From the NCBI RefSeq assembly GCF_000315625.1, contig NW_005434614.1, positions 126,573 to 190,572 on the forward strand: a DNA stretch of 64,000 nt. Reading direction: 5' to 3'. The notes under the pieces were generated by a model. It had not been told where the DNA came from. It saw nothing but the letters and a program-made list of their open reading frames with translations, and did no database searches. The stretch is from Guillardia theta CCMP2712. Its lineage: Eukaryota > Protista > Cryptophyta. This document shows positions 1-64,000 of this stretch, piece after piece. The translations under genes and the position numbers were made by a program. Each line of letters begins with the position of its first letter. The stretch's first letter is position 1.

Positions 1-1587
1 GGCAAGCTCTCAGCGTGACCTTGTTTGCCGACAGCGCTTCCCCTTGCTCGTCTATCTGCGACTCGAGCCTGAAGTTCTCCTCGATCAGCCCCGGCGACTC
101 ATCGCACTTCCTGCACAACATCGCACGTGATCGACTGCCCCGGCGCTCATGAGAGGTCAAGAGGACGCCAGCACTCACTGGATGAAGTCTGCTCGCAGCC
201 GCTCGAACTCCTCGATGAAGTGAGCCGTGCTGTGCACGAGCCCGTGCTTCTCGTGGCTACATACGTTCCTTCATGCTCAAGTCAGCGGCAGGAGCGACGA
301 GTCGAGCCGCACGCGCCTGTTGATGTCAAACCCACAGCGATCGCAGAAGAGGTACAGGACTTGCTTCACCTCCTCGATCTCAGCTGACATCCTGCATCAG
401 CTCGTCACACAAAGAGGACAAGAGCACTCGCGCGCCTGCTGATCTTTGTGCTGAGGTTTCGCTCTTCCTTCTTCACGTCGGCGTGATTGTCCTCTAGCAA
501 CTCGATATGCCTGCACGCGCATCACTGACCCGTCACATGCACGCTTGCAGCTGACTTGTTCATCAATCGCATCTCAGCCTTCTCCCTCGTCGTCAACTCA
601 TCCATCACACTGAACTTCCTGCTCTTCTCAATGATGCAAAGAGCATCTGAGCAGCATCACACAATGACATGACGGTCATGAAGCATGTGTGGGAGTCAAC
701 CTGAGATTTCCTTTTGCATGTCGTCCTGCTTTCCTTCGCTTCTCCCCTGGGCCTCTGACGACGCTTTCTTCTCCTTCCGCCCATTGATGTCAGGGAGCGA
801 AACGAAGTCCATCCTCTTTGTCTCTGCGTTCCTCCGCTGCTCCCCGGTCAGCGGCGGCGAGCATGCGCAATAACAGAGGACATACCATCTGAACGAAGAA
901 AGACTTGCCCGAGCCGAAGTCTGTCGCGTGAAGAAACTCAAAGATCAGAGTAGACCTGAACAGCCTCATGATCCCCTCCAGCTGCGAGCAAGCGAACAAG
1001 TCAGTGAGTTGGTGAGTGACTGAGTGAGAGGGAACGGGGGAAGAGGGAGGGAGGGGATGGAGGGAGGGAGGGGAGGGAGGGGAGGGAGGGGAGGGAGGTG
1101 AGGGAGGGAAAAGGAGAGGGGGGAGGGGGAGAGAAGATTCATGCACCTGCTTCTGGCTCATTCCGATAACAACTTTGCGGCTATCAGGTGACTCATCTTG
1201 GACCTGACGGAGCCAGTCACACCATCGCATCTCCGCTGTCCTACCCTTCACCGCGATCAGCTTGTCGCCTGCTCTGATCTTCCCGCACTCGGCCGCTGGC
1301 GACCCCGGAAGCACCTTGCTCACAACAAGGACGAGACGGTATCCTGAATCAGCAGCGGTGGCAGCGATGACTTGTTTCCTGCTGGTCTGCCAGACTATGC
1401 CGAGGGACGACATGCTATAGAGTCCTTCAGCCGATGCCTCCTCTCCTAGCTGGTGAATCGCCGTGATGGCGAGGAGGCGTCTTCGCTCGCCGACGTCACT
1501 TCGATCCTCCTTGCACTGTTGCTGACCTCACAGCCCAGATGTCAACACTGATGAATGTGGCACCTTATGACCGACCCGAGACGTCAT
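1..1587 (-). CDS. PDZ-domain + coiled-coil protein (spliced; 3' end runs off the window)
   Basis: ORF 790-1413 has a PDZ pattern (SLGIV...LVVSKVLPGSPAAECGKIRAGDKLIAVKG). Putative first exon MTSRVGHK (ATG 1587) joins via a GT..AG intron. Downstream short exons encode E/K/L-rich heptads (IELLEDNHADVKKEERNLSTKI). Confidence 0.7.
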
Positions 1588-1834
1588 CGAATGCAGAATG
1601 TGTCTGAAGTATCATAGTATGGTCCACTCGTCTCATCACCGGACTGGCCTTCACGATTTTTTCCTTCAACTAGTTCTCAAGCACTTTTCTGCTCGTTCAC
1701 TTCATTTCATTCCTCTCTCGCCAAGATCTCTCCTCCTCTCCTCCCCTTTCCTCTCGGGCCTCCTCTCCGTCCCTCCATCACTGAGGTGTCTCGCCACCAT
1801 GCCTGGGCCTCAGGTACTGAGCAGCCTGGCATGA

Positions 1835-2495
1835 CTGCCGGCACCGCAGCAACTGACCAGGTAGGACCAGTGGGAATACTCCTAGCGAGCTCACCTCAGA
1901 CTATGGCGGGCAGACTCCCGCCCGACCCGGAGCCTCAGTGCCGGGCCGCCCCCCCGGGCCCGCGGCGGCGCGCGGGCCGGGCTGCCCCGCGGCGATCGGA
2001 CGGTGGCCCGGCTGAGCCCCCGACTCGGCGAGACCCACCCGGGGGCGCTACTGATCGGAGCCTCCCGCAGTCCCGGGCCTTCAACCGTGCCGCAGTGCCC
2101 TACTTGACTCTGAGTAGTGTAATCACTTCTATACCTGCACACTCAACTGCGCGCACTGGCTGGGACGGCATAGACGCCATGCCGGAACGCACTCGCGATG
2201 ATGCCGCGCGGCAGATCCAGCGCTTCCGTTCACGGTTTTCTTCAAGTTGCGAGTCGCCGAGCCGACAGTCGGACCCGCCAGCTGAGCGGCCACCGTGTGA
2301 CGGTCGGACTCTCAGATATTAAAAAAAAACTCAAACAGTCTATCAAAACTTGACAGTCTCTATCACTATCTAGTCAAACTTGAATAAAAAGTATTTTTGT
2401 CGGTACCCCCACCCATGTCCCTAAGTCGACTACCCCTACATATCCTCACCCCCTGTAGGGTAAGAGGTACAGTGGTGTCCAGTAGGGGTGGGTAA
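1835..2495. promoter_or_regulatory. Intergenic island between divergent genes (CCGG-rich block, AT-rich block, ACCCC/GGGGT block)
   Basis: Dense CCGG/GGCC/CCG words 1900-2310, A/T tract 2318-2400, TACCCC/GGGGT words 2400-2495; lies between the 5' ends of the PDZ and PH-MORN genes. Confidence 0.5.
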
Positions 2496-2562
2496 TGACA
2501 TGTTGCCGGAAATCGAGCGCTTCACATGCTGGGCAGAGTCTGCCGCAAGTCTCCTCTCCTCT

Positions 2563-2676
2563 CCTGCTGCGGCTCCCCTTGCTCATAGTTCCTCTCCTCG
2601 GGCCTGCTGCGGCTCCCCTTGCTCATGGTTCCTCTCCTCTCCTGCTGCGGCTCCCCTTGCTCATGGTTCCTCTCCT
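2563..2676 (+). repeat. Three copies of a ~37-40 bp minisatellite (CCTGCTGCGGCTCCCCTTGCTCATRGTTCCTCTCCT)
   Basis: Direct tandem copies visible; lies in a probable 5'-UTR intron ending TCAG at 2834. Confidence 0.85.
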
Positions 2677-2880
2677 TTCCTGCTTCTGCTTCAACCACTC
2701 TCGAGACCGTTTGACCTCTTTGCACTGATAAAACTAACTCCTCTCTCTCTCCCTCTCTTCTCCCTCCCTCTCTCCCTCACTCTTTCCTCCCTCTCTCCCT
2801 CTCTCCCTCCCCCTGCCCATTCTCTCTCTCTCAGGTTGTAATCGAGGATCTTCAACGTACCCAAGACTCTGCGGCTCCAA

Positions 2881-5800
2881 ATGACTGACGTGAAGTCGGG
2901 ATGGGTGCTCAAGTGGACGGGAAGCGTCTTTGCTTCATGGCAGAAGAGGTACATCCAGTACAAGCAAGGGAAACTCTCCATGCGGCACAGCGATCGAGAG
3001 AGGATGGCGCGAGTTTTGCAAGTCGCCTCCATCCGCATCAAACCGTCAGTACCCACAGAGATGAACATCGTGTGCCAGGACGGCAAGAACATGCTCTTTC
3101 GTTTCTCCTCCCCCGCAGAGCGCGATGACTGGTTCAAGACGATTCATGAGGAGATGAGCGGTCAGAAACCTGCCCCGTCCTCTGCTCTGCCATCGGAGCC
3201 GCCACAGGGCCCTATCCACCCCAGCCAAACCCGAGCTGTGCAGGCTCATCAGATGGCGCAGGCAGAGGTGCTCCGCCTTCAGCCCAGGGGGGTCGAGATG
3301 TCTTCCTCCCCCAAGGTCTCCAGCCGACCGGACGTTCTGAGGTTGGGAGCTCAGGAGCTAGTAGCGCCAGCTGCACCGGCTCCTTTCTCCCCCTCCAAGG
3401 CAGGGATGCCGGTAGAGCCCCCCCAGTCTCTCATTTCAAGGTCTCTCTACGACCTGAGGGCGCAGGCGTGTAAGTTGTGATGGGAGGAGCCGGCGGACCT
3501 GAGGCCTTCTGACGAGCTGGGCAGACCCGAGTGGCAAGTACGTGGGAGAGTACTTCGCGAGCGAGAGGAGCGGCTTCGGGAAGTTTGAATACAATGATGG
3601 GAACGTCTACATTGGTAGGAGGAGGAAGAGCAGTGAAAGGAGATGGTGGTTGTGGTGGTGGTGGTGATGATGATGATGAGGAGGAGGAGGGGGAGGAGAA
3701 CATTGGAGAGGAAGAGGAAGATCGAGAGAAGGAGGAAATTTCTCGCTGAATTGGATTGGATGTGTCAGGTATGTGGGTGAAAGATCAGAAGCATGGTTTC
3801 GGTCGCCTGCAGTGGTCCAACGGCAACGTGTTCTCAGGGGAATGGCAAGCAGACGAGATGACCGGCTATGGTGTGTTTGCATACGCCAACAAGAACGAGT
3901 ATAAGGTCTAATTCCCAACTTCTCTTCTCCTCCCCCAGTCTCCCATCAACCTTTCCCCTTCTTCCTCCTCCTTTTCCTCCGATCTCTCGTCGTTCTCTGC
4001 GTGGATGACGAGGTTGAGCAGGGAGAGTTTCACAAGAACATGAAGGCAGGCAAGGGGAAGTTTGTGTGGAAGTGAGCTTAAGTTGTAGCTGGTCGGGTGG
4101 TGACCTCCGGGCTGTGCAGCAACGGCGACTCGTACGAGGGGGAGTGGAAACAAGACATGATGGATGGGCAAGGTGAAGCTTCTACTGAAGGAAGCAGCTG
4201 ACCCTCCTCCTCCTCCTCCTTCGCCGCCGCCTCCTCCTTCGCCGCCGCCGCCGCCTCCTCCTCCTCCTCCTCCTCCTCCTCCTCCTCCTCCTCCTCCTAC
4301 CTTGTTTTGTCTCTCATCTCTCATCCTCGTCTTTTCATGCTCCGACGATTCTTCCCCTCGCCCCTCTCCCTCTATCTTAGGAATCATCGTCTACAACAAC
4401 GGAAACGTCTACGACGGACAGAGCAAGGGCAACTTGAAGAATGGTCGAGGAAGAATGAAAGTGAGCGACTGCTGATCTCCTGTCGGACTGTGAGAGCTTG
4501 TGCTGCCAGTGGTCCACCGGGGAAACATACGAGGGAGAGTGGAAGGGAGGCCTTCTTCATGGAAAGGTTGATCCCTATACACGCATATGCTACCTCCTCT
4601 CCACCTTCTCGTTTCCCCTCTCTCCCTTCCCTTCCCCAATCGCCCTCGCTTTCATTCTCCTCCTCCGTTTCCACCCCTCCCCGCTTCCACCCCTCTTCTT
4701 CCCTTCCTCCTCATTGTCCCTTCTCCTCTTTCTCTCTCCTCCTCCGAACACCGTTTCCTCCTACCTTCTCCTCGTCTCTTGGTCCTTTCCCACCACCCCT
4801 CATGACCTCCCCTCCCTGCTCTCATCGCTCGTCTGCAGGGAACCTTCCTGTACGCCAACGGAGGAAGTTACGTCGGTCGCTTCTGCTCCCTCCAGTTGCT
4901 GCGTGCAAGTGACAGGAGAGGCAGGAGAATGGATCGACGACATGCGGAGTGGCAACGGGACTATGACGCATCCCAACGGGGTGAGCACGAGGGAGAGGGA
5001 GCAGAGGAGGGAGGGGAGGGAAGGACAACGAGAGTTGGCGGAGAAGGAAGAGGCTCACAGGATGTGAGAAGAGAAGGAAGAGGAGAGTTGAATGCAAGGA
5101 GAGGGAGAAAGAGGGAGGGAGGGAGAGGGAGAGGAGGAGGAGGAGGAGGAGGAGGAGGAGGTGGTGGTGGTGGTGGTGTTAACGGGCATTTTCCCAGGAC
5201 ATCTATACAGGCGCGTGGCAGATGGACATGAGAGAAGGAAGCGGAACCTGCAGACATGCCAACGGGTGACGGGGAGGAGGAGCAGCGAGAGCGAGAGGCA
5301 GGAGCGAGGAAGAGAGAGGCAGGGGGGAAGAGGGAGAGGCAAGAAGAGGGAGGAGGAGGAGGAGGAGGAGGAGGAGGAGGTGCAGGATGGGATGAGCGGA
5401 GATCGAGCAGGGACATCTTCGTCGGGACCTTTCATCAGAACCTGCGGCACGGGTACAATCTGCTCCTTTTCAACCCACAAGTGAGCTGGAGGCAGAGCTG
5501 GAGTCTACACAGCAGCGCCGCAAGCAGGAGAAAGCAAGGGAGACGAATATTCCGGTGAATGGATGCAGGATAAGAAGCATGGTACGTCTCCTCCCTCCTT
5601 CCCCTTTCCTACTCTCTGAATCCCTCCTTTCACCCCCCTCCTCTCCCCTCCCTCCCCCCTGCCCCCTCCTCTCTCCCTCCCTCCTTCTCCTTACTCTCTC
5701 ACACCCTCGTGCTCCAAGGGTTCGGCAAGTACATGTGGGCAGACGGCGACGTCTACGAGGGAGAGTGGAAGGATGACATGCGCAACGGGCATGGCACGTC

Positions 5801-6888
5801 AGTCGCTCCCCTCCTCCCCTTCATCCCCCAGCTGACTCTGAGCTGCAGCTGCTTCTACTCAAACCGTGACGAGTACGTGGGCTCGTGGGTCAACGACCAA
5901 CGACATGGGTCCTGCGACTTTCCTCGCCCCCTCGCCCCCTCCCCCCCCCTTCCTCTTGAGCTCTCTGTCTCCTCCCCCCTCCCGCCTCCTTGTTTGCATC
6001 TCTCTTCCCCCTCCCTCTCCTCCCCCCTCCCTCTCCTCCCCTGCTCCTCCCTCTCCCAACGCTCCTCATCTCTCTCCGGCCTACCTCATCCCCCCCCCCT
6101 TCTCCCCTTCCCTCTTCTCTTCTCCTGCCCCCTCATCATCATCTTCGGTCTATCTCCTTCCTCCTCCCCCCGCGCCTATATCCCTCTCTCCCTCACCCTT
6201 CTGTTCAGCTGGGGTCGACTAGCATGGGCCGACGGCAACACTTACGAAGGGTTGTGGAAGAATGACAACATCGCACCCGGGTATCTCCTCCGCTTCCCTC
6301 CTCTACGTCCTTCTTCCTCCTCCTCTTCCTTCCTCGTCTCCCCCTGTGACTCCTCCTCGCCCCAGCGCCTCCTTCTGACCCCCCTCCCTCCTGCTGATGC
6401 TCTCCTCCTCTTCTCCTGCTGCTCTCCTCCTCATCATCATCATCTCAACCTCTGGCAGGGCTCGGGGCATCTTCCCCTCCAAGTCCAGGGCAGCAGATCG
6501 TCCGGTAGCGGGGGAGAGCCTTCAAAGGCAGCAGCTCCCAGCTGCCGTCAAAACCTTCTCCAGCAGCGGCAGGGACTTTGATCCTGCCCAGGAGAAGCCC
6601 AGCAGGACCCCGAGCACGAGGAGGTTCCAGCCAGTCGATCCAACCGCTGCTTTGATCGCCGATGTGAACACGGCAAGTCCTCCTCCTCCTCCTCCTGATC
6701 GTCATCGTCATCCCCTCCTTCCTCCATCGTGACTTGTCTGCAGGCCATGGGTTCTTTCTTCGGCAACTTCAACCCGCAGCAGCAGCCCAGCAAGCCGCTT
6801 CCACCTCGGGTAAGTCTCTTGGAAGGGGAGCAGGAGAAGTTGACAAAGTGAGCAGGAGGTGTCGAGGAAACCTCTGCTCCTGTTCTGA
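2881..6888 (+). CDS. PH-domain + MORN-repeat protein (multi-exon)
   Basis: PH motif VKSGWVLKWTG..WQKRYI...FRFSSPAERDDWFKTI. Intron 3470-3524 (GTAAGT..CAG) joins it in frame to YPSGKYVGEY. Many MORN repeats follow (GDSYEGEWKQDMMDGQG, GDVYEGEWKDDMRNGHG, GNTYEGLWKND). Stop TGA about 6886-6888. Confidence 0.85.
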
Positions 6889-6919
6889 CGCCTTGTATCA
6901 CTAGCCCGCCGTAGTAAGA

Positions 6920-7560
6920 ATAAACTTGAAGAATCTTATCAGGATCTCAACTTGGCAACTTCGGAGGCGGGGGTCAGTGCGGCCCGCCGGGCCCTCTGCC
7001 ACTGCCAACTTTCACGAGTCCCGAGTCCGAGGGCCCAGGCTTTCCTCGGAACTTCGGAACTCAGCGCCGGGCCCGCGGGCCCGCGGGCCCCGGCGGGGGC
7101 CGAGCCTGCGGCTCCCGGGCGCCGCCGGGCAAGTTGGCCCGGCGGGCCGGCTTATGACACGAGTCACCAGCCTTCTCCCCCCCCCCCACTCCCACCCCCG
7201 GCCGGGCCGGGCCGGTTACGTACTACTTGTACGCCGGTATCTCCGCCGAGTCACTTCACTATGTCGCTGACAGAAATCGAGTCCGCCTCAGTTTCCGCTG
7301 ATAATCTGTTTGCGGCCCTTCACCGGTGTGTTTTCCTGGAATTATAAAGTCAGGGGGTGGGGTGGGTGGTAAGAGAGGCACCTCATAAAGAGACTCTTGT
7401 ATACTAATATTGTAAAACAGAATGATAAAATATATATGTAATTTAAACACCCTTTTAAAATTTTATTCAACTTATATAAGTTATAAATACTGACATTTAG
7501 TTTTGCTTCGTACCAGGCAGCGCTGGTCACAGTACAGATTTTAAAGTATTTTTGATTTCA
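6920..7560. promoter_or_regulatory. Intergenic island upstream of the carrier gene
   Basis: CCGG/GGCC-dense 6980-7250, GGGGGTGGGGTGGGTGG about 7352, very AT-rich 7400-7560 including palindrome AACTTATATAAGTT. Confidence 0.5.
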
Positions 7561-8126
7561 AACTATTTCAGGATGTTGCTTACATTCCAAATTAATGAGC
7601 ACGGTTTCAAAATGTTCGGCGAATGTGCTTCGGAATTTGTCGCTCCCATGGTGGCCACGGAGTGGTGCAGGGGGGGGGGAGAAGGAGAAGGGAGAGGAGC
7701 GACGGGAGGAGGAGAGGAGGGTGGAACAGGAGAAGAGATCTGAGAGAGAGAAGGATAAGAGCTGACTGAGGGCGGGGTAGATAGAATGAGAGAGGAGGAG
7801 GAGGAGTGAGGGGGAGGCGCAATGAACGCTGTGGAAGTAGTCGATCGCGTTTCGGTTCTACTTCCTCTTGTTCGCACGCATCTCCCTCAGTATTCAGTTG
7901 TCTTGACATAGAAAGTGAAGAAACTGAAGAAGTAGTGCGACCGGAGAGTGTGATTACAGTGAGATTTGCCCTTTCGCTGCTTGCCATGTTTGGCTGGTTG
8001 AACGCAAATGATTTCTACCCTTTCTGAACATTTTCCAGGAGCCCTCAATAGATCCTTGTGGATGTTGCTGGACAAAATATTGGGCTGCAATCTTGCTATG
8101 AGATTCTAGTCTCCTTCCCATCTACC

Positions 8127-9947
8127 ATGCGATCCTCCCTCGTGCTCGCCATCCTTCTGCTTTTCCAATCCAACACCGTTGACACGCTCAGTGAGAGCTT
8201 GAACACCCCAGCTAAGAGTTCAACATCCAGTTCCTTACAATCTGCCAAGTCAAAGTTCTTTCCGGTCCTTCGCAGCAAAGCAGCAGGTGCAACAGACCTC
8301 AGGCATGGCCTCGCGACGGCCCTGCCGGTGGGAAGCACGTCAGTCAAGGGAGGGAATACAGATCAGGCCGCCGTAAATCTGTTCAACTCCAAGGTGGGTG
8401 AAAACGGCGGCTTCTTATCCAAGGTCTGGCATGCAAGACATCACCTCCTGGCCGGTGCCATCGTGAGTGGCCCCTGCTCGCTCTCGCTCCCTCCCGTCGT
8501 GACCATTCCGACAGGGGAGATGTGTGGCTGTATCGGTCATGTTTCCTGTGGACACCATTAAGACGAGGCTTCAGCTCAACGGAGCTCAATGCTGCACTCC
8601 TACCCAGTGGTCGGAGGTAACCTGAGGACGGGGGGGCGGCGGCCATGGGCGCTGAATGTGACCCGCCAGGCTATCAAGAGGCCCTTGTTCCGGGGACTGT
8701 CGTCCTCCCTCCTAGGCCAAGTTCCCAACGGCATGCTCGTGTACGGCAGTTACGAAGTCTACAAGAGGGAGCTAACAGAAAAGTTTCCGTCTCTTACCGC
8801 CACACAGGCACGCTCTCGTCCCACTCTCCCCTCCTCGTCCTCCCTGTGCCGAGCCTCCCTCTCGTGCTGCCACCCTGTTGCTTGCTGCCATGGCTTCTTC
8901 ACTATCTTGCTGCCATCTCTTCTCTTCACTCTCATGTCTCTTCACTCTTCTGTCTCTCCATGTCATCGTCCGTTCACACTGCGGCAGGTGAGGCTGATCG
9001 CAGCCATGCTCGGGGACGTAACGGGATCAATCTGGCTGGCGCCGTTCGAGCGCACGAAACAACGCGTACAGGTGACCTCTACCTCCTCTTCGCCTCCATC
9101 TCCTGACCCTCGATGCAAGGCTGGCTTGTACTCCGGCATGCGGCAAGGGATCAGGTCCACGGTGGCAGACAAGGGGATCTTCGGACTGTATACGGGATAC
9201 AAGGCGCAGGTGCTACGGGACATGTCCTTTCATGCCATCCAGCTGCCCCTCTACGAGGCGATCAAGGACTTTTGGCTGAGGAAGATCTCCCGTCCGAGCT
9301 CAGGCGATCAAGGCTCTTGGAAGAATGCTGCGCGCAAGCTGCAGCCGTGGGAGAGCATGACGGTGGGGGCGATCGCTGGCGCGACCTCAGGTGGGGAGGG
9401 AGGAGGGGTTGCTTTGCTCGGGTTGACCATCAGCAGGAGCATTGACTACACCCATTGATGTTCTCAAGACTCGCCTCATGGCATCTTCTCCTATGTCGGC
9501 ATCCATAGGTAACGGCCATCTGCATCGAACTGATGTCCCTTCTCAGTTCTCCTTTCTCTGTCTTCTATACCTCTCTCCTTTCTCTGTCTGCTATACCTCT
9601 CTTCTCTCTCTGTCTCCTATACCTCTCTCCTCTCTTGATTCCTGAGGGTAACAAGGGTCCTTCCAGGGAGCATGCGGCAGGTGCTGGTGCAAGTACTAGT
9701 GACAGAGGGTGTGCTCGGGCTCACGGCGGGGCTGCCCCAGAGGTGAGGGAGAGGGAGGAGCGAGAGGGATGCTTGACTCTGCGACAGGGCGGCATACATC
9801 GCCTGCGGTAGCGCTATCTTCTGGACTGTCTTCGAGCAGGTTAGCAAGCCATGCCGAGGCGCGAAATGGCGCTTATGGCTGGTATAGGTCTGCCACAGGA
9901 TCTATCTTGTGGAGCAGCGAGCCAAGACGAGGCAGCAAGTGATGTGA
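8127..9947 (+). CDS. Mitochondrial carrier family (SLC25) protein, S-adenosylmethionine-carrier-like, with N-terminal signal peptide
   Basis: Three PxD/ExxKxR signatures: FPVDTIKTRLQ, APFERTKQRVQ, TTPIDVLKTRLM. Also LRDMSFHAIQLPLYE and GSAIFWTVFEQ, typical of SAMC-like carriers. N-terminus MRSSLVLAILLLFQSNT is hydrophobic. Confidence 0.85.
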
Positions 9948-10073
9948 TTTGAGATGCCGCTTTCCCTCACACCTGTACATTACTGTCTCTCTCTCATCCT
10001 CCCTGCCTTCGTCCTCCTTGAGTGAATTTTGCATGGCAAACGTTCTTGCGCGCCTCCATCTCCATCACGCCGC

Positions 10074-10559
10074 TCAGAGAGTGGCGATGGTGAAAGCAGC
10101 ATCCACCCACTCGAAAAGATCGTTCTCAAGCTTCCCTCCGAGGTGATCTCCACTCTGGAAGTACTCGTCTTCCCTGTGTTTGTCAAGAAAGTCTTGCGCG
10201 CCCCCCGTCTGCTCAGGGGTCATGGTGGCGGGACTCCAGGCCTCCATGGCCGATACGAGAGAGGCACCATCTCTGATCGTGCTCCACGTGTTGTCACCGA
10301 GAAGAAGCTTGAGAGCGAAGAGCACGACGACTACTGGCTGCGTCCCGGGAGTGTCGACGATGTCGCTGTTGTTGGTCAAGGACGCGCCGAACCGGTCGAG
10401 GTCGGCCGAAGCCTTGATGGCCTTGAGGGCATCAGCGAGGGCCTTCTGAGCGAGCACGACGAGCTGAGAGGAGGCAGCTCTTATCGCCTCGTCCCTTCCC
10501 ATCATCGGCGTCTCCTCCTCCTCCATCGCCTCTTCCGCGTTCCGCTTCCCCCCTGCCAT
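10074..10559 (-). CDS. Small single-exon protein resembling a dynein heavy-chain stalk microtubule-binding domain
   Basis: 161-aa ORF from MAGGKRNAEEAM. Pattern AQKALADALKAI..DL..F / PVVVVLFALKLLLG..TWSTIR...LVSAMEAWSPATMT / LFEWVDAA parallels the dynein MTBD. Confidence 0.55.
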   Translation of the reverse strand: MAGGKRNAEEAMEEEETPMMGRDEAIRAASSQLVVLAQKALADALKAIKASADLDRFGASLTNNSDIVDTPGTQPVVVVLFALKLLLGDNTWSTIRDGASLVSAMEAWSPATMTPEQTGGAQDFLDKHREDEYFQSGDHLGGKLENDLFEWVDAAFTIATL

Positions 10560-11456
10560 TGCGGCCAATGGATGGAACCGCGATAGATGGTATACCAGAG
10601 ATGCGATGGGATGCAGATCCTGATGATCAATGCAGATGGGATCAGGGATGGGATGTGTAATCAGATGTGTAATCAGATGTGTAATGTTGAGCAGAATGTT
10701 GAGGGGGATGAAGACTACCCGGCGCATGTCGGCTATGGGAGGCAGAAGGTCGAGCAAGAGGAGAAGGCTGGAGGGATCAGACACGAAGACAGAGAGAGAG
10801 AATACGAATACGACGGAAGCTATGCGAGTACGGGCGGCACCGATCCAATGCAAGAAAATGCGGGGGCGGCAGCATATGCGAGCACGGGCGGCAGCGATCA
10901 CAATGCAAGGGATGCGGGGGGAGGAGCAGAAGGTACGAGGAGGCGAGGAGCTGATCAGGTGTGAACATGATCTTGCAGTTGCGCCTGCTGGGCAGGCTTA
11001 GACGGTGGTGAGGATGATGTGCGATGGGAGATGGATGACGAGCATGCGGGCGCGTGCTCTGCGTCGATCATGCAGGGGCACTTGGATGCTGTCGGCTGGT
11101 CCTTGGACATTGACTCGGAGGAGGGACAGCAACTTCCCGCCCCACGTGAGATGGTGCGTTATTGACAACAACGAAGAGCTCTTGCAGGCAGACCTGGACA
11201 TTGGGACTAAGGCGGGGGAGGGGAGGGAGGGACTTCCACGGCATGTGGGAGTAGGGCAGCTAGCCGGACCTCTACACCGATCACAACAGCGGGTCTTGGA
11301 GTCACAACACGAGCAGGAGGAGATGTAATGAACGCCTTGCCTCTAGTAGCACAGCGGCTACGGAGACCGAAGGCGCTTGGGGTCCCTTGAGGAGGGTCAG
11401 TAGATGGTGCAAGTAGATGTACTGGCAGTGCCGTAGACCAGCTTGATTGAACTACC

Positions 11457-12033
11457 GCTGCTCATCTCTTGTCAAGCTTCAGCTGGGGTTGAGGACTGAA
11501 CTCAATTCTGACTCAACTTCGCAACGCCTGTTCACTTGCCCCCGGACTGAATCGGCCTTCCACTTGCTCCCCTGCTGCCCGGCCGGGGAGTTACTGGTTA
11601 GGCTGCTCATCTCTTGTCGAGATCGGCTCGTTTCCCTGCTTGAGCTTCTTGAGCTGGCCTGAGTGAGCCCGACAAGTCAGGCTGCCTCTTGTGTTGACCA
11701 GCCCTATCCACTATGTTCTTGGATCGAGATGGCAGTGAGACTGAAGGGGATCTCCCCCGCATGATGGGGGAGGCTGTTCCAATCATCGGGGCTGCGATGT
11801 CGTACTTCTCACTGAGCCAACTGACCCGGACTCAACCCAGTCTCGCACTCAACTAGAGCCAAGACTCATCGGGTGACTCTCAAGCTTCAGCTGGGGTTGA
11901 GGACTGAACTCGATTCTGACTCAACGTCTGTTCACTTGCCCCCGGACTGAACCCGCCTTCCACCTGCTCCCCTGCTGCCCGGCGGCAGGTTGTGCTGCCG
12001 GGGGGATACTGGTTAGGATCCGACCTAACCAGT
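11457..12033. repeat. Diverged ~130-140 bp direct repeats (11472-11602 and 11880-12017) with hairpins; possible TE remnant
   Basis: TCAAGCTTCAGCTGGGGTTGAGGACTGAACTC...TACTGGTTAGG occurs twice, 408 bp apart. The 17-mer GCTGCTCATCTCTTGTC occurs at about 11457 and 11602. Perfect 10-bp inverted repeat ACTGGTTAGG/CCTAACCAGT at 12008-12033. Confidence 0.75.
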
Positions 12034-12833
12034 GACTACTGGCCCTGAGGGCCCTGATCGGATCAGAATTCATTAAAAACTGGCTAATTGACACATGATG
12101 ACCCAGAAACTATGTCGAAAAGATGTTATGGTCAATACCCATACACATGAAAAATGATCATCATACTATGTATCATTTGAGAATCGCTACCATCGGTATC
12201 ATGTTTCATTGAACCAGAAAGGTCCATCTGAGCCAATGATTGCCCATGGAAGTGCCTCTTTCATTGCTGGTGAAAGGAATGAAAAGACCGTCCCCGTTCG
12301 ATGGAACAAACAACATCAGTGCCGCAAAGCTTTCAGACGCGTGTTTGATGTTGATGAGAAACATACGACAGTCACAATTCAAGTAATCAGTTATTTGAGT
12401 ATATATCATATCCGACCATAACTTAATATAGTCGGTTTATTGATGTGGTAGCAAACTGTCATCGATGTGGTACAAAATTACAAGATTTCAGACGTGTTCA
12501 CTGTCTTCAGGGGTGGTGTATTTCATCTCGAGGGACGGGCGGTGCGAGGGTTGAAATGGAGTTGGTTCATCAAATGTTTCAAAACTCGCATTGTGTCTGG
12601 TGACATGAATGCTGCAATGAACATTCTGGACAGAGAAAGAGAGTTTCACGTGTAGTCATGGTCACTGAACTTGCGATGCTCTACATTTGTACGAACATTG
12701 GACGAGGAGGACTTGAAAACGAGTTTTCCGAATAACCCTTCTTCGATGTATCAAAAATTTTGATTTCTGAAATCTTCTTTCAAAATATTCATCGTTGTCG
12801 TTTAAAGGTTAATGAGGGAAAGTCAGCTCAGCT

Positions 12834-15491
12834 CTACTGCTCGTAGCCTCCCAGGGCCACGTACCCCTCCTTCATGCTCTCATACGCCTTCACCGCTCGC
12901 TCCGCCCGCTGCTGCTTCGCCGCCGCCCTCGCCGCCGCCTGCAACATGAGTGAGACAGTGAGACAGTGAGCGTCAAGAGAGGAAGAGGGGAGAGAGGGTG
13001 GGAGAAAGGAGCGGGGGGAGCTGGAGGGAGAAGAGTGAAGGGAGGAGGAAGGGAGAAGGGAGGAGGAGGCAGGGAAGGGAGATGGAAGAGGAGGAAGGGA
13101 AAAGGGGGTTGGGGAGGGAGGGGAAGGCGAAGAACCTTGTCGAGCGTTGGGTCGATGGAATCATCCTCGATCTCATCGCCTACAGCCAGGCCGAGTTTGC
13201 ACCAGTTGACGCGACGCTCCTGCAAGAACAGTCAGAAGGAGGAGGGGAATGGTCATTGGGAACTAGACCCCGCTTCGTTTGGTGAACCTCTCCTCGCGCT
13301 CCTCTCCAAGCTCGTGCGAGGCTTGCAAGAGGAGCAGATCAAAGACTCAGTACGTGACGTGCTAGTGGAGGCTCAACAGCACGCCACGTCCAAACCGTCA
13401 AATCGCTTTTCGTGCTGGCGTTCCAGACTCGTTGGTGCAGGGGAGGAAAGGGAGAGCGCAAACTTTTCTTGATCATGATGCGAGTTCTGTACAAATATTT
13501 CCCCTCAGTGGTGCTCGAGCTTCTCNNNNNNNNNNNNNNNNNNNNNNNNNNNNNNNNNNNNNNNNNNNNNNNNNNNNNNNNNNNNNNNNNNNNNNNNNNN
13601 NNNNNNNNNNNNNNNNNNNNNNNNNNNNNNNNNNNNNNNNNNNNNNNNNNNNNNNNNNNNNNNNNNNNNNNNNNNNNNNNNNNNNNNNNNNNNNNNNNNN
13701 NNNNNNNNNNNNNNNNNNNNNNNNNNNNNNNNNNNNNNNNNNNNNNNNNNNNNNNNNNNNNNNNNNNNNNNNNNNNNNNNNNNNNNNNNNNNNNNNNNNN
13801 NNNNNNNNNNNNNNNNNNNNNNNNNNNNNNNNNNNNNNNNNNNNNNNNNNNNNNNNNNNNNNNNNNNNNNNNNNNNNNNNNNNNNNNNNNNNNNNNNNNN
13901 NNNNNNNNNNNNNNNNNNNNNNNNNNNNNNNNNNNNNNNNNAGGTGGAGGGGGAATCGGACATTGCTGGCCAGGAACAGGAGGGGAATCGAAGAGGAGCA
14001 GCAGGAAGAGGAGGGGAATACGAAGAGGAGGAGCAGGAAGAGGAGGTGGAATACGAAGAGAGGGAGGGAGGGGGTGGCGGGGGGGGTGGGAGGGAGGAAG
14101 GAGGAGGGAGCCAGGGAGGAGGAGGAAGCCACTGACCTCGCCGATGGCTCCTCCGACAGTAGCAGGGGGTGGGAAAATGTTGTGGGTAGCGAGAGCCATC
14201 GGGTAGAAATGAGTCTGCGAGCCAGTGAGGTTAGAGCCGCATCGCTTCTGCTTCCTCCATCCGCCTCCCTCCCTCCCTCCTCCTCCTCCCTCCCTCCTCC
14301 TTCTGCTCCACCACAACCATCATCACCACCACAGCTTTATCACCTTCTTGAGGGCACCAGCTCCTTCAGCGACCAGTCGCACCATCTCAATCGCGTTGGG
14401 GTCAAAGGGAGACAACTCGACCTTGATGAACAGTCAGATTCAACTCGATCCATCCATCCATCCATCCCCCTCCTCCTCTTCCACTGCCTCTCCCTTCCTC
14501 CTCCTCCTCCTCCTCCTCCTCTCCCTTCCCCTCCACCTCATGTTTGGCTCCTCCCTCGTCCTTGTTCTCCTCCTCTCAACCTCTTTACTTCTCTCCCTCC
14601 TCCTACCTTGCCGGTCTCGGCACTGCGGCGGTCACGCCCACCGGACGGGGCGAACCACATGCAGGTTCCGCCCAGCGCGAACATCTCGCCAAGCTGCACG
14701 TAATGAGCACAAGAATGAGGGCGGGGGAGGAGGAGGAGTAGGAGGAGGACGGGGGGGTGGAAGGAGGAGAGGGAGGGGGGGGGGGGGGAGGGAGGAGGAG
14801 GAGGAGGAACACCTTCTTGAGGGTCTTCTGGTTGTGTCCCATCTTGGCCATCTTCAGCTCAGGTTCGGAGTCGATGTGCTTCTTGGAGTAGACCTTCCTC
14901 GCTCGTCAGCGACTCCAGCTGCAGCTTCTGCTGGGGACTTACCGTGAGGAGGTTGCAGCCGCGGGAGAAGGGGACGACGATCGCGTCGCGGAGGACTCTC
15001 TCACCTGCCCCGGCCGTCAGGTCCCAGCAGGAAGGAGGAGGGTGTCAAAACTCACCTGCCATGAAGACGATCTGGGAGGCGATCTTGCCGTACTCCGGGC
15101 CCAGCTGGTCCTCAAGGCTGGCATAGCTTGTCACGGAACAGGGGGGACGAGCAGGGGAGACAACAGGGTGAAGATGCAGTGAGTGTCGCTCTCAGACTGA
15201 TGGTTGGACAGGAAGACTACGTTCTCCCCAGCCTGTCCCATTCATGTCAGACCCTTCGCGGCTCCTCCCAATCCCGCCTCCCGCCGCCTCCCCCCAACTT
15301 CTTTCCGCTTCCTCTTCCTCCTCTTCTTTGACCTCCATCCGCCGGCATTCCACCGCAAATTTTCACCACCTCCTCTACTGTGCTCTTCTTCCCTTGCCCT
15401 CTCCCTCTCGTCACCTCGAGTTGCGCCTTGATCTTCTGCAGGTTGTGTGCTCCGACGATCCTTCGAGCGAGTCACGGCAGGCACAGCAGGG

Positions 15492-15540
<49 letters not shown>

Positions 15541-17532
15541 AAGGTGGGGAGGGAGGAGGAGGAGCATGAGGAGAATTTACTTCGTCTCGTCCCAGTCCAC
15601 CAGAGGCCTCGTGAAGTCGATTCCGAAGGCCTAACGTAGCACATGAGGATACCAAACTACACGATCCTGCCACCGTGCCTGCCGCCCAAACTAGCCCCAT
15701 CTCTTCCAACCTTCTCTCCTTCAATCTCCTCCTCCATCTTCCTCCTCCCTCCTTACCCCCCTGCTACCTGGTAGTTGAAGAACTGGCTGTCGGAGTGATG
15801 ATAGTTGTGCGGCTCGTAGTGCTTGCCCGTCACCTGATCGCTGTCACCACCGAAGGCCAGCTGATTGTCCATCAGAGTCCCGCGTACCTTGTTGTTGCTG
15901 TCGAAGTAGTGGGGGCGCTTCCTTTCCTTACGAACCTGCTCCCTGTCAGCCTCCTCTCCACCACCAGCTGCTCGCACCAGCTCGGTGAGGGTGGCAAAGT
16001 AGTCATCGACTGCGAACTTCTTGTCTTCATCCACCTTGGCGGGGGCCTGACAACAAGAACAAGTCAGGACTACACACACTACCTCGTCCGCAGTTTCGAC
16101 ACCCCTCCCGCCACCCCCTCCACCTACCCCCCGTCACCCCCCTTTCCCCTTTCCCCCTCTTCCTCCTCCTCCTTCCCCTTCCCTGCTTTCCACCGCTTTC
16201 TTTTCCCCTCTGTGCCCACCCCCCACTACACACACACCGCCCTCACCTCCTCGAACTCCTCCTCTACCCTCTGTCCTTCTTCCTTCCTCTTTCCCCTCTC
16301 TTCCTATTCCTTCCCTTTCCCCCCCTCCCCTCCCGCCCGAAGAAGCACCTTGGATAGCGCATCCTTGTAGTTCTGGCACCAGTTCAAGATGATGTCTCCT
16401 GTGAGCTGGTCAGACCTCTCCTCTCCTCGAGTGCAAGCACATACCATCACTCTTCAGCAGCTCTCCGTCCGCCACGTACTTCTCGATCTTGAGCAAACAT
16501 CACCCAAGTAGCATCTCACGGACTCTCTCTCGCACCCTCTTGTCCAGCGGCATTTCGTCCTTGGGCAGCATGAACTGGCACTCTTCTCGCAGTTGAGTCT
16601 GACAAGACCTCGTCAACCCCCTCCTCCTCTCACGTGAGCCTCCTCCTCTCTCCTCTCCTCCTTCGTCTCCTCCTCCTCTCTCCTCTCCTCCTTCGTCTCC
16701 TCCTCCTCTCTCGTCTCCTCCTCCTCCTCTCTCCTCTCCTCCTCCTCTCTCGTCAACGCTCTACATCACCTGCACGCCGATCTTGCGAGCTGCAGGTCGG
16801 AAAGGATTCTCAGTCGAAAGCTTCGCAGCCGGCGACGCCACCATGCGAGGGGCGCGGAGGGAGTAGCGAGACTTCTCCGCGCGAGAGAAGGAGGCAACGT
16901 TGGCATGGTGAGCTGAAGAAGCTTGTCAGATGGTGCAGCAAGCGCATGCATCCTCAAACCTGAGAACAGAGACGAGGGGGAGAAGGCCTGAAGCAAACAG
17001 GGTTACAAGGTGAAGATACCCTACCACCGCTCTCTCAGTCACTGTTGCGGTCGCAGGCAAGCACTCAACACACTCTTCACTACTCTATCTCTGTCTCGTT
17101 CTATAACGCAAACTATAAGATGTAAGGCATATCCTGACGGCTGTCATGACAGGAAGTCCGTTGCACGATTCGAGTCGCTGCTACCCCTCCGTGCTAAAGG
17201 TAGAGCGTCTTCTGCACTCTCCTTTTTTCATTATCCTCTTTCTTTCGTTTCGTTCAGTAGCTTCTATTCCTTATCCCCATCCTCAGGTTCTGCTGACACC
17301 CTCGGTGCAAGCAAACAGCTCCATCAGGGATCCTGGAGTGTTCATCGCCTGACTTGCTTCTGCTCTATCTCATAATTCCAGCAGAGCTGCAACATCAACG
17401 ACTTCCTCTCTCTTTCCACTCTTCATCTTCTACCTTTCGTCCTCTCTCTTATCCTCCTCCTCCTCCTCCTCCTCCTCTTACCTCTGCCGCCATGGCCATG
17501 GCCATAGCCATAGCCACCTTCCAGGAGGCCAT
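12834..17532 (-). CDS. ATS1: Plastid glycerol-3-phosphate acyltransferase (soluble GPAT, ATS1-type) with bipartite plastid presequence
   Basis: Spliced exons give NVVFLSNHQSESD (HX4D motif), GDRVRRDAIVVPFSRGCNLLTVYSKKHI, WFAPSGGRDRR, FYPMALATHNIFPPPATVGGAIGE-ERRVNW. Exon 1 (17482-17532) MASWKVAMAMAMAMAAE splices to AFSPSSLFS. Stop TAG 12834. Confidence 0.9.
13526..13941. other. Assembly gap (N run) inside a GPAT intron
   Basis: 416 N. Confidence 1.
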
Positions 17533-17534
17533 GA

Positions 17535-18240
17535 TCGCAACCAGACCACCCCCACCCCTCGGACCGCATCAAATTCGAGCCTACCCCTCCTGGATTGTTT
17601 ATGCCTCAAGTCCCGAATGTCGGGATCACCCTGACCCCCAAGTTTTAGGGCAAAACCACCCCTACAATAGATACTTGCTTTCTCTTACCAAACTACAACT
17701 ACCCCTACCCCACTCCATCAGAGCTTTTTGCTGGCAACTGACCCCTGCTTGCGAACTCGAATACCCCCACCCTCATATCCAGCTTCAACCCACCCGACCC
17801 TAAGGGGGTGGGTTATTTGGACCCGGAGCTGCCGGGCCCGGGCATGAATCGGCCGCCGGCCCGGGGAACTTTCCGAATAAATAACCGTCGAATAACGGTC
17901 TGGTAGGTCAATATCCCGGCAGCTGCGACACCCCTGTTTTCCGGTTATCACCGATCTGTAACCGTCATAACGGCCATTATGTCCCTTTGACCGGAGTCAC
18001 TCTGAACCTTGTCTTGTTCCGAGTGGGGGGTGGGTACCCACATGTAGGTGGTGGGCCGCTGATATCCCAGATACTACTAGCGGAAATATGGGGGTGAAGA
18101 CAGGGGAACATGGGGGTGTCAAGTTTTGTCGGCTTGATAAGATAGGGTGGGGTACTAGGCAAAGAAGGATAAAACTAGGCAGGGGTGAGAGGGGTTTGAT
18201 ACCCAATGAAAGCGATACCGCTGTCGTAGTGTGGCCACAA
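17535..18240. promoter_or_regulatory. Bidirectional intergenic island between GPAT and the kinase gene
   Basis: ACCCC-rich 17540-17800, CCGG/ACCG/CGGT core 17820-18000, GGGGT-rich 18020-18200. GGGGT therefore lies on the sense strand ahead of each divergent gene. Confidence 0.55.
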
Positions 18241-18888
18241 AGAGTGTAGAAGAGGAGGGGAGGAGGATGAACGAGGGAGGAGAGGAGTAGAAGAAGTAGG
18301 TAGAGGACGGGGATGAGGGAAGACTCATATGATTATGTTGAGGAGATTTCACGAGATGAGGGTACAGGCAGAGAAAATTGTAGCATGAAATCGATTTAAG
18401 ATTTTTTCAAGACAAGGAGACATGGACATAGCGCAGGTTCGACACAGCACAAGGGAAGAAGCTTTGATTCAGTGTGTGGAAGAATTTTCGTAACGAGAGA
18501 ATCAGAGATCTCCCGAAGAAGGAATCAGAGGTCCGGGCATAGGATTTCAAGAAATGATGAATGGATGAGTTACTAGAGTTGAAAGAGTGGAATACAAGTC
18601 ATCCTCAGACTTGGATGAGAGGGCTTCAGGTGAGGCAGAATAGATGACAACAAAGAAAGAGAAAGTATGGGTTGTCTCTTGAGGAACAAGTCTCGTCCCT
18701 CAAACCTTATGTTTGGTTGACTGGAGTCCTGAGACGACGAAGGGGACAAAATCGCGTTCAACCCTCCGTATCCTGACACTCGACATGGTTGCAGGAGATA
18801 GGAGGCGCGGTGAAGCAGAGCATGAATGTTTGAGATGTCTTGGGAATGTTGATCTCAATGAGCTATTGAGACCTCCCCGCCTCTTACA

Positions 18889-21800
18889 ATGAACAGGTTG
18901 CAACTTGACGACCGGTCGCACGCGAAGAGCGGCTACCAGTCCGCTCGACCCAACCATGTACAGACGGATCTTGTCCCCAGCCCCTCGCATCGGTCTGCTC
19001 CCCGTCGACTCTCGTCGGATAAGATCTTCCAGGAAATCCTCAAGCCGCAAGACAACGACAGCCCTAAGGGCGAGAATGCTGCCAAGACTGAGAACAAGCG
19101 GTTCTGGCCACAGAGCATCTACACCTTCGATGTGACGAAGTTCCTTCGATTCCTGCGGAAGGTGAAGAGAAGAATAGAAGTGGATGTCGACAAGGCACAG
19201 CTGTCTGTGTACGACCCTGAGACCGACGTGTTGAAAAAGAGAATTGTGATCTCTGAGATCTGGGGAATGACTTCAGGAGACAAGAACAGCCCGAACAAGC
19301 TGATCATCCGACTTAGCAACGAGCATAGCGACATAGAGTGCGAGTTCATCTCCACTGAGCAGAAGATGCTCTTCATTACTTTGATCCGTGACCTGAACCT
19401 TCCGTCGAAGAGAAAGTCGTCAGACGCCAAGGAGACAAGCACCCTCGGTATCTGGCCTGACGCCTCGACGCGGCAGAGCTTCTTGAGCCTCGGGCTGCTT
19501 CGAAAGGTTGACCCGCAGGTCATCCAGCAGATCGAATCGCTCTTGAAGCCGCGGGTCTTTGCTAAGGGACATACGATCGCGAGGCATGGAGCTGCCTGTA
19601 CGCACCTTTACTTCCTCATGAGCGGGAGCGTCTCGTGCTATGGCCCCGACGGTCGTAGAATGGCCGACAAGGGTAGGGGAGAGTTCCTCGGGTCCGCGGA
19701 GCTCATGGCGAATGCCGCTGCTCGGTTTCAAGAGATGCAGGGCAAGGTGAGAGCGTGACAGTGTAGGAGAGGGAGCGAGCAAGGAGTTGCAGGCGAGGAG
19801 ATGAGCAGCATGACGATCGCGTTGCACGAGGCAGGAGGGAGAAAGAGAGGAAGGGGGGTGAGGGAGGGAGGGAAGAAGCTCACGGGAGGATGGCAGGTGA
19901 TGCTCTCAACAGCGTTCAGCTCGACCGTTGTTTGCAACTCAGACTGTGAGGCGATGGAGCTGCGACTGGAAGCCCTGCTGCCCGTCCTGTGTTCTTGCGA
20001 CCCCCTCTACGAGAACTTGTACGCGATCGCCACTGCTAGAGCATCGGTAGCTGCGCCTTATTTCATCCCCGAGTTGCTCTCTTTGGCTTGACTGGCGAGC
20101 AGGTCCGAGGGATCAAATTCTCCCAATTGAAGGAGGCAGCGGAGGATCTGGAGCAGGAGACGCTCACTTTCGACCAGCTCACGCAGAAGCAGAAGATGAG
20201 GTTGCGAGCTGCAGGTCTGTTGCCAAACACTTGTGCTCCTTCCTCGCGAGCTCTTCCCCTCTAAGAACTCCTCCTCCTCTTCCCTCTTTTGTCCTTCTCC
20301 TCCAATACCTCCGGTGTTGTCCTCAATCAGTATGTGACAGCCTTGTAGGCATGACGGAAGAAGACGTCATGGAGAACCCAGAGCTCGTCCTGCAGATCCT
20401 GAGAACCAACGAAGGTCTGGACACTGAGGCCCTCAGGTACCTGTGCAACTGCAAGGTAGGAGCTGACGCGTTTGCAGGACCTTCCAGCTCTTCAGGATGG
20501 TGGACAAGCCAACCTTGACAAGAATCGCCAACCAGCTGAGGCCCAGGTGGGGAGGAGGAAGAGGAGGGAGGAGGGAGGGAGGAGGAGGAGGAGGAGGGAT
20601 GAGGAGTTGGGTGGGGTGGGGAGAGGTGGAGATGGCCCTGAAGGTATCGTGCAGGCGGTTCAATGCTGGAGAGTACGTGCTGAGAGCGGGAGACCCTGGA
20701 GACTCTATGTTCTTCATCAACTCGGGCAGAGTTGCTGCCGTGGTCAACGGTCACGAACTGGAACCAATGAGGATGGGTCAATTTTTCGGGGAGATCGCAC
20801 TTGTCTCCCACTGTGCGCAATATATGGGACAGTCAGGGTAAGTGAAGAGAAGGGAAGTAGAGGAGGAGGGAGGAGGAAAGGGGAGGGGGGAAGGGAAGAA
20901 GGGAGGAGGGACGTTGGGAAAAGACCCTCAGGGAGGGGAGAAGAAGTAAGATGAGGTGGAAAAGAGTTGAACTGACTTTTAATTCTTTGCAGTTTTGTGA
21001 TCGCAAAGCGAACAGCAGATGTTGTCTGCAAGGAGAGCTGCGATCTCCTCGAGCTCCATAAGGATGTCGTCATCGCCATCCTCGACTCCGCGCCCAAGCT
21101 CAAGTCCACCTTCTTCCAGGTCTTCGCGCAGCCGCGGGAGGCAGCCGGCTGACGTCCCACACAGGCGCTGAAGGAGATGGCTGAAAAACGCTTGTCTCGA
21201 GACGAGCAATCAGGTGGACTTGTCCAGTGGCCGCCCCCTCTCTGACTCTCCTTCCTCAGGCGACGTCAGGAAGTCCACCAGGATGATCAACTACTCGTTC
21301 AATACAAACTCCACCTCATGCCAGAGCTCGCCTGCTCAGACGCCGCTCTCTAACGCCATGTTCAGTCCTCTTGGAGGAAGGAGGGTGCCTCCTATGTCGG
21401 ACTCTGACATTGGTTCCCCGCGCACGCAAGCCATGTTCTCTCCTCGTGCTCTGGACTCGCCCAATTCGCCCGCTCGGTCGGGAGATCTCCGATATGCAGA
21501 ATTCAACTCGCAGAAGAAGGCGCCGCCTCCCATCAACGGAGCAGACGGTCCCTTGCGCTTCCAACCTCTTGCTCTCCCTCAACCCTTTGCAGGAAACTTG
21601 ACGCTGCAGAAGCTGCCGACGCAGAAGCAGTTCACTGCTGTGGCCTCTTCCAAGTGAATTGCAACAATGGGGAAGACGAGGACTGACGTCTCGTGCTCTA
21701 GGGCGAAGATCAAGAACGGCGTCGACCCCCGTAAGCATTGGGACACCCTGCAAAAGCTGGCCAAGGGGTCGAGCGGAGCTGTTTATCTGGGACAGCCAAA

Positions 21801-23469
21801 GGAGAAGGCGCTGAGAGATGTAAGGGTTCTTCGCCATCTTCTTTCACCCTCCTCCTCCTTCTCCCTCCCCTTCCCCTTCCACTCTCCTCTCCCTCTCCTC
21901 TCCCTCTCTCTCTTCCTTCTCCTTCTCATCGTTTGCTCAGCGATGGCCGCGAGTGGCGATCAAGAAGTTCGCCATGAACGAGGAGACGGAGCTGGAGGAG
22001 CTCGAGAACGAGATTCAGATCATGAGCGTCAGCAGCCACCCCAACCTCGTCGAGTACATCGATGCCTACAACTGGTCTGGACGTCTGGGAGGAACCAAAG
22101 TCTGGGTCGTCATGGAGGCGATGCAGTATGGGGCCATGAACGAGATCCTGGAGAAGTGAGTCGAGGAGGACGATGGGCAGGAGTTGGAGGGGAGGCTGAC
22201 GTCAACGGCAGGGGATGGAAGTCTTGGTACGGCGGGGAGGGGAAGAGCGCACAGCACGAGTCTCTCATCGCGTACATGATGAGGGAGACGTTCCAAGGGC
22301 TGGCATACCTCCACTCCTTCAGCCGCATCCATCGCGACATCAAGAGCGACAACATCCTCGTCGGGGCCGGCGGGACTGTCAAGATCGCAGACTTTGGGTT
22401 CTGCGTGCAGCTCACCAAAGAGAACCAGTCGCGCTCCTCCGTGCTCGGGACTCCTTACTGGGTGAGGAGGCGAGGAAGGGGGAAAGCAGTAGAAGGGTGG
22501 GGGAGAGAGGAGGAAAGGAGGGAGAAGACAGAGAGGGGAATGGAATGTGACGAAATGGAGAGAGCAGGGAGAGGGAGAGAGGAGAGGAGGAGGTGGACAG
22601 AGAGGAGGGACAGGGACGAGGACTGTTGACGCTGATGCTCGCAGATGGCGCCTGAGGTCATCCGAGAGAAGCCTTACACCACCAAGGTGCTCAACGATCA
22701 TCCAGACGTTCATCCTTTCCCTCCTACTCTTCCTGTAAGTTGTTCATCCCCGTGTGACGAAGCGGCAGGTGGACGTCTGGTCGACGGGCGTCGTTTTGCG
22801 AGAATGCGCACAGAAGAATCCGTGAGAACGATGGGAGGGAAGGGGGGAGTGAGGAAGTGGAAGAAGCGGAGGGAGGGGAGAGAGAGAAAGAGAAGAGGAG
22901 AGAGGAGGGGGAGAGAGGTAATGATGTGCATGTCAGACCATACTTCACGGAGACGGTCTTCCGCGCCATGTACCTCATCTCGACCAAGGTGCTCCTCCTC
23001 TTACTGCCGCGTCCCTTCGCTACCCCCGTTCGCTCATTCTCTTCTCCTCTCACTGACTGTGCTAAGGGCATTCCGGGGCTCGACAACCCTGGGCGTTGGA
23101 GCAAGGATCTGATAAGGTGATAAAATACAATGGAGGCGATGGAGCTGACGAGAGTGTATTCAGCTTCGACAAGGCTTGTCTGCAAGTACAAACTTCGCTT
23201 CTCCTCCCTTGTCTTGTGTAACTTCTCTCCAGGTGGACGTCAAACATCGCATGTCCAGCGCCGAAGCGCTCGATCATCCGTAAAATTCCCTACCTCATCT
23301 CCATTCACCTCTTCCTCATCACATCCTCATCTCAGGTTCCTTTCCAAGGCGTGCGATGCTGCATTCTTCGAGCAGGTCAACCGTGAGAGCGAGTCAAGTC
23401 AAGCTGATGGCTTGGCAGATGATCATCAAGTGCTCCAAGGGGGAGAAGAACAAGAAGACAACGCTGTGA
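18889..23469 (+). CDS. PAK/STE20-family Ser/Thr kinase with PH-like domain and two cyclic-nucleotide-binding domains (true start may be further upstream)
   Basis: cNMP1: FAKGHTIARHGAACTHLYFLMSGSV..GEFLGSAEL. cNMP2: FNAGEYVLRAGDPGDSMFFINSGRV..GQFFGEIAL..KRTADV. Kinase: KGSSGAVY, VAIKK, IHRDIKSDNIL, KIADFGFC, GTPYWMAPE, VDVWSTG. Intron 21654-21701 joins linker to kinase in frame. Stop TGA 23467-23469. Confidence 0.85.
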
Positions 23470-23497
23470 ACGAGAGGGAAATGGCAGTTAAAGACCC

Positions 23498-23984
23498 TTA
23501 AACCTCCCCCTCCTCGTCCTCCTCCATATCCTCTGGCTTCTCAGCAGTGCTCTGCTCGACGAGAAACTGCCGCAACGTCTTGTTCTCAGCAGGACAGAGG
23601 TCAGCTGCTGTCTGTCCGGCTTGGTTCTTCCTTTTGGCATCAGCTCCATGGCTGCATCGCACACGCGTCACTGGTAGCAAGCGACAACAACAGCCCGCAC
23701 CTGACAAGCATCTTGCACGCAGGCTCCCGCGAGTTCAGTGCAGCGAGATGCAGGGCAGTGTTCCCTAACTTCGTCTGAGCGTTCTTATCGCAATCCTTCT
23801 GAGCGAGGATGTACTGCATGACCTCCACGTGACCATTGGCCGCGCACATGTGGAGAGGAGTGTGTCCTTGCGAGCTCTGGGCGTTGATATCAACGGGGTC
23901 GAGCCACTTGATCTGTTCTATGCATCTCTTGAGGCGCTTGGCATCTCCATCTCTAGCTGCTGTATGCAGAGGAGTCCAGCCCAT
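23498..23984 (-). CDS. Small ankyrin-repeat protein
   Basis: GWTPLHTAA, GHTPLHMCAANGH, GNTALHLAA, GQTAADL; one intron about 23650-23700; acidic tail ending EGEV*. Confidence 0.9.
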
Positions 23985-24689
23985 GACTTGAAGACTCGAG
24001 GGTTCACAGTGCGGGTTCAGACACGATGTTGCATTCTTGTAGCACAGATGCCTCTGCCAGACAACCAATCAGACGATCAGCGGGAAAATGCAAGGGTATG
24101 GTGAGAGAATAGTGACTAGCAAGGACTGCAGCATCCATACAACAAGAGGTTGTATGGGGCGCAGAACAAAACTGAGAGGATAGCCAAACAGGTTTGAGAA
24201 TGAAAAAGTCGCCATGGAGAGAACATGAGGAGAAGGATGGCATCAGAAGCTGCATTGTCTGACTTAGCAGGTGCAGGAGAAGGAGATTCATAAGATGGAA
24301 GAAAATGCGAGGGAAAAATTCTTGGGAGGGGGAGGACGAGGATGAGAGCAAGAACGAGAGGAAGGGAGAACAGGAGGGGTGGAGAAGAGCAGGAGAGAAG
24401 GATTAGGATCAGGATCAGGATCAAGATATGGTCAGATGGAGGGGAGGGAGGGAGGACAGCAGGGAAGCTCAGGAGAGAGGTCAGGAGAGAGGGAGGTCAG
24501 AACAAGGACTAGAACCAGGCCACACCCAGAAGGACAAGGAGAGGTAGAAGACGAGAAAGAGGAGGAAGAGGATGATGTATCAGAGTATATGAAGAGGAAG
24601 GAATGAGTGTTGTGCTCGTTGTTGCTGCTCCTCTTCAGTTCAGAGCATGCGCTCTTCCCGCCATGCAAGAAATCAAAAACAAGGAACAG

Positions 24690-24974
24690 GTTCTGGGGGA
24701 ATAGACCCTGAGTTATGGGGGTGGGGGTGGGGTGGGGTGGGGTAATCTTAAGTAGCTAGGGGGGTGATTAACACTCTGGTAAGGGGTCCAGGTTGAAAAG
24801 TGAGGGGTTAAATACCCCATTGATGGGGCTTCTCTTAGGGGGTAGGGGAGTAATGGGGGTGGGTAGTGGGTCAGACGGTTGCCTTGACTGGCACAACAGC
24901 AGCAGACGGTTGTACATTGAACGGTTACCGTTACACAATTAGGAATCAAACGGTTACAGATATTAACGGTCGAA
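24690..24974. promoter_or_regulatory. GGGGT/CGGT island upstream of the ankyrin gene, including a canonical G-quadruplex motif
   Basis: (GGGGT)5-like run at 24717-24742; repeated ACGGTT/ACCGTT words 24875-24972. Confidence 0.5.
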
Positions 24975-25723
24975 CTAGTCTCTGACAAGCTCGCGAACCG
25001 CCATGATTGCCTGCAGGAGAATGAGGAGGAGGAGGAGGAGGAGCAGGAGCAGGAGGAGGAGGAAGAGCAGGAGAAGGAAGAGGAGGAGGAGAAGGAGGGG
25101 CAGGAGCACAGGCAGGAGCAGAGGCAGGGGCAGGGGCAGGAGGAGAAGGAGCAGCAGGAGCAGCAGGGGCAGGGGCAGGAGTAGATGAGGATGCTGTGAT
25201 ATTGGAGGATGGGGGCGAGGGGAGAGAGGGAGAGTGTGGACGTCCATCACCTGTGTGGCGCGCTGGGTTGAGACATGATCCTCACCAAGGCGCTTGACGA
25301 AGACGTCGAAAGCTGTTGACATCAGTCAGCTCATGGACACGAGAGGAAGCGAGGAGAAGGAGAGGAAGCGAGGAGAAGGAGAGGAAGCGAGGAGAAGGAG
25401 AGGAAGCGAGGAGAAGGAGAGGAAGCGAGGAGAAGGAGAGGAAGCGAGGAGAAGGAGAGGAAGCGAGGAGAAGGAGAGGAAGCGAGGAGAAGGAGAGGAA
25501 GCGAGGAGAAGGAGAGGAAGCACAGGAGAAAGAGCCATACCATGATTGAGATGCTTTACCATAGCCTCGAAGTCCTTGCCTTCATGAACAATCCTGAAGG
25601 ACATGTATGTGAACACCCAGCAGAAACAGGAGACAAGGGGGGAGATTCAGCGGTGGTGCTGGAAGTCGAGGACGACGAGGGAGAGGGAGAGGGAGGAGGA
25701 GAGGAGAGAGGGAGAGGGCGAGA

Positions 25724-25764
<41 letters not shown>

Positions 25765-25775
25765 GAGAAAGAGGT

Positions 25776-25838
<63 letters not shown>

Positions 25839-28800
25839 CGAGGAGGACGAGAAAGACCTCTTCTTGGTAGCAGCGGAGAAAAACTTGAACGGCCAGGAGT
25901 TGTGCCATCCGAGCTTCCTGCAGCTGCCGGTCAGAGCCGACCAGACGAGGAGAGGGAGATGACGAGATGAAGAGGACGAGATGCAGATGACGAGATGAAG
26001 ATGACAAGATGAAGATGACGAGATGAAGATGACGAGATGCAGATGACGAGATGAAGATGACGAGATGGGTGGTTGTCAACGAGGTGGCGAGAGGAGGATG
26101 GGAAAGAGTAGGAGAGGAAGCAGCAGGACCTCTTGGATGCGTCGACTTCGCCCTTGGTTTGATAACAGAGAGCGATGTTCCAGTGTACATGTGCGACCTG
26201 TCAAGTACGTCAAATATGGCCCTCGAAATGTACATTCTCCTCTCCTTCTATTCCTCTCACTTCCCCTTCCCTTATCTCCCTTGCACTTCACAACCTTACT
26301 CCTCCTCACCACCACCACCTCCTCCTCCTCATCTTCCTCCTCCCCATCCCCATCCCCATCCTCATCCTCCCACCTCCGGGTGGTCCGGTCCGAATATCTT
26401 CGAGACAGTGCTCAATGCCTCGTTGTACCACTTGAGCGCCTCGTCCACCTGAAGTCCCGTCAGCTCCTTTTCCTCACCCATCCAACTTCTGCCTTGTCAT
26501 CTCCTCCCCATCTGCTGTGCCTCCCTCCTCGACTATCACTTCCCCTCTCCCCATTCCAATCTTCTCTTCTCTCGTGCTCCTCCCTTCTCCACCGTTTCTC
26601 CTTCATCTGCCCTCCCTCTCTTGCACTGCACCTTATAAAGTCCCTTGAAAGCATTGCCGATGTTGTTCTTCGTCCACCCGACCGAGGGGTCATCTTCCCC
26701 GAGAATCTTCATCTGTAGCACAAGTCACACGGGGTGGGAGAAGATCGGACAGAGACTGAGCGAGGACGAGGAAGGGGAGAGGGGAGAGGAGGGGAGAGGC
26801 GAGGACAAGGAAGGGGAGAGGAGGGGAGAGGAGGGGAGAGGGAGGAAGCAGAAGGGACAACGTGACATTCCTTGTGTTCGAGCGCGTACTTGTACTTGCG
26901 GAGAGCCTGATGGAAATTAGTCACGATTCCCCGACCTCCTCCCACATCTCCCCTTTCGTTCTCTCCTCCTCCCTTCTCCTCCCCTCTCCCTCCCTCCTCT
27001 CCCCTCCTCCCTCCCTGTTCCATCTCCTCTCCCTCCTCCCTCCTCCCTCGCCCCTCCCTGTTTCTTCTCCTCCCCGTTTGACTTGCCTCCATGTATTCGC
27101 CGCGAATGTTATGCACGTTGCCCATGGCATGGACGACCTTTGTGCACGCTATCAGCCACGGCCTCTCCTCTCTTTTCCTCTCACATTGGCTACGTCGAGG
27201 TCTGGCTCGTTGCCTTCCACCCTTTCTTGGAACATCTCGAGGGCCTGTACGACGGTGAGGGGGAGCACCGGGGAAGGCGAGGGGAGCAAGAGGGAAGGCG
27301 AGAGAGGAGGTAAGGCGAGCAGGAGGATCCTGGACCTTCTCATAGAAGTCGTAGGCTTGGTTCGAGTACTCTTCGATCTGTCGCAACCATTCTTTCTGCA
27401 AAGGGAATGAGGAGCAACGAGAGCCAAGGAGCAGGAGGAAGGAGGGGGGAGGGCAGGAGCAGCGAGAGCTGCTAGCGGCGAAGCGAAGACGACGAGGGTC
27501 CTTTACTCACCTTCGGTCCAACTCGCTGGACGTTCTCAGCTTCGAGCTCATAGGCTTGACCCACGTGCATAAGCTAAGAAGTAGTCAGAGCCTCTACCCC
27601 AGGAAAGATCCAGCTGCTGGCCTACCGTGAGCGCGAGGTCCGGGTGAACCCCTTGACCTGCTCAAGCTTGAGGGCTAAAGAAGAACAGGAGGCAAGTGGC
27701 TGTGCGACAAGGAAAGAGGGAGGGGAACAAGAACGAGTGAAGGGGAAGAGGCGGGAGCCAAGAAGTCAGGAGAAAAGAGGAGCAGGAAGGTGCCGGGAGG
27801 GAGGACCTGAATTCTCATAGATGTAGGCAGCCTTCTCGAAGGTTTCCAGCGCCTCCTCAGCTGCTCCCACGCGCAGGAGAGCGACGCCCATGAGGTCAAC
27901 CGTGTGAGCGACTATGGGATGAAGGTCGCCCAGGTGCTTCAGTTGGATCGCCAGGCACTGCAGGAGCAGCGTCAGTCTCCTGCTTGTCTGCTCCATCTCT
28001 GCCCCTCCTCTCCCTCCTCCTCTCCCTTCAGTCTTTCTTGCATGTTTGATGCCTCTTCCTCCCTTAATTCCTTCCCTATTCTCTCTCTCGCAAGCATCGT
28101 CGTCCCCTTTCCCCGCCTCACTTCCTACAAACCTTGTCATAGGTAACGAGCGCGTTCTTGTAGTGTCCCTTTGACATCAGGAGCGTGCCCTGCAACACAA
28201 ACGTGAATCCTCCTCCTCCACTCCCCTCGTCCTCTCGTTCCTCCACGTCCTTCCCCCCCACCATTTCCACCCCTTCCTTCCTCCACCACCACCGGTCCTT
28301 GCGGATCTTTCCTCCCCGCACCTTCTCTGCAAGCGTGGTTGCATCATCCATGGAGCCTACGGGTTGTCAATGTTGCTGTAACTTCCACCTCATCATTCCT
28401 CTCTAGTCCCTCCCTCCTGTCGGTCTCTCGCTTCCCCTCGTCTTACCAGCAACAGCTGCCGCGTTTTGCGCCTGGTGCTTCTGCTGCGCCTGTTGGAACT
28501 GCTGTTCGTGGATGCTGAAGAGTCGTCAGTGCAATTGACATCTCTTCCTCCTCCTCACTTCTTCGCTCGCTGCTGTTGGGCCTTTCAAGCCACTAGTCAG
28601 TTTACTCCATACAAGCCGCCACTTTTCACCTGCTGCTGCGCGTATGCTTGTTGCTGCGCGTATGCCTGCTGCTGCGCGTATGCCTGCTGCATGCATCAGT
28701 TCAAACAAGACGCAGCGCAAGCTCTACCTGCTGCATGAGCATCTCTTCCTCCTCTGCCTCGAGCATCGCTTGGCGCATAGCTTCTTGCCGAACAGCTTCT

Positions 28801-29648
28801 TGCCGCATGGCCTCTTGTCTCATGGCCTCCTGCCGCATGGCCTCCTGTCTCATGGCCTCCTGTCTCATGGCCTCCTGCCGCATGGCCTCCTGCCGCATGG
28901 CCTCCTGTCTCATCATTTCCTGCCGCATCTCCTCTTGCTGTGATCTCCTCATCGCTTCCTGAAGATGACATGCATCACACAGGGTACTTTCTCTCTTCCC
29001 CCTTCGTACCTGACGAGCTAGCTCAGCCTCCTCTTGCTTTCTTCGAATCATTTCCTCTTGCATGCGCTGCTGCTGGGCCTTCATCCTCCCGTCAGAATCC
29101 TCACTCGTCCTCCCCTCCTCTCCCTCGACCTGCTGTTGCATCATGTAGTACTCCACCGCACGATCTGTGATGTCGTCGTCTTCGTAGTATCCGCCGCGAC
29201 CGCCATATTGCGCGTAAGTCTGTCAAGTTCGAGTCAAGTCAGAGTTGAAACTTGGTGGCAGTTGCAGCATGAAGCAGGGACTGATTACGTTTGAGGCGAT
29301 TTGAACCCAGTCTAGGGGATGATGAAGTACAAACGCATCATGCCATGTGAGGAAACTAGGTTGCAACAACGACAGGGAATGTAGATGAGGGGAGAACAGG
29401 AGGATGGGTGGGGGGCGGGAGTGAGAAGGAGGGGGACGGGGGGGGAATGGGGGTAACCAGGTCACGAGAGATGAAGGATGGCGGGCAAGGGGGCCAGAAG
29501 GATGAGACAGGAGGGAGGAGGGAGGGAGGAGCAGGGGAGGAGGAAGGTAGGGCGGAGGAAGTCGAGGAGGGCGGTTGTTCACCTCCCCCGCCAGCATCGC
29601 CAGCATGATCGCCAGCAGCGCCACCGCGGTGGCCGCACGGCCGCCCAT
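24975..29648 (-). CDS. Signal-peptide-bearing protein with Gln-rich/RQEAM repeats and kinesin-light-chain-like TPR repeats
   Basis: Exon 1 MGGRAATAVALLAIMLAMLAGE splices to TYAQYGGRGGYY. RQEAM tandem repeats at 28790-28930. TPR exons: CLAIQLKHLGDLHPIVAHTVDLMG, ILGEDDPSVGWTKNNIGNAF, ALKWYNEALSTVSKIFGPDHPE, RLGEDHVSTQ. Stop TAG 24975. Confidence 0.75.
25340..25520 (+). repeat. 19-bp tandem repeat (GAGAGGAAGCGAGGAGAAG)x~9, intronic
   Basis: Direct inspection. Confidence 0.9.
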
Positions 29649-29654
29649 TGTCCT

Positions 29655-29830
29655 CGAGACCCCCTAGTGATGTACCAATTATATATAAATCCATATAAAT
29701 TTCATAATTATACGATGAGACCCGGTGCCGGCTCCGGGCTCCGGGCCCGTCGGGCCGTCTCAGTGATTGGGCAATAAATATTTTAAAGGGTCTCAATAAA
29801 TATTTTAAAAGGCACGTGCGGTGATGCGCT
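29655..29830. promoter_or_regulatory. Island between divergent TPR and LTV1 genes
   Basis: AT-rich AATTATATATAAAT, then CCCGGTGCCGGCTCCGGGCTCCGGGCCCG, then duplicated CAATAAATATTTTAAA. Confidence 0.5.
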
Positions 29831-29864
29831 AGACTGACGGGACAAAACAGAAGACGGAGTACCA

Positions 29865-30010
29865 GAGAACAAGAGAACAAGAAAACAAGAAAACAAGAGG
29901 ACAAGAGGACAAGAGGACAAGAGGACAAGAGGACAAGAGGACAAGAGGACAAGAGGACAAGAGGACAAGAGGACAAGAGGACAAGAGGACAAGAGGACAA
30001 GAGGACAAGA
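29865..30010 (+). repeat. Octamer tandem repeat (ACAAGAGG)n just upstream of LTV1
   Basis: About 18 copies including ACAAGAAA variants. Confidence 0.95.
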
Positions 30011-30057
30011 GCAAGGTACAACTGGGGTAGAAAGTCGTTACTCAACGAGAGTCGAGG

Positions 30058-31696
30058 ATGGGTAAACACAGCAAACCCTTCATCGACAGGAAGAATGCAA
30101 CGGTCTATCGTCTTGTGCATCCTGATGAACAGAAAGAAGGCGACAACGCTGGTGTTGGGAAACTGGCGAAGGTCTATGGAGATAAGAACTATTTCTCTGA
30201 CGACGATGAAGAGGAATATCCCTATCGATCAGATTCTGGAGACGAGGAGGAAGATTTAGAGCAAGAAGAATGGGAAGAGGAAGATGAAGGCGAAGAGGGA
30301 GTGATAGATGATCATGACGACCAGTTCGATGATGCAGAGGGTGCAGACCCTCCTGAAATTCAGCCGGGAATATGGAAACGGACGGACGAAGATGCCAAGT
30401 CAGAGTACACCTCATGGTCAAAAAGAACAGCCTCGTCTTACCTTGCTCCCGAACGTCGTAAACAACTCTGGAAGGACATCGAGGAGTTTGGCTTGCCCGA
30501 TGATGGTTATGACTACACGCAGCATCTCCGCAACCCAGGACATGGAGTTCGACTGGATGCTCAATTTCCAACGGAGCTCAAGATGCAGCTGGAGAAGAAG
30601 ACAGCTCGCATGCTCCAAGATGCGCCGAAGCCAGCGAGAGATGTCCTTGCAACCTTGGACTCTCAAGATACTGACGACGAGGAAGCTCCAGCTCTGGAGG
30701 AGGACAAAACAATGAACTGGGTGGACGAAGGGAAGAAACTGATAGAGGAAGGAAAAGTCGTTGAGCAAGGAGATTTAGATGATGACTTCATCCACATGTT
30801 AAATGACGGCGAGGACGGCGAAGGTGATGATGAGCCTGATCCTCTTCTGTCTCAGCCACGAGACCTCCGTCTCCTTGACGAGAGGTTCGAAGTGTTCTTG
30901 CAGCAATATGACGACGACAACATTGGAGAGCTGACCGAAGAAGTTTGTCAGCCTCCAAATGCGGCAGTACAAGACGAGGAGTACTACTACAACCTTCTGC
31001 AATCCTACATCCATGGAACAGCAGCTCCTACGGGGAACATATCTTCAAACCTGAACATTGGATCCGAAGGACAGATCCTTCAGGAAGGCTTCGAAGAAAT
31101 GGAAGAAGAGGACGAGGAACTGAGGGAGAAAACTCGTGCTTTGGCTCTGGAAGCAGGGGAGGAAAGTGAGGAGAGTCTGGAGGAAGTGGAGGTAGAGAAG
31201 AAGCAGGAATGGGACTGCGAATCCATACTCTCAACCTACTCGAACATCTACAACCGTCCAAAGGTGATCGAAGATTCCAAGAGAGCTACCAAGATTCTGC
31301 TCGACCGCAAGGGCCTGCCTGTGCTCATGAAAGGTGACGAGAAAGCCAAGTCACACGTTACCAAGGAGGCGGTCGAGGCTCATGAAGAGGAGGATGGCGA
31401 GACCGACTCAGATGACGAAGCAAGCATCTGCACGTCGACAGCAGCAGACCTTGGTCCTCGTCGACGTGGGGAAACAGCTGAGGAAAAGAAGATGAGAAAA
31501 GAAGTAGCGAAACAGGTTCTGTCCACTTGCAGCTAGCCGTCTCACACTGACATGACTGCAGCTGAAGGCGCAAGCTCGAGAGAAGAAGAAGCTCAGGAAT
31601 GCTGCAGCTAAGGCGGAGAAGAGCAGCAGCGTTGCCAAGCCCTCAACTGCAGACCCTCGAGTTCGACAAGGTCTGAGCATCACGCGGTACTCGTAG
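30058..31696 (+). CDS. LTV1: LTV1 (40S ribosome biogenesis factor)
   Basis: PFIDRKNATVYRLVH, DDGYDYTQHLR, RLLDERFE, WDCESILSTYSNIYNRPKVI, GETAEEKKMRK. One short intron near 31516-31561; stop TAG 31696. Confidence 0.92.
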
Positions 31697-31795
31697 AGTA
31701 GTCGACGATTCAAGCTTACCCCTTGATTCGCATGTAACAAGAACTTAGACGGTCACATGTCCATGCTTGAAAATCTTTACTAGTGTACAACTATT

Positions 31796-32388
31796 TCACA
31801 TGAGGTAGCCTGAGAGAACCGATGGCAAATCATTCCTGCGAACCGTCAGCTTGCACTCCCCCAGTACTCCAAGGCTCATCACCTGTCACAGAAGGGCGGC
31901 ATGCACGTCACGCCTCCCTTGGCATGCTTCGCACTTTTGCCTGGCAGAGAAGCCATTCACTTTCTAAGAAGGCCAACACGAAGATAGATGACCTCTGAGA
32001 GCTCCATGCGAGTTGTGAAGCCTCCTCTTTATCGACTCCTTGTGAAAGCACCCGATTATGAACAAGCAGCAAGACATACAACATAATGGCCTTACCAAGT
32101 GCGAGATCCTAGATCTCAGACTTTTATTCGAGCTCTCCAGCTCTTTAATCTTTCTCTGTGCGGCCGCAAGAGCCCTGACCCTGCATGCCACAGTCAAGCA
32201 TTAAAAGTCGCCTAGTTATTCTCATACGAATGAGGATGACTGCCAGCAGTTTTCGACGAGGGGAGAGGCGATTGTGCAAGCATGGTCGTCAAATCTCTTC
32301 TCTCTCCTCTCATTGACATCTTCGCTGTCGCCATCATCGCCGCCATCATGACAACGGTCCCAAGGATAGTCGCCCAAGGGGCATTCAT
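31796..32388 (-). CDS. Small hypothetical protein with N-terminal hydrophobic segment and short coiled coil (5 exons)
   Basis: Manual GT-AG splicing gives MNAPWATILGTVVMMAAMMATAKM...VRALAAAQRKIKELESSNKSLRSRISHLESIKRR...CMPPFCDRNDLPSVLSGYLM*. Confidence 0.5.
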
Positions 32389-33057
32389 TGCAGCGACTCA
32401 GGGAGTGAAATTAGACCTTTAAAATTTGAAATATCGATTGAGAGTGAAAGTTTTCTCACACCTCCTCTGAAATGTGATATAGGTTTTGGATCAACGAAGC
32501 GACACCGTGCCATACAGTCAGTTGAATCAAACCAACGACAATGCCTTGCGAGACAGGAGAGGAGGGAGAGTGGGAGAGGGGAGGGGAGAGAGGGGAGGGA
32601 GGGAGGAGAGACATAGTGACAGAGAGTGAAGGAAACGAGAACGCGTACAGTGGTGTCTGGGTGGGATGCGAGCAGTATGGACCAAGAGGATAGGGGGGAC
32701 AGCAGGGTGTCATTCTGGCAGATAGGCGAGTCAGGGTCGTTATGAGCAGGTGACAAGTAGGATGAAGGAAAGCGATGAGTTGTCTGAGAGCTGTAGGCTG
32801 ATATTAGAGCAGCTAAGGTGTGTGTTTGTGTTGTGTTACAAGGAGAAATAGGACTAAAGGTACATGACCATGGGAACATTCTCGATAGTAGCGCCACTTG
32901 TGGTGGTTTGCACTGCTCACGTCTGAAACTGAGATCCGCCATGTATCTTACAATGATGTCTTGTCAGCCTGCACTCTTAATCCAACGAGGCATCGACATG
33001 GGTGCTTCTTCGTAGGCAGATTCGCCTGATTCAGTCCTGGGTCGCATCGATCTCAGA

Positions 33058-36000
33058 ATGTCCTTGGGCAGAACTCCGCAGCTCTCCGGTCGCTCCAGCC
33101 CCGTGAGCTCCGGTAGAGCCACGCCTGTGACCAAGAGCATCTTCCGGGGGGAGAGCGACAGCATGACGCCGGCGGGATCGAGCATGGAGGAGCTGCTGTC
33201 ATGCGAACGGACTTTCGCGCAGTTGAAGCGAGAAGGACGACATCTTGACGCGCTTCCTTACATGGAGATGTCGGTGGTGCTGAGGAAGAAGATCTACGGA
33301 GATGACAGCAAGGAAGTCTTGAGAGCCTGCCAAGTTTTCACCACGTCCTGCAACACTCTGGCGATGAACTGCCTGCAGAAGGACGAGTACGCCAAGGCGT
33401 ACGAGCTGCTGAAGAAGGCGGAGCTGCTGACTGAGCCGCGGGGGTACCTGCAGGAGGAGAAGACGCGGCTGAAGCTGAGGGCTGTGACCTTCAACAACCT
33501 CGGCTGCTTCTACAAGCGCAGGGGGAAGCTCCACGCAGCGCTGCAGTACCTGGACAAGGCCCTCAAGATTGAGCTCTCGTCGGAGGAGGTCGACAACCCA
33601 GCTGGTACTCACCTCAACCTATGCGCCACCCTCTCTCAGCTCGGAAGACACGCACCGGCTCTCGAGCATGCGCAGTGTGCGCTGGAGCTGTTGAAGCAGA
33701 GTGTCGCCAGGAAGAAGAGCAAGGGGGGCAAAGTGAGTTTCGAACATTTGTCCTCCTCCCTCTGGTCCTCCTCCTCCTCCTCCTCCCCTCCCCCCCCCCT
33801 CCCCCCCCCCCCCCTTTCTTCTTCATCTCCCCTCTCCTCGACGTTTCCCCCCCCAGTTGACTTGACCCGCAGGCTGCGATGGAGGAAGCAAGCATCCTAG
33901 CGATAGCGTATCACAACTTGGCGGTGGAGCAGGAGCACTTGGGAAAGTGGGACGCGGCGATCCAATCCTACAGCGAGTCAGTCAAGATGGCAGAGAGCCA
34001 ATGGGGCCCAAAACATCCCAAGACACACGCGATCACACAGTCGTTTCTTCAGGTGGAGGAGGAGGGGGGGAGGATTGAGAAAGCGGGGATGGAAGGGAAG
34101 AGATCTTTGAGAAAGATGGGTACAAAGGGGGTGGGAAGAATTCAACAGGAGTAGATGAGTAGGATGTAGGAAGGAGAATGAATGACTGTGATTTTTGCAG
34201 GCGAAGGAGAAACTTTCACGGAAAAAAGCTTTGTTGCCCACAGTGAAGGGAACACGAGAGAGGAAAGCAATGGCGTCTCACACTATCAGCGAGCATGAGA
34301 TGATTCAGAGACGTCGAAGGGAGGAGGAGGAGGAGGAGGAGCCGATCAGAAGAGACGGTCGTCTTCAACAAAGCCACACGCTTCCAAGGCTGCCACTTCA
34401 CAGTCGAGGAGGTGCTACATCCGTCCCTCCTCCAGTCTCGTACGCATCTGCCCCTGCTACACCTCCAGGCAGGAAGCGAGTGACGCTCTCGGATATGCGA
34501 GGAGCCGGCAACGGCTCGGCCCCGGTCTCCTCCCGCAGGCCCATAGACTCGTCGGGCATCGAGCCCTACCGGAGAGAGTCGAGGACGCAGATGGCTGTGC
34601 GCTGGGCAGAAGGGTTCGGAGAGAGGAGAAGCGAGAGCGAGGATAAAGTGGGTGAGGAGATGGAGAGACGGAGGGAGGGGAGAGAGGGGAGGAGCGAACG
34701 AATGGGGCCGAGGACTCCAACGAGCATGTCGATGGTGAAGAGGAGGCCCGAGCGCGGAGGGGCCGTGAGTGCTCCACTAGAGAGGTGAGAAGAGGAGGGA
34801 GGAGATGGGTGGAAGGGGGTAGACATGACTGTAGCTCTTGCAGAGACTTCGACGACATGTCGATAGACGAGGAGGATAGGCGGGGAGCAAGCTCGTCTCT
34901 GGCTGGACCTCGCTCTCCTGTTTCCCCTGCCATGGATCATCCGACCTACGTGCCGGCTACTCACTTTGGAGTTGGGGAGGAGGGAAAAGGAAGACGAGGA
35001 GGAGGAGCTAAACCTATCAGGCTGAAACCGATGGAGGAGCGCGAGAACCTGATGCAGCGCGTGAAGCTCCTGGAGCAGTCGCTCTCGCAGCTGGGAGGAG
35101 GAGGAGGAGGAGGAGGAAGTCCTCTGAACAACTCGCTGGTGTCCTCGAGCTCTAGTGATCTTAAGGTCAAGTGCCATTACGGAGAAGACGTACGAGGTGC
35201 GTTACATGATCATCTGCTCAACCTCAAACTCAATCGTCGCTCTCCTGCTTCATGCAAGCGTCTGTTCATCTCTCTTCCTCCCTCTCTGCGACTTCGTATG
35301 CTGGTCGGTTGACACGTTCGGTTGCAGTCTTGATGCTTTCTCACAACATGAGCCTGCAAGAGCTCAGCGACGGGGTGGAAGGAGAGTACAAGAGGAGGAT
35401 GCGGATGAAGTGGAGGGACGAGGAGGAGGATCTGGTTACCATATCATCGCAACAGGTCCCCATAGTCTTCTTGCTCGCTCCCCGTGTGAAGGAGTTACAG
35501 GCGCTGGAGCTGGCGCTGTCCGAGCTGAGCAGGTTGGGGAAGGACGTTTTCCACCTGTTCCTCTTCGACGTCGAGCCAGAGCAGCTCAAGAGCCAGCAGC
35601 AGGACAACAGGAAGGAGCCTGGAAGGCCCCGCGACATCCGGCGACCTCTCGTCACAGAAGAGGAGGAGGAAGAGGAGAAAGGGAAGGAAAAGGAGAAGAA
35701 AAACAAAGCAAGCGAGGAGGAGGAGGAGGAGGAGGAGGAGGAGGAGGAGGAGAAAAGGAAGTGACGTTATCGAGAATGATTCCTCGCAACCGACGCAAGG
35801 AGACTGCTGCTGCTCTTCTCATTCAGCGTCTCTATCGGGGATTTCACGTCCGCAATGGTGAGTGAAGGGGTGCAGAGAGGAGCGAGAGGGATCGAGGGGA
35901 GGGGAGCGAGTGACTTAGCGGCAGAGCTGTTAAAGGAGCGGGCGAACTCCATTAACGTCTCCTCCATCTGCGAAGATTCGCAAGCATCGAGTCAGGAAGG

Positions 36001-38140
36001 AGAAAGTTTAGAGGGAGCCGTTCGGGAGGACGGGCAGGAGATGCTGCAGGAGCGAGCAGCTGTTGACATCCAAAGGATCTTTCGGGGGCATGCTGAGCGA
36101 AGGAGACGGAGGGCCGAGAAGAGGGAGGAGGCGGTCTGCATGGGAGAGGAGGAAGCGCAGGCTGTACTGGCTGCTGTAGGTGGAGGACGGCGAGTTTCCT
36201 ATCCTGACCGTCTGATCGCAGGCGGTCAAGAGAAGGCTGCATCGGTCGAGATTCCTGGCGGGGAAGAGGAGGAGGGTAAGACTTCGAATCAGTCTCGCAT
36301 CGCTGACCACCAGGACCAGGAGCAGGAGCGAGCAGCCTTGACCATTCAGCGGAGAGCTCGAGGAAATGCAGTCAGGGAGGCCCAGAGGATGGAAGAGAGC
36401 AGGAGGAGAGCGGAGGAGCAGGCTGCTGTGCGGGTGCAGGCGGTGCTGCGAGGTCACTGGGGTCGAGGATACGCCCGGCGTTTGAGGAAGACCGGGAGAG
36501 GAAAGGGGCTGGTGATGCGAAGGTACCGCATGCAGGAGGTGAAAAGCGATGGGAAGAAGAGGAGAGGAGGAGGAAGAGGAAGGGGAGGTGAGTACGTGGA
36601 GATTGTCAAGGGCTCCTCCTCCTACTTCCTCGCCCGCTGCCTTCAAACCGACCGAGAGGTTCTTCTTCGCTTCCCCTCCTCCTCCAGCGCCTTCACGAAG
36701 GAAGCTGCTCTCCTCCAGATCCTCCGCTCTCCCCACGTCCTGGCCGAGCTAGAAGCCCAGCAGGAGGGCGAGCAGAGCGTCATAGTGTTCCCCCCGCCTG
36801 AGCTCCACCTGACCGACTTGCTGAGCTCCAAGAAGCGGATGGACACGAAGAGCTCAGCTGGGATCCTCCTGGACGTCGCACGGGCCCTCCAGTTCCTGCA
36901 CGGCAAGCGGATGGTCGTCTGCGACCTCTCGGCCTCCTCGGTCGTGAGGGCTGAGGGGAGGTGGAAGCTGCTGGGGCTGAGCTGGGGGCACAAGGAAGGA
37001 GAGCTGTTTGCGGGGGGTGTGACCCCCAGCAAGATCAGGCCCTGGCTGCCTGACTCCTCCTGTGACACCCCTGAGGACTTGGCAGCCTGTGCAGCTGGGG
37101 AGGAGCTGGGGCTGAAGGCGAGCATGGGGATGGACCTGTGGTGCCTGGGAGGGCTCCTGTACCGGCTGCTGGCGGGCAAGCCCCTCTTCTCCTCCCGTGA
37201 GGAGGCAGAGCAGAAGCTGAGCGCGCAGAGCCTGAGGGGGAGAGAGCTGGAGGTGGAAGTGGAGGAGATTCACGACGTTATGGGCAAGTACCTGCTGGAG
37301 AACCTCCTCTGCATCCTCCCCGCTGATCGCATGCTCGCCCGCGATGTCGTGCTGTATGCCCCGCAGATCGGATCGCAAGAGCTCTACACGGAGATGAATG
37401 GCGAGCAGGAGCAAGAGGAGGAGGCGGAGGAGGGGGAGGAAGAGGAGGGAAAGCAGTTGCTGGCACAGGAGGAATTGTCAGAGCAGGACGATGATATGGA
37501 AATACAAGATGGGCACGAAGGAGAGGAGGAAAAGGAGGAGGAAGGGGGACCAGGAGAGGAAGAGGACACGCACGAAGACCACATGGATGAGCGACAGCAA
37601 CACAGCAAGGAGCAAGTGGAAGAACAGGAGGAGGAGCCGGAGCTGCTGCAGGATCAGGGGAAGGATATGCCTGCTCAAACAGCAACAAGAGAGGAGGACG
37701 AGTCGTACCAGCAAGACAAGAAGTCCGAGGAAGCAGAGGACGATGAGGATGACTTGAGCAGTAAGAGCAAGCAGCGTGTTGAAGACTTGCAGGAGGAGGA
37801 TGGAGGGTCTCAGCTGCTACCTTCGCACATTGAGGAAGGAGAGATGACGAATGCTGTTGGCGCGGAAGCCAGTGCAAGTACGAGCTCCAACGGAGGAGAG
37901 GATGAGGAGAAGATGGCAGTGCAGCGTGTACGGGAGATGGGGGAAGCGGAGGAGGACGAAGAGGAGGACCAAGACACGATTGTTGGGCAGGAGAGGAAAG
38001 AAGACGTGGAGGAATCCAAACTCGAGGAGGAGGCGCCGCTTGAGAGCAGAGAAGAAGAAGATGATGATGAGAAGCGACGACCTGAAGCTGGAGGGCGGGT
38101 GGACGGCTGGAGAGATGGTGTAGCAGACGAAGAGAGCAAT

Positions 38141-38174
<34 letters not shown>

Positions 38175-38580
38175 AGAGAGAGAAGCCGAGGGAGGAGAAT
38201 AGGCAGGAGGAGCAGGGAGAGAACTTGAGGGAGGAAGGAGACGAGGAGCAAAGCGAGAAGCGCATCGAAGAAATGGAGGGGGAGGGGGAGGGGGAGCACG
38301 AGGAGCACGAGGAGCACGAGGAGCAGGAAGGGGGGGGGGNNNNNNNNNNNNNNNNNNNNNNNNNNNNNNNNNNNNNNNNNNNNNNNNNNNNNNNNNNNNN
38401 NNNNNNNNNNNNNNNNNNNNNNNNNNNNNNNNNNNNNNNAAGGAGGAGGAGCAAAGCGAAAAGTTTAGAAAAAACTGGGAGGAGGGGGAGGAGGAGGAGC
38501 AGCAGCAGCAGTCAAGTGAGAGGTCAAGCGAGGACGAGGAGGACGACGAAGAGCAAAGTGGAAAGACAAGGGAAGAGTAG
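33058..38580 (+). CDS. Large TPR + PB1 + IQ-motif + pseudokinase protein with acidic tail
   Basis: TPRs (AVTFNNLGCFYKRRGKLHAALQYLDKALKIE; AIAYHNLAVEQEHLG). PB1 (LKVKCHYGEDVR..MKWRDEEEDLVTISSQQEL). Four IQ motifs (IQRLYRG, IQRIFRG, IQRRARG, VQAVLRG). Kinase fold with VCDLS and GLS replacing HRD and DFG. Introns join the parts in frame; 100-N gap in the tail. Confidence 0.75.
38340..38439. other. Assembly gap (100 N)
   Basis: N run. Confidence 1.
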
Positions 38581-38740
38581 GTGAAGGTTTGACATGTTGT
38601 ATTGATGAGGAGACTATTCTCAACCCATCTGTTGATGTAAAGTATTGTGAGACCCTTCCTCCTCCTCCCCCTCCTCCTCCTCATTCCCCTACTAACACAA
38701 CATTTGCTGCAATCGTCTCCTTGCCTTGCTTCCTCCCTTA

Positions 38741-40738
38741 TCAGAATCTCCGTTGGGACTTGGATGGATTTTCTCCTCCCCACCGGTTCTCCCACCCACC
38801 ACCATGACGACTCCCGTCCCCACCCTGTCTCTGCGTCAGCTTCCTCCTCCTTCTCCTCCTCCTCCTCCTCCTCCTCCTCCTCCTCCTCTCATTCCCTCCC
38901 TCTTCGCCTCCTCCATCCCCCCCGCGTCCCCTCCTCCTCCTCCTCCTCCTCTCACCTCCATTCCTTGTCTGTCGCCGCCCATCCGCCCCGGGCCATCAGG
39001 CGCGCCATCGTCCCCCCTTCGAGGCATGCCGCGATCGTTCCTGGAGGAGTGAAGATAGCTGCCGCCGTGCTGCCCCTGCCCGGACCTCTGCTGCTCTCCT
39101 CCTCGACCGCTCCCTTTCCCTCCAGGGAACTCGCCGCTGTCCCTCCAGCTCGAGCTGGGCTGAGTGAGCTGGGAAGGCAGGCGACTGTCGTCAGCTCTGC
39201 TCGACCCTTCCTTGACTGCGGCAACTTCGCGCACACCTTCACCAGGACGATTGCGACACCAGAACTACAGCAACTGTCACAAGAGGAGAGTGTGGAGAGT
39301 GAAAGGAGCACGAGGTGAAGGAGTAGAGGAAGAGGTGAGGAGGTGAATGAAGAGGAGGTGAAGGAGGAAGAGGAGGTGGTGGTGATGGTGGTGGTGGATG
39401 TCAGGAGGAAGAGGAGGTGAAGGAGGAGGAAGTGGTGGTGGTGGTGGTGGAGGAGAAGGAGGAGGAGGAGGTACTCAGTCACCTTGCAAGTGTGGTCATT
39501 GGCGCCGCTGCAGAGGATGTGACCAAGAGGGTGCCAGGCGAGGGACCAGATGCATGCTTCATGCGCTCCCTGCTCTCCACTCTGACGGGCAGCGATGGGC
39601 TCGTCGCTGTTGGTGGACCAGTAGAGGATGGAACCACTGCAGGAAAGTTGAGAAGACCAGAAACGAATGAGCAGAGGAGGTCGAGGGAGGGAGAAGGAAA
39701 ATGGAAGGAGAATGGGAGGAGGGGAAGGGATAGAGGGACAGGAAGGAGGAGGTACCTGTAGTCGCCCGTGACGAAGAGGGTCTCATAGAAGGGATGGACA
39801 GCAAGCGAAGTGACTTCGTTCTTATGCCCGTTGAACGTCAGCACGGCTTCGTTGGTTCTGCGCAGGTCGTACAGCTTCACTTTCTGGTCTCTGCCTCCCG
39901 TGAAGAACCAGTTGCCGTTGGAGCTCCACTCGCACGCTCTCACCGTGTTCTTGTGCGCATGGATGGTGTCCAGGCAGCTGCCGCTCCTCGCGTCCCAGAG
40001 CTTCACTTTGTGGTCCTTCCCTCCCGAGAGGATCAGTGGCTTGTAAGGGTGCCAATGGCAGCACTTGACATCCCAGTGGTGCCCAGTGATCGCCCGCTCC
40101 TCCGTGCCCGTCTCGAAGTCCCAGATCTTGAGCACGCAGTCGTCTCCTCCCGTGACGAACTTGAGGTCTGAGGGCGAGAAGCTGATCGATCGGATCGAGT
40201 CCTTATGCCCCTGGAACTTTTTGACCTCGTTCATGTTGTTCATCCAGTACTTGATCAGCCCCGTCTTGTCTGCTGACACCATGAACTCTCCGTTGTGGCT
40301 CCAAGTCATTGACTGCACAGACTGATCGTGCCCCTGCCAGATGGTGAGGAAGTTGAACTCGTAACCGTCCCATAACGTGAACTCCCCTTGCGAGTTCCCT
40401 GCTACCAGCCCTCGACCTTCGGGGGTCCACGCGATGGCGAATACGGGGCATCTATGGGAGTAGGCGTTGTTCTTGTTCACCGATGTGTCTGCCAGCTTCG
40501 TGGTCACGCAGCTCGCAGGGTTTTCATGGCAGGAGTAGGCAGGGCGAAGCTTCTTGTCGTAGGCCAGAGACGGCTGGATGTCTTGCAGGTCACGGTAGTC
40601 GCGGAAGAGAACGCGGGAGTGCAGGTGGGCGAGAGAGGAGGAGTTGAAGTCAACACACTTCCTCTTCGGCTGCTTCCTCCCCCTCTTCCCGTCGAACACC
40701 CGCATGAACCCGCTCACCTCCCCCTCCCCCTCCATCAT
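38741..40738 (-). CDS. WDR33: WDR33/PFS2/FY, WD40 subunit of the cleavage and polyadenylation specificity factor
   Basis: [84 protein letters not shown]; G/R-rich tail. Confidence 0.93.
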
Positions 40739-40764
40739 CTTGCGGCGAGCGACAGGAAGGACTG

Positions 40765-40900
40765 CATACCGGTCCTTTGAAGGGACAAATTGGGGGTACC
40801 AAGAAATAGGGAAGGAAGGGGTTCTATTAATATCGTTTGTAGGGGTGGGTGGCGGTAGGGGTGGTACAGTGGACTGGGACTCTGAGGCGGGGGAGGCGTC
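40765..40900. promoter_or_regulatory. Compact (~170 bp) bidirectional promoter region between WDR33 and FANCB-like
   Basis: ACCGGT, GGGGGTACC and GGGGTGGGTGGCGGTAGGGGTGG between two divergent ATGs (40738 and 40909). Confidence 0.5.
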
Positions 40901-40908
40901 GGGATTCC

Positions 40909-43900
40909 ATGAAGGAGGGATGGGCGGGGGGAGGAGGAGGAGGAGGAGTGATGCGAGCGAAGCTGAAGAAGGATACGACGGAGTTGGAGACAGGTAAGGA
41001 GATGATGAAAGAGGCAGAAGGGAGGCTTGTGCTGAGAGGGAGGAACAATATGTCCTCTCATGCTTTCTCTTAGGACAGTACGCTCACGATGGCAAAGACA
41101 AGGACTTGCGCCTGGTGGGTCGAAGCACGACAAATCTGAATACCAAAGAGGCAGAGATCCTTGCTTTCACGTTTGTGTACGATGCCTCTTGCAGTAGTTC
41201 TTCCTATCTTCTCTTGTTGCAGCTGCGAGACTCCCTGGCTAGTGTTTCCTACTCTCTTCGGCGAGTCTCGGATGCGGCAGAGAGCGACGAGGTCTTCTCC
41301 TCGCCCTCCATGCACGGGCATCAGGCTCGAGCCTGCATACTGGATGGACCTCTTGTTGTCCTCCAGGATCGCCCCTCGCACCTTGTGGTCTTCCATACGC
41401 AGCAGGTCTTGCGCAAGGGAGAGGTGACGGTGAAATGGTGCGTGAGCGAGATCGACACGTCAGGGGCAGGCGCCTCGGACATGCTGGCAGGCTTCTGCCT
41501 CCATGGCAACCTCGCCAGTCCTGTTGCTGTGTTGAGGACTGTGGAGGAGGAGGAGGAGAAGAGATGTAGGTTTCAGGTGCTTCGAGTACCCAACGGTGGG
41601 GTGATGGGGAGAGGGGGTCCCGAGCTACCTCACCGGTACGCGAGAGAGGCGACATGCATACTTCAGATCGTCTCGCTCACTAGTTGTCGCTCCTCCTTCG
41701 CTCTGGGCTTGCGGACCTGGCAGGTGCTGCTCGTGAGCTTTCAGGGGCAGGTGACGCGGACGGTTCAGTTGAGCGGACCTCCGAAGGAGCTGGCGGTGCT
41801 TGAGGGGTGGGGCGAGGAGGGCGAGCACGCGCGTCTGCTGTGTGTGGTGGAGGATGAGGACAAGTCGCTGGTGGTGATACACGAGTTGAGGGTGGAGCGA
41901 GTAGCCGAGGGAGTTGACGGGATGGTTCGGGTAAGAGCGAGAAGTCAGGTGGAGGATGTTTACCTTGGGTTGCAAATGTCGGAAGGGGAAGGGATGGAAG
42001 AGGAGATGGAGGAGACGGCGAGAGTGAAGTGGTCGGGCCAAGATGATGCCGTCGGTCGGTCAAGGGAAGATCACAAGCCTAGGAGCGAGCTTGACGGGCT
42101 GGAGAAAGTTTCAACTTGTCTGAGGGCGAAGCAGAGGAACTGTACTGAAGACTTGTTGAGGCTGAACGAGCAGAAGAGGAGGAAGGTAAGGTTCTGTCCT
42201 GCTCGCTCCTCCCTTGACGGCTCTTGGCAGGAGCTCCTGCTACAGCACGCTGCTGCCCTTGTCGCTGAACGAGCTCATTCACAACCTCAGCTGCTTCACC
42301 CCCCCCCTCCTCACCGTTCGTGTCGCCCGTGCAGCGCATTGAGCTCCTTTTGTGAGGGGCTGGTAGAGGCAGGAGCAGGGGCTGCAACAATTGAGAGGAG
42401 GGAGGAGGAGGAGGGAAGGCGAGTGCCGTGCTCGCATGCGCTCCTGCCGAGGGTGGTGGAGGTCAGGAAGGTGACGCAGCGGGACCGTCTGACGCTGGTG
42501 GTGAAGTTTTTGAACCCAGTGAGTCTCGTTCACGGGGAAAGGAGGGAGGAGGAGTGGAAGTGGAGACGGAGGTGGTGGGGGAAGAAGAGGAGGGGAAGGG
42601 GAGGGGAGGAAGCATCTGCAAGGTGCTAGAAATACGAGGAGAGGGAGCTGACGTCAGCTGCTAGTTTCCTTGTCCCATCGCTTTCGCCATGTTGAGTTTG
42701 TCAGGAGTTGAGGGGATTTCAAGTCGAAGCACAAGAGTGCAAGTGAGCCAATGCCTCGCACTCTCTTCCCCCGCTCCCCTCTCCTCTCCTCTCCTCTCCT
42801 CTCCTCTCCTCTCCTCTCCTCTCCTCTCCTCTCCTCTCCTCTCCTCTTCTCTACTCTACTCTACTCTACTCTACTCTACTCTACTCTACTCTACTCTACT
42901 CTACTCTACTCTACTCTACTCCTGTCCTCGCTTCGTTTTATCTTGGTCCTGCCCTCCCTTGCTCATTCTTCTGCAGAAACTTCAACCAGGAGAGGTCGGG
43001 GAACTTTCTTGTACCTCGCCCCTACCGCAACACTTGACGGACAGTCTTCTTGTCGACTGTCTCCTGCTCTGGACGTTTCAGTCTGAGATAGAGGCAGACG
43101 GTCTGATCATCTTCATCTCTTGCTCGTCTCTCAAACTCCCGCAGCGTCTTGCAGTGTCTTCTCAGCTCGACATGCGCACGTCATCGCTCAGGTCGCAGTC
43201 AAGGGGGACCGGCTCGTCGGAGCAGGTCAAGTCGCCGGCAATGACTCGCTTCCTTTCCCCCGGGTGAGTTGACCGACGTTGAGCTGCTGCCTTGTCGTCA
43301 CTCAACAGGCAGGACTTGACGATCTCCGCCGACATCCTCGTAGTCGCTCTCGCACTCTCGCTGCAGCCCTCCCACACCATCTCTTCGCTCGTCACATCAC
43401 TCCTCCTCTTGATCCCCCTGCCCTCTCCCTCTCCCTCTCCCTCTCCCTCTCCCTCCCTCTATGTCTCTCAAGCCTTCCATACTGCCAACCTGTCGAGCGG
43501 CTGGTTGGGCCTCGAAGTGGAGGAGGAGACGTGTGGTTGGACGCGCGCGCGCCTGCATGCCATGGATGAGACATCGCTGCATGTCGCCCTCAGCTCTCTC
43601 CGCGAGCTTCTCCCTCAGGTCCTAAATCCTCCTCCTCCTCCTCCTCCTCCTCCTTCTCCTCCTTCTCCTCCTCCTCTTCCTCCTCCTCCTCCTCCTCCGC
43701 CTCCCTAACATCATCACCACCACCACCACAGCTGATTTGACCGCCAGGAGGTCAGTGTGACATGGTCTCGGGTGCCGCTTGCTCGCTTGGAGGAGGACTT
43801 GGGTGGAGCGGTAAGCGTAGAGGAGGAGACGAGAGGGTGAATTGGAGCAGGTGAAGGCCCTGGAGAAGGAGCTGGAGATGAGCGTCAAGACTGTAGAGCA

Positions 43901-44053
43901 GCTCGAGGGAGGAGGAGGAGGCAGAGGAAGGGAGAGGTGAGGAGAGTGTGTCTGTTGTTGTCTCGCTCATCGTCTCGTAGCGCTTTGCAGTGGATCAATT
44001 CGCAGGCCGAGCTGGACGAGCGCATGTACAAGTTGCTGATGTTGGCAGCATGA
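40909..44053 (+). CDS. FANCB-like protein (Fanconi anaemia core complex subunit), divergent
   Basis: Colinear motifs resembling FANCB as I recall it: CILDGPLVVLQ, LPHRYAREATCI, coiled coil LEKVSTCLRAK..RKELLLQHA, VVEVRKVTQRDRLTLVVK, C-terminal WINSQAELDERMYKL. Confidence 0.55.
42775..42921 (+). repeat. Compound pentamer microsatellite (CTCCT)n(CTACT)n, intronic
   Basis: Direct inspection. Confidence 0.95.
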
Positions 44054-44199
44054 GCATCTCAAGGGACAAGAGCTCTATGAAGCTACTTGCTGTATTTGTA
44101 TCTTACAAGACAAAGGATTTGGATGAGCAACTGATCAAGGTTCTCCTAAGTTGACCATCTTCCTCGCCACTTGTCTCCTCTCTCTCCTACTCAGCTCCT

Positions 44200-46999
44200 C
44201 TACCAGCCTCGTCTTGAGCTCTTTGCCGTCTCCTCCATGTCGAGCATCTTCGCGATCCCAGCTTTGGAGTACTGCAAGCGCATTATCTCTCCCTCTCACC
44301 CCCCTTCGCCTCTTCTCACCGCATAGATGTTGTCCTGCGGCATCGCCTCTCGCGGGCTCGAGCTCTCCTCGATCCTCGGCGAGAAGTCGGCGAGGCTAGT
44401 CAGATCGAGATGAAGTGACTGCTCGCTCATCTCCTCCTCCAGCTGCGACATGGGCGAAGCCGAGTCCTAAAAGATGGTGAGAGGCAGTCAGGCAGGAGCG
44501 AGAGGGAGCGAGGGAGGAAGCGGAACAAGAGGCTACGACCTCAAATTCACGGCTTCGCACGAAGGATTGCTTGAAGATCTTCTTCTCGTCTCTCTTCCAG
44601 CCGTCGAGGAGCTCGCGGATCTGATCTCTGACCGCCATCGCCATGGCCTTCATCAGCATCGCGTGCGTCTCGTGCATCACCGTCTTCGTGCTAGCGGCCA
44701 TCACGATCGCCATCACCTGCGGATCTTGTTCCTTGCGCTCCATTACCGGCACCAGCATCAGCGACGTCTTCCCTACCCACTCCGAGCCCCCCAGGTCGAT
44801 CCTGCGATCCAGCCCCCTCACCTCCTCGGCGTGCTCGCACACCCAGGGCTCCCCGTCTCGCTTCCCCAGCATCCAACCATGTCTTCCCGTGCAGGGGAAG
44901 GTGATCATAGAGACCTCGTCCTTGGAAGCATCGGACGAGATGCAGTACAGCAGCGGCTCCACTTCCTCCTCTTCCCTGTGCACCAGGGCGATCTGCCATG
45001 CAGCGTCAGGGCGTGGGCGAGCAGCTCGCGCCATGTGCCTGCGCGATCTGAGCATCGAAGGCAGACATCCAGAACCTCGGGTCCTCCACCTGGGCAGCAA
45101 GGGAAGTCACGGACGCTGGGAGGCCCTCCGCTGCTCCTACCACACATCCTTGTTGGAAGAGAGTGACAGCGTGAGAAGCGATGCGGAGGACGAGCGCCAG
45201 TTGATCCTGCTTGACGTACAGCTGCTCGTTGTGATGCATTACGTTCCCCAGCAGCACCGCCAGCCACTCGGTCGTCTCCACGTCTGACTCGGAGAACCTC
45301 TCCGCGTTGCTCCCGATCGTCAGCAGCTGGACAACCGCGTCAACGTCGACGACATCGACATCAACAACAATGTCATCAAAATCAACTTCTACAATATCAA
45401 CGACAACAACAAGTTCATCAAAATCAACTTCTACAACATCAACGACAACAACAATGTCATCAAAATCAACTTCTGCAACATCAACGACAACAACAAGTTC
45501 ATCAAGATCAACTTCTGCAACATCAACGACAACAACAAGTTCATCAAGATCAACTTCTACAACATCAACGACAACAACAAGTTCATCAAGGTTGTCAGGG
45601 ACTGACCGCGCATGGAGTCGTGGAGTTGTCAAGGATGGGGACACAGAGGACTTCAGAGCGCGAGTGCTCAGACCCTCCCACCTCCAGGTCGAACGGGCCC
45701 AACGAGCCGTCGATGGTCCCCTCGTCCTTGACCTTCACTCACAGGATCAGCCGTAAGCCTCGCCCAGCTGAGCCCCACCTGGACCAAGCTCTTCTTCCTC
45801 AGCGCCTCAGCCGCTATCCCACCCTCTCTGACGTCAACGAACTTGACGCGCCCGCCGTCGCCGTCGGGGAACTTGCGGCGGAACGTCAGGAAGGGCCCGG
45901 GACTCTCCGACTACCTCGAGGAACTCGTTGGTCTTGGCATCCACCCACGCTAGATGCGCCGCGTGAGCCCCGATGATGGCGGGAAGCTTGGCGGCGATCT
46001 TGAGCGACATGGCGTGTCGCTGCATGCCGATGGTCTGCCAAGACATAAGACCATCTCACGTGAGACGATCGCCACCTGGTTGACGAGGTACAAGATCTGC
46101 ACCTTCTTGTCGTGATCCTCTGCATCGGGTCAGGTTCGGGGGCTCGAGCGACCTCGTTCTCACGCTTGGAGGCGACGGGCTTGTCGGCATGTCTTGCCAG
46201 CTCCAGTACGACTCGACTCACGGGTGACGCCATCTTCTCGCTCGGGGCCTCAGGCTCCCGGGCATGCTCGTTGCTCGAGCTCTCAGACGGTCGCACATGG
46301 TCGTCGGGTTGGGTCTGCGAGATGCTTCAGTATCGCCACGAGCTTCTCGTCCTCGTCTGCTACCTTCGCTCCTCCTCGCATCGCCGCATGCCCCGCAGCT
46401 CTGACCTCACGGCGAGGAGAAGCTGACGCAGCAAGAGAGGAGCGGGGGGTAGGCTTCTTCCTCGCGCTGGAGGGCTGTGAGGGGGGCTTGGGGTTTAGGG
46501 CTCTCTCGGTAGGGAGTTGCAGGCAAGGTTGTCGCTCGGGAGCGAGTCGAGTCGCCTGAGGAAGAAGTGTTGACTGCCCGTGAGCGACGGCTCGTCCTAC
46601 GGGGGATGACAGGGCCTGGTCCAAGTCTGTTTGGCAGCCTTGAGATTTCATCCTCTTTGCGTATCCCTCCACGCTCTCTCCTCCTTCCTCCCCCTCCCAG
46701 CCCTTGTCGCGCGGGCTCGCCTGAAGTTTTCGGCTTGAGGGCTGCAGGTCACAGGAAGTGAGTGGAGCAGGGGAGAGGCTCCGACGTGCTCGCCTGCCGC
46801 CTCTGCCTCGCCTTGCTCATCCTCAGCCGAGCAAAGATCTCACTCCACAGGGCCCATCGCTCCATGCCGATCGACCTGAGCTCCTCCCATCAAATGAAAC
46901 AAGTCCTGCCCCTGCCCCTGCCCCTGTCCTTGCTCCTGCTCCTGCTCCTGCTGCTGCTCCTGCTGCTGCTCCTGCTGCTGCTCCTGCTGCTGCTCCTGT

Positions 47000-47032
<33 letters not shown>

Positions 47033-47510
47033 TGCTGCTGCTCCTGCTGCTGCTCCTGCTACTCACTTTTCTACAAGCAAAACGAAATCTTCGAGCTCGA
47101 TATCTCCTATCAGCAGCGCCTCCACCTGAGAGTAAGCTGAATGAATGGCAAGGAGGTACAAGGACGTCGGAGTACTCGCAGAAAGGCATGCGATTTGTGG
47201 AACTCCGGGTCTGCAGCGCGTCAGAGCGACGAGGCTGAGGAGCTTGAGCTCACTGAGGTCTCCTGCGTGAAGTCGGGGCGATCTCAACGCGTCTACAGGG
47301 AAGGCGTCAGCAGAGAGTCGCAAGGAGGAACGAGCTGCCGCACAAGAGTTCGACTCGGAGGAGAGCCTGACGGAGGGAGGGAGGCGGGAGAGGAAACCAG
47401 GTCTCGCTTCCACCACATTCTTGTTCAGCTTGTGGTACATGACGTTCTCCCTCTCACCGCACCGCCTCCTCCTCCTCTCTCCCTCCTCCCCTTCGCCTGC
47501 TGCTAGCCAT
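44200..47510 (-). CDS. SAM-like domain + tandem GAF-like domain protein
   Basis: SAM-like: DIELEDFVLLVEK-ELRSIGMERWALWSEIFARL. GAF-like 1: EVLCVPILD..FSESDVETTEWLAVLLGNVM. GAF-like 2: GEPWVCEHAEEVRGLDRRIDLG...KTSLMLVPV..VMAIVMAA. Confidence 0.55.
45345..45590 (+). repeat. 39-bp minisatellite (TCATCAARATCAACTTCTRCAACATCAACGACAACAACAAG-like) x~6, probably intronic
   Basis: Tandem copies flanked on the - strand by a GTCAGT donor and a TTGAC..CCAG acceptor. Confidence 0.85.
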
Positions 47511-47734
47511 GGTGATGTTAGCAACGGACCGAAAAACGGTCAACGGCGGGGCGGGCCCGGGCAGGATCAAGAGGTTGGGAAAGAGAAGAGAGACGTTATC
47601 AGCTTATGTCAGAGTCAACAACAACGCTATGCGACTTCTGACGTACACTTGTTGCAACCACACATACATGTCAATATGATGGGCCCCTTGCTTCTTACAT
47701 ACACCAGTCACGGCACACATATATGACGGTGGTT

Positions 47735-49819
47735 TCACTTTAATGCAGCCCCAGGTCGATCATTGTGAAGCAGATCCGACAGCGAGAGCTTAGCTCGGTT
47801 GGCCTCGTACATCAACGAAGTCTTGGGAAGCACGCTGCTTCTGTTTCTCACCTTGCCTGCCTCCGGGTTCAAAGCATCGTCTGTCTTGGGGGCCTCATAC
47901 AGCTTGGCAGTTTCCTTCAGTCCTGTCCTGGGTTGCATCGCCCGAGGATCAGGCGAAGCTCTCCCGTCCTCCTCCGTCTCTTGCAAGCCAGCCGAGGCTC
48001 CACTGAAGAACGTCTGCCAGGCTTCCAATCCCACCTTGTCTTCACCTGTGGGGAATAAGCCATCGAGCGCGAGGAAGCAAGGAGCTCACTGCTGGGGTTC
48101 ATGTTGTTGAAGATCAGCTTCACGACGTCGTCGGACACAGGGAGCTGGAGGATCTGCACGGCTGCCAGCAGGTCTTCAACAGAGATGAGGCGATCTCGAT
48201 CCACGTCGATTCTTTCATCAGGTCAGTTCGTGTCAACCCGCAACATCTACAATCAAACACCTTTCAAACCCCTCGCTTGGCTGCTTTCCCTTGTCACAAA
48301 GCTCTTGCTTGAGAATCTTGAAACCTCGCTTGTATTCATCTGAGATGCTTCATCAAATAGAGAAAACAGAGGAAGCTTCATTGCATTGCACCAGTCTGAG
48401 TATTCTCAAGCATACGCTTCCTTTCGATGACCTTTCTCTGACTTTGCAACAGCTGCGAGTGTTTCTCCAACGTATCATCGATGAGGGAAACGAGTCGACT
48501 CGAGTCATTCACAAGCAGTGCAGGAGCTTCGAACGACATGTTTGCCATCTCGTCGATGAAGAGGAGCAGGAGGATCAGCAAAGGAAGAAGCCCGATAGAG
48601 ATGTAACTCCCGTGATTGCTTACAAACATAAAAGTGTATGTAAGGAGCAGAAAGCCGATCGTTGTGACCATCCGAGAGCAGCTGATGATGTCTTTGAAGC
48701 CATGGCAAGACTTGTTCAACTCAAAATCATCCAGCGCGCTCCACAAGTTCTCTGTCCCTCTCTGAAGAAGAGGGGTCGACATAGCGTCCGGCAGCAGCGC
48801 CATGTAATGTTGAGTACACCAAGCTTTGATGACGGGGACAGCAGCGATGCTGGAGAGGTTCTGATGAGCAGAAGTCAGAGGCATCAGCAGCTTGAGCATC
48901 GAGTCTCCTGACCTGAAGCTCCTCAAGCTCCCTGTCGCTCAAGACTTCTCGTTGCGAGAGGAGCTTGGCGAGGTCGTTGGCTTCCGCTGGCGTCACGCGC
49001 GAGTGATCTCTCGGCGGCCCAGCTCTCGTCGCCTCGTTTGATTGTGCAGCAGCCACGGTGAAAGCGTACAAGGCGACGCTATGGCGGAAGTAACGCCACC
49101 TGCGATCCAAGGCGTTCAACCTCACTGAAGCATCTGAGCAAATATCACCCCTCGATCGCGTCGCTCAGCACATGCGACGCCTCGTTTGCCAGCACTTGCA
49201 GTCGGCTAGTCGCCTTCACAAGAGATTTCTCGACAGACACGAAATAAACAAATCCTGTGCGGCACGTTAGAAGTATGCCCCGTATGTCGATATCTACCCG
49301 TGTAAAGCTTCAGCAAAACCATGAGAGACAAGACGAAGCTGACTTCCAGCGCCAAGCTCGATCGCATCGAAGCGCTACCAAGGGTGGTGAGACTTTCATC
49401 CACACACAGGCGATATGAGTACATGTTCCAGTCAGTTGGAGTCAGCCGATTGCGAAAATATACAAGAACTGCATGAAGCAACGCAGAAATCCAAAGCTCA
49501 GATCGCAGAAATGCTTTCTGTTTAATGAAGACATCAGAGTGAATAAATCTTCTCATCATGCATGTGGAGACATCAATTCATCATGGGGGGATAGTGACAC
49601 CTTTGTCACGACCAGTCTGCAGCGCCCGAGAGCTGCCATGTAGATGTGCTCGTTAGCCTTCATTCGGATCTCCAGCAAGGCTGCGGCTCTCAGATACCAG
49701 GGAGAGGAAGTGTAACTCTAACGCATCAACAAGCCATCATGTGCTCCTATCATTGTGATCCACCACCCGACCTCTTTGCTTGGTTCGACCGCCCATCGCT
49801 GTTCCTCTACACTCTTCAT
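47735..49819 (-). CDS. Bestrophin-like membrane protein with C-terminal EF-hand-like motif
   Basis: Hydrophobic helices (ELWISALLHAVLVYF; LEVSFVLSLM; TTIGFLLLTYTFMF; IGLLPLLILLLLFIDEMANMSFEAP, akin to the bestrophin A..EDPF region). Also LSQREVLSDRELEEL and PVIKAWC. EF-hand-like DVDRDRLISVEDL. Confidence 0.5.
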
Positions 49820-49914
49820 CGCCTTCCTGCCATTCTTGTTGGTAGACCCTACCCGAGCCAAACGGCCGTCGGGTCGGTAAACCTCTAGTATCCTCTGCGA
49901 TATCTCTGTCACCT

Positions 49915-50100
49915 ACTGACCCCGAACTTGAACGTTACGGCCTTCAGTTGGCGGAAATGACAGCCGTTACGTATTCTCAGATTAGAAGGGTGGGTATATC
50001 ACCGTACCCCCTTTCAATTCCCCGCAAAGAGGGTTTAAAGTACGGGTACTCAAATTTTTCGGCGGTTGTTGAGGGTCAATAGGCTGAGGGGTGGTCAACT
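49915..50100. promoter_or_regulatory. Island upstream of the bestrophin-like gene
   Basis: CGTTAC/ACCG words, GGGTGGGTA, TACCCCC, GGGTAC, GGGGTGG. Confidence 0.45.
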
Positions 50101-51182
50101 CAAGATGCGCTCAGATACGGAGATGCGGCGGAGGGAGACAGGAAGGAGGGACGAGGAGGAGGACGAGGAGGACGAGGAGATGGATGAGAGAGAGAGAATC
50201 ATCTCAGAATGGTAAGAATTCATGCATTGCCTCCCCTCGTAAAGCTACAGATGTTTTCATCGTGATGATTAGATATTGTTTCGAAAAATGAATTGTGCGA
50301 TGTCTGAACCTGTTCCATTATCTTGCTGTTTTTCATCGGAAGTAATTTGCTGCCTATTCCGTCCGTGTGTCTTCTTGAACTAGATTAGGATATGAGATCA
50401 TGGTTGGTCTATTCTTGCTGTCACATGCTCAGAGATTGTCCTTAGTCCGAAGCTGTGTATTTGATTGCTTGTAACAAGTGAGTTTTGATATATGAGCTGA
50501 CTTGAATGTACTGACAGGGCAAATTTCTCAGTCATGCATTTTATTGGAACGACAGTTCTTGGTGCTGTCGCAATGGTCTTCTTACTGAAAATCATCATTG
50601 ACATCTTGCCACCTTGGTGGAAGACCCCCATGAAATAAATTCCCCCGATAGAACAGACGGCATTGCTGAAAATTGAGAAATAAAATACAAGCAGATGTTT
50701 ATTGACAATATTCTCAAACCTACATCATTCACCCATATTTACTGTCTTAGGCTAGGAATCAAGCAGTTTGCTTTCCCTCTGTATTCCTGCATACGGAGAG
50801 CGAGAGAAAGCTGGTTGATGTGAGTGAGTTCTCAGCGAGTCTTGATCGAGATGATGTTGAACCAGCTACATCTCGCCTCTTCTCTTCGCATTCCCTGGAA
50901 GACTCAAACCGAACTCGTTACTTCATGACTTTGGAAGTCACGAGTTCTTTGAAATGCCATTCATAACAATGGTCGGATCCCTCAAATCTCCTCTGCGTCT
51001 TCCTTCGATCTCCGAGCACTTCCCTGCACTTGTTCCTCACCTCTTCCTCCCTCCTTCTCTTCCACCCTCCTCCCTCACCCCAACGTTTCTCCATCTGGCA
51101 TCCATTCCCCCCACCTCCCCCTTCACTACATTCGACATTTGACTCTGCATTTGACTAGCCCAGTCACAACGGCGCTCGCAGT

Positions 51183-51744
51183 ATGGTCGGAAGGCGCTCG
51201 GGGGGCGTCTGTAGGGGCGAGAGAAGGGAAGAGGACGCAGTTGCAGCAATGCTCTCAGCATCGGCTCGTTCCAAGGCCATGGAAGACATCTCCATGCAGC
51301 ATATCAACAAGATCGTCTGCATGTCCGAGCCGCCCGAGGAGCAAGGGATCGGACGGGTCCTTCACAAGGCGGCGCCCTCGCTGGCGTCCTCGCTGGTGAA
51401 GAGCAAGAGGATGAAGAAGGAGGAGGGGTATCGGCTGAAGGATGATGCCTTCTTCATGCGGATCCAGACAGACAGCGAGCTCAGCGACAGTCTCCACCTC
51501 ATGAGCACGATTAAGAAGCAAAGGATGGAGATCGGGAAGCTGCGGAACCGGCTGGCCTTCTTGCGGTCTGAAGAAGAGGAGATGATGGACGACTCCTTGC
51601 AGATGGTGTCCGATCCTCATCAGGACGAGCAGAACTTGTACAACCTGTATGCTCCTCTTTGCTGTTTGATCTTCATGACCTGTCGGCAGGGAGCAGAGGC
51701 TGAGACAAGAGCAGGAGAGGCTGCAGGAGGTACACATCATCTCC

Positions 51745-51811
<67 letters not shown>

Positions 51812-53287
51812 TTGCTGTTCCTGCTCCTCTCACTTCAAGATGCAGAGGCAAGAGAGAGCGAGCACTCTGTTGCGGTCAGCTCAAGACCTTATCAAGTCAC
51901 GGCAAGAAATCTTCACTCCCTCCGAGCAAGAGCGACAGAGCGATCGCTATGTGAACACTCTCTTTCTCATACGAAGGAAATTCTGTCTGTGAATGATGCG
52001 CAGGGGCTGCAAGAAAAGTTGATAACTCCATTTCCTGGCACTGCATCGCATGTGGGAGCTGAAGGGAGAGAACAGGTTTGAATGATGTTGCTCAAGGGTT
52101 GTTTTTCAAACAATTCTCCTCAGAATCTTGATCTCCGACCAAACTTGGAAGTTATGAGGACAGCATCGGTGATTCATCCATCTTCGCTCCAAGGGAACGG
52201 CTGTCAGTCTCGTGGTGTTTGCCTCCTTTCTCTGACATCCACTATCAAGTTGACTTGACCCCGCCGTCCAACATCGCCGACAATCGTCTCTCGCACGACA
52301 AGACGGCTAGCACGTTCAGCCAGGACGTGAAGATGAACATGTCTTTGCAGTATGCGGTGAGACTAGAGCGGTTTCCCAGGGGAGTTGTAACACAGTTTGT
52401 TCCCAATGGTTGCAGGCACAAACCGCAACTAGTCAGGAGAGTTTGAAGAACGTGGTGAGTTGTGGAGGAGTGTAACAAGTAGCAAGTGATCGGCTGCTCA
52501 AGGTGGCGGAGCTCGAGGAGCAGTTTGACAGGAAGATGCACTTCCTACGACAGGCGAGGAGGAGGAGGAGAAGGAGAAGGAGAAGGAGAAGGAGAAGGAG
52601 GAGGGAAAGGAGGAGGAGGAGGAGGCGGCGGCGGGAGGGAGGGGGGTGGGAAAGGAGGAGGAGGAGGCGGCGGGAGGTGGGGGGGATGAGCGTTCTTCGC
52701 ATGCTGACGGGCTCACAGGCCCAGGAGAAGATGATAGAGATGCAGCATTGGAGGGCCCAGCAGGGCAGCCAGCTGAGCAACGTGAGAGACAATGTTCAAG
52801 TTCTCAGGGATGATTGTCGTTCCAACAGCATCACGACATGTCGAGATTGAACTCCATCACATCTGCCAGCCCCCTGGTACGGCGCAAGAGTCGAATCCTC
52901 CTATCTTGTTGCAGCCTCCTCTTCCCTTCCTGATCTGGACTTGTTGCTTCGTTGCGCCTCTCCCGCTGCTCCTCTCCCTCCTCCTCTCCCTCTCCTCTCC
53001 TCCTCCTCTCCCTCCTCCTCTCCCTCCTCTCTCCTCTCCCTCCTCCTCTCTCGCTCCTCCCGCTGCATTGCAGCTGACTTTCTCCCCCTGCAGCTCTCGA
53101 AGCTGGTCCAGGATGCCGAGCGCAACATGTTCCATCTTACTCACGTGCGTTCTCCTCCACATGTGCCCAGCTGACGCCGCGCTCAGAGAGCAGAGACCCT
53201 GTCCACTATGCTGTCTTCCAGAGGAGGAGAAGCAGCTGCTGTTTCAGAAGGAGCAAGAGCAGCAGGAGCAGCAGGAGCAGCAGGAGC

Positions 53288-53344
<57 letters not shown>

Positions 53345-54855
53345 GGCAGTAGCTGGAGCAGGAGCAGGAGCAGCGGCAGTAGCTGGAGCAGGAGCAGGAG
53401 CAGGAGTTTCTTCGAATGATATGGTTTCGTCGTTCCCCCTATGGGAGGAGATGACTCGGCGGAACAGAGCTTTTCCTCCCTTCTCCCCTCCTTCCTCTAC
53501 CTCCTCCCCGCCGAAATCAGTGGGGCAGCAGCAGCGTTCGGCAACGATGAAGGCAGCTGGAGGCAGAAATTCCCTTGGGGGGACCAGGAGGAGCGACGCT
53601 GAAAGAGGAGGAGGAGGAGGAGGAGGAGGAGGAGGAGGAGGAGGAGGAGTGGAGTACGAGGGGGAGGTCGAGTATTCTCTCCAACGAGAGACGGCGGGAT
53701 CGGACAGGCAACGGTCTCATGTGGGCGAAGAGAGGAGGGAGAGGGACGTGATGATTGAGTGGGAGAGGGAGATGGCGATGGAGAAGGAAAGGGAAAAGCA
53801 GAGGGAGAGGGAGAGGGAGAGGGAGAGGGAGAGGGAGAGGGAGAGGGAGAGGGAGAGGGAGAGGGAGAGGGAGAGGGAGAGGGAGGATGAGAGGGAGAGG
53901 GAGGATGAGAGGGAGAGGGAGGAGGAGGAGAGAGAGCGGATGATGCTGAGGTCAGAGAGCAGCAGCACGTCGGATGACGAGCTGCAGGAGCGGCTCAATG
54001 CCATCAGGCGGGAGGTGGACGCCATGGAGCAGGACAGTGCGCTGCTGTCAGGAGGGAGACGACTGGCTGAGGAGGAGGAGGAGCTGGAGAGGAGGATAGC
54101 GATCCGAGGTATCGTCAAGGAAGCTACGGAGCAGTCGAGACCGAGCGGGAACGTGATGCTAGCAGATATCTTCAGAGCTGGTGGACCGAGGCTGAGCGAT
54201 AGCGACGAGGAGGAGGTTCTAAAGGAGGAGGTTCTAAAGGAGGAGGAGGAGGCTCTGTGGGAGGAGGAGGAGGAGGGGAGAGGGGAGGAGAGGGACAGGG
54301 TAGATGAAGACACGAGAAGCTTCCTATGGAGCTCAGGAGTGCGCGAGGAAGACCCCATGGAGTTTCTGCGGGACGGAAAGCTCTCAGCCACGAGCTCGCT
54401 CTTCTCCTCTCCTCTCGCATCCTCCAGGTGCTCTGCGTGCTCCCTCCACGTCCTGACCTCCAGTAAGGCTCGAGGAAGCGACCACTAGCGCCTTCATGGA
54501 GTCTGGACCGAGCAAGTACAGCTTTGAAAAGGTGATCCTGCCTCCTGCCTCTTGCCTCCTGCTGTCTCTCCTCCTCCTCCTCCTCCTCCTCCTCCTCATC
54601 CTTTTTACTTCGGCTCCTGACCTACCTCGACAACAGGACGAAGCGTTAGTCAGGTCGCAGCCCTTCACAGGTGAGGTTGCTGTAGCTCGATCCTCCTGAC
54701 TGGCAGCAGTCCGTCTGCCCCTTGACAGCAACGGTGTGGGCGAGCAGCTACTCATGCCGACCCCACGGATGCGCGAGGGAGGAGGAGGAGATGGTGGCGG
54801 TGGCGGTGGATTAAGAGGAGGAGGAGGACTCGAAGATCGCAAGCGATCGCTGTGA
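51183..54855 (+). CDS. Hypothetical coiled-coil/low-complexity protein (multi-exon; ends uncertain)
   Basis: Helical exons IKKQRMEIGKLRNRLAFLRSEEE, VAELEEQFDRKMHFLRQ, LQERLNAIRREVDAMEQD; ER dipeptide run; GT-AG introns. Confidence 0.55.
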
Positions 54856-55134
54856 AGATCTCTTTGTTGTTTTCAGTGTGAGTTTGACATGATTCGCAGG
54901 CATCTCGTTCCTTGTAACACTCCGAACGCGCACAAACAATTCGAGAGATTAGGTGGAGCTGAAGACGGAAGAAAGATGGAATGACGACGAGGAGGAGGAC
55001 GAGGAGGAGCAGCAGACGAAGACAAGAGAGATGGAGAAAAAAGAGAATGAGCAAGATGAGAAGAACAAAGTGAGAGGAGGCTTGCGAGGGGAGCAGGAAT
55101 AGCAAACAAGGCAAGGAGCGTCAAAAACGTCTTC

Positions 55135-58035
55135 TCACTTGTTGCATACAATCTGAAAGCTTCTCATCTGCTTCCTGTACATCCTCTTGGCTTCGCACGA
55201 CAGGGCAAGACATCTGCGCAACATGTTCCAGTTCTCTTCTATCCATTCTCTCGTCCACTCCATCTCAGTCGCCGCCGACCAGCTCCCATGCGCTCCCTCC
55301 CACTCTGTCATGAACAGCAGCGACTTCCTGCTGATGAAGACGCTGCGCGCGAGGCGGCGGAAGGAGGAGGAGAGGAGGAGGAGATCGCCGCGCAACAGAA
55401 GCCTCCTCCCCTTCCTCAGGAGCGAGACTTGAGACCTCCAGCGGGAGATGGAGGAGGAGGAAAAGGACGAGGAGAGCAACGAGCGAATCTTGGCCTCCGC
55501 TTCAGATCTGCGCCGTAGCAGGAGGACGGCGAGTTTCAAGGAGGAGAAGAAGAGGGCGAGGAGGGAAATTTTCTGTCTCGCCCTCCCTCGTCGCATGCTC
55601 AAGATCTGGCGGAGGCCATGAAAACTTGTAGACATGATGTTTCTGTCGTTGCGATGCAGGATGAAGGAAAGTTTGCTCTTTACCGTTGTTGACTTCCTCC
55701 ATGACGCAAGACAGTCGAGGATCAGATGCTTTTTTTCATTGCACCCATGTCTTGCCAACAGTCTGCCAACGATGGAAGAATGTCGAAGGGAGAATTTCCA
55801 CCAACACAAGTAAGTTTCGATCATGGTCTCCTGGTTTCTTCGCTGCACCTTCACCAGCATCTGATCTGTCGCAGAAAGACAGAGCAAGCTCGACCCAAGA
55901 CATGCCATCTTCCACGTTGACATGGACCTTCTGATACAATGAGACTGTTTGCGGGTATGGAAATGCTGAGAGATGAGATGATTGCTTCTGCGACGCAGAG
56001 TGAGGTAACTCCATTGGTGGAGGAGGCTTGACAACATCTGACGTTCCCTTCTTATCAACACAACTGTCGCCTGTCTCGTTGACACTCTCTCGACATCTCG
56101 CCTCCTCACCTTCACACTGATCAAACCTCTCCAAGCATGCATCACTTGCCTCGCTCGCTTGCGAGACATCATGGCCTCTTTGCAATTCATCTCCCTCCGT
56201 TTCATTCTCGTCAGATGTATCGCAACTTCGAACTGATGGAAAGCAAGCAAAACCACCGAAAACCCCGGGAGCCTCTGACCAGCAGGTGGAAGCAACCTCT
56301 GCTGATGTCTGATGATGATTGCTCTTGCATCGTTGAAACATCTCTTGTCATGAAACTGCAGCTCATCGTTATCTCCAATGTGTTGTGCTGCTCGCTGACC
56401 CAAGAGCTCCCTGCATGTCGACAACACGCTTATCATTCCTCCTTCCTGTACCACCCTCATGATCTCTCTGATCTGCTTCCGTTGACACTTGCCGTGGTGA
56501 AAACAGCGCCATTGCACGAAATTCTTTCGAAGAAGACCAAGTCTAGAGCAAGACAAGAAGTCCTTTGACAGATGTCTCCATCGTCGAACTTGCTTGACAA
56601 CATCGCACCACCTCGTCAAGAAGTCCAGCAGCAGTTTCACCAGCCGACGAGCATGAAAATCGTCCAACAACTGACTGCGCCATCGTCGAACACGATGATG
56701 ATCAAGCCACCTACCGAAACATCTTGACTTCAACTTGATCCTCGCACGCCGACGTGTTCGATCAAACTTGTCGTTCCTCCTCCTCATCTCAAGAGCGCAA
56801 GTGAACCATCTGTGTAGGACAGTTCTGAGTGTTGAACAAACACAGTTCATGTTCTCCTCCTTGTAAGAAAGCTTGTACAACATGTGATTACCTAGATTTT
56901 GCAGCCTGTTTCTATGCACTTGCACCAGTTCGTTCCGCCACAGACATTCATAAGACCATCGCTCGAAGATGTTCTTTTTGACAATCTTGACATGTCTCAG
57001 TCGAACAGAAGAAGCGATATGCTTGCAAGCTTGACTCTGATGACTGTCTCTTCGCCAGCAGTTGAAGGACGAAGACAACAAGACAACAGACGCAGTTAGA
57101 CAAACTTTCCTCGTGTACTTGTCAAAGATTTTCTGCCATTGCGAGAAGCCGCACCATCTGTCAAGACAACGCCTCATTCGTCTTCGGGAGAGATGCCTGG
57201 CAAACTGACGGCAGGCTCTCTGACTGAGACTATCTTGCTGCGAAAGAAAGGAGAGCAATCGTGTTTGCAGGTGTGAGACATGTCGTCTGAGGATGCGAGA
57301 CTCGTCCTTGCACATCTTCATCCTCAACAGCATTTTCTGCGCATCCACTGACATGTCAACGAGCGTTCTAACGGCCTGCGATCCGTCGAGAGAGACGTCA
57401 AAGGTACTTGTGAGAAGTGAGGATTCAGGCCTGTCCGAGCACGACCTGGCTCTAGCAGCTCGTTGACTAGCAAACAGGAGGTTGTTCTCAGTTGTCTTCA
57501 GTGATATCTCCATCTCATCGAGGATCGTAGACATCTGACTGTTCCATACCATCTTGTCATGAAACCCTTGGAACAGCGCAATTACATCCGCGTCCAGTCG
57601 ATCAGCGACTAACCTGCTCCTCTCTCTTCTCGAGTTTGCGATGGATCGCAGATGCTCCTGGGTCTGGACGAGATGGACTATCCGTTCAACGCGAGATGTT
57701 ATCTTCTCCACAAACTTCTCAACCTGTTCAACATGCCGTCCTGCGACTTCACTGGCTGTTCCGGAAAACTCGTCATACACCAGAAACTTGTCGTCGGTCA
57801 AGAGCCTGAAGTTCTCATCGAACAGAAGTTGCAGGTCCCTCTCATGGCTGTGATCTATAAAACTCATCTCGTGGATCATTAGATCCATGATGGAAGACGA
57901 CACACTAGCACGGAGATTGCGGTCAAAACTCAAAGCGCTTGCTGAATGTATTCCCGAGAGGTCTTGGATACTGAACGATGCCTCATTGCAATGCAGTGAG
58001 ACATCACATGCTGAAAAACGCGATTCTTCCTCCAT
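55135..58035 (-). CDS. Sfi1-like centrin-binding repeat protein
   Basis: 966-aa ORF with recurring basic helices ending in F/LxxW (RRCLDRW, SSFNCW, NIFERW, RCFGRW, DFLTRW, KNFVQW, QVMHAW, DCLASW). Confidence 0.7.
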   Translation of the reverse strand: MEEESRFSACDVSLHCNEASFSIQDLSGIHSASALSFDRNLRASVSSSIMDLMIHEMSFIDHSHERDLQLLFDENFRLLTDDKFLVYDEFSGTASEVAGRHVEQVEKFVEKITSRVERIVHLVQTQEHLRSIANSRRERSRLVADRLDADVIALFQGFHDKMVWNSQMSTILDEMEISLKTTENNLLFASQRAARARSCSDRPESSLLTSTFDVSLDGSQAVRTLVDMSVDAQKMLLRMKMCKDESRILRRHVSHLQTRLLSFLSQQDSLSQRACRQFARHLSRRRMRRCLDRWCGFSQWQKIFDKYTRKVCLTASVVLLSSSFNCWRRDSHQSQACKHIASSVRLRHVKIVKKNIFERWSYECLWRNELVQVHRNRLQNLGNHMLYKLSYKEENMNCVCSTLRTVLHRWFTCALEMRRRNDKFDRTRRRARIKLKSRCFGRWLDHHRVRRWRSQLLDDFHARRLVKLLLDFLTRWCDVVKQVRRWRHLSKDFLSCSRLGLLRKNFVQWRCFHHGKCQRKQIREIMRVVQEGGMISVLSTCRELLGQRAAQHIGDNDELQFHDKRCFNDARAIIIRHQQRLLPPAGQRLPGFSVVLLAFHQFEVAIHLTRMKRREMNCKEAMMSRKRARQVMHAWRGLISVKVRRRDVERVSTRQATVVLIRRERQMLSSLLHQWSYLTLRRRSNHLISQHFHTRKQSHCIRRSMSTWKMACLGSSLLCLSATDQMLVKVQRRNQETMIETYLCWWKFSLRHSSIVGRLLARHGCNEKKHLILDCLASWRKSTTVKSKLSFILHRNDRNIMSTSFHGLRQILSMRRGRARQKISLLALFFSSLKLAVLLLRRRSEAEAKIRSLLSSSFSSSSISRWRSQVSLLRKGRRLLLRGDLLLLSSSFRRLARSVFISRKSLLFMTEWEGAHGSWSAATEMEWTREWIEENWNMLRRCLALSCEAKRMYRKQMRSFQIVCNK

Positions 58036-58533
58036 GTCAGGTACAGACGAGCAGCAGCAGCGAGCTCGATGGCAGGGACTTCAATGGCAGTGCTGAATGA
58101 ACGTGTTGCTGCGCGTATCAGGAGAGGTGAGCATGGAAGAGGTTTGAAGAGAAGTCATGGTCGGCTGTACTCGAAGAAGCATGCGAGAGAAGGAGGATGT
58201 GAGGCGACAAGATGTCGGCGACGAGGAAGGGGGGGGGGGGGGGGATGGAAGCAGATGAACAGGAAAGGAAAGTTCTAGAAGGAAACAGGAGATGATACGG
58301 ACTGTGATGATTACAACAATGACAAGAACAACGAGGATCAGGAGTAGAAGGAAGAGGGGGAAAGTGGAAGCGAGGAGGAGGAAGCTACGTAGAGCAAGCA
58401 GGACGAAAAGAGGAGGGAGGAGGGGGAGGAGGAGACAACGGGAGGGAGGGAACGAGTGCAGGAGGAGGGAGGGGGGCAGGGCGAGTTGGTGAAAAGAGGG
58501 GTGGTAGGTATCGGAGAGTGGGTAGGGTAGGGA

Positions 58534-59271
58534 ATGTCAAACTTAAAAAAAATGGACAGGAAGGAATGGAGGGCGGACGACATGGCGGAGGAGCTGCGCA
58601 TGAGCAACAGAATGCACGAGAAGACGCTGAAAGCGAAAGGTGAAGAAGAAGAAGAATGATTCTTTATGAAGGAGAATGATTGTCTATGAAGAAGAAAGAT
58701 TGTTTATCAAGAAGAAACATTGTTGATGCAGAAGAAGGATAATCTCTGTTGAAGGAAAAAGAAACATGTGCGAAGAGCGTTTGTGTATGTATGAAGAAGA
58801 CTGTCGAATTTCGAGGAAAATTGTTGAATGAGAGCATGTTCATTCTTTATGCTACCCGAGTGCTGTATCTGTCTTTCGTAATGATAAAGTTGTTGGTAGA
58901 TGAGCTCCGGAAGAGAGTTCTGTGCTTGCAGCAGGAGCTGATGGATCGTTGTAAAGAAGATTCAATGAGGAAGGCAGAAAACTTGCATCTACGATCACTG
59001 TACAACATATCTACATCTTCAACATGGCTGTGTTGCAGTGAAACAAAAACAGGTTGAAGATGAAGGACAACGAGATAGCGAGTCTTCAGCAGAACGTCTC
59101 AGGTTTGTGCGATGCTCTGGCCCTGCCTTCTCATTGTGGCTTTTAGCATTGAATCAAGAGCTAGAGGCATGCAATACAGTCATCCTCTCACTAGAAGCAC
59201 AACTCGATGCGGTGATATCATGGAAGGAAAGAATATCAGAGTTCGACAGTCTGTTACAATCGCAGCCATGA
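58534..59271 (+). CDS. Small coiled-coil hypothetical protein (spliced)
   Basis: Exons MSNLKKMDRKEWRADDMAEELRM.., DELRKRVLCLQQELMDRC, ELEACNTVILSLEAQLDAVISWKERISEFDSLLQSQP*. Confidence 0.5.
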
Positions 59272-59296
59272 CATCTCGACAAGACCAGGGTGTCGG

Positions 59297-63740
<4,444 letters not shown>

Positions 63741-64000
63741 TCACTGTTGCTCGGGCTTTACAAGTCAATCGTGTTCATCATCGACCTGCAGGCTCATGTC
63801 AGACGACTGAAGGATTCAACGATGAAAGACCCTCCTTTCCACAAGTACTCTTGCCCTCAATCCCCTTGCCCCTTCCCCACCCTCCCCCTTCACATACCTT
63901 CCCTCATACTTCCATACATCTCTTCTTCCCATTCCTCACTCACTTTCTCACTCTCTTCCTGTCTCATTCTCTCTACCAGCTTCGCTCCCTCCCTCCCTCC

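Follow-up and report, generated by a model that had tools for sequence, protein, structure and literature searches.

PAKs are the textbook effectors of Rho-family GTPases, whereas the classic cyclic-nucleotide kinases are, to our knowledge, all AGC enzymes. Dictyostelium GbpC is a cNMP-domain kinase that stands outside the AGC group, in the TKL/Roco group. CAMK kinases with cNMP domains are encoded by Phytophthora (PMC3019232). These mostly uncharacterised proteins resemble the one described here in carrying CNB domains on a non-AGC kinase, but they belong to other kinase groups (CAMK and TKL/Roco) and lack a PAK-type inhibitory stretch. Here we describe a gene of the cryptophyte alga Guillardia theta, found in a window of 64,000 nucleotides (the whole stretch of DNA analysed), whose predicted product joins two CNB domains to a PAK-type kinase; no paper on a cNMP-domain PAK was found in the literature library searched.

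The gene lies at 18889..23501 on the + strand and comprises 20 exons and 19 introns (41-183 nt, GT-AG throughout), with consistent phases and a structure checked against orthologues. Its CDS of 3000 nt encodes 999 aa plus the stop, from the start Met at 18889 to the stop codon at 23499-23501; the first-pass annotation had placed the gene at 18889-23469, and while that start stands, the end has to be moved to this stop codon. The first ten exons are at 18889-19746, 19897-20046, 20103-20214, 20349-20436, 20478-20546, 20655-20837, 20993-21119, 21165-21213, 21260-21547 and 21593-21653, and the remaining ten at 21702-21819, 21941-22155, 22212-22461 (so that one exon of the kinase region begins at 22212), 22645-22686, 22769-22821, 22937-22988, 23067-23116, 23164-23185, 23233-23279 and 23336-23501, with intron 15 at 22822-22936. 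The protein runs from an N-terminal tail through a PH-fold domain, a degenerate CNB1, a switch-like segment of ~37 residues, CNB2 and a Ser/Pro-rich linker to the PAK-type kinase. Searches with the G. theta gene were run on single exons; protein P0182 of its sister alga, Hanusia phi, served as a contiguous proxy, as did reading frames in L017, L004 and L002.

The cNMP and kinase parts are, as judged from these sequences, one coding unit. On the transcriptome-derived Hanusia protein, exons 1-19 follow one another without gaps or change of order and cover 940/941 residues; this protein ends within exon 19, and exon 20 matches the C-terminus of orthologue L004. That two adjacent genes, one encoding a cNMP-binding protein and the other a PAK kinase, were wrongly joined is thus highly improbable, and we reject it: the metagenome contig L017 carries both parts in a single uninterrupted frame of 807 aa from CNB1 to the kinase stop, the Hanusia protein covers both, and inspection of the spliced frame showed it to run open and unbroken from exon 7 to exon 11. 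In orthologues L004 and L009 the gap between CNB2 and kinase is ~70-106 nt, across GT-AG introns. The intron proposed earlier at 21654-21701 is real (48 nt), and the single + strand spliced frame, with every part that had been named in it, is upheld by the 20-exon model together with P0182 and L017. We show here, by comparison of predicted proteins, that no fewer than four other cryptophyte-like lineages have conserved the architecture. In the G. theta genome the gene is single copy, canonical CRIB/PBD loci are found at 4 places, and there are many CNB domains and at least 78 cyclase-domain matches.

The kinase domain (21702..23345, + strand, exons 11-20) is recognised by Pfam Pkinase (32.8 bits on exon 11 and 65.2 bits on exon 12) and its predicted catalytic set is intact, with VAIK, HRDIKSDN, DFGFC and GTPYW/MAPE, the last split by an intron. 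By its sequence affinities it is a PAK-type kinase of the STE20 group. Human group I PAKs (PAK1-3) have the most similar catalytic domain: in phmmer searches of the PDB they lead for both G. theta kinase exons searched (PAK1/3 at 79.7 bits for exon 12), and the kinase of an orthologue matches PAK1 at 201 bits, MST3 at 173 and PAK4 at 164. The G. theta kinase has a Ser at the activation-loop phosphosite of these enzymes, the position of PAK1 Thr423, and a family-specific insert of ~12 aa (GWKSWYGGEGKSAQ) that sets it apart from them. In public data the Hanusia orthologue bears the UniRef name "cGMP-dependent protein kinase", and the order CNB-CNB-kinase is that of PKG. A PKG identity within the AGC group is nevertheless ruled out, and we give it next to no credence, because for the orthologue kinase the best 20 PDB matches are PAK1-3, the best 60 are all of the STE20 group with no AGC kinase among them, and the best 120 database relatives are PAK-like, most of them with a PBD. 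In a quick tree, in which long branches were joined, the family forms a clade with support 99 and is sister, with support 98, to canonical cryptophyte PBD-PAKs, its nearest kinase relatives there (P0063, Cryptomonas curvata P0115 and G. theta loci on contigs C3, C53 and C163). Thus PDB ranking, PBD-bearing relatives and tree together bear out the PAK-type kinase with intact motifs that had been proposed, and the PDB ranking and tree place it inside, not outside, STE20/PAK. The switch sequence of the canonical proteins (for example, GISKEDALEHPQTVLDVLEF) resembles that of the present gene (GMTEEDVMENPELVLQILR); they differ from it in having a full CRIB (ISAPFNFQHK.HV) and no CNB domains.

PKG also has tandem CNB domains N-terminal to the kinase in one chain, and its isoform II CNB-B matches the CNB2 model at Z 19.4. 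Unlike PKA and PKG, which are AGC kinases, the G. theta protein combines a STE20/PAK kinase with a degenerate CNB1, a cassette insert and a disordered linker of ~115-130 aa before the kinase. This linker (21260..21653, + strand), ~115 aa long in G. theta, is Ser/Pro-rich and of low complexity, rich in SP/TP sites, and no Pfam family was found in it; comparison with Hanusia, which lacks the corresponding 15 residues, places an in-frame GT-AG intron of 45 nt at 21548-21592.

At the other end of the protein, an N-terminal extension of ~75 aa (18889..19113, + strand), of low complexity and containing RRLSS, is common to G. theta and Hanusia and is missing in more distant orthologues, as seen when P0182 is set against P0001 and L002, both of which begin at the PH-like domain. 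The latter (19117..19398, + strand) adopts, in an AF2 model with mean pLDDT 80.1 and pTM 0.71, a PH-like fold of seven strands (residues 12-88) and a C-terminal helix (residues 91-105). Foldseek matched the model to the PH-like domains of Akt1, ARAP2, CERT and talin F3 in the PDB (E 3e-5, prob 1.00), and every one of the top 50 matches has a PH-like fold (PH domains for the most part, but also talin F3), in agreement with the PH-like domain suggested from the letters. The Pfam PH model gave no match to this domain in the G. theta exons or L004. Amoebozoan PakC-type PAKs (PH - PBD - kinase), the best named database relatives at 43-44% identity, likewise have an N-terminal PH fold; theirs, however, is recognised by Pfam, whereas that of G. 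theta is seen by fold alone, and they carry a CRIB/PBD and no CNB.

Between CNB1 and CNB2, at 20166..20410 (+ strand), lies a segment resembling the PAK inhibitory switch (TFDQLTQKQKMRLRAAG / MTEEDVMENPELVLQILRTN), split by intron 3 (20215-20348) and reading LTQKQKMRLRAAG before and MTEEDVMENPELVLQILR after it. A PAK-AID HMM scored 14.0 bits on exon 4 and 11.3 bits on the Hanusia protein; of the null sets, which included the six-frame translation of the window, one of 102,327 aa yielded at best 6.3 bits, and 53 other CNB proteins, totalling 50,247 aa, at best -0.0 bits. Aligned to the PAK AID with hhalign, the segment reached 93.9% (E 1.5e-7), its 37 columns corresponding to AID columns 24-60, while the reversed sequence gave 0.4% and 30 shuffles at most 4.6%. 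The aligned part is the post-CRIB portion of the autoinhibitory domain of group I PAKs, including the VLQIL position, which we take to be PAK1 Leu107. We show here that, at the profile level, this predicted stretch is homologous to the PAK post-CRIB inhibitory switch. AID columns 1-23 were left unaligned; even with E values as high as 10 admitted, Pfam did not report the CRIB/PBD family PF00786 on L004, L017 or P0182, and no ISxPxxFxHxxH motif occurs in the G. theta spliced sequence. Nor is there a visible counterpart of the PAK kinase-inhibitory (KI) stretch in the G. theta gene, which in lacking both CRIB and KI, and in having two CNB domains around the switch-like stretch, differs from the group I PAKs. 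The likeness to the PAK inhibitory segment without a CRIB, as the first-pass annotation had it, is borne out by the profile, and by hhalign and its controls; its position, given there as about 20170-20405, is refined. Because there is no CRIB, Rac/Cdc42 docking is not predicted, and activation by the GTP-bound forms would be absent.

Could the resemblance be due to chance or convergence, the helix being an N-terminal helix of CNB2 and any cNMP regulation purely of the PKA/PKG kind? The match spans only 26-37 residues and is strong only in G. theta and Hanusia, distant orthologues scoring no more than 3.5-4.6 bits on their own with the PAK-AID HMM; Pfam PBD is silent on the segment; and VIA-align puts model residues 40-50 in helices that precede the CNB domains of channels and PKG. 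We consider this explanation unlikely, since none of the 31 hhalign controls exceeded 4.6%, the 53 other CNB proteins gave nothing above 0 bits, and, among the relatives listed, those closest to the kinase carry the PAK inhibitory segment. In an AF2 model of an orthologue the switch-like helix packs among the N-terminal helices of CNB2, with no more than moderate confidence (pLDDT 62-77). A predicted complex of the regulatory module with the kinase scored 0.16, against a mark of 0.34, and favours neither view.

The two cNMP-binding domains that had been called, the first without the cassette Arg, are both found by Pfam and in the orthologue sequences. CNB1 (19474..20046, + strand, spanning intron 1) matches cNMP_binding (PF00027) at 33.7 bits on exon 1 (cut-off 27.5), over profile positions 2-60 only; it has a long insert and a degenerate phosphate-binding cassette, lacking in G. 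theta both the Glu of FGE and the Arg, and a family motif, GEFL..AE[FL][LM]A..A.RF, is kept in P0003, P0006, P0012, L017 and P0182. CNB2 (20411..21213, + strand, spanning introns 4-7) is complete and scores 44.6 bits on exon 6 (same cut-off) and 84.9 bits on Hanusia P0182. By the AF2 model of orthologue P0060:1-205 (pLDDT 83.3) it is a true CNB fold: VIA-align gives Z 20.6 to SthK and 20.5 to HCN2, and the model superposes on ligand-bound CNB domains with Z ~20 and rmsd 1.4 A.

The CNB2 cassette (20785-21017, + strand) consists of FFGEIAL, a spacer of 17 aa and RTADVV. In canonical CNB domains 6 residues separate the FGEIAL-type and RTA ends, so that, of the canonical FGEIAL..RTA cassette claimed previously, the FGE and RTA ends are confirmed and the canonical spacing is not. 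Ordinary CNB sequences are 11-13 columns shorter than CNB2 at the cassette (alignment A2), and the insert varies within the family, with 17 residues from L to R in G. theta, 18 in L004, 8 in L017 and ~50 in P0183. Ligand binding could be weakened or otherwise changed by an insert of such variable length. The Thr that follows the cassette Arg hints at cGMP only weakly, because HCN channels also carry RTA, yet prefer cAMP. It is conceivable, then, that the CNB domains are no longer cNMP sensors and serve instead as scaffolds, as dimerisation modules or as binders of another ligand, the kinase being controlled by phosphorylation of the linker or by trans-autophosphorylation. The loss of the cassette Glu and Arg from CNB1, the insert within the CNB2 cassette and the abundance of SP/TP sites in the linker speak for this explanation. 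We find it rather unlikely, given that CNB2 retains FGE and RTA throughout the lineages compared, that its model fits ligand-bound domains closely and that G. theta has a large cyclase repertoire.

With no docking site for Rac/Cdc42 and two cNMP sensor domains, cAMP or cGMP may therefore switch the kinase on; we infer, coherently with the domain content, that cyclic nucleotides could act in place of Rac/Cdc42. Our main reading, to which we assign a probability of roughly 0.6, is that the protein is a PAK-family kinase derived from a CRIB-PAK, held inactive at rest by the switch-like helices together with CNB2 and released when cNMP binds CNB2. The gene would have arisen from a cryptophyte CRIB-PAK that lost the CRIB half and retained the inhibitory-switch stretch. 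In the resting state the inhibition would operate in the manner of the inhibitory switch of PAK1 or of the regulatory modules of PKA and PKG; binding of either cAMP or cGMP would free the kinase, and the activation-loop Ser would then be autophosphorylated. The N-terminal helices of CNB2 come directly after the switch-like helix. The more specific proposal, of a second-messenger-gated PAK in which this helix is mechanically coupled to CNB2 and cAMP or cGMP takes over the role of Rac/Cdc42, is a tentative one that we place somewhat below even odds. CNB1, given its degenerate cassette, probably serves for structure or docking rather than for ligand sensing, and the PH-fold domain may position the enzyme at a membrane.

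The locus thus presents a PAK that keeps part of its self-inhibitory switch and has cNMP sensor domains in place of the CRIB, in a genome that also encodes ordinary CRIB-PAKs. If cNMP does release the kinase, the PAK autoinhibition module would be drivable by a different input, and this would be the first case of direct activation of a STE20-group kinase by a cyclic nucleotide. Those who study kinase mechanism or build tools would gain a compact design, found in nature, for STE20 signalling under cNMP control. The source name given to the Hanusia protein would then need correcting. Such a kinase would also strengthen the case that, in cryptophytes, cyclic nucleotides feed into several kinase groups outside AGC, and would provide a direct route from the many cyclases of the alga to PAK-type outputs.

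The 37 residue columns between the two cyclic nucleotide-binding domains (CNB1 and CNB2) of this kinase are probably what remains of a PAK inhibitory switch, a reading to which, from sequence comparison, we give a probability of about three in four. The first-pass annotation had noted a likeness to the PAK inhibitory segment in a protein lacking a CRIB, and both parts of that claim hold. From 64 PBD-PAK matches we took the regions spanning CRIB and switch and built a profile of the PAK autoinhibitory domain (AID); at profile positions 34-60 it scored 14.0 bits on G. theta exon 4 and 11.3 bits on the contiguous Hanusia stretch. Distant orthologues gave 3.5-4.6 bits at the same place and reversed sequences about 0. 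Of the null sets, six-frame window pieces (102,327 residues) reached at most 6.3 bits and other CNB proteins (50,247 residues) at most -0.0 bits. In a profile-to-profile comparison with hhalign (93.9% probability, E 1.5e-7; reversed alignment 0.4%, 30 column shuffles at most 4.6%), the 37 columns (TFDQLTQKQKMRLRAAGMTEEDVMENPELVLQILRTN) match AID columns 24-60, the post-CRIB part, and the CRIB columns are left unaligned. The Pfam PBD model likewise has no match on single G. theta exons or on three orthologues (L004, L017 and P0182). The switch sequences at the four places in G. theta with a canonical CRIB/PBD also resemble this stretch, and it is these scores, controls and likenesses on which the reading rests. 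Those PBD genes (L007 at C163:99159-100628, L005 on contig C3, L006 and L008 on C53) have kept the CRIB in full (ISAPFNFQHK.HV); a PAK-like kinase exon 1.3 kb downstream of the one on C163 is 64% identical to the orthologue's kinase.

That sensor and kinase belong to one protein, as proposed earlier, is borne out by orthologues. The exons of G. theta were compared singly, with contiguous orthologous sequences serving as proxies for the whole coding sequence. A contiguous orthologous frame led to P0182, a 941-residue protein of Hanusia phi (Cryptophyceae, Geminigeraceae) that is 90% identical over those G. theta exons that were compared (910 of 1010 aligned residues). The exons lie on it in order and abutting (1-283, 284-333, 334-370, 372-399 ... 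926-940), which confirms the start methionine and the junctions, P0182 itself ending within exon 19. The metagenome contig L017 encodes CNB1, the kinase and all between them in one unbroken 807-residue frame that closes with the stop, and in loci L004 and L009 a single short GT-AG intron alone parts CNB2 from the kinase. Both introns, placed where the linker meets the kinase, are unusual: that at L004:1139-1245 is a GT/GC-rich microsatellite, and a 20-nt direct repeat (GACTTTCCCGATGATCTAGG) brackets the one at L009:1030-1135. Besides G. theta and Hanusia, at least three environmental lineages, P0183 included, have this architecture; they are 51-73% identical to one another and 58-73% to G. theta over the kinase exons. 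The gene is single-copy in G. theta (assembly of 87.1 Mb, 669 contigs).

Our hand model of this split gene (18889-23501, + strand), made from the sequence and corrected against orthologues, comprises 20 exons separated by 19 GT-AG introns (41-183 nt, many in a tight class of 41-56 nt) in consistent phases; its coding sequence of 3000 nt specifies 999 residues. The spliced + strand frame first drawn at 18889-23469 stands, but its end does not, the stop codon lying slightly further on at 23499-23501. Among the junctions confirmed on P0182 are those of intron 4 (41 nt) and of an additional in-frame intron of 45 nt (21548-21592), as well as the acceptor of exon 12 at 22211. Purine-rich low-complexity sequence of the GGAGGGAGG type occupies longer introns (19747-19896, 20547-20654, 20838-20992, 22462-22644), and 22872-22917 is a purine-rich stretch within an intron. 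The open frames of a convergent neighbour on the - strand (23488-24100) encode sequence resembling ankyrin repeats (GWTPLHTAARDGD..., GHTPLHMCAANGH...), and the 3' end of this neighbour directly adjoins or overlaps that of the kinase gene.

The catalytic domain is of PAK type and intact, as had been claimed. Pfam Pkinase scored 32.8 bits on exon 11 and 65.2 bits on exon 12, and PAK1-3 were the best PDB matches of both exons (79.7 and 30.5 bits); the contiguous orthologous domain matched PAK1 at 201 bits, MST3 at 173 and PAK4 at 164. Among the matches listed from 5.8 billion proteins searched, the closest relatives outside the family are PAKs, at most 46% identical, most with a PBD and many amoebozoan ones with a PH domain too. 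In a quick maximum-likelihood tree, in which the tree tool flagged long branches, the family members form a single clade (SH-aLRT 99) whose sister group is the cryptophyte PBD-PAKs (98). The catalytic motifs are retained, Ser stands at the PAK1 Thr423 position, and a family-specific insert of about 12 residues precedes the HESLIAY-bearing helix.

Both predicted CNB domains exceed the Pfam cNMP_binding cut-off (27.5 bits) on single exons: CNB1 scores 33.7 bits on exon 1 and CNB2 44.6 bits on exon 6, the tail of the latter falling in exon 7. The AF2 model of the orthologous switch-like segment through CNB2 (pLDDT 83.3) resembles the ligand-bound CNB domains of SthK, HCN2, MlotiK1 and PKG II CNB-B (Z 19-21), and its switch-like helix (pLDDT 62-77) packs against the helices at the N terminus of CNB2. 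In CNB2 the cassette, described as canonical, keeps FGE and RTA but not their spacing: the insert between them varies with lineage, from 8 residues in L017 through 17 in both G. theta and Hanusia and 18 in L004 to about 50 in P0183. CNB1 of G. theta has the barrel and lacks the cassette Glu as well as the Arg whose absence had been noted. Since its own motif is conserved across the family, CNB1 is under constraint, though probably no classical binder. CNB and kinase matches also directly adjoin at C28:646424-651501, C32:665911-666897 and C44:131766-132704 in G. theta. As for the suspected PH-like domain, the AF2 model of the N-terminal domain (pLDDT 80.1) consists of seven strands followed by a helix at the C terminus, and its top PDB matches are all PH domains or PH-like folds; Pfam PH has no match on single G. 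theta exons. The N-terminal extension carries SAPRRLSS at 18985-19020 (RRLSA in Hanusia), a basic R-R-x-S motif that could be a phosphosite or pseudosubstrate; distant orthologues lack RRLSS and begin at the PH-fold domain.

Cyclic nucleotide domains linked to CAMK and AGC kinases are known in Phytophthora (PMC3019232); our literature search for a PAK with a CNB domain found no paper. The orthologue sequences are already public but only under source-given names, among them "cGMP-dependent protein kinase" (P0182, UniRef A0A7S0EQR9) and "CRP-like cAMP-binding protein" (P0181, JGI), neither of which fits a PAK-type catalytic domain. We propose that the ancestor was a CRIB-PAK whose CRIB would have been lost and whose remaining switch helices would have become framed by newly acquired CNB domains. 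At rest, these helices and CNB2 would keep the kinase inactive; when a cyclic nucleotide binds CNB2, the N-terminal helices of that domain would shift and the kinase would be released. Such a messenger is plausible in G. theta because cyclase domains were matched at least 78 times in its genome.
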